From assembly GCF_000011805.1 (NCBI RefSeq), contig NC_006841.2: a stretch of 32,000 nt of DNA, one strand, 5' to 3'. How positions within the stretch are numbered: position 1 is the first letter of the stretch; every line of letters starts with the position of its first letter. A model generated the notes under the pieces. It was not told the origin of the DNA, did no database searches, and worked only from the letters and a program-made list of their open reading frames with translations. Positions 1 to 32,000 of the stretch are shown here, one piece after another. The position numbers were made by a program, and so were the translations under genes. The stretch comes from Aliivibrio fischeri ES114. GTDB lineage: Bacteria > Pseudomonadota > Gammaproteobacteria > Enterobacterales > Vibrionaceae.

Positions 1-549
1 CCAGAGTTTTGTTTGAAACTTTTCAGGATCTATTGTACTTACCATTTCATCTTTACAAATGACTAAGTGATGTGGAAGTACCGAGTCTTGAGCGTCTAAA
101 GGAATAGCTCGATCTAACTGAATGCGAGTAATATTGGTTAATACAACGCCATACCCATAAGGAAGACACAAGTTACCTTTATATTTCCCATCTTGATTTA
201 TAAGTAAGTTATCTCGTTTTAGTTTATCTATGACTTGATAACTACATTGACGTACTTGCTCAATAGGATTACTTGTTGTTTCAATGCCTTTTGATGTTAG
301 TAATTCGACACGAGACGCATCTATATTTCTGATAGTATCAAGTTTCCAATCTTTTACTTCAAGAAATAGTAACCCACGTGCGGGATGTAAGATAATGAAA
401 TCAGGGTAACGTCGTTGGCGTCCAACAGGGATGTCATACCAACATATGTAATCATCCTCTAATAAGTTTTCAACACGTTGCGCGAAACGTTTTTCTCCTG
501 CCGTCATTTTAGATAAACAGGTATTTAATGTTGGTATTAGTTCAGCCAT
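1..549 (-). CDS. NERD-domain protein, N-terminal 183 codons (gene continues beyond the window start; relatives are usually NERD + SF1 helicase fusions)
   Basis: Hand translation of the minus strand from ATG at 549 gives 183 codons with no stop: MAELIPTLNTCLSKMTAGEKRFAQRVENLLEDDYICWYDIPVGRQRRYPDFIILHPARGLLFLEVKDWKLDTI... The YPDF...LEVKDWK core is the PD-(D/E)xK-like NERD signature. It is absent from the ORF track because the window edge truncates it. Confidence 0.6.
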   Translation of the reverse strand, partial: MAELIPTLNTCLSKMTAGEKRFAQRVENLLEDDYICWYDIPVGRQRRYPDFIILHPARGLLFLEVKDWKLDTIRNIDASRVELLTSKGIETTSNPIEQVRQCSYQVIDKLKRDNLLINQDGKYKGNLCLPYGYGVVLTNITRIQLDRAIPLDAQDSVLPHHLVICKDEMVSTIDPEKFQTKLW

Positions 550-819
550 TTATTTGTACTACTAAGGCAATAATCTTACAATTATAAGCTTTTGTCCTAT
601 TTTAAATCGTGATCTATAACAAAATTATATAACGACTTGATAAGTATGGATTTATTTAGTTTAGATTAACTTGTTTGTTAAAGATTAAGCTATGGAATAC
701 ATTAATGGTATTTTTATAAAATCGAAATACTAAAAATGTCACTTATATCTCGTTTTTTATCATGCATCTAGATAAGATACTGATTATTAAAGTTTGATTT
801 GTATTTTTTAGGATGAAGT

Positions 820-1947
820 ATGTCTGTTGAGTATTATGTAGACAAGTTCCGTAACTTAAACATGAATAGTAATAAAGGGAGAAAGAGCCCACATAAAGTA
901 TGCATGTTACTTTCTGTTATGGACTTAATACAAGCGGGCTATATTTATAAAAATAGATTTCAACTTGATGCTACGTTAAAAGAACGTTTTACTCATTTCT
1001 TTAATGAGCGTAGGCATGAACAAGACCGAGATACTCCAGAGAATCCTTTTTTTCACCTTAAAAGTGAAGGTTTTTGGCATTTAGCTTATCAAGATGGTAT
1101 TGATGCTTCTCTTGTTAAAGGATACTCCGCTAAAGCTATTAATTATGCTTATTTGGATGATGAGCTATTTGATTACTTAAAAAGTATAATTGTTGTTAAT
1201 GATTTAAAAGATGCATTAGTTGAAAATTTATCTGATTTAACTGACCTTTACACTCAATGGTTGATTGATGTTGGGAAGTCAGAAAAAACTGCTAAAAATT
1301 ACTCTCAAGCGATTAGAGGTTCTATTTCAAATTGGATGATACAAGAGAATATTTTGGAAGAACCATTAACAAAAGTGAAGTCTTTTCGTGAGTTTTGTCG
1401 GCTATCTGAAACTGCTCGCTCTCTTGAGAAGTTTAAAAAGTTTAATGCAAACGGAAATCATATGTATAGCGCTGCATTAAATTCATATCAGCGCTTTTTA
1501 GCAGATTTATCGCAAGTTGATGTAAAAGCAGATATTCAAGAAATTTTTGAGGATAACAAACTTACCCAAACGGAAAAAACCATTATGGTTAATACTCGTA
1601 TGGGACAGGGGACATTTAGAAAGCAACTAATAGAAATGTGGAAAGGCTGCTCTGTTACTGGATATAAGAACACTCAGATGCTTGTTGCTTCTCATATAAA
1701 ACCATGGCGTGAAGCTAATAATACAGAACGTTTAGATAAATATAATGGACTACTGTTACTTGCTAATTTAGATAAAGCATTCGATCTTGGTTTTATCTCT
1801 TTTCAAAATTCAGGAAAATTAATGATATCGAGTCAATTGGAGGCTCCAGAGGTATTAGGGCTTAGAGATGATATGATCTTTAATGTTCACCGTGAGCATA
1901 AAAAGTATTTAGACCATCATCGTAAAATTTTATTCAAAGGTTTTTAG
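820..1947 (+). CDS. HNH endonuclease with a ScoMcrA-type sulfur-binding-domain-like N-terminus (candidate modification-dependent type IV restriction enzyme)
   Basis: 375-aa ORF with AGGA 7 nt upstream of the ATG. The N-terminus (SPHKVCMLLSVMDLIQAG...NPFFHLKSEGFWHL) matches the pattern I recall for SBD-like domains of phosphorothioate-dependent REases. The C-terminus (GQGTFRKQLIEMWKGCSVTG...ASHIKPW...NGLLLLANLDKAFDLGFISF) matches HNH_2 / COG3183-type nucleases. Confidence 0.6.
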   Translation: MSVEYYVDKFRNLNMNSNKGRKSPHKVCMLLSVMDLIQAGYIYKNRFQLDATLKERFTHFFNERRHEQDRDTPENPFFHLKSEGFWHLAYQDGIDASLVKGYSAKAINYAYLDDELFDYLKSIIVVNDLKDALVENLSDLTDLYTQWLIDVGKSEKTAKNYSQAIRGSISNWMIQENILEEPLTKVKSFREFCRLSETARSLEKFKKFNANGNHMYSAALNSYQRFLADLSQVDVKADIQEIFEDNKLTQTEKTIMVNTRMGQGTFRKQLIEMWKGCSVTGYKNTQMLVASHIKPWREANNTERLDKYNGLLLLANLDKAFDLGFISFQNSGKLMISSQLEAPEVLGLRDDMIFNVHREHKKYLDHHRKILFKGF

Positions 1948-2520
1948 TTTTATTAGAATTGCATTTAACCATTTTTCATTGGCACGATTAGGGCGCAAAT
2001 CTTCAGTTATCCATGTTTTTTTAATTGATAATTGAGACTTTTTAAGTAGGTCATTAAGTAAGGTTTCATTTAGATTTGTGAAACTACGACCATTACGCTC
2101 TACTTCACAGTCACCGTATTTGAATGAACAATAAAAAAGACCTTCTTGCTTTAAGAAATGAGCTAAATGATGAAATGTTTTTTCTAATTCATTCATAGGG
2201 ACATGAAGTAAAGATGCACATGCCCAAATCGCATCTTGGCTGGCTTTTTTTGTATTAAAATCCAAAAATGTAGAGTGTAAAATCGGATGCTGTGTGTATT
2301 GTTGTGCAAGAGTGATTAATTCTTCACTAGCATCGAAAGCCGTAACACGATAGTTTTTATTTAAGAAATATAAAGTATCTCGTCCTGAACCACATCCAAC
2401 ATCAAGGATTTTAGCGTGTGTAGGTAGGTAAGGAAGGAGTTCTTTGTAGAGAGATTCCACATTTACCTCAACTGTACCATTAAAAAAAGTAAGTGCATTT
2501 TCGTTATAATAATTAGTCAT
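1930..2520 (-). CDS. class I SAM-dependent methyltransferase (TehB-like small-molecule type)
   Basis: 196-aa ORF with SAM-binding motif I (ILDVGCGSGRDTLYF) and an acidic post-I residue (FDAS). It has no (D/N/S)PP(Y/F/W) motif and no C5-MTase PC/ENV motifs. Its 3' end overlaps the convergent HNH gene by 18 nt. Confidence 0.8.
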   Translation of the reverse strand: MTNYYNENALTFFNGTVEVNVESLYKELLPYLPTHAKILDVGCGSGRDTLYFLNKNYRVTAFDASEELITLAQQYTQHPILHSTFLDFNTKKASQDAIWACASLLHVPMNELEKTFHHLAHFLKQEGLFYCSFKYGDCEVERNGRSFTNLNETLLNDLLKKSQLSIKKTWITEDLRPNRANEKWLNAILIKLKTFE

Positions 2521-2571
2521 AGCTTTATTGTAAAAAAATAAGTTAGCACTAATTTATCATTATAAGTCCCA

Positions 2572-2674
2572 TCATTTCAGTCTTTTCTTGCTAATTGTCA
2601 CTGGTGTTTTTACCGTTAGTCTCAACTCACCATTGACGCATTCACGGGTGGGAATGGCGTGTCTATCTATATCG
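2572..2674 (-). pseudogene. orphan 3' fragment (33 codons + stop) of a diverged allele of the DUF900 hydrolase gene
   Basis: The minus-strand translation is DIDRHAIPTRECVNGELRLTVKTPVTISKKRLK*. The intact hydrolase C-terminus is DIDRHAIPTRECVNGELRLTVKTPVTINKKRLKG*. No upstream coding sequence or start codon remains; the fragment begins 12 nt after the stop of the 179-aa gene. Confidence 0.75.
2575..2674. repeat. 100-nt direct repeat, copy A (91/100 identical to 3416..3515, no indels)
   Basis: Hand alignment of tttcagtcttttcttgctaattgtcactggtg...ggaatggcgtgtctatctatatcg against copy B. Similarity stops abruptly at both ends. Confidence 0.9.
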
Positions 2675-2686
2675 TTTTTCGTTGCA

Positions 2687-3226
2687 CTAAGAGTACCATG
2701 CTGTAATTGGAGTGAAGGTAACGCCTTTTAGATTAAGTTTTGATAATAGATGAACAATGGATTCATGTACCACGGTTACCGGACTATGACCTATTTTAAA
2801 TATAAGTCTGTCGTTGAGTGCGATAGTATGCAATTCATTAGAAAGCGATAAGCGGCGAATATTTTTTATATTCCCTCTTTTAATGGTAGCTTTTGATTTA
2901 TTTTCATCGATAAGGGATATGAAATTGATCACTTTTAATAAATAAAAATCGTTGTGAAGGCTTTCAATCTTAGCGGGTATAAGTTGAATATAGGGTAAGT
3001 TTAACGATGATAATACATGGTATATCTTCTGGTTAATGAGTATTTTGGGTGAGTAATAAACATCAGGCACTAAAAAAGAGTCGCCAATGAGTGTTATTTT
3101 ATATTGGAGTTTACTATCAGGGTGAACTAATTTTCTTTTTATTTCAATAGTTTCTGTGTATTCATTTGTCGCACTAAGTAAGCCGAATTGGCAATCTTCA
3201 CACCAAACATAATATTCGTTATTCAT
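2687..3226 (-). CDS. 179-aa cytoplasmic protein, Imm11/DUF1629-like (candidate immunity protein)
   Basis: The ORF lies directly downstream of the hydrolase on the same strand. It shows the pattern I recall for Imm11 (PF07791): N-terminal EYYVW, FYLLKVINFISLIDENKS, RLIFKI, and C-terminal LKGVTFTPI. It has no signal peptide or lipobox. The family call is unverified. Confidence 0.55.
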   Translation of the reverse strand: MNNEYYVWCEDCQFGLLSATNEYTETIEIKRKLVHPDSKLQYKITLIGDSFLVPDVYYSPKILINQKIYHVLSSLNLPYIQLIPAKIESLHNDFYLLKVINFISLIDENKSKATIKRGNIKNIRRLSLSNELHTIALNDRLIFKIGHSPVTVVHESIVHLLSKLNLKGVTFTPITAWYS

Positions 3227-3409
3227 TATTTCTTTACTCTAATACTTCGATGGTGAACGTTTAATAGGTATGTCTTTATTTTCATTACGTTATGCTTAGA
3301 GTATGTCATGAATTATGGGGTGGTGTTAAGTTAATTTAATGGCGGCTTTTTATATGTGGTAATGCTCTACGCAGATAAATCACCGATTTTGTTTTCTTAT
3401 GCTTTGGTG

Positions 3410-4444
3410 TTAGCCTTTCAGCCTTTTCTTATTGATTGTCACCGGTGTTTTTACCGTTAGTCTCAATTCGCCATTTACGCATTCACGGGTGGGAATGGCG
3501 TGCCTATCTATATCGCCTTTTAAGGTGTGAGCCAAATCTTCCATAAAGTGATTACAGTGAAAGTGCCAAGAGTGGCTCCAATTGCCTATGGTTTTGTTTT
3601 CTTCTGGCTCTGTAAGCAGTTTCCAGTGATCTCCGCAGTGCACGTTAACAAGGTTTGATGGTGCATCGCTAGGTAGTCCAACACGTCCACAACGAGGGAA
3701 TAACCCTGCTCGCTTAATGTTAGAAATTTTTAATGCGTTGTCATAAGGGCTTTGGTAGTTAGTAATTCGGCTTGATTGAGCAAACATAGGTGCAGATTTA
3801 TTGTCACATTGAGTTAATGACTTCTGTGCAATATCTCCACCAATAAAGCAGATTTGACTCACGTTCCAGTGAATTCGCTGCAAAATTCGATTTTTACTTG
3901 CTTGATAAAATGCTTCTCTAATCACATAAGCCCCTGTTGAGTGGCCTAGTAAATGAATATCAATATCGCATTGGTTTTCTTTCTCGTGCAGTTGATTTAT
4001 TGCTAATGGGGTTATGCCACCTGTCACCAGTTGAATCGCACTTTTGTAGGCATCCATTCTGTCTTCTAAGTAATTTAATGTGTAGTTCGCACAAGGCCAA
4101 TCAAAACTCACCACTGTTCCTGTATACCCATGTTGTTTTAGCTGTTTCTCAAGCAGTTTATGGCGTGAAACGATTTCATCTTGGGTGTTGTTATAGCCAT
4201 GAGCAAAAAACAGAATATTGCCGGTTTTATATTGAGCTAGGGGATGAGTATCTGGGTGGCGTCCCGTTGTGGCTTGGTTGGTTAATGCAGTTACCCATGC
4301 ATCTTGTGGCAGTTGATGTTGGTTTAAATCAGGGCTGGTTGCTTCATCTGGCAGCATTAGATAATGAGCTTCACCTGGTTCATTGGTGTGCTTTTCATTT
4401 GGAAAAAATCCGATGCGTTTGCGAGTGCTTAATATGAAGATCAT
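3410..4444 (-). CDS. alpha/beta hydrolase, DUF900 (PF05990)-type esterase/lipase
   Basis: Motifs: MIFILSTRKR..., ILFFAHGYNN, SFDWPCANYTLNYLEDR, and the nucleophile elbow HLLGHSTGAYV (GxSxG). I place the start at ATG 4444 because AGGGA lies 6 nt upstream. The track ORF starts at an upstream TTG (4477). Confidence 0.8.
   Translation of the reverse strand: MIFILSTRKRIGFFPNEKHTNEPGEAHYLMLPDEATSPDLNQHQLPQDAWVTALTNQATTGRHPDTHPLAQYKTGNILFFAHGYNNTQDEIVSRHKLLEKQLKQHGYTGTVVSFDWPCANYTLNYLEDRMDAYKSAIQLVTGGITPLAINQLHEKENQCDIDIHLLGHSTGAYVIREAFYQASKNRILQRIHWNVSQICFIGGDIAQKSLTQCDNKSAPMFAQSSRITNYQSPYDNALKISNIKRAGLFPRCGRVGLPSDAPSNLVNVHCGDHWKLLTEPEENKTIGNWSHSWHFHCNHFMEDLAHTLKGDIDRHAIPTRECVNGELRLTVKTPVTINKKRLKG
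3416..3515. repeat. 100-nt direct repeat, copy B (inside the 3' end of the intact hydrolase gene)
   Basis: See copy A. This copy encodes the last 33 sense codons before ...G* of the hydrolase. Confidence 0.9.
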
Positions 4445-4818
4445 TTCATGTCCCTGAGATGCATTAATCGTAAGCAATAAGGATAGGATGAATGAATAAT
4501 TTGAGAAGTGAAAAGATACTGAGTTGCGGATGAGAGCTAAGTGATTATGTAAAGATATGTATAGATGTATCGATTTTAAGACCCTTACTGATACTTGTAT
4601 TTATTATCATATATATCAATAGGTTAATTTTATTCTCAGTTTGTGAATCTGGTGCATATGTTTGTATTGAATAGTTTCATTTTGTCATAAAAAAAGCTCA
4701 TAATAGATTTATAAAAATAAAAGAGTAGTACAACTCAAAAACACTCACAAAAATAAAAATGCAAATATATGCATTGTGAGGCTAGGCGACATTGGCTTAC
4801 ATAACACAGGGTAACAGT

Positions 4819-4941
4819 ATGTTCTATATAAGTGATCAAAGTTCATTTATGACGTTTATGGAAATTTTAATCTCGATTCTTATCGTCGTGATAATTCCAA
4901 TGGCTTTTCATACGTTGGGGATCTTAAGAAGAAAAGAGTAA
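4819..4941 (+). CDS. possible 40-aa small membrane peptide
   Basis: Hand-found ORF MFYISDQSSFMTFMEILISILIVVIIPMAFHTLGILRRKE*. It has one hydrophobic helix and a basic tail, with a weak SD (AGGG) about 9 nt upstream. It sits 58 nt upstream of the 315-aa gene on the same strand. It is below the track's size cutoff. Confidence 0.3.
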   Translation: MFYISDQSSFMTFMEILISILIVVIIPMAFHTLGILRRKE

Positions 4942-4999
4942 TCCAATTTCCGTTATCATGGGGTAGAATGCATTTTTCGAATGCGTTGTTGGATGCCCC

Positions 5000-5947
5000 A
5001 TGGTTAACTATTCTCTTATTGATGTCCCTTTTAATCTAAGACATACCTGCTGGTTTTGTGGCGAGCCTTCGTATGATCTTCTCTCTTTTCCTGCGTCTTC
5101 GCATCAAGTTCATCATATATTCCATCAACCAATTGAATTACCTGCCTGCAAAGAGTGTTTGTCATTTTCATCCTCTGGCGTGTTTGAGTCTATTTGGTCT
5201 TATCGAGATAAAGTAAAACATTCATTAATGAATAAGTACGCCAAGCATTTGGGTATTGGTTTGCAATGGACAAAAGAAGAACTTGAAGAGGCAGAGTTTC
5301 ATGGTGCGGTGCTTGAAGGCTTTGGAAAAAGCGCATGGCAAATGTATGAAATAGCAAAAGCACGGATTGATTATATTGGTTGGGAGCTGTGTGTTGATGG
5401 ATCTCCACTAGAAGGAGATGAGAGTTACGGATTTGAGTTTAATGGTGTGCGCTATTTAAGTGTTCAAGCGTGTATTGATCACCATGTTAAAGCTTTGTCA
5501 TTAGATAAAATATTACTAGAAACACTAGTTGAACTTGTCGGCTCTGAGCGATTTGCTTATGGATTACGTATTGCTGAGTTAAATCGTGATATCAGTAATA
5601 AAGAGCGAAATTCTATTATTGATGAGATCCAAAAGCAGGAGCAAGACAGAGTCGATATTCTAGAAGCTGCGCAATTTGAAAATGATGATGTTACCCTTCC
5701 ATTAGTTGCTGTTGTTATGTCAGAGGCGACAGCACAGCCTGAGGCGATAGAGTGGGCGATTGAACATCAATGTGCAGATTTAGAAACCTTGATTAATATG
5801 GAAGATGCCTTTTTTGATGCGTTTGAACATTTGGGTGGGCCTACAGCGTTTGCTCTGTTCGATGGATTACAGTGGTACTTAACGGCAAGACAAGATCCTA
5901 AATGGCGTGAAGAAAATGATCCAAATGATGAGTTTTGGAACGAATAA
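5000..5947 (+). CDS. hypothetical 315-aa protein with an N-terminal CxxC...CxxC zinc-ribbon-like motif and an acidic C-terminal half
   Basis: Long ORF followed by a strong terminator. It contains HTCWFCGEP...LPACKEC. I recognise no family. Confidence 0.65.
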   Translation: MVNYSLIDVPFNLRHTCWFCGEPSYDLLSFPASSHQVHHIFHQPIELPACKECLSFSSSGVFESIWSYRDKVKHSLMNKYAKHLGIGLQWTKEELEEAEFHGAVLEGFGKSAWQMYEIAKARIDYIGWELCVDGSPLEGDESYGFEFNGVRYLSVQACIDHHVKALSLDKILLETLVELVGSERFAYGLRIAELNRDISNKERNSIIDEIQKQEQDRVDILEAAQFENDDVTLPLVAVVMSEATAQPEAIEWAIEHQCADLETLINMEDAFFDAFEHLGGPTAFALFDGLQWYLTARQDPKWREENDPNDEFWNE

Positions 5948-5975
5948 AGTCGCTTTGAAATAGAATATTTAAAAT

Positions 5976-6016
5976 AAAAGCCTTGGTGGCATAAGTGGTC
6001 ACCAAGGCTTTTTTGA
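5976..6016. terminator. bidirectional rho-independent terminator between convergent genes
   Basis: aaaagccttggtg / caccaaggctttt stem (about 13 bp), flanked by an A-run upstream and a T-run downstream. Confidence 0.75.
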
Positions 6017-6032
6017 TATTTATTACAATAGA

Positions 6033-7432
6033 TTACGCCCAGAAAATGGCAGCGAAACCGGTTAAGACAACAACACAAACAAGGTTTAAGTAAATACCTA
6101 CACGCATCATTTCAGATTGTTTAATATGACCAGAGCCGAAGACAATGGCATTAGGTGGTGTCGCGACTGGTAGCATGAAGGCACAAGAAGCAGAGATTGC
6201 TATCATGGCTGAAAGCACAACAGGTGAAATACCAAGAGCTTCTGCCACACTTGCAAATACTGGGATAAGCAGAGCAGCACTTGCTGTGTTACTTGCAAAC
6301 TCAGTTAAGAACACCACAAAAGCTGCAACGGTTAATATGGTAAATAATATGCCAGCTTGAGAAAGAATATCGCTCAGGCTATGCGCTAGGAAGGTACTGG
6401 TTCCGGTTGCTTTTAGGATGTTACTTAAACAGATACCACCGCCAAATAACAGTAATACACCCCAGTCAGTGGTTTTTTCAATGTCTTTCCATTGCACCAC
6501 TCGTGCAAACCCAACCAGAATGATCGCCATTAGCGCCACAATAGTATCGAATTTTGAGAACCCGCCTAGCATGGCATTAATTGGTTTGCTGAAAATCCAT
6601 AAGGTAACCGTAAGAGCAAAAATCATGAGAGTAACGACTTTGCCTTTATCCCATGCAATTGGTTCTTGGTTTAGCTCAAAGACTTCATTTAAGTTTGGTT
6701 TTAGCATGAAGTATAAAAGTGCAACTGTGGTAGGCAGTAGAACTAAAGTAACAGGTACACCAAAGGCCATCCATTCAGTAAAACTTAAACCAACTTCAGC
6801 TGCGGCAATGGCATTTGGTGGACTACCAACGATGGTTGAGATCCCGCCAATGCTGGCACAGTAAGCTATACCCAGTAAAACGAACACATAGGTATTGTGG
6901 CCTGATTTTGAATTTACTTTGTTTAATACCCCTAAAACTAACGGAAGCATCATGGCAGTAGTGGCAGTGTTACTTATCCACATTGATAGTCCTGCTGTTA
7001 CACCAAATAGCATGTAAATAGCGGTACTCATTTTACCATTTGCTAAAACCAATACTTTATCTGCAATGGCTTTGTCTAGCTCTTGTCTGTGAAGTGCGGC
7101 TGCCAGAGCAAAACCACCAAGAAAGAGGAAAATGATCGGGTTTGCGAAGTTACTGAGTGCTTTTCCGGTGTCAAAATCCCAAAACCAATGGCAAACATAG
7201 GAACTAAAAGGGCGGTGATACTAACGTGCATAGCTTCGGTGAGCCATAAAATAGCAACAAACGTTAAGATACTTAACCCAAGTACAACGTCCCTTTCAAA
7301 TGGAAGGAAGTTATACAGTAAAGCAAAAAGAACGATATCAGCGAGGATGATAAGGCTATTTTTATTTAAGAACCATTCCCTAGTATTTGTGGGTAACGGT
7401 AGATTTTCATTTTTGAGCATGACGAACTCCAT
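6033..7432 (-). pseudogene. DASS/SLC13-family anion:sodium symporter, split by a 1-nt frameshift (or sequencing error)
   Basis: The 118-aa ORF (7432->7076) and 339-aa ORF (7052->6033) are the N- and C-parts of one transporter. Hand translation around 7150-7175 shows ...[15 protein letters not shown] in one frame. [44 protein letters not shown]... follows in the next frame. The junction is at the T4 run 7161..7164. Confidence 0.8.
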
Positions 7433-7775
7433 TCTAACGATGAATTTTCAGACCAACTTTCTATCAATATGTTTTGATATCACTTGTTATTGTTACAGAA
7501 TATTAACCGTAGTAAATGGAAGGTTATGAGGAGTGTCGTTTAGATCGTTTATATAATGTTGTAACTCTATTTAAGATCACGTTTTAAACAGAAAATGCAC
7601 TTTAATTGTTATTCTTGTGTTAACTGTTATTTATTTGGAAGAAGAAGTTAAAAAAAGAATTGAATTGAGAAGCTGTATTGGATTTTTTTGTTTTTTTCCT
7701 TTATTTACAGTTGGTTATTTTTAATTAACGCCACCAGTTAAATGGTGACGTTAATTTTACTGAGTAAAGCCCTTG

Positions 7776-10073
7776 CTACATTTGTTCTGTAAATGTACGG
7801 CTAATTACGTCCTGCTGTTGCTCACGAGTTAGTGAGTTAAAGCGTACAGCATAACCTGATACTCGAATGGTTAATTGTGGGTATTTTTCTGGGTGTTCAA
7901 CAGCATCTAGCAATGTATCACGGTTTAATACGTTAACATTGAGATGTTGGCCACCTTCAATTCCCTCATTTGCGTTTGCGGCTTCGTGGTGGAAGTAACC
8001 ATCCATAAGTGCTGCAAGGTTTTGTTTTTGTGCATCTTCATCTTTGCCAAGTGCATTTGGCACAATAGAGAAAGTATAAGAAATACCATCTTTAGCGTAA
8101 GCAAATGGCAGTTTTGATACGGATGTTAGCGACGCTACTGCTCCGTTTTCATCTCGACCATGCATTGGGTTTGCACCCGGACCAAAAGGCATGCCTGCAC
8201 GACGGCCATCCGGTGTGTTACCTGTTTTCTTACCGTATACAACGTTTGATGTAATGGTAAGAATCGATTGTGTTGGAATAGCTTCACGGTACATGCTCAT
8301 TTTTTGAATTTTTTTCATGAAACGTTCAACAAGATCACAAGCAATGTCATCAACACGGTTATCATTATTACCAAATTTAGGGTAATCACCTTCAATGTTG
8401 AAATCGATAGCCACACCATCTTCATCACGAACTGGAGTTACTTTAGCGAATTTAATGGCTGCTAATGAATCAGCAACCACTGATAGACCTGCAATACCAC
8501 ATGCCATTGTTCGGCGAACATCGCGATCCATTAATGCCATTAATGATGCTTCGTAGCTGTAACGGTCGTGCGAATAGTGAATGATATTTAAAGCCGTCAC
8601 ATATTGTGTTGCTAACCAATCTAACATTGAATCAAAGCGTGGCATTAGACTGTCGAAATCAAGGACTTCGTCGCTTACTTTGTCTACTTGTGGGCCAACT
8701 TGTGCTTTTGATTTTTCATCAATACCACCATTGATGGTGTAAAGCAGAGCTTTTGCTAGGTTGGCACGAGCACCAAAAAATTGCATGTGTTTACCAACGA
8801 CTTGTGGGCTTACACAACACGCAATGGCATAGTCATCGTTATCGAAATCAGGACGCATTAAGTCATCGTTTTCGTATTGTACTGATGAGGTATCAATTGA
8901 CACTTTCGCTGCGTATTTCTTAAAGGCAATTGGTAGTTGTTCTGACCAAAGGATTGTCATGTTTGGCTCTGGTGCTGGGCCCATTGTGTGCAATGTGTGT
9001 AGATAACGGAATGTTGTCTTAGTCACTAATGTACGGCCATCAACCCCCATACCAGCCATGGCTTCTGTTGCCCAGATTGGGTCGCCAGAGAAAAGTGAAT
9101 CGTATTCTGGTGTACGTAAGAAACGTACCATACGTAACTTCATGATGAAGTGGTCAATCATCTCTTGTGCTTGTTCTTCGGTAATTAAACCGTTGGCAAT
9201 ATCACGTTCAACATAAACATCAAGGAAGGTTGATGTACGGCCTAGTGACATTGCGGCACCGTTTTGAGATTTAACGGCAGCAAGGTAACCAAAATATGTA
9301 AATTGAATGGCTTCTTGAGCTGTTTTAGCTGGTAGAGACATATCAATACCGTATTTTAGGCCCATTTGACGAATGTCTTCTAGTGCTTGAACTTGGTCTG
9401 CTAGCTCTTCACGAAGTCGCATGGTTTTTTCAAGATCTTGGCCTTGTTCAAGGAAAGCTTGAGTTGAGTTGTATTGCTCTTTTTTATCGGCTTTTAAGAA
9501 ATCAATACCGTAAAGTGCTAAACGACGATAGTCACCAATGATACGACCACGGCCATAAGCATCAGGAAGGCCCGTGATGATGCCTGATTTACGACATGCG
9601 AGGATCTCTTTAGTATAAAGATCGAAACATGCTTTGTTGTGTGTTTTGCGATATTCAGTGAATATCTTCTCAACGTTTTTATCTAACTCACGACCATAAA
9701 CTTCGCATGAGTTTTTCACCATACGAATACCGCCGTTAGCGATAATAGAGCGTTTTAGGGGTTTGTCGGTTTGTAGACCAACGATTTTTTCTAGATCTTT
9801 ATTGATGTAACCAGCGTCATGAGAAATGATTGTTGAAGGTAGGTCGGTATCGAAATCAACAGGAGCGTGAGTTCGGCTCTCTTGTTTGATGCCTTCTAAT
9901 ACGCTATTCCATAATGTAGTGGTTGATTCTGTTGCTTCTACAAGGAAGGATTCATCTCCTTCATATGGAGTGTAGTTTGTTTGAATAAAATCACGAGTGT
10001 TTACGCTCGTTTGCCATTCGCCATTAGTAAAGCCACGCCATGCTTCTATCATACCAGTTGTTGGAATAGTCAT
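7776..10073 (-). CDS. formate C-acetyltransferase (pyruvate/2-ketobutyrate formate-lyase, PflB/TdcE-like glycyl radical enzyme)
   Basis: 765 aa. It carries the active-site IACCVSP and the glycyl-radical motif [25 protein letters not shown], and is near-collinear with E. coli PflB as I remember it. No activase or focA is in the window. Confidence 0.95.
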
Positions 10074-10599
10074 AATGCTTACCTATCTTTAATTATTTGT
10101 TTTTCAATCAGTTTGTAGAATCGTATTTTTGAATTAGGATGTTCAATAACCCGTAATAACAAACTGTTTTCTTTAAATCGATACTATTCCTATCAGCTGT
10201 ATGAGTAAAATGAATGCTTTTCATTTTTTAAATGCATTATATGCATATATTAAGTTTTAATATTCTTTGTCGTTAGTCTGGTGAGTGAAATTTTTTATTT
10301 TCACTGTTGATTAATTGTTTGAATGCATCTGTTTCGTGAATGCTTTTTGTTGGGGGTATTTGCTTAACATTTGGAATTCGATATCTAGATTTATTTCTTT
10401 ATTTACAATAAGTTACAAAAAATAATATTGTGTGATTTGAATTCCATTTTATTGCAGTAAAAATCGTTTTTATAAATTCTTTCCATTACATTTCAGCGCC
10501 TGCCCAATCATGTCAAATTATCAAAAATAGGCGACCAAACTTATTGAAAGACTGTGCAGAACAAAAAACATAATAATAGCTGTATTTAAAGGTGAAGTA

Positions 10600-12078
10600 A
10601 TGAACAAAAGCTCAACGAAAACGCTGATTGCGTTATCTATGATGGCGGTAAGCTCAGGCGTATCGGCACATGGTTATGTATCTGAAACTAATGATGGTAT
10701 TGCTGGCTCTCGTGCTGCGCTGTGTAAATTCCCAACATCAGATACTCAAGAAAAAAACCGCGACTGTGGTGCTGTTCAATGGGAACCACAAAGTGTTGAA
10801 GGCCCTGAAGGTTTCCCTGAGAAAGGTCCTGCTGATGGTCAAATCGCAGGTGCTGGCCTGGTTCAATTTTCTGAATTAAACGAACAAACAGCTGATCGTT
10901 GGGTTAAACGTCCAATTACTGCTGGCGCACAAACGTTTGAATGGACGTTTACAGCAAACCACGTAACAAGAACGTGGAAGTACTACATGACAAAACAGAA
11001 CTGGAATCCAAATGCGGTATTAACACGTGATTCATTTGATCTAACTCCGTTCTGTGAACTTGAATACAACATGGAAAAACCGCCTCTATACCCAAATACG
11101 TTCTCACACGAATGTATTGTTCCTGAGCGTGAAGGTTACCAAGTTATTCTTGCTGTTTGGGATGTGGGTGATACTGCAGCTGCATTCTATAACGTAATCG
11201 ACGTTAAGTTTGACGGTAATGGTGGCGTGGTTGACCCAACTTGGTCTCAAGGTGGTCAAATTAACCCAACTCGTGATTTAAACGTGGGTGATCGTGTATT
11301 TACTCGTGTGTTTGATACATCTGGCGAAAATGCATCTCTTTCTACTGAATTAGTGATTGAGAATGAAACGCAAGGTCAAGCAAATAACTGGACACATGCG
11401 TTAGCAACAAAGATCAATAAAGAGCAGCAAAATATTGGTGCTGGTCAACTAAATGATAAAGGTGAATTTTCACCTCAATACGGTTCTAACCCTGTTTACC
11501 TGAAAGCGGGAAGTGGTCTAAAGAGCGTTGAAATTGGTTATCAATTAGAAACGGTTGAACCTGTTTATCATCTAGATATTGAAGGTTTGGCATCTGAATA
11601 CACAATTGGTGATTCAGCGACAGAATTAGATTTAAGCCTATATGCAACAGGTGACATGAATGTTGAGCTAACGGTTTATAACCACGGTAAAGAAGCGCTA
11701 GCAAACACGAATGTAACGTTAAAAGATGGCGAAGCAAAATCAGTAGTAATGGCACTATCTAAGTCTGAGAAAGGTCATCACATGTTGGTTTCTCGCATCA
11801 AAAACATGGATGGTGAGTTAATCAAACAAGATATGTCTGATTTCCACTTAGTTGAAGAAGCGGTAACGCCTCCACCATCAGGTGATTTTGACTTTGTATT
11901 CCCAGAAGGTGTGAAGGGTTATAAAGCAGGTACGAAAGTATTAGCAGAAGATGGCAATGTTTACCAATGTAAAGAATTTCCATACTCTGGTTACTGTGTA
12001 CAATGGACTGAAACAGCAACTAACTTTGCACCAGGTGTAGGCTCTGATTGGTCTATGGCTTGGGATAAAGTAAATTAA
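10600..12078 (+). CDS. gbpA: N-acetylglucosamine-binding protein A (AA10 lytic polysaccharide monooxygenase + chitin-binding domains)
   Basis: Signal peptide ending VSA|HGYV (N-terminal His of the AA10 copper site). Long collinear matches to V. cholerae GbpA: [84 protein letters not shown]. Confidence 0.95.
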
Positions 12079-12113
12079 TATTGCTTATTAGATTATAGCG
12101 ATAAAAAATAATA

Positions 12114-12150
12114 AGAGAGCCTTCAATATATAAAATGAAGGCTCTTTTTA
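12114..12150. terminator. bidirectional rho-independent terminator
   Basis: agagccttca / tgaaggctct stem with a 10-nt loop and a T-run after it. It lies between convergent gbpA and the 312-aa gene. Confidence 0.7.
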
Positions 12151-12193
12151 TTTATAGTTTATATATAATTAATAAGATTATCTTATTTATAAA

Positions 12194-13132
12194 TTAAATA
12201 CCTTGGTCATCCATTGAGAACGTAAATTTAGCTTCATCATCCCACGTAGCTGGTAGGTCTAATTTAACAACCGGCTTTATTAAACCATACATATTATAGA
12301 AATCTTGTTGGTAAGATCTCGCCTCATTTAATCCTTCTTGACCCGTTATATCAATATAGAAGAAAGCTTGAACTGGTGTTTGTCGACCTAAACTTTTATC
12401 CCATGTTTTAATGCGGATTTCATTTTGCTTGTTATGAGTCTGCCCACTCACATCACGCATTGCTTGTAGCCCTTGATAAAAGTTAGATGCAACAAACTCA
12501 GTAGCATTAGGGTAGTAATATTGAATGTTAAAACCACATTGATGATGATCGCGATTATCACCATTACTTGATGTTGAATTGTAGTGGTTTACCCATTGAC
12601 CTTCAGTATAAATACCTTGTGCATTACACTCACCACTGCTTGATTGGTATGACGTGTGAGCGCCACATCCTGCATCACCACGTCGGTTTGTATCTGCATC
12701 TACAGGGAAAAAGCAAAGATATTCAAGATCTAAGGCACTACCAACTAACTCAAACGTTGGATAAATGGTAAAACCACTTTTGTATCCATAAGCTAGGCGT
12801 GAGAACTTAGCATCAGTACGAAGATATGAGAAAGAAACACCGCCACTTTTTTCTGATGATGGGCTCGGCTCCCATACATGGTAATTACCCGGTTGAGTGC
12901 CTCGTAATGTGACCCCACTACATAGATAAGAAGAACGATGCGAAGCGCCGCAATTGGCTCTTGTATCGTAATAATTTTCCATTAGGTTCTTAACCACTTT
13001 ATTACCTAATTCAGGCGTAACAACAGAATAACCAGGTGGCTTTGTTGGTGGTTGGGGCGGTGGTGGCTTAGCAAAAGCGAAAGCATTGGCACTGCTTATT
13101 ATTATAAAAGATGTTAATACCAACTTAAACAT
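12194..13132 (-). CDS. secreted Cys-rich protein of unknown function (signal peptide + proline-rich linker)
   Basis: MFKLVLTSFIIISSANAFA signal peptide, followed by KPPPPQPPTKPP, with 8 Cys in the mature part. I cannot assign a family with confidence. Confidence 0.75.
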   Translation of the reverse strand: MFKLVLTSFIIISSANAFAFAKPPPPQPPTKPPGYSVVTPELGNKVVKNLMENYYDTRANCGASHRSSYLCSGVTLRGTQPGNYHVWEPSPSSEKSGGVSFSYLRTDAKFSRLAYGYKSGFTIYPTFELVGSALDLEYLCFFPVDADTNRRGDAGCGAHTSYQSSSGECNAQGIYTEGQWVNHYNSTSSNGDNRDHHQCGFNIQYYYPNATEFVASNFYQGLQAMRDVSGQTHNKQNEIRIKTWDKSLGRQTPVQAFFYIDITGQEGLNEARSYQQDFYNMYGLIKPVVKLDLPATWDDEAKFTFSMDDQGI

Positions 13133-13453
13133 AATTCATTCCTTTTAATTGTTTTATCATTAAAATAATATTGATTATTTTTAATAATCGAAATGAATTC
13201 TAAATTGTTATTTGAATATAAACTACGTCACAAAATTTACTATATTTGTTTTTTTTGACCTAGTCTGCGAAGAATATAAGTTAAAAAATAAAATAAATTA
13301 CTTAGAATAAGTTAAATAAAGTTTATCTCATTAAAATATTATTTTACTGAATATAGAATTATTAAATTCAGTAATGAATCGAGGTTATTGATTGAGTAGA
13401 AGTAAAAGAGAGGTACAATAGTCTTATGATTATGGCGTTGAATATTGCATAAA

Positions 13454-13945
13454 ATGAATAAATTAAAGTACCTTCAAGGGTATCCTGAACATATTTTGGC
13501 GCAAGTTGCTCCAATGGTTGAGAATGGCAAGTTAGCTGAGTGGGTGAAAAAGAAGTACCCTACGATGCATGATATTACGTCTGAAAAGGCGTTGTTTGAT
13601 TATACTCAAGCATTGAAAAACAAATACATAAAGAAGTCATCGCCGTTAAGTAAAGTGGTATATGACCCAAAAATCCATGTTGTAAACAATGCATTAGGTC
13701 TACATACATTTGTTTCTCGTATTCATGGTAATAAACTGAAAGCAAAAAATGAAATTCGTATTTCAAGTGTGTTTCGAAAAGCACCGGAGCCCTTGTTGCG
13801 TATGCTCGTGGTACATGAATTAGCTCATATTAAAGAGAAAGAGCACAATAAGGCATTTTATGCTCTTTGTTGTCATATGGAGCCTGAATACCATCAACTT
13901 GAGTTTGATGCGCGGTTGTATTTAACTTACTTAGAGACACTGTGA
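13454..13945 (+). CDS. ygjP: YgjP-like metal-dependent hydrolase (DUF45 / UTP pyrophosphatase family)
   Basis: Near-collinear with E. coli YgjP as recalled (LxYLQGYPE..., KLKAKxEIRxxxVFRxAPEPxLRMxVVHELAHxKEKEHNKAFYxLCCHMEPxYHQLEFD), including the HExxH motif. I chose the ATG at 13454 rather than the track's TTG at 13445. Confidence 0.9.
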   Translation: MNKLKYLQGYPEHILAQVAPMVENGKLAEWVKKKYPTMHDITSEKALFDYTQALKNKYIKKSSPLSKVVYDPKIHVVNNALGLHTFVSRIHGNKLKAKNEIRISSVFRKAPEPLLRMLVVHELAHIKEKEHNKAFYALCCHMEPEYHQLEFDARLYLTYLETL

Positions 13946-13975
13946 GAGCGAAATATCTACATTTGAAATAGTTAC

Positions 13976-14293
13976 TTAGTGAGGATCTATTCCGTTATCT
14001 CTGCGTTCTGTTTCACACTCATAAGAGGCCATTTCAAATTCTCTGCAAATCCATGGACGGTTTTCATAGATGGTGCACATCAGTGTGTCGCGATCAACTG
14101 CAGCACACCAACCATCATCTAATCTTTTCATTATTTCACCACCCCATTGATCTTTCTCAATGAGTTCTTTTGGTACACCAGTGTCGGTAATGAGCATTAC
14201 TTCTAAACGGCAGCAGCATGCACGACAATTAGAACAGGTAATGTTAGAGGAACTATGTGTGTCAGAAGGCAACTCTATGATATCAATACTCAC
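13976..14293 (-). CDS. YkgJ-family cysteine-cluster protein (CxxCxxCC)
   Basis: 105 aa with the CSNCRACCC motif typical of the UPF0153/YkgJ family, plus further conserved Cys residues. Confidence 0.8.
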   Translation of the reverse strand: MSIDIIELPSDTHSSSNITCSNCRACCCRLEVMLITDTGVPKELIEKDQWGGEIMKRLDDGWCAAVDRDTLMCTIYENRPWICREFEMASYECETERRDNGIDPH

Positions 14294-14593
14294 TGGTGCT
14301 CCAGTTAATGTGTTTTTTATTAATATTCACAGGGTACGCTACTTTTTAGAAAGTCTCGATAATTTATTAAAAAAATAGAATATCTTGAGATGCCAAGTCG
14401 TGATCTGGGTCAATGAGGTTTTCATAGGGTAGAACCTTAAATGTAGTTCAATTGACAATATTAGTGATAGTCTTTTTTTGAAAAAAAATCACAAACATTA
14501 CTCAGCTCACATTCTCGAATGAATAGGTTTAACATCATTAATCTCCTTTGCTAAACATACACCTGAAAGGTATGGATTTAGGAGGTTATTATT

Positions 14594-14788
14594 ATGTCTA
14601 TTAATTCAATTGATCACGGTGAAATCACCGATATGAAAGGCAAGTACGAAGTAAGTGATGAAGTGGTAACAGATATTACAGAGTGTCAAAGAAAAGCAGC
14701 TGCACGTCGTCGTATTGAGGCGATGCGTGAGATTAGAGAAAGCGGACTTACGCTTGAAGAAGCAAAAGAATTAGGTCTTATCCATTAG
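14594..14788 (+). CDS. 64-aa hypothetical protein (possibly a PA3496-family small protein)
   Basis: Strong SD (TAGGAGGT) upstream and a terminator directly downstream. The AARRRIEAMREIRE segment resembles the PA3496 family as recalled; this is unverified. Confidence 0.6.
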   Translation: MSINSIDHGEITDMKGKYEVSDEVVTDITECQRKAAARRRIEAMREIRESGLTLEEAKELGLIH

Positions 14789-14826
14789 TTTTTGATTTCT
14801 ACCTTCATACCTTTAAATATTTATAG

Positions 14827-14856
14827 ATGCGCCAGAGCTGGCGCATTTTTGTTTTT
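14827..14856 (+). terminator. rho-independent terminator
   Basis: atgcgcca / tggcgcat stem followed by TTTTTGTTTTT. Confidence 0.7.
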
Positions 14857-15241
14857 AGCAACCGCTAGTTTCAAGCTTATTGCTTGATACAGAGCTAGAT
14901 TGACTTTCTTGATTGTACATAAAGTAGCAATCCGCGCTTTTAATGTTCTCAGCTGAATCTGCAAATCCGATATACAGTTGCTGTTGACCATCCACTTCTT
15001 GAATTGAAACGAGCAGGTTATCTTCAGGTTTTATCAATCTAATTATTGAATTGTTATCAAGTGGGTCATCACTTGCAATTTGGTTAGCATGCTCAACAGA
15101 AGTTTTAATGTTACCTAATACTCTTTGTTTCGCCTTGCTTTCAATGTTTGAGAAGAAAGGCTTAGCTGCAAAACCGAGTGCACCTAAAATCATGACTGCA
15201 ACGATCAACTCTTTTTGGCGGAATTTTTTATTACTTTTCAT
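14855..15241 (-). CDS. 128-aa membrane-anchored hypothetical protein with a degenerate pilin-like N-terminal helix
   Basis: MKSNKKFRQKELIVAVMILGALGFAAKPFF is a basic N-terminus with a hydrophobic helix. It lacks the G|F(T)LIE prepilin cleavage motif. Confidence 0.55.
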   Translation of the reverse strand: MKSNKKFRQKELIVAVMILGALGFAAKPFFSNIESKAKQRVLGNIKTSVEHANQIASDDPLDNNSIIRLIKPEDNLLVSIQEVDGQQQLYIGFADSAENIKSADCYFMYNQESQSSSVSSNKLETSGC

Positions 15242-15616
15242 TTTGAGTTACTCACTGAACCATACACTTCATGGTGTGCCGTTTTGACTATTTAACGGAC
15301 TATTTTCACGAAGGAGCTTTAATATGAGCTCTCGTTTCTAAATTGTATTTCATAGAAACAGAGCGAATCGATCTATTCTATAGTAATAATTGATAATTAA
15401 CACATTAGCAATGTAACACTTTTGAGAAAAAATGGGTGCAATATCAAATTAATCTAGAGTCTGTCTTCAATAGTGAGATGTTCGATAAATGATAAGAGGG
15501 AGATATATCCAGTAAACCTATGATTTTTAATTTAGAATGCGGTGTTATTTTTTATTGCTAGAAAATTTGGTGGCGAAGCATTAGAATTTGGGCGTGATTA
15601 ATTAAATGAGCTTGTT

Positions 15617-15817
15617 ATGAATAACCTTTCGCTATTACCTCCTGAAGAAAAAAATAAAATCGAACTCGATAAACAAGCTGCGTTCTTTGTTTGGAAGGTA
15701 AAAAATGCAAAAGCAGGTCCTGAACTCTGGACTATAGAAGCAGAAAAGCTAGAAGATGAGACAGAACGTCTGTTTTTTCAGCAATCTATCGAAAAATATA
15801 AAACAAAATGGGCGTAG
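15617..15817 (+). CDS. 66-aa hypothetical protein
   Basis: ORF only. It is in a plausible intergenic position and I recognise no motif. Confidence 0.4.
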   Translation: MNNLSLLPPEEKNKIELDKQAAFFVWKVKNAKAGPELWTIEAEKLEDETERLFFQQSIEKYKTKWA

Positions 15818-15912
15818 CGTAAGGTTCCTTGATCTTTACTAGCGTACCCCCTGAGTATTTTGGTAGAATCCTGTCCATAATTTTAAGTCAACAAACATAA
15901 GAGAGAATCCCG

Positions 15913-16635
15913 ATGGGAAGAAGTTTTGAAGTGCGCAAGGCCTCAATGGCTAAAACACAGGGCGCAAAAATCAAAGTTTATTCTAAATACGGTAAAGAAA
16001 TTTACATGTGTGCTAAGAATGGCGGTGCAGATCCAGACATGAACTTGTCTCTAAAACACCTTATTTCAAAAGCGAAAAAGGACCAAGTTCCTGCACACGT
16101 AATTGACAAAGCCCTTGATAAAGCAACTGGCGGTGGTGGTGAAGATTACCAACACGCACGCTACGAAGGCTTTGCACCAGGCGGCGCAAGCGTAATCGTT
16201 GACTGTCTAACTGACAATGGTAACCGTACTTTCCAAGATGTTCGCCAATGTTTCGTTAAAACTGGCGCTAAAATTGGTAGCCCAGGCACAAGTGCTCACA
16301 TGTTCGATCACCAAGCTGTATTCCAGTTTAAAGGCGACGACGAAGAAGCAGTACTTGAAGCTCTAATGATGCAAGATGCTGACGTTACTGACATTGAACT
16401 TGAAGATGGCGTAATCACAGTATTTGCACCAAACACTGAGTTCTTTAAAGTAAAAACTGCTTTAGCTGCAGAATACCCAGACTTAGTTCTAGATGTCGAA
16501 GAGATCACTTTTGTTCCTCAAAACCACACACCAGTAACTGGTGAAGATGCTGAGAAATTCCAAAAATTCTTAGACATGCTAGATGATTGTGATGATGTTC
16601 AACAGGTTTATCACAACGCAGAATTAGAAGACTAA
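15913..16635 (+). CDS. YebC/PmpR-family transcriptional regulator (YeeN-like)
   Basis: 240 aa. Motifs [47 protein letters not shown] and [10 protein letters not shown] are typical of the YebC/YeeN family. Confidence 0.9.
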
Positions 16636-16660
16636 TCAGTCCTTTAATTTTCAAAATGAT

Positions 16661-16696
16661 AAAAGCCGAGCCTATGTTGCTCGGCTTTTTCTTTTT
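16661..16696 (+). terminator. rho-independent terminator
   Basis: gccgagc / gctcggc stem with a 7-nt loop, followed by TTTTTCTTTTT. Confidence 0.75.
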
Positions 16697-16789
16697 AATA
16701 ATGGCTTTAGGATTGAGTAATCTCTAACTTACTGTATCCTACAGCGCTCGCAGTTTTGCGCATAATATTTATATAGAGATAATGATTGT

Positions 16790-18292
16790 ATGGGTTTTAC
16801 CTCTCTGGGCTTATCTGCCCCTATTTTAAAAGCTGTAGAAGAACAAGGTTATAGCACGCCTTCACCAATTCAATTACAAGCAATTCCAGCAGTAATTGAA
16901 GGCAAGGATGTTATGGCTGCTGCACAGACAGGGACAGGTAAAACAGCAGGTTTCACATTACCTCTATTGGAGCGTTTATCGAACGGTCCAAAGCGTAAGT
17001 TTAATCAAGTTCGTGCGTTAGTATTAACGCCTACACGTGAGTTAGCTGCGCAAGTACACGAAAGTGTTGAGAAGTATAGTAAGAACCTACCACTGACTTC
17101 TGATGTGGTTTTTGGTGGCGTAAAAGTGAATCCACAAATGCAGCGTTTGCGTCGTGGTGTGGACGTTTTGGTAGCAACACCGGGTCGTTTACTGGATCTT
17201 GCCAATCAAAATGCGATTAAGTTTGATCAATTAGAAATTCTTGTTTTGGATGAAGCTGACCGTATGTTAGATATGGGCTTTATTCATGATATTAAAAAAA
17301 TCTTAGCTAAGCTTCCTAAAAACCGTCAAAATTTGCTTTTTTCTGCAACGTTTTCAGATGAGATCCGTCAATTAGCAAAAGGGCTAGTGAAAGATCCTGT
17401 TGAGATTTCAGTAGCTAAACGTAACACAACGGCTGAAACAGTAGAGCAATCAGTTTATGTAATGGATAAAGGCCGTAAACCTAAAGTACTTACTAAACTG
17501 ATTAAAGATAATGATTGGAAGCAAGTTTTAGTCTTTAGTAAAACTAAGCATGGTGCAAACCGTCTTGCAAAAACACTAGAAGAGAAGGGTGTAAGTGCTG
17601 CAGCAATTCATGGTAATAAGAGCCAAGGTGCGCGTACTAAAGCATTAGCAAACTTTAAGAGTGGTCAAGTACGAGTACTTGTAGCGACGGATATTGCAGC
17701 GCGTGGCTTGGATATCGAGCAATTGCCTCAAGTTATTAACGTTGATTTACCAAAAGTACCTGAAGATTATGTTCACCGTATTGGTCGTACAGGTCGTGCT
17801 GGTGCAACGGGTAAAGCCATTTCTTTTGTGAGCGAAGATGAAGCGAAAGAATTGTTTGCTATTGAACGTTTGATTCAAAAAGTACTGCCTCGCCATGTGT
17901 TAGAAGGTTTCGAGCCAGTTAATAAAGTACCAGAATCAAAACTGGATACTCGCCCGATCAAACCGAAAAAACCTAAGAAGCCAAAAGCACCAAGAGTTGA
18001 ACATAAAGATGGTCAGCGTTCAGGTGAAAATCGCAATGGCAACAAACAAGGCGCAAAACAAGGTCAAAAGCCAGCGACAAAACGTACTCCTACAAATAAT
18101 CCATCAGGTAAAAAAGAAGGTACGGATTCGGATAAAAAAAAGCGTCCATTTTCTGGTAAACCTAAAACTAAAGGAACTGGCGAAAATCGCGGTAATGGCA
18201 GTAACTTTGGTAAATCAAAATCTACTCCAAAATCGGATGTAAAACCACGTCGTCAAGGTCCACGACCAGCACGTAAACCAAAAGCAAACTGA
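16790..18292 (+). CDS. rhlE: DEAD-box ATP-dependent RNA helicase RhlE with a long Lys/Arg/Gly-rich C-terminal tail
   Basis: Q-motif (TPSPIQ), [24 protein letters not shown] and [10 protein letters not shown]. The N-terminus is collinear with E. coli RhlE. The last ~115 aa form a basic low-complexity tail. Confidence 0.9.
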
Positions 18293-18320
18293 TCTTTTTT
18301 TGCTTATGTAAAAAAGTAAT

Positions 18321-18348
18321 AAAACCGGCAATTTTCGCCGGTTTTTTT
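18321..18348 (+). terminator. rho-independent terminator
   Basis: aaaaccggc / gccggtttt stem followed by a T7 run. Confidence 0.75.
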
Positions 18349-18528
18349 ATAAGCTATATATCTCCTTACTTGAGAGGGTATTAGTTGTTAGATGTGAGTT
18401 ATCTTGGATGTGAGACGATGCCTTTTTATTGATACAGCTATCAAAAGCATTATGAAACCATGTGTCTGTTAATAAACTTGGTGTACCTTTGTGAGTATAA
18501 ATTAGTCAGATGAATGCTTTGAGGAATA

Positions 18529-19980
18529 ATGAGGGTAAAAAATATCGTTGCTGTTGGGTCTTTGCTGCTGTTAAGTATCGCAATGACTTGTGCTATTTTT
18601 TATGTGACAAAGAGCTATAACAAACAAAGTCGATTGATTGAGAACGAGTTAAAGTTTAATGCGAATTATGTGTCTTCTTGGATTCAGACGGCTTTTTACC
18701 ATTCCAATAATGTATTACATGAACTTTCAGATTCATTAACTGAAGAGAACTTCGCTTCTTTATCTTTTAATGAGGCTTATGATGAAGATTATGGCGAGTT
18801 ATTTGAAATTCATTATCAGACATTGATGAATGCCATTCATGTTTTTGCTGTCGATAAAGATTGCGTATTATTAAACACCAAAACAATTGGTGGCGTTGAT
18901 CTCTCTTCTAGAGAGTACTGTCAAAAACTAAAGAAAAGTGATCAAGAAATAAACTCGGTTATTACTACTCCTTTTAAAGACATTTTAAACCGAAATGTGA
19001 TTTCTCAAAGTGTAACGGTTAATGATAAGTACGGAAATTTTGCAGGAATTGTAGGTATCATTACGGATTTTTCATTTTTTTCTAAAGCGTTAAGAAGTGT
19101 AAACTTAACGAACATTAGTTCTATTTCAGTATTAAGTAGTGATTTCACAGTATTGGCTTCTACGGTTCCTAAGTTTTTGCCTATCGGTAAAAAGTTGAAT
19201 TTTGAATATATTCCTAAGAAAGAGATTAAAGGGCTAAAATATAATCAAGAGTTCATGTTTGAATCACATGAGAAATATGATGGGTCTTATCAGGGCGTTT
19301 ATGTAAAAAAAGTATCTGATCTCCCATTTATTATATTAGTCACCAAAGCCAAGTCTCACTGGGTGACGCCTCTCTATATTGCCATTTCCACCGTTTTTGC
19401 CTTATTAGTTCTATTTGCCATTTTTCTGGTTAAAAATGCTTATTATTTTGGAAAACTTAGCAGCGAAGCTGAGCACTACTCTAAACTTGCCTTGTTTGAT
19501 GATTTAACTGGGTCATGTAATCGACGTTGCTTTGAAGCTAAGGTATTAAGTTTTATTCAAAACTATCATGCTAAAAACCAGACGTTTTCGGTAGCACTGT
19601 TTGATATTGATTATTTTAAACAGATTAATGATACCTATGGGCATGAAATAGGGGACGAAGTATTACGTTTATTTAGCCGTGCATGTGAAAACATCTGTGA
19701 ATCTGATGATCATTTCGCTCGCTTGGGCGGTGACGAGTTTGTCATGCTGTTAAGTAATAAAAACAGAGATGAGGCGGAAGCGATACTTAATGAACTGCTT
19801 CGTTCAATACGCAATATAGAAATAAGAATTAATGGTCAATTGGTACAACTAACGAGCAGCATCGGCGTAAGTGAAATGCATGATGATGTTTTTGATGCTT
19901 GTAAACTATTAAGTCGTGCAGATGAAGCGCTTTATGAAGCAAAGCGTTTAGGACGAAACCAAGTTTTTATATCTGAGTAA
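18529..19980 (+). CDS. membrane sensor diguanylate cyclase (periplasmic Cache-like domain + GGDEF)
   Basis: Two TM segments flank a ~250-aa periplasmic region. The C-terminal GGDEF domain carries DDLTGSCNRR, FDIDYFKQINDTYGH and ARLGGDEF. No RxxD I-site lies 5 aa upstream of GGDEF. Confidence 0.9.
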   Translation: MRVKNIVAVGSLLLLSIAMTCAIFYVTKSYNKQSRLIENELKFNANYVSSWIQTAFYHSNNVLHELSDSLTEENFASLSFNEAYDEDYGELFEIHYQTLMNAIHVFAVDKDCVLLNTKTIGGVDLSSREYCQKLKKSDQEINSVITTPFKDILNRNVISQSVTVNDKYGNFAGIVGIITDFSFFSKALRSVNLTNISSISVLSSDFTVLASTVPKFLPIGKKLNFEYIPKKEIKGLKYNQEFMFESHEKYDGSYQGVYVKKVSDLPFIILVTKAKSHWVTPLYIAISTVFALLVLFAIFLVKNAYYFGKLSSEAEHYSKLALFDDLTGSCNRRCFEAKVLSFIQNYHAKNQTFSVALFDIDYFKQINDTYGHEIGDEVLRLFSRACENICESDDHFARLGGDEFVMLLSNKNRDEAEAILNELLRSIRNIEIRINGQLVQLTSSIGVSEMHDDVFDACKLLSRADEALYEAKRLGRNQVFISE

Positions 19981-19999
19981 TATTCCCCCACATTAATCC

Positions 20000-20030
20000 A
20001 AATCCAGTGAGATATTTCACTGGATTTTTC
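20000..20030 (+). terminator. rho-independent terminator
   Basis: aaatccagtga / tcactggattt stem followed by a T-run. Confidence 0.7.
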
Positions 20031-20230
20031 ATTAGAAAAACTAATCCAAAATCCACAAAAAATCTCTTGTGAAATTTAAGGTAATTTGATTGCCAGTTTC
20101 CTCTATACGCCTTATCATCTCGCGCCATAGGGTTAGAGGATAATTCGATTATTATTTTTAACCTTTATTATATTAATTATCACACCTTATTATTTTTTAT
20201 TAATAATTACTGTTTTTGTGGAGAGCAGTC

Positions 20231-21433
20231 ATGCAAAAGTCGTATTCACTTGCGACGTTCAGTTTTTTGATCGTTATTTTAGTTGCTGTTGGTCAAATGA
20301 GCCAAACTATGTATGTGCCATCAATTGGTTACATGGCAAGTGAATTCAAGGTTAGCCCTGCATCTTTACAGGCGGTAATGGCTGTATATCTGATCCCTTA
20401 TGGTCTATCACAATTTTTCTATGGCCCGATCTCTGATCGTGTTGGTCGTCGTGTTGTGATTTTATCTGGCTTGGCACTATATATTGCTGGTACTTTGGTT
20501 GCGTTATTTGCTCATGAGTATGCGCTGTTTTTAGCTGGCTGCTTTGTTCAGGGCTTAGGTATTGGTGCTGCTGGTGTAATGTGCCGTACAGTTCCGCGTG
20601 ATTGCTATTCTGGTGATGAGCTACATAGAACCAATAGTATTATCAGTATGTGTATGATGTTTTCACCACTTTTGGCTCCCGTGTTAGGTGGCTATTTAAC
20701 TGAAGCATTTGGTTGGCGTTCAAGCTATCTATTTTTAGCTCTGTTCAGTATTGCTGTTATGATCATTATGGTGACTTCAATGAAGGAAACGCTTCCTTTA
20801 GAAGTTCGTCGTAAAGATGCGGTATGGAAAAGCTACCGCCATGTATTATCTGAGCACCGTTTTCAAGGCTATCTAATTTGTCTTGTTGCAACTTTCGCGG
20901 GCGTTGCTGTTTTTGAAGCGGCTGCTGGTGTGTTACTTGGTGGTAAATTAAAACTGCCGGCAACAACGGTAAGTATTTTATTTATTCTGCCTATTCCTGG
21001 CTACTTAGCGGGGGCGGCGTTATCAAGTGTGATTGCTAAACATTGGTCCGAGAAGAAATCACTTGATGTTGGCTTAGTTTCAATTGTGTTGGGCGCTGCA
21101 ATAGTATTAATTCCAGGTTTAATGGGATTAACCACGGCATTAACGTTGATCGGCGGTGCAGTATTGTATTTCTTAGGTGCAGGTATCTTATTTCCTGCTG
21201 CAACAACAGGTGCTTTATCCCCGTTTCCATATCATGCAGGTACAGCTGGTGCCTTATTAGGTGGTATGCAGAACTTGGGTGCAGGTTTAGCAACAATGGT
21301 GGCATCGTTTATTCCTGCTGATAGCCAAATGCCAGTAGGTTTGATCATGTTTTTAATGGCGTTACTTGCGGTATACGGTTTGCGTAAAGTGCATTCAATT
21401 CCGCCATCAAGCGAGATGCCATTAGCGGTTTAG
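20231..21433 (+). CDS. emrD: MFS multidrug efflux transporter EmrD
   Basis: Collinear with E. coli EmrD as recalled: VAVGQMSQTMYVPSI, YGLSQFFYGPISDRVGRR, TVSILFILPIPGY, AGTAGALLGGMQNLG. I chose the ATG at 20231 because GGAGA lies 7 nt upstream; the track starts at TTG 20216. Confidence 0.85.
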   Translation: MQKSYSLATFSFLIVILVAVGQMSQTMYVPSIGYMASEFKVSPASLQAVMAVYLIPYGLSQFFYGPISDRVGRRVVILSGLALYIAGTLVALFAHEYALFLAGCFVQGLGIGAAGVMCRTVPRDCYSGDELHRTNSIISMCMMFSPLLAPVLGGYLTEAFGWRSSYLFLALFSIAVMIIMVTSMKETLPLEVRRKDAVWKSYRHVLSEHRFQGYLICLVATFAGVAVFEAAAGVLLGGKLKLPATTVSILFILPIPGYLAGAALSSVIAKHWSEKKSLDVGLVSIVLGAAIVLIPGLMGLTTALTLIGGAVLYFLGAGILFPAATTGALSPFPYHAGTAGALLGGMQNLGAGLATMVASFIPADSQMPVGLIMFLMALLAVYGLRKVHSIPPSSEMPLAV

Positions 21434-21465
21434 ATTATACAATCCACATAACTATTTGATAAAAG

Positions 21466-21503
21466 AAAGGCCGAGTAGGTAATATCTACTCGGCCTTTTT
21501 ATT
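21466..21503. terminator. bidirectional rho-independent terminator
   Basis: ggccgagtag / ctactcggcc 10-bp stem with a 7-nt loop. An A-run lies upstream and a T-run downstream, between convergent emrD and dbpA. Confidence 0.8.
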
Positions 21504-21539
21504 TATAATGAAATGGTCATTACTTGATATGAATTTGGT

Positions 21540-22928
21540 TTAGCCACGCATACGGCTTACGCGGAAGCTACGGCCTTTCATTTTGCCACTTTCTAGTTTC
21601 TTAAGCGCTGCTTTTGCAACGGTATTATGAACAGCAACATAAGCATGGAAATCAAATACGTTGATCTTACCAACCATTTTACCTTCGATACCGTCTTTAC
21701 CTGTTAGTGCACCTAAGATGTCACCCGGACGTAGTTTGTTTTTCTTACCACCATCAATCCATAAAGTAACCATTTCAGCGTAGTAAGCAGGCTCTTTTAG
21801 GTAATCAGTACTTGGTAACGCTTCATCACGAATATCAATGTTCATGTACTCTTCGATTTGAGCAATGTTGTGCATTTCTTTTTCATTGAAGAGGCTTAGA
21901 GCAATACCTTTATTTCCTGCGCGACCTGTACGACCAATACGGTGAACGTGCACTTCAGGATCACGAGATAATTCAAAGTTAACCACAGCATCAAGTGATT
22001 CGATATCTAAGCCACGTGCAGCAACGTCGGTTGCAACAAGAATCGACGTACTCTTATTGGCAAAACGTACTAACGCTTTATCACGATCACGTTGTTCTAA
22101 ATCACCGTGAAGTGCAGTTACGCTGAAATCGTAATGACGAAGTTCATCTGCCACTTCTTGGGTTACACGTTTTGTATTACAGAAGATAACCGTTGATTCA
22201 GGTTGGTGCTTAAGCAATAGGATTTGCAGTGCTTCTAGACGATCTTCAAAATCACCCACTTTAAAGAAGTGTTGGTTAATTGATGTGTTTTCTACTGTTT
22301 CTTCTGCTTTAGTCATGATTGGATCGTTCATGATGCGATCTGCAATAGACTTGATTTGCGGTGGGAAAGTCGCACTAAACAGAAGATTTTGACGTTTAAC
22401 TGGTGCGTGATCTAATACCGCATCAATTGCATCTTGGAAGCCCATTTCTAACATACGGTCTGCTTCATCAAGAACAAATGTATTTAGGTTATCTAAGTTT
22501 AAGTAACCTTTACGAAGGTGTTCTTCAACACGACCTGGAGTACCAACGATAATGTGAGCACCGTGTTCTAATGAACCTATTTGTGGGCCAAAAGGAACAC
22601 CGCCGCATAAAGTTAGTACTTTAATGTTATGAATTGCACGAGCAAGTTTACGAATTTCTTTTGCTACTTGATCTGCCAGTTCACGTGTTGGGCATAAAAC
22701 CAAAGATTGAACACGAAAGCGTTTTACATTTAAGTTAGCTAATAAACCTAAACCAAATGCCGCCGTTTTACCTGAGCCCGTTTTCCCTTGGGCAATAACA
22801 TCTTTCCCTTTTAGCATGAAAGGTAAGCTTTGTGCTTGGATTGGTGTCATTTCGTTATAACCTAACGTTTCTAGGTTTTGTAAAAGTGACGGATGCAGAT
22901 CTAATGATGAGAAAGATGTTTGACTCAA
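21540..22928 (-). CDS. dbpA: DEAD-box RNA helicase DbpA (23S rRNA-dependent) with C-terminal DbpA RNA-binding domain
   Basis: Motifs [24 protein letters not shown] and [10 protein letters not shown], plus the C-terminal GGKKNKLRPGDILGALTG RNA-binding domain. The likely true start is TTG at 22928, with AAGGAA 6 nt upstream. That gives 462 aa, against 457 aa for E. coli DbpA as I recall it. The track start at 22973 adds 15 unaligned residues. Confidence 0.9.
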   Translation of the reverse strand: MSQTSFSSLDLHPSLLQNLETLGYNEMTPIQAQSLPFMLKGKDVIAQGKTGSGKTAAFGLGLLANLNVKRFRVQSLVLCPTRELADQVAKEIRKLARAIHNIKVLTLCGGVPFGPQIGSLEHGAHIIVGTPGRVEEHLRKGYLNLDNLNTFVLDEADRMLEMGFQDAIDAVLDHAPVKRQNLLFSATFPPQIKSIADRIMNDPIMTKAEETVENTSINQHFFKVGDFEDRLEALQILLLKHQPESTVIFCNTKRVTQEVADELRHYDFSVTALHGDLEQRDRDKALVRFANKSTSILVATDVAARGLDIESLDAVVNFELSRDPEVHVHRIGRTGRAGNKGIALSLFNEKEMHNIAQIEEYMNIDIRDEALPSTDYLKEPAYYAEMVTLWIDGGKKNKLRPGDILGALTGKDGIEGKMVGKINVFDFHAYVAVHNTVAKAALKKLESGKMKGRSFRVSRMRG

Positions 22929-23230
22929 GGTGATTTCCTTTAAACAAGTAGTGACAAAGTGATAATTGTCCAATGGATGGCAGAGTAAAGATAAGAGGCT
23001 AAAAAAGCAAGGGAGATCACAGTTTTTCTGTATATAAAATCATCACTGCATTAAGTGATTATCTTGATTTAAACTTATGGCGTATTCATATTGGGTAATT
23101 TGAGGGTTACGGCGCAATATGAAGCTAAAATAATGATAGAAAACATAGTTTACTTATTAATTTTACAAATTTTCATCTTATGCTATATTCGCGCGTCAAA
23201 TAATTATAATAAGCGTCAAATAAGGGTCAG

Positions 23231-24679
23231 ATGAAAAATCGAAGTGCTTTTTTTTATAGTTCAATGACGATTGGGATCTTACTTTTCTTTTTATCTTTAT
23301 TTTATCTTTTTACTTCTTATCAAACGGATAGCTCTCGTGTTGTTGAACGTTTAAAATTTAATGCGAGCTTTGTTGAACTATGGTTAATTAAGTCGTTTTC
23401 AGATTCTGATGCAGTGCTAAATGATATGGCTCGTGATTTAGCTGAATCAGGACCAACTCGCATCGAAGACGATCTTGTTAAGCATCAAAATGAACAATTT
23501 TATTTAAAAGAAAAAGAAGATGCTTTACCTAATGCAACACTTGCATTTGTAGTTGATGACACTTGCGTATTAACTCACAGTGAAACGCTTCGTAATATTA
23601 ATCTTTCTGAACGTGAATATTGCAAATCTCTTATTAATAACGAGACTAAAGACAGTGTCGTTACTTTGCCTTTTATCGATCTGGCTGGACGTAATGTTGT
23701 CGTTCATGGAAAGAAGATCATTGATGATGAAGGAAAGCTAAAAGGTATTGTATGTCTTTCTACTAATTTAAATTTTTTTAGCTTAACTCTAAGTCAATTA
23801 CAACTTCCATCTTCAATGGGTATCGCGATCTTAAGTACCAATATGAAGCTTCTGTCTGCGATCCCAAAAGGTAACTTGCCATTAGGAAAGGGTATTGATT
23901 TATCATCTGTAGATCCTAGTGCTTTAGAGCGATTTTATCGTGATAATGAAGTGATTATGTCTTCTGATATTTATGATAATGGTAAACTGGATACGATTTA
24001 TGCTCGTAAAATTCAAGGGTTGCCATTCATTGTGGTGGTAACGAAAGAGCAAGATTATTGGCAAACAAAATTATCACTTTCATTAATGGCAGTGATTGGC
24101 TGTTTTGCGGTTATTATTGGTTTATTGTTATTTAATCTTAATTATTTAAAGAAAACACGCGCACAAAAAGATAAATATTCAGAGTTGGCTTATAACGATT
24201 ATCTTACTGGCGTGAATAATCGTCGAGCTTTTGAAAAACAGGCGAACAAAGTATTTAAAACGTATCAAAACGATAAACAAGTTTTCTCGTTGATCATGTG
24301 TGATATTGATAATTTTAAAGAATATAACGATAAATTTGGACATGATGTTGGTGACCAAATGATCACCGCATTTTCTGAGGCGTGTTCAGCACAAATTAAT
24401 CAAGATGATATCGTCGCTCGACTGGGTGGTGATGAATTTATTGTTCTTCTTCATCATAAAGATAAAGAGCAGGCCGTGATGGTTGCTGAAAGTCTACAAA
24501 ATGTGATTAGAGATCTTTCTGTTTTGGTTGATGATCAAGAATTATCAATGACATGCAGTATGGGAGTTGCAACAGTGAGTGAGTTAACTACTAGTCTTCA
24601 TGAATTATTGAATATTGCAGATACTCAACTGTATAAAGCAAAAGAAGCAGGCCGTAACTGTGTTAGGTTTGAATTGTAA
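23231..24679 (+). CDS. membrane sensor diguanylate cyclase, paralog of 18529..19980
   Basis: Same length class and architecture as 18529..19980. Shared blocks include LKFNA, LSxREYCK, LPFIxxVTK and ARLGGDEFxxLL. There is no RxxD I-site. Confidence 0.9.
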   Translation: MKNRSAFFYSSMTIGILLFFLSLFYLFTSYQTDSSRVVERLKFNASFVELWLIKSFSDSDAVLNDMARDLAESGPTRIEDDLVKHQNEQFYLKEKEDALPNATLAFVVDDTCVLTHSETLRNINLSEREYCKSLINNETKDSVVTLPFIDLAGRNVVVHGKKIIDDEGKLKGIVCLSTNLNFFSLTLSQLQLPSSMGIAILSTNMKLLSAIPKGNLPLGKGIDLSSVDPSALERFYRDNEVIMSSDIYDNGKLDTIYARKIQGLPFIVVVTKEQDYWQTKLSLSLMAVIGCFAVIIGLLLFNLNYLKKTRAQKDKYSELAYNDYLTGVNNRRAFEKQANKVFKTYQNDKQVFSLIMCDIDNFKEYNDKFGHDVGDQMITAFSEACSAQINQDDIVARLGGDEFIVLLHHKDKEQAVMVAESLQNVIRDLSVLVDDQELSMTCSMGVATVSELTTSLHELLNIADTQLYKAKEAGRNCVRFEL

Positions 24680-24681
24680 TT

Positions 24682-24700
24682 GATAATTATTTGCATTATT
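24682..24700. promoter_or_regulatory. candidate Fur box upstream of the FhuF-like gene
   Basis: gataattatttgcattatt matches 14/19 positions of the consensus GATAATGATAATCATTATC. It starts 3 nt after the DGC stop codon. Confidence 0.45.
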
Positions 24701-24757
24701 GCTGTTTGATGATTATTCTAACGCCTCTGCTTTATTTGTTGGTGTTGTACTTTTCAT

Positions 24758-25489
24758 ATGCAAAATAGTGAATATTTTGAATTACTTTTTCACTCCTCAA
24801 GAGAGGTTACGCCTTATCTGAGTGGGCATTTAGCTCATCAAGCCGAGTGCTATAACGCAGATCCACACCTCCATATATCGAAAAACAATGGCGAACAAAT
24901 AAAAGCACTTTATGAACGCTTATCTCAGATTTCTCCTGAGGCTGGTAGTGCATATTGGTTAACCAGAACATGGGACTTATTGTGTTGGCAGCCTGTGTAT
25001 ATTGCATTTATATCCATTTATCAGCTTAGAGCGCTTCCTAATATTAAAGAAATGAGCCAAGAGATTAAGAGTGATTTTGTAGCGGGTTATACGTTTCATC
25101 ATTCAGATTTAACGTTTGGAACTAATGAAGATTTGATTTCATCTGTTGCTCAGCAATTGAGTGAGCTTTTTTCTTCATATCGAGAAGATATATCTCAATG
25201 GACTCGGATTAGACCGGGTTTTACTAATCACTTATTGGCTGATGGTTTGCTTAATTGCATTGTAAAATTGCAAACTTACTTGCCTACATTATCTAACGAA
25301 TATTTACTTGAACAGGCTAAGCTTTGGTTAGAGGCATTTTCATTACCTAATAAGCATTTATTGAGCTTGCAGATTGATACGAACACGGAGCAACTTCGAT
25401 TGGTTCGTACCAGTTGTTGTTTAGTGTATAAATGTGATGGTCGTAAATTATGTCTAGATTGCCCTCGCCATCCGGATAATAAACGTTAA
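24758..25489 (+). CDS. siderophore ferric-iron reductase (FhuF-like, C-terminal 2Fe-2S Cys cluster)
   Basis: C-terminal CCLVYKCDGRKLCLDCPRH matches the FhuF-type C-C-x10-C-x2-C motif. The gene sits next to the fhu/iuc genes. Confidence 0.75.
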   Translation: MQNSEYFELLFHSSREVTPYLSGHLAHQAECYNADPHLHISKNNGEQIKALYERLSQISPEAGSAYWLTRTWDLLCWQPVYIAFISIYQLRALPNIKEMSQEIKSDFVAGYTFHHSDLTFGTNEDLISSVAQQLSELFSSYREDISQWTRIRPGFTNHLLADGLLNCIVKLQTYLPTLSNEYLLEQAKLWLEAFSLPNKHLLSLQIDTNTEQLRLVRTSCCLVYKCDGRKLCLDCPRHPDNKR

Positions 25490-25504
25490 CTGCAGTACTC
25501 CTTG

Positions 25505-26710
25505 CTATGTCTTGTTTATTTGAGGCTTCATGAAAGCAATGACTAAAATGCCTACAGAAAATAGAATACAAAGGTAGATAGGGTAAATCGGTGAAATGGT
25601 TGCAGTATAAGCAAATAATGAAGCAATGCCGTAACCAAGAGTGTGTGACATGGATATATAGCCAGCCACAGAACCAGGGTTATCTTTATCTATAGAGGTG
25701 GCCTTTGTTGTATAGGCAGGCACTAATAAGGCCGCTCCACAGGCGGTTATTGCCATTCCAATTCCTAATAGCCATATTGAATGTAGAGTGAATATTAGAT
25801 AGCCCAGTAGCAAGCAGATTGCTCCTAAGTAATACATGGTAGTGATTTGTATTTTTTTCTTTTTGATGACGAAGACTTGGGTGATTAAGGTCACTGCTGC
25901 ACTAATGGTTAATAGTATTCCAATCACATCACTGATTTTATTGGTGGACCAATGGGTAATGTCTTCAATTAACGGCGAGAAACTGTATTGCAATAGCGCA
26001 ATGGTTAAGCACAAGAATAGCCCTGTGAGTAGGTAGGGCATTAATCTTACATTTGGAATAAAAGAACTTACTTGGTGAGACGATTTATTGTGTTTATTTA
26101 TTTGCGATGGGCTTGGCAACATAAAAGCGGCGAATAGAGCGAGAAGGGGGAAGCAAATCATCATAATTAATGGTGAATAGGGCCCCGATTTTAATAGTAG
26201 AATAGATAATATTGGCCCAAGAAGGCGGCCTAAACTTAATCCAATGCTAACGGATGTAATGGCTTGTAATCGATTATTCTCACCACATAGAAGAATGGCC
26301 CAATGCTGGCTAGCTGGAACCATTCCAGAAACGGTGCAGCCGTAGATTACTCGCGCAACAATCAACCCGATCAAACAAAAACCAGCGTAATTGGGATGAT
26401 CATTACTGAAAAATGTAAAAGTAAGTAGAAGTAAGAAACTGAAGCTCATTCCAAATAGAGCTTGTAATACTACAAATTTAGGGCCTTTTTTATCGCTGTA
26501 CTTTCCCCAAAATGGTGCTGAGGGTAGAAAGAGAAAGCTACCAACTGCAATTACAATTGACCACGTCGGTAGTGCAAACGCTGAATGAGTGACTAAAAAT
26601 GGAAGTGAGACAAGTAAGCCGTTCTGCCCAATTCCCATTAGCGCGGCTATTAATCCAATAATGATGAGTTGAATTGATGCATGGGTATTTTTGTCGAAAA
26701 AAGAGGGCAT
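25505..26710 (-). CDS. MFS transporter (possible ShiF-like siderophore-associated exporter)
   Basis: 401 aa and about 12 TM segments. It is divergent from fhuC across a Fur-box-containing spacer. The substrate is inferred from context only. Confidence 0.75.
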   Translation of the reverse strand: MPSFFDKNTHASIQLIIIGLIAALMGIGQNGLLVSLPFLVTHSAFALPTWSIVIAVGSFLFLPSAPFWGKYSDKKGPKFVVLQALFGMSFSFLLLLTFTFFSNDHPNYAGFCLIGLIVARVIYGCTVSGMVPASQHWAILLCGENNRLQAITSVSIGLSLGRLLGPILSILLLKSGPYSPLIMMICFPLLALFAAFMLPSPSQINKHNKSSHQVSSFIPNVRLMPYLLTGLFLCLTIALLQYSFSPLIEDITHWSTNKISDVIGILLTISAAVTLITQVFVIKKKKIQITTMYYLGAICLLLGYLIFTLHSIWLLGIGMAITACGAALLVPAYTTKATSIDKDNPGSVAGYISMSHTLGYGIASLFAYTATISPIYPIYLCILFSVGILVIAFMKPQINKT

Positions 26711-26769
26711 TAGAACTTCCTGTTTTAAATGTCTCGCTCTTTATATCTTACTTTTTAAAATATGTGAAT

Positions 26770-26788
26770 AAAAATAATTATCATTAAC
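26770..26788. promoter_or_regulatory. candidate Fur box in the divergent MFS/fhuC promoter region
   Basis: aaaaataattatcattaac matches 14/19 positions of the Fur consensus. Confidence 0.45.
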
Positions 26789-26796
26789 ATTTCTTT

Positions 26797-27612
26797 ATGT
26801 TAAGGTCTGCTCATCATTCATGGACAGATTATTTTATTACCCTCATGTATCAGCTTGTCGATGCGTCGTTTGAAATCGACGGAAAAACAATTTTATCTCC
26901 TACATGTTTATCTTTTCCTACCAATAAAGTTACCACGCTCTTAGGACACAATGGGTGCGGCAAATCTACACTAATGAAATTACTTAGTCGTCAAAATACA
27001 CCGTCATCAGGTCATGTGCTATTTGATGACAAATCAATTAACCAACTTTCACAGCAAGATTTTGCATTGCAGGTTGCTTATTTACCTCAACACCCTCCGA
27101 TTACTGATGGTGTGACGGTTCGTGAATTGGTTTATTTTGGACGTTATCCATGGAAAGGAGCATTTGGACGCTATAGTAAAAAAGACAATCAATTGGTCGA
27201 TGAGGCAATTGAAAAGGTGGGGTTGACGCCATTTCGAGATCGTTTTGTCGCGACATTATCTGGTGGTGAGAGGCAGAGGGCTTGGGTTGCAATGTTATTG
27301 GCTCAACAAAGTCAGTGTATTTTATTGGATGAACCCACATCAGCATTAGATATTGCGCATCAATATGAATTATTGGCCTTGATAAGAGAGTTAAATCAAA
27401 CCCTAAATCTAACCGTCATTATGGTATTACATGATATCAATATGGCTGCGAAATTTAGCGATCATTTGATTGCTCTGCATTCTGGATGTGTTATTGCGCA
27501 AGGATCGCCAGAGAGTGTGATGAATACTCAAACGTTAAAGCAAATTTACGGTATGGATTTAGCGTTATTTTCTCATCCTGATACAGGGAAAGTGATCAGT
27601 TACATCCCTTAA
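26797..27612 (+). CDS. fhuC: ferric hydroxamate ABC transporter ATP-binding protein FhuC
   Basis: Collinear with E. coli FhuC: GHNGCGKSTL, VAYLPQ, VRELVxxGRYPW, LSGGERQRAWxAMLxAQ, LLDEPTSALDIAHQ and VLHDINMAA. An alternative start is the ATG at 26845. Confidence 0.9.
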   Translation: MLRSAHHSWTDYFITLMYQLVDASFEIDGKTILSPTCLSFPTNKVTTLLGHNGCGKSTLMKLLSRQNTPSSGHVLFDDKSINQLSQQDFALQVAYLPQHPPITDGVTVRELVYFGRYPWKGAFGRYSKKDNQLVDEAIEKVGLTPFRDRFVATLSGGERQRAWVAMLLAQQSQCILLDEPTSALDIAHQYELLALIRELNQTLNLTVIMVLHDINMAAKFSDHLIALHSGCVIAQGSPESVMNTQTLKQIYGMDLALFSHPDTGKVISYIP

Positions 27613-27650
27613 TTGATGGAAATAAGATAATCAGAAAAGGAAAACAAAAT

Positions 27651-28544
27651 ATGTATAAAGTGATTAGCCTGATTATGTTGGCTCTATATGCTATGTCTTC
27701 ACAAGCGATTGAGATTAAGCACGAATTAGGCTTTACAGAGATTGAGGTTACGCCACAAAAAATTGTAGCGTTAGATTGGGTGTTAGCCGAAACCGTTTTA
27801 AGTTTGGGAGTGGAACCATTGGGCGTTGCGGATGCGAAAGGATATCAAGCGTGGGTGATGGCTCCTAAGTTGCCTTCGAACGTATTGGATGTAGGTTCAC
27901 GACGAGAGCCAAATTTAGAGTTGCTTACAGAGTTGAACCCTGATGTTATTTTGATTAGTCAGCACATGAGTGCGATGTATGAGAAATTAAGCACGATTGC
28001 TCCCACTTTGGTTTATACCGTCTATAGCAATAAAAAATCGCCATTAATTGCCGCGAAAGGCATAACTATTCAGTTAGGCCGTTTGTTGGATAAAGAACAG
28101 CAAGCGTTACAATTGATCGACCAAACGGAAAAAAAACTGATTGAGAATGGCGACAAAATACGACTCTTGCAACAACAAGAAAAGCCGCTGCTTTTTGTTC
28201 GTTTTATTAATGACAAAACCGTTCGTATTCATAGTGAGGGATCATTAGCACAATCGACAATCAATGCTATGGGGTTAACAAACGCTTGGCACGAACCGAC
28301 AAATTTGTGGGGATTCACGACCGCAGGTATTGAGAAACTCGCGCAATATCAACAAGCGAATGTGCTTATCTTTGGTCCATTAAAGGAAGAAGAGAAAGTA
28401 AAACTGACTCAATCCGCCTTGTGGCAAGCGATGGCATTTACACGTACCGGTTCAGTTTATGAACTTCCTGCTATTTGGACTTTTGGTGGGTTAATTTCGG
28501 CACAACGTTTCAGTGATCATATAACTCAACAATTGACTCAATAA
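27651..28544 (+). CDS. fhuD: ferric hydroxamate periplasmic binding protein FhuD
   Basis: Signal peptide, then KIVALDWVLAETVLSLGVEPLGVAD, similar to the FhuD N-lobe. It sits in the fhuC-D-B order. Confidence 0.85.
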   Translation: MYKVISLIMLALYAMSSQAIEIKHELGFTEIEVTPQKIVALDWVLAETVLSLGVEPLGVADAKGYQAWVMAPKLPSNVLDVGSRREPNLELLTELNPDVILISQHMSAMYEKLSTIAPTLVYTVYSNKKSPLIAAKGITIQLGRLLDKEQQALQLIDQTEKKLIENGDKIRLLQQQEKPLLFVRFINDKTVRIHSEGSLAQSTINAMGLTNAWHEPTNLWGFTTAGIEKLAQYQQANVLIFGPLKEEEKVKLTQSALWQAMAFTRTGSVYELPAIWTFGGLISAQRFSDHITQQLTQ

Positions 28545-28556
28545 CGGATAAAACGA

Positions 28557-30560
28557 ATGCGCGTATCAAGTGTACTAGGTAAGCCTAAAATAGGTAGCAG
28601 TAGAACAGGACTAAATATTGGCATTATTGTCTTGATGTGTATTGTTTTATTGAGTTTATTGCAATGGACGGCTCCTTATTCTCAAGGCATCGATTTATTA
28701 TGGAAAACCGTATTTCATTATGATTCATCTGATTATCAACAATTAATTACGTATTTAACTTATCTTCCTCGTTTATCCATTGCTGTGTTATCAGGTTTTG
28801 GTTTGGCAATTGCTGGTTGTGTTATGCAGTTTGTATTACGTAACCCTATTGCTTCACCAACGACGTTAGGGGTTGCTGCTGGAGCTGAATTGGGGATGGT
28901 TCTTGGTATTTTGTTTTTACCTGTTAGTAGTTCTATTAGTGGTTTTATTCCCGCATTTTTAGGCGGAGCATTTGCCACCGGGCTAGTGTTTTTATTGTCG
29001 GTAAAACGTGGTTTTTCGCCTGTTCATATGGTGCTAGCTGGAATGGTTGTTAGCCTTTTTTTTGGGTCTTTAAATACCATGCTGTTGTTACTTAATGAGC
29101 AACAATTAACTAGTGTATTTGTATGGGGGGCGGGTACATTAAATCAAAATGATTGGAGTAGTGTATCAAGGCTTATTCCATTGATTACCTTTCCTGTTAT
29201 CACGATCTTGTTACTTGCTCGTCCCTTGTCCGCACTTCAATTAGGTGATCATGTAGCTTCCTCTATCGGCATTAATATAAAGCAGATTAAAGTTATATCG
29301 TTGACCTTAGCTATATTTATTACCGCAGCAGTGGTAAGTGAAGTTGGTTTGATTGGCTTTGTTGGCATAGTTGCTCCAGCCATAGCTCGAATGTGTGGTG
29401 CAAGAGGATTACCTACTCAAATTTTAATGAGCGGTAGTATTGGCAGTGTAATGCTTTTGTTTGCCGATTTAATTATACAGCCATTTTCAGGTGTGGGTGG
29501 TGAGTTATTACCAACGGGAGCCATGACTGCATTACTTGGTGCCCCTTTTTTGTTGTGGTTATTAAATCGACAACAATTACAGTCAGAGATGAAGGTGAGA
29601 GAAACCTCGCAAATTGTTTATCGGGTAAGAAGCCTTAGATTTGTTATTGTTCCATTGTCTTTATTGATTGTTGTTTTGTTTATTGGTGCAGCATTACTTG
29701 GTAAAGGCCAACTTGGCTGGGCGGTAACTTTTGACATATCCATTATCGAGTTAAGAATACCACGAGTATTTGTTGCGTTCTTAGCCGGGGTTGGGCTAGC
29801 CATTGCTGGCACTGTGATTCAAAGGGTGTCAATGAACCCAATGGCAAGCCCTGAGATTTTAGGAATTAGCTCTGGTGCGGCACTGGCGTTAGTTTTAGGT
29901 GCCGTTTCTGGTGTTGCAATCAACAGGCATGAACAGATGTTACTGGGTACTTTAGGGGCATTAATCGTCACGTTTGTTATTTGGATTATGGGAAGAAAAC
30001 ATCATTTTGCTCCAACTCAAATGCTTCTAACGGGGATAGCTTTAAGTGCAGGGTTAGATGCGTTTTTACGAATTGCTTTATCATCAGGACAAGATAACGT
30101 TAAAGCGCTATTAACCTGGTTGTCTGGTTCAACTTACTTAGTTTCGATGAATGATGTGTATTTGCTTGCCGTAGGGGTATCGTTGTTTTTTATTTTCGCG
30201 ATGAAATCACATCGATGGCTAGATTTAATGGGATTAGGAGACACGGTAGCGAGCAGTGTTGGTCTATGTTGTCGTCGAGTTCGATTGTTTTTATTATTGT
30301 TTGTTGCCGCACTAACCACCTTATGTACGATTATTATCGGACCTCTTAGTTTTATTGGTTTATTAGCTCCTCATATGGCTCGCTCACTCCATCAATATCA
30401 AGCTTCACATCAACTCATTGCAGCGAGTTTGTTAGGCGGTTGTTTAATGATTTTAGCGGATTGGATAGGGCGAGTGATGTGGTTTCCATGGCAATTCCCG
30501 GCTGGATTATTGGCATCATTAATTGGCGGTATCTACTTCTTATATTTAATGCGAAAGTAA
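28557..30560 (+). CDS. fhuB: ferric hydroxamate ABC permease FhuB (duplicated FecCD-type permease)
   Basis: 667 aa with two internally homologous FecCD halves (both contain NP[IM]ASP..LG[VI]..GA). Confidence 0.9.
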   Translation: MRVSSVLGKPKIGSSRTGLNIGIIVLMCIVLLSLLQWTAPYSQGIDLLWKTVFHYDSSDYQQLITYLTYLPRLSIAVLSGFGLAIAGCVMQFVLRNPIASPTTLGVAAGAELGMVLGILFLPVSSSISGFIPAFLGGAFATGLVFLLSVKRGFSPVHMVLAGMVVSLFFGSLNTMLLLLNEQQLTSVFVWGAGTLNQNDWSSVSRLIPLITFPVITILLLARPLSALQLGDHVASSIGINIKQIKVISLTLAIFITAAVVSEVGLIGFVGIVAPAIARMCGARGLPTQILMSGSIGSVMLLFADLIIQPFSGVGGELLPTGAMTALLGAPFLLWLLNRQQLQSEMKVRETSQIVYRVRSLRFVIVPLSLLIVVLFIGAALLGKGQLGWAVTFDISIIELRIPRVFVAFLAGVGLAIAGTVIQRVSMNPMASPEILGISSGAALALVLGAVSGVAINRHEQMLLGTLGALIVTFVIWIMGRKHHFAPTQMLLTGIALSAGLDAFLRIALSSGQDNVKALLTWLSGSTYLVSMNDVYLLAVGVSLFFIFAMKSHRWLDLMGLGDTVASSVGLCCRRVRLFLLLFVAALTTLCTIIIGPLSFIGLLAPHMARSLHQYQASHQLIAASLLGGCLMILADWIGRVMWFPWQFPAGLLASLIGGIYFLYLMRK

Positions 30561-30654
30561 TATCCTTATTTTAACTATTGATATTAAACATATTTTTATG
30601 ATGTTGCACAAGATTTAAATTATTTTATAAATTCGCTAAAAAACAGTTGATCAT

Positions 30655-30673
30655 TTTAATGAGAATCATTAGC
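30655..30673. promoter_or_regulatory. candidate Fur box upstream of the IucA-like gene
   Basis: tttaatgagaatcattagc matches 15/19 positions of GATAATGATAATCATTATC. It lies 36 nt upstream of the ATG. Confidence 0.55.
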
Positions 30674-30708
30674 ATTCGCATTCGTTAATTAAAAACAACG
30701 GAAATGTT

Positions 30709-32000
30709 ATGAAAACTAATGATGAGTTTGATTATGCAATAAGGGGAGGGAATGATGTTCCTGCTGCCTGTTTCCTTAATTCTTTGGCTAGAGAATGCGC
30801 TGCAATTCAAATAATAAACAATCAATATGAAGCTTATTATCGAATTCCCTTAGGAAGTACTGATGAGATTCAAATTCCATTAAATTACGTTTCATCAGTT
30901 GGTCTACATGAATATTGCTTCCCTGCAGTATTGTATGCCGAGGAGTCCAGAGCCATCGGCTTTGAAGAGGTCGTAGAGAAAATATTAGAACAACCAGCGT
31001 TGGTAGGGCTAATAACGAAAGAACAGAAAGAAACTTTTCTAGAGCGAGTAAATGAAAGTTACAGTAATACGTATTTTGGAGCCAGAAATAACCCATATTC
31101 AACGATTCTATTCTCTGAAGCACTAAATTTTCAACAAGCAGAACAAGGTTTGCTGATTGGACACTCTTTCCATCCTGCCCCTAAAAGTCGTGAGCAATTC
31201 AGTGAAGAAGATGCGAGAAGGTATTCTCCCGAGCTAGGGGGTGAGTTTGCTTTATGTTGGTTAGTTGTTGATTCATCAATTCTTATTTCTGGTTCTTCTG
31301 GACAGTACAATGCGAAAGAGCGGTTAGAGCAACTGGTTTCTCAAGATCATCTTTTATCTTTAGCCTTGAGTGGTGTTATTCATGAAGGGGAACACCTTTT
31401 TCCCGTTCATCCTTGGCAGTGGACGGTCTTACAAGAGAATGAAGATATTCAAACTTATATTCAGTCTGGCTTAATTAGAGAGCTTGGTGAGATCGGTTCA
31501 GCATGGTATCCAACCTCATCAACTCGTTCGCTGTATTCACCAACTTTACCGTATATGTTGAAGTTTTCATTAAGTGTGAAGTTAACCAATTCCATTCGTA
31601 ATTTATCTTTAAAAGAAGTGATACGCGGAACCCGATTAAACCAATTATTTTATGATACTGAGTTAAGTAATGAATTGGGACAAGAACAAGGTTTTCAAGT
31701 TATGCAAGAACCCAGTTATTTGGGGTTAACCAACAAATCGGGTGAGGTGATAGACGAGAGTCTTGTGGCATTTCGTGATAACCCATTAAGTTCAAAGCCG
31801 GAAGAAGAAGCCGTAGTTCTTGCCACGTTAACACAACAAAATCCTTATGGTGGTGAAAGTTTATTAGCGAAAAGAATCAAGCATTATGCAAATTCGTCCC
31901 AGCAGTCGTTATCCCAAGTGGCTGAGCAATGGTTTAGCGCTTATTGTCAGTATGCGGTTATCCCTTTATTTAACCTTCAAGCTAATTATGGTTTGGTTTT
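30709..32000 (+). CDS. iucA: IucA/IucC-family NRPS-independent siderophore synthetase, 5' portion (runs off the window end)
   Basis: Hand translation from ATG 30709 gives 430 codons with no stop. Family hallmarks are ACFLNSLAREC, GHSFHPAPKSRE, VHPWQW, PTSSTRSL and KLTNSIRNLS. It is not in the ORF track because it is truncated. The track's minus ORF 30788..31123 is its antisense shadow. The iucA assignment, as opposed to another NIS synthetase, rests on the N-terminal similarity and the fhu context. Confidence 0.8.
   Translation, partial: MKTNDEFDYAIRGGNDVPAACFLNSLARECAAIQIINNQYEAYYRIPLGSTDEIQIPLNYVSSVGLHEYCFPAVLYAEESRAIGFEEVVEKILEQPALVGLITKEQKETFLERVNESYSNTYFGARNNPYSTILFSEALNFQQAEQGLLIGHSFHPAPKSREQFSEEDARRYSPELGGEFALCWLVVDSSILISGSSGQYNAKERLEQLVSQDHLLSLALSGVIHEGEHLFPVHPWQWTVLQENEDIQTYIQSGLIRELGEIGSAWYPTSSTRSLYSPTLPYMLKFSLSVKLTNSIRNLSLKEVIRGTRLNQLFYDTELSNELGQEQGFQVMQEPSYLGLTNKSGEVIDESLVAFRDNPLSSKPEEEAVVLATLTQQNPYGGESLLAKRIKHYANSSQQSLSQVAEQWFSAYCQYAVIPLFNLQANYGLV

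Follow-up and report, generated by a model that had tools for sequence, protein, structure and literature searches.

The window, a stretch of 32,000 nucleotides, belongs to chromosome II of Aliivibrio fischeri ES114. Read along the minus strand, it contains a DUF900 alpha/beta hydrolase of 344 aa (VF_A0139; 4444→3410), an AT-rich, non-coding spacer of 183 nt (3409-3227), and a 179-aa gene (AAW87208, VF_A0138; 3226→2687; its product is also referred to as Imm179). These are followed by a partial copy of the hydrolase 3' end (2572..2679), 51 nt of intergenic DNA (2521..2571), and a SAM-dependent methyltransferase of 196 aa (MT196; 1930..2520), whose ATG at 2520 lies 51 nt after the stop codon of the partial copy. 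The two ORFs, the spacer, and the gap before the methyltransferase are all present as the preliminary description of this DNA had laid them out. For the partial copy, a 33-codon hydrolase tail with its own stop (TGA at 2574-2572) was likewise confirmed, but it starts at 2673 and not 2674, and the distance to the 179-aa gene is 13 nt and not 12. The tail had been called in-frame, and the hydrolase frame is indeed intact inside it; however, the 13 nt after the 179-aa stop codon place it out of frame with the 179-aa gene. It has no start codon.

The stop codon of VF_A0139 forms the border of a defence-type island that is hypervariable and low in GC. At this point the GC content drops from about 0.40-0.45 to 0.30-0.34, and at loci L010, L013, and L011 different islands are found immediately past the hydrolase stop. 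MT196, with which the variable defence-like island of ES114 opens, is context and stands outside any hydrolase module. The island also contains HNH375, a 375-aa HNH_2 endonuclease (Pfam) encoded on the plus strand (820..1947). An Rfam scan of the whole window returned 0 RNA families, and promoter and terminator scans gave nothing exceeding the shuffled background. Scanned against PADLOC and NCBIfam, the hydrolase and the 179-aa protein matched no defence system or named family, and PDB sequence searches using both family profiles gave no significant match. No papers on VF_A0138 and VF_A0139 were found in the literature.

The hydrolase VF_A0139 and its neighbours

The preliminary description had recognized VF_A0139 as a DUF900 protein with a GHSTG nucleophile elbow and proposed a search with the PF05990 profile. 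That search confirmed the assignment (70.8 bits, E=1.6e-19, Pfam cut-off 20.5). In the family alignment GHSTG, D235, and the HSWH motif are invariant across 20 diverse homologs, and S169 (in GHSTG), D235, and H291 are candidate catalytic residues. The AF2 model (pLDDT 82) has an alpha/beta-hydrolase fold. A fold search returned generic alpha/beta hydrolases only (GID1, cutinases, Legionella PlaB, lpg2422) with TM values of 0.25-0.35, from which the substrate of VF_A0139 is not inferable.

The protein consists of a single domain, and an N-terminal delivery or trafficking region is absent. Within the species it is conserved over the full length (one 90%-identity cluster with 68 members) and its C-terminus is not variable. 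Homologs in different phyla share 41-56% identity and, in the sampled neighbourhoods, adjoin housekeeping genes. The neighbours of VF_A0139 are unchanged in 9 Aliivibrio species loci. The gene downstream of hydrolase homologs lies on the opposite strand in 43/69 loci and no neighbour is conserved. VF_A0139 looks like a conserved, single-domain, cytoplasmic DUF900 serine hydrolase, which appears to stand alone.

A different role had been suggested in the preliminary description: a toxin-immunity module in which the hydrolase would be a lipase-like toxin, the 179-aa protein its cognate cytoplasmic immunity protein or antitoxin, and the 33-codon tail an orphan left by toxin displacement, in the manner of CDI, Rhs, and T6SS arrays. 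The two genes are adjacent and on the same strand, and no terminator-like site was found between them in the scan, so their co-transcription is possible. The 344-aa hydrolase allele also travels with the immunity gene: those 344-aa alleles which have an identifiable locus (ES114, ES401, and L007, among those listed) all lie beside an Imm179-type gene. In addition, an archaeal secreted cinquedea-like alpha/beta hydrolase is bactericidal, and its homologs often carry DUF900 (bioRxiv 10.64898/2026.06.10.730825); an alpha/beta-hydrolase fold can therefore be toxic.

Against this model, the hydrolase is found without the 179-aa gene in most A. fischeri alleles and in all other Aliivibrio species (8 loci). 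Co-occurrence of the pair elsewhere had been put forward as a test, and in 80 species loci no relative of Imm179 was present within 6 kb of the hydrolase (0/80). No DUF900 gene was called at the loci of Imm179 relatives outside this A. fischeri lineage. VF_A0139 does not look like a toxin: a delivery domain and a conserved downstream partner are both missing, and its C-terminus is uniformly conserved. It is separated from the 179-aa gene by the 183-nt gap and by the break in GC content. The known partners of the family to which the 179-aa protein belongs are nucleases, and its paralog P0002 is coupled to one of them. The tail shares 90% identity with its working counterpart and represents a native allele, after which comes the methyltransferase and no immunity gene. 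The model was already largely refuted by the missing co-occurrence and is now very improbable. That an Imm11 protein was re-purposed to regulate the hydrolase has a very small probability and is far less likely than a role of the 179-aa protein in acquired immunity (see below). The 179-aa gene and the hydrolase are probably two unrelated things joined at one locus, and do not constitute a new toxin-immunity pair.

The locus resembles Tle1-5 lipase effectors and their periplasmic Tli proteins in that an alpha/beta-hydrolase with a GxSxG elbow is found beside a small gene. It differs from them in having no VgrG, Hcp, or PAAR linkage and in the lack of a signal peptide in the 179-aa protein. Moreover, members of the VF_A0139 family in different phyla lie among housekeeping genes, and no downstream gene is paired with them. 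A tempting false lead is thereby removed: nothing points to a new DUF900 toxin family or to a new cytoplasmic lipase immunity.

A probable insertion at the hydrolase stop codon

The 33-codon fragment had been described as a copy of the hydrolase C-terminus, which agrees with a direct repeat of 105 nt (2575-2679 versus 3416-3520) that is 90% identical, far beyond chance. According to the repeat and the junction alignment, copy A (3416..3520) is the working 3' end of the hydrolase, whose actual protein end reads ...TINKKRLKG before the stop. The translation of copy B, from 2673 to 2572, is DIDRHAIPTRECVNGELRLTVKTPVTISKKRLK followed by the stop. This is identical to the C-terminus of the common 343-aa hydrolase allele P0009, and copy B is 97% identical to the tail at L010.

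Strain CP092713 has just 51 nt between the hydrolase and the methyltransferase (an "empty site"). Compared with it, the ES114 type contains an 841-bp insertion which begins at the hydrolase stop codon. In A. fischeri L097 a 343-aa hydrolase ends at 6032 and, after 51 nt, MT196 starts at 6084. Both window tails, copies A and B, align to the single L097 tail, and by the empty-site alignment the 51 nt at 2521..2571 are the native intergenic DNA that separates the methyltransferase from the hydrolase stop. The homology break is exact (CTGAAA/TGA versus CTGAAA/GGCTAA, the slash marking the break), and the glycine and TAA at the end of copy A come from inserted DNA. The 183-nt spacer, the first part of the inserted block, has no match in the empty-site strains.

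These comparisons are best accounted for by a block of 841 bp, made up of the 183-nt leader and the immunity gene, which would have been inserted exactly at the VF_A0139 stop in a minority of A. fischeri (ES114, ES401, and others). In the process some 105 bp at the end of the hydrolase gene would have been doubled. One of the repeat copies would then finish the hydrolase with a trivially altered tail, and the other would be left as a dead scar before the methyltransferase. Judged from the alignments, copy B is the native hydrolase 3' end, duplicated as a non-functional recombination scar; it is no displaced toxin domain, since the same native 3' end is present in strains without the insertion. 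Copies A and B carry different A. fischeri-type polymorphisms, which suggests recombination with DNA of another strain and not the displacement of a toxin domain. As to the mechanism, the junctions suggest homology-anchored illegitimate recombination or single-crossover integration. An integron-cassette origin of the insert was rejected because direct reading of the sequence leaves just 13 nt between the immunity gene stop codon and the repeat.

As in CDI and Rhs orphan CT/immunity modules, a 3' gene fragment ending in a stop of its own lies downstream of an immunity-family gene. In contrast to those modules, the ES114 fragment repeats the same conserved C-terminus almost unchanged and encodes no divergent toxin domain. 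It is not followed by an immunity gene, and the full-length hydrolase has no delivery or repeat region. A duplicated-gene-end scar can pass for an "orphan toxin tail". The locus is a clean natural case of a stop-codon insertion leaving a 105-bp duplicated gene end.

The 179-aa protein as a member of the Imm11 family

The preliminary description had tentatively linked the 179-aa protein to the Imm11 immunity family (DUF1629), and profile and structure checks now support this both directly and through homologs. The match to PF07791 (E=2.3e-4) reaches 21.0 bits and so falls 1.1 bits short of the Pfam gathering score. Homologs at 58-66% identity carry PF07791, and Imm11 is matched by 28/30 aligned relatives (E<=0.01). 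In a Foldseek search of the predicted model against the PDB, the sole significant match was 6a4c, the Imm11 prototype MXAN_0049 (E=5e-8, prob 1.00, TMq 0.63). The AF2 model itself is mediocre: its pLDDT is 63, residues 10-60 fall below 50, and the N-terminal third is unreliable. The N-terminus, MNNEYYVWCEDCQ, contains no signal peptide or lipobox on direct reading, as had been stated, and the protein is predicted to be cytoplasmic.

In other A. fischeri strains the closest paralog, P0002 (66% identity), belongs to a T6SS cluster, where it comes immediately behind a PAAR-like gene and an AHH nuclease gene. It overlaps the stop of the AHH toxin gene (L004 7273-8001; Pfam 48.9 bits), upstream of which are the Tox-PAAR-like gene and tssJ/K/L genes. 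More distant Vibrio relatives are located within PAAR-like/AHH/Imm arrays, and at least five Shewanella species retain intact orphan relatives at a conserved position. The documented partners of Imm11 are AHH, HNH, and SHH nucleases, and Imm11-type cross-immunity was seen at 46% identity (PMC3482391, PMC12077181).

No toxin of the HNH/EndoVII fold (AHH, HNH, SHH) was detected immediately upstream of the 179-aa gene, and there is no AHH match in the 32 kb. TBLASTN searches of the window with the AHH, PAAR-like, and 117-aa T6SS-cluster proteins found nothing in or near the spacer, which therefore holds no decayed toxin upstream of the gene. The searches with PAAR-like proteins gave no match, in agreement with the earlier statement that no PAAR delivery element is visible in the window. 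An AHH toxin whose paired immunity gene exceeds 66% identity with Imm179 was not found. Since no toxin accompanies it, unlike P0002 and the more distant relatives, the 179-aa gene is classified as an orphan member of Imm11. It fits an orphan immunity gene in having an effector-linked homolog, in the absence of the effector, and in being present in some strains only. The best reading is a stray orphan copy of an anti-AHH immunity gene in some A. fischeri strains.

Compared with AHH/Imm11 pairs (MXAN_0050/MXAN_0049 of Myxococcus xanthus; PF14412/PF07791), the ES114 protein shares the Imm11 fold and sequence signal, is cytoplasmic, and is of similar size, and P0002, its paralog in the same species, shows translational coupling to an AHH toxin beside a PAAR-like gene in a T6SS cluster. 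The differences are that no toxin gene goes with it, that its gene lies where an unrelated hydrolase gene stops, and that the nearest toxin-linked relative is only 66% identical.

The 179-aa protein might instead be the immunity protein or antitoxin of the island nuclease HNH375, as Tox-HNH is among the Imm11 partners (PMC3482391) and this HNH_2 endonuclease lies 740 bp off in the same low-GC island. However, six loci of other Aliivibrio species (L011/L017, L014, L015, L018, L019, L020) have HNH375 orthologs (83-85% identity), and the A. fischeri L097 gene at the HNH375 position has equal length and Pfam domains. All of these loci, L097 included, contain MT196 or MT566 and none contains a relative of Imm179. 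HNH375 also resembles a modification-dependent restriction enzyme, with an N-terminus like a phosphorothioate-DNA-binding domain. It was rejected as the immunity partner because it is widespread without the immunity gene, and the pairing has a negligible probability.

A possible role for the orphan immunity gene

Orphan immunity genes are a known kind of element, and the 179-aa gene is unreported as one. Orphan T6SS immunity genes and arrays have been described in V. cholerae aux clusters (PMC5361080, PMC8189183) and in a Salmonella Typhi islet (PMC7400221). The likeness is in an immunity homolog without its effector, gained by recombination, in carriers which face T6SS-armed conspecifics. The V. 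cholerae genes are found inside T6SS auxiliary clusters beside remnants of displaced effectors (PMC5361080, PMC8189183), whereas the ES114 gene is single and is located outside any T6SS locus, in a restriction-type island, where the flanking remnant comes from a housekeeping-like hydrolase and not from an effector.

By homology, the 179-aa protein would bind and block a nuclease effector of the AHH type (HNH/EndoVII fold), which would be injected into the cytoplasm by T6SS2-positive competitors. VF_A0138 may, tentatively, be a working acquired immunity gene, captured from another strain by homology-anchored recombination at the hydrolase stop, that protects T6SS2-negative squid symbionts such as ES114 from one AHH nuclease effector of T6SS2-positive A. 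fischeri. ES114 is without T6SS2 and is still killed by T6SS2-positive strains (PMC9972734), so any protection would be partial, or absent against the effector sets of those strains.

The same sensitivity (PMC9972734) is also consistent with the gene being a functionless hitch-hiker, the immunity fragment of a former toxin-immunity cassette which was recombined in and is now drifting. The cognate toxin is absent nearby, the C-terminus is 6 residues shorter than in relatives, and the promoter scan gave none convincing against the shuffled background. The ES114 and L007 alleles show 5 non-synonymous and 0 synonymous differences, which could reflect relaxed constraint. However, the ORF is full-length and intact in all carrier strains, distinct lineages included, and the Shewanella orphans mentioned above are intact as well. 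The long-term dN/dS, measured against the 66% paralog with dS saturated, is about 0.11. A drifting relic is rather unlikely.

ES114, the standard V. fischeri "target" strain, thus has an orphan Imm11 gene that is kin to the AHH immunity gene in the T6SS2 cluster of killer strains. A 2023 review counts no functionally characterised T6SS effector for V. fischeri (PMC9972734), which makes the P0002-type AHH/Imm pair and the ES114 orphan ready-made candidates for testing. If VF_A0138 does work as immunity, it would be the first defined effector-immunity specificity in V. fischeri and would open strain incompatibility in the light organ to genetic study. A search of a phage collection with the inserted block gave 0 matches. 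The plasmid collection yielded only a distant Imm11 relative, present in multiple copies on a V. campbellii replicon of 2 Mb.

Layout and insertion at the hydrolase stop codon

The minus strand of the window carries the 344-aa DUF900 hydrolase VF_A0139 (AAW87209; 4444->3410; Pfam DUF900 E=1.6e-19; GHSTG motif), a gap of 183 nt, the gene for the 179-aa protein AAW87208 (Imm179; 3226->2687) and a second copy of the end of the hydrolase gene. The two copies form a 105-nt direct repeat (2575-2679 vs 3416-3520) with 90% identity and are called here tail B (downstream copy) and tail A (working 3' end). All elements listed in the preliminary description were found, with tail B misplaced by one base. 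Its frame begins at 2673, 13 nt past the Imm179 stop, and is not in register with the Imm179 frame. Its translation (2673->2572) is DIDRHAIPTRECVNGELRLTVKTPVTISKKRLK followed by a stop, and the working hydrolase ends in ...TINKKRLKG.

The "empty site" is found in A. fischeri CP092713 (L097): a 343-aa hydrolase, 51 nt, and the 196-aa methyltransferase. L097 has one tail, to which both window tails align, and ES114 therefore differs from this strain by an insertion of 841 bp, with a duplication of ~100 bp. The hydrolase gene of every strain lacking the insertion ends CTGAAA-TGA-TGGGA, whereas the working copy of ES114-type strains reads CTGAAA-GGC-TAA-CA..., which places the break exactly at the stop codon. 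Tail B was previously interpreted as an orphan toxin tail. Its protein is identical to the C-terminus of the common 343-aa allele, and both its TGA-TGGGA end and the 51-nt spacer after it are still the native ones.

The tails differ in polymorphisms, each set common to other A. fischeri alleles, and the insertion therefore probably arose by recombination with DNA of another strain, not by local duplication. Alleles of 344 aa with tail A make up 4 of the 15 cluster members listed, and those with an identifiable locus (ES114, ES401, L007) each adjoin an Imm179-type gene. The 3' end of the hydrolase appears to be a mosaic between strains. Identity to L010, a strain lacking the insertion, drops from ~98% in the 5' part of the hydrolase gene to 92-95% over its final ~400 nt (window 3410-3800).

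Aliivibrio species share the order symporter, 315-aa gene, hydrolase, but the DNA past the hydrolase stop varies. This region is a swap-site for restriction-type islands (window 1-3409 vs L010 7033-12000, L011, L097). The island in the window, also present in other Aliivibrio loci, consists of the 196-aa methyltransferase (1930..2520, -), an HNH protein with a phosphorothioate-DNA-binding-like N-terminus (820..1947, +) and a NERD/UvrD protein. The alternative island encodes a 566-aa methyltransferase with an HNH_4 domain and a PLD/DEAD/DUF3427 helicase. The island boundary lies ~5 nt past the hydrolase stop codon; GC falls from ~0.40-0.45 to ~0.30-0.34 at the stop codon itself.

Imm179 and its relatives

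Imm179 matches Imm11 (PF07791) with 21.0 bits, slightly below the Pfam gathering score of 22.1 bits. The earlier Imm11 assignment is upheld by its relatives and its fold: PF07791 was matched by 28 of the 30 members of the family alignment, and the only significant PDB match of the AF2 model (pLDDT 63, higher over residues 60-179) was 6a4c (E=5e-8, TMq 0.63), the solution structure of the Imm11 prototype MXAN_0049. Among 5.8 billion proteins there are eight close relatives, from A. fischeri and Shewanella, several of them already annotated or pre-scored as Imm11.

Known Imm11 partners are Tox-AHH, Tox-HNH and Tox-SHH (PMC3482391). In Myxococcus, AHH-Imm11 pairs were validated, with cross-protection at 46% identity (PMC12077181). 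The closest paralog of Imm179, P0002 (66% identity, also A. fischeri), begins at the final nucleotide of a gene for an AHH toxin (Pfam AHH 48.9 bits); this toxin gene in turn follows a Tox-PAAR-like gene and tssJ/K/L of a T6SS cluster. This context is decisive local evidence for a nuclease partner of the family. The preliminary description correctly noted the absence of a signal peptide and took it as a mark of novelty; it is expected in immunity to a cytoplasmic nuclease. The neighbouring HNH endonuclease was rejected as the partner, as HNH proteins of this type are widespread without an Imm gene.

More distant Vibrio relatives sit within PAAR-like/AHH/Imm arrays, and Shewanella relatives are solitary genes at one conserved chromosomal site with no hydrolase close by. 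Tandem modules of PAAR-like, AHH toxin, Imm11 and small genes occur in the T6SS clusters of both A. fischeri and further Vibrio species (L004 5756-12791; L104; L105); the gene 3' of Imm11 encodes a recurrent 163-aa or 117-aa product of unassigned function. Five places on a Vibrio campbellii replicon of 2 Mb that is recorded as a plasmid (NZ_CP050465, 1866146-1880709) match Imm179 at ~26% identity. They are unannotated there and fall in a run of small same-strand ORFs, possibly an array of several immunity genes or of cassettes.

The hydrolase and the probable orphan immunity gene

The hydrolase family (631 matches at E<=1e-3) comprises single-domain proteins of ~335 aa with 41-56% identity across Vibrionaceae, Alteromonadaceae, Rhizobium, Nitrospira, Acidobacteria, Planctomycetes and other taxa. 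The alignment shows no variation in GHSTG, Asp D235 or an HSWH motif, and conservation extends to the C-terminal segment GDIDR..IPTR..G.L.L. The confident model (pLDDT 82) matched generic alpha/beta hydrolases only. The final ten residues are disordered in it, so the altered tail in ES114-type strains is probably harmless.

The locus was originally proposed to be a module of toxin, immunity gene and orphan toxin tail. The co-occurrence by which that proposal was to be judged is absent: no relative of Imm179 lies within 6 kb of the hydrolase in any of the 80 species-level loci. No neighbour in these loci is conserved past genus-level gene order, the downstream gene is on the opposite strand in 43 of 69, and the neighbours sampled have housekeeping functions (LysR, CorC/CNNM, carB, prolyl oligopeptidase, RecX). 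Nothing about the hydrolase points to a toxin: it has no delivery domain, paired small gene or T6SS linkage. The module was rejected on co-occurrence and on each testable defining feature of polymorphic-toxin loci; as for the hydrolase, our working guess is an esterase or a lipase-type enzyme of the cytoplasm.

Imm179 is best read as the product of an orphan immunity gene of the Imm11 family that was inserted beside an unrelated hydrolase. Orphan immunity genes are well established for Vibrio as well as for other bacteria (PMC5361080, PMC8189183, PMC7400221); this instance has no mention in the searchable literature. ES114 is the standard T6SS2-negative strain, killed by T6SS2-positive strains such as FQ-A001, and as of 2023 V. 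fischeri had no characterised T6SS effector-immunity pair (PMC9972734). Imm179 may still protect: several lineages carry an intact ORF, Shewanella retains orphans and long-term dN/dS is ~0.11. Against this, ES114 is T6SS2-sensitive (PMC9972734) and no cognate toxin was found. Between the ES114 (2687-3226) and L007 (10001-10540) alleles there are also 5 non-synonymous changes against 0 synonymous ones, a one-sided count too small to interpret. The gene is of modest interest, chiefly for the V. fischeri-squid field.

Upstream genes

The 315-aa protein (5000-5947, +) has CxxC...CxxC motifs close to its N-terminus, is divergent from the hydrolase and had no match in Pfam, NCBIfam or PADLOC. Among the fetched hydrolase loci its gene is present in the Aliivibrio ones only. 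The adjacent Na+/sulfate-type (DASS) symporter gene (6033-7432, -) lacks a single T at ~7177 in ES114 when compared with two further A. fischeri strains. The frame, elsewhere intact at 462 aa, is thereby split into ORFs of 118 aa and 339 aa, through either genuine pseudogene formation or an error in sequencing.
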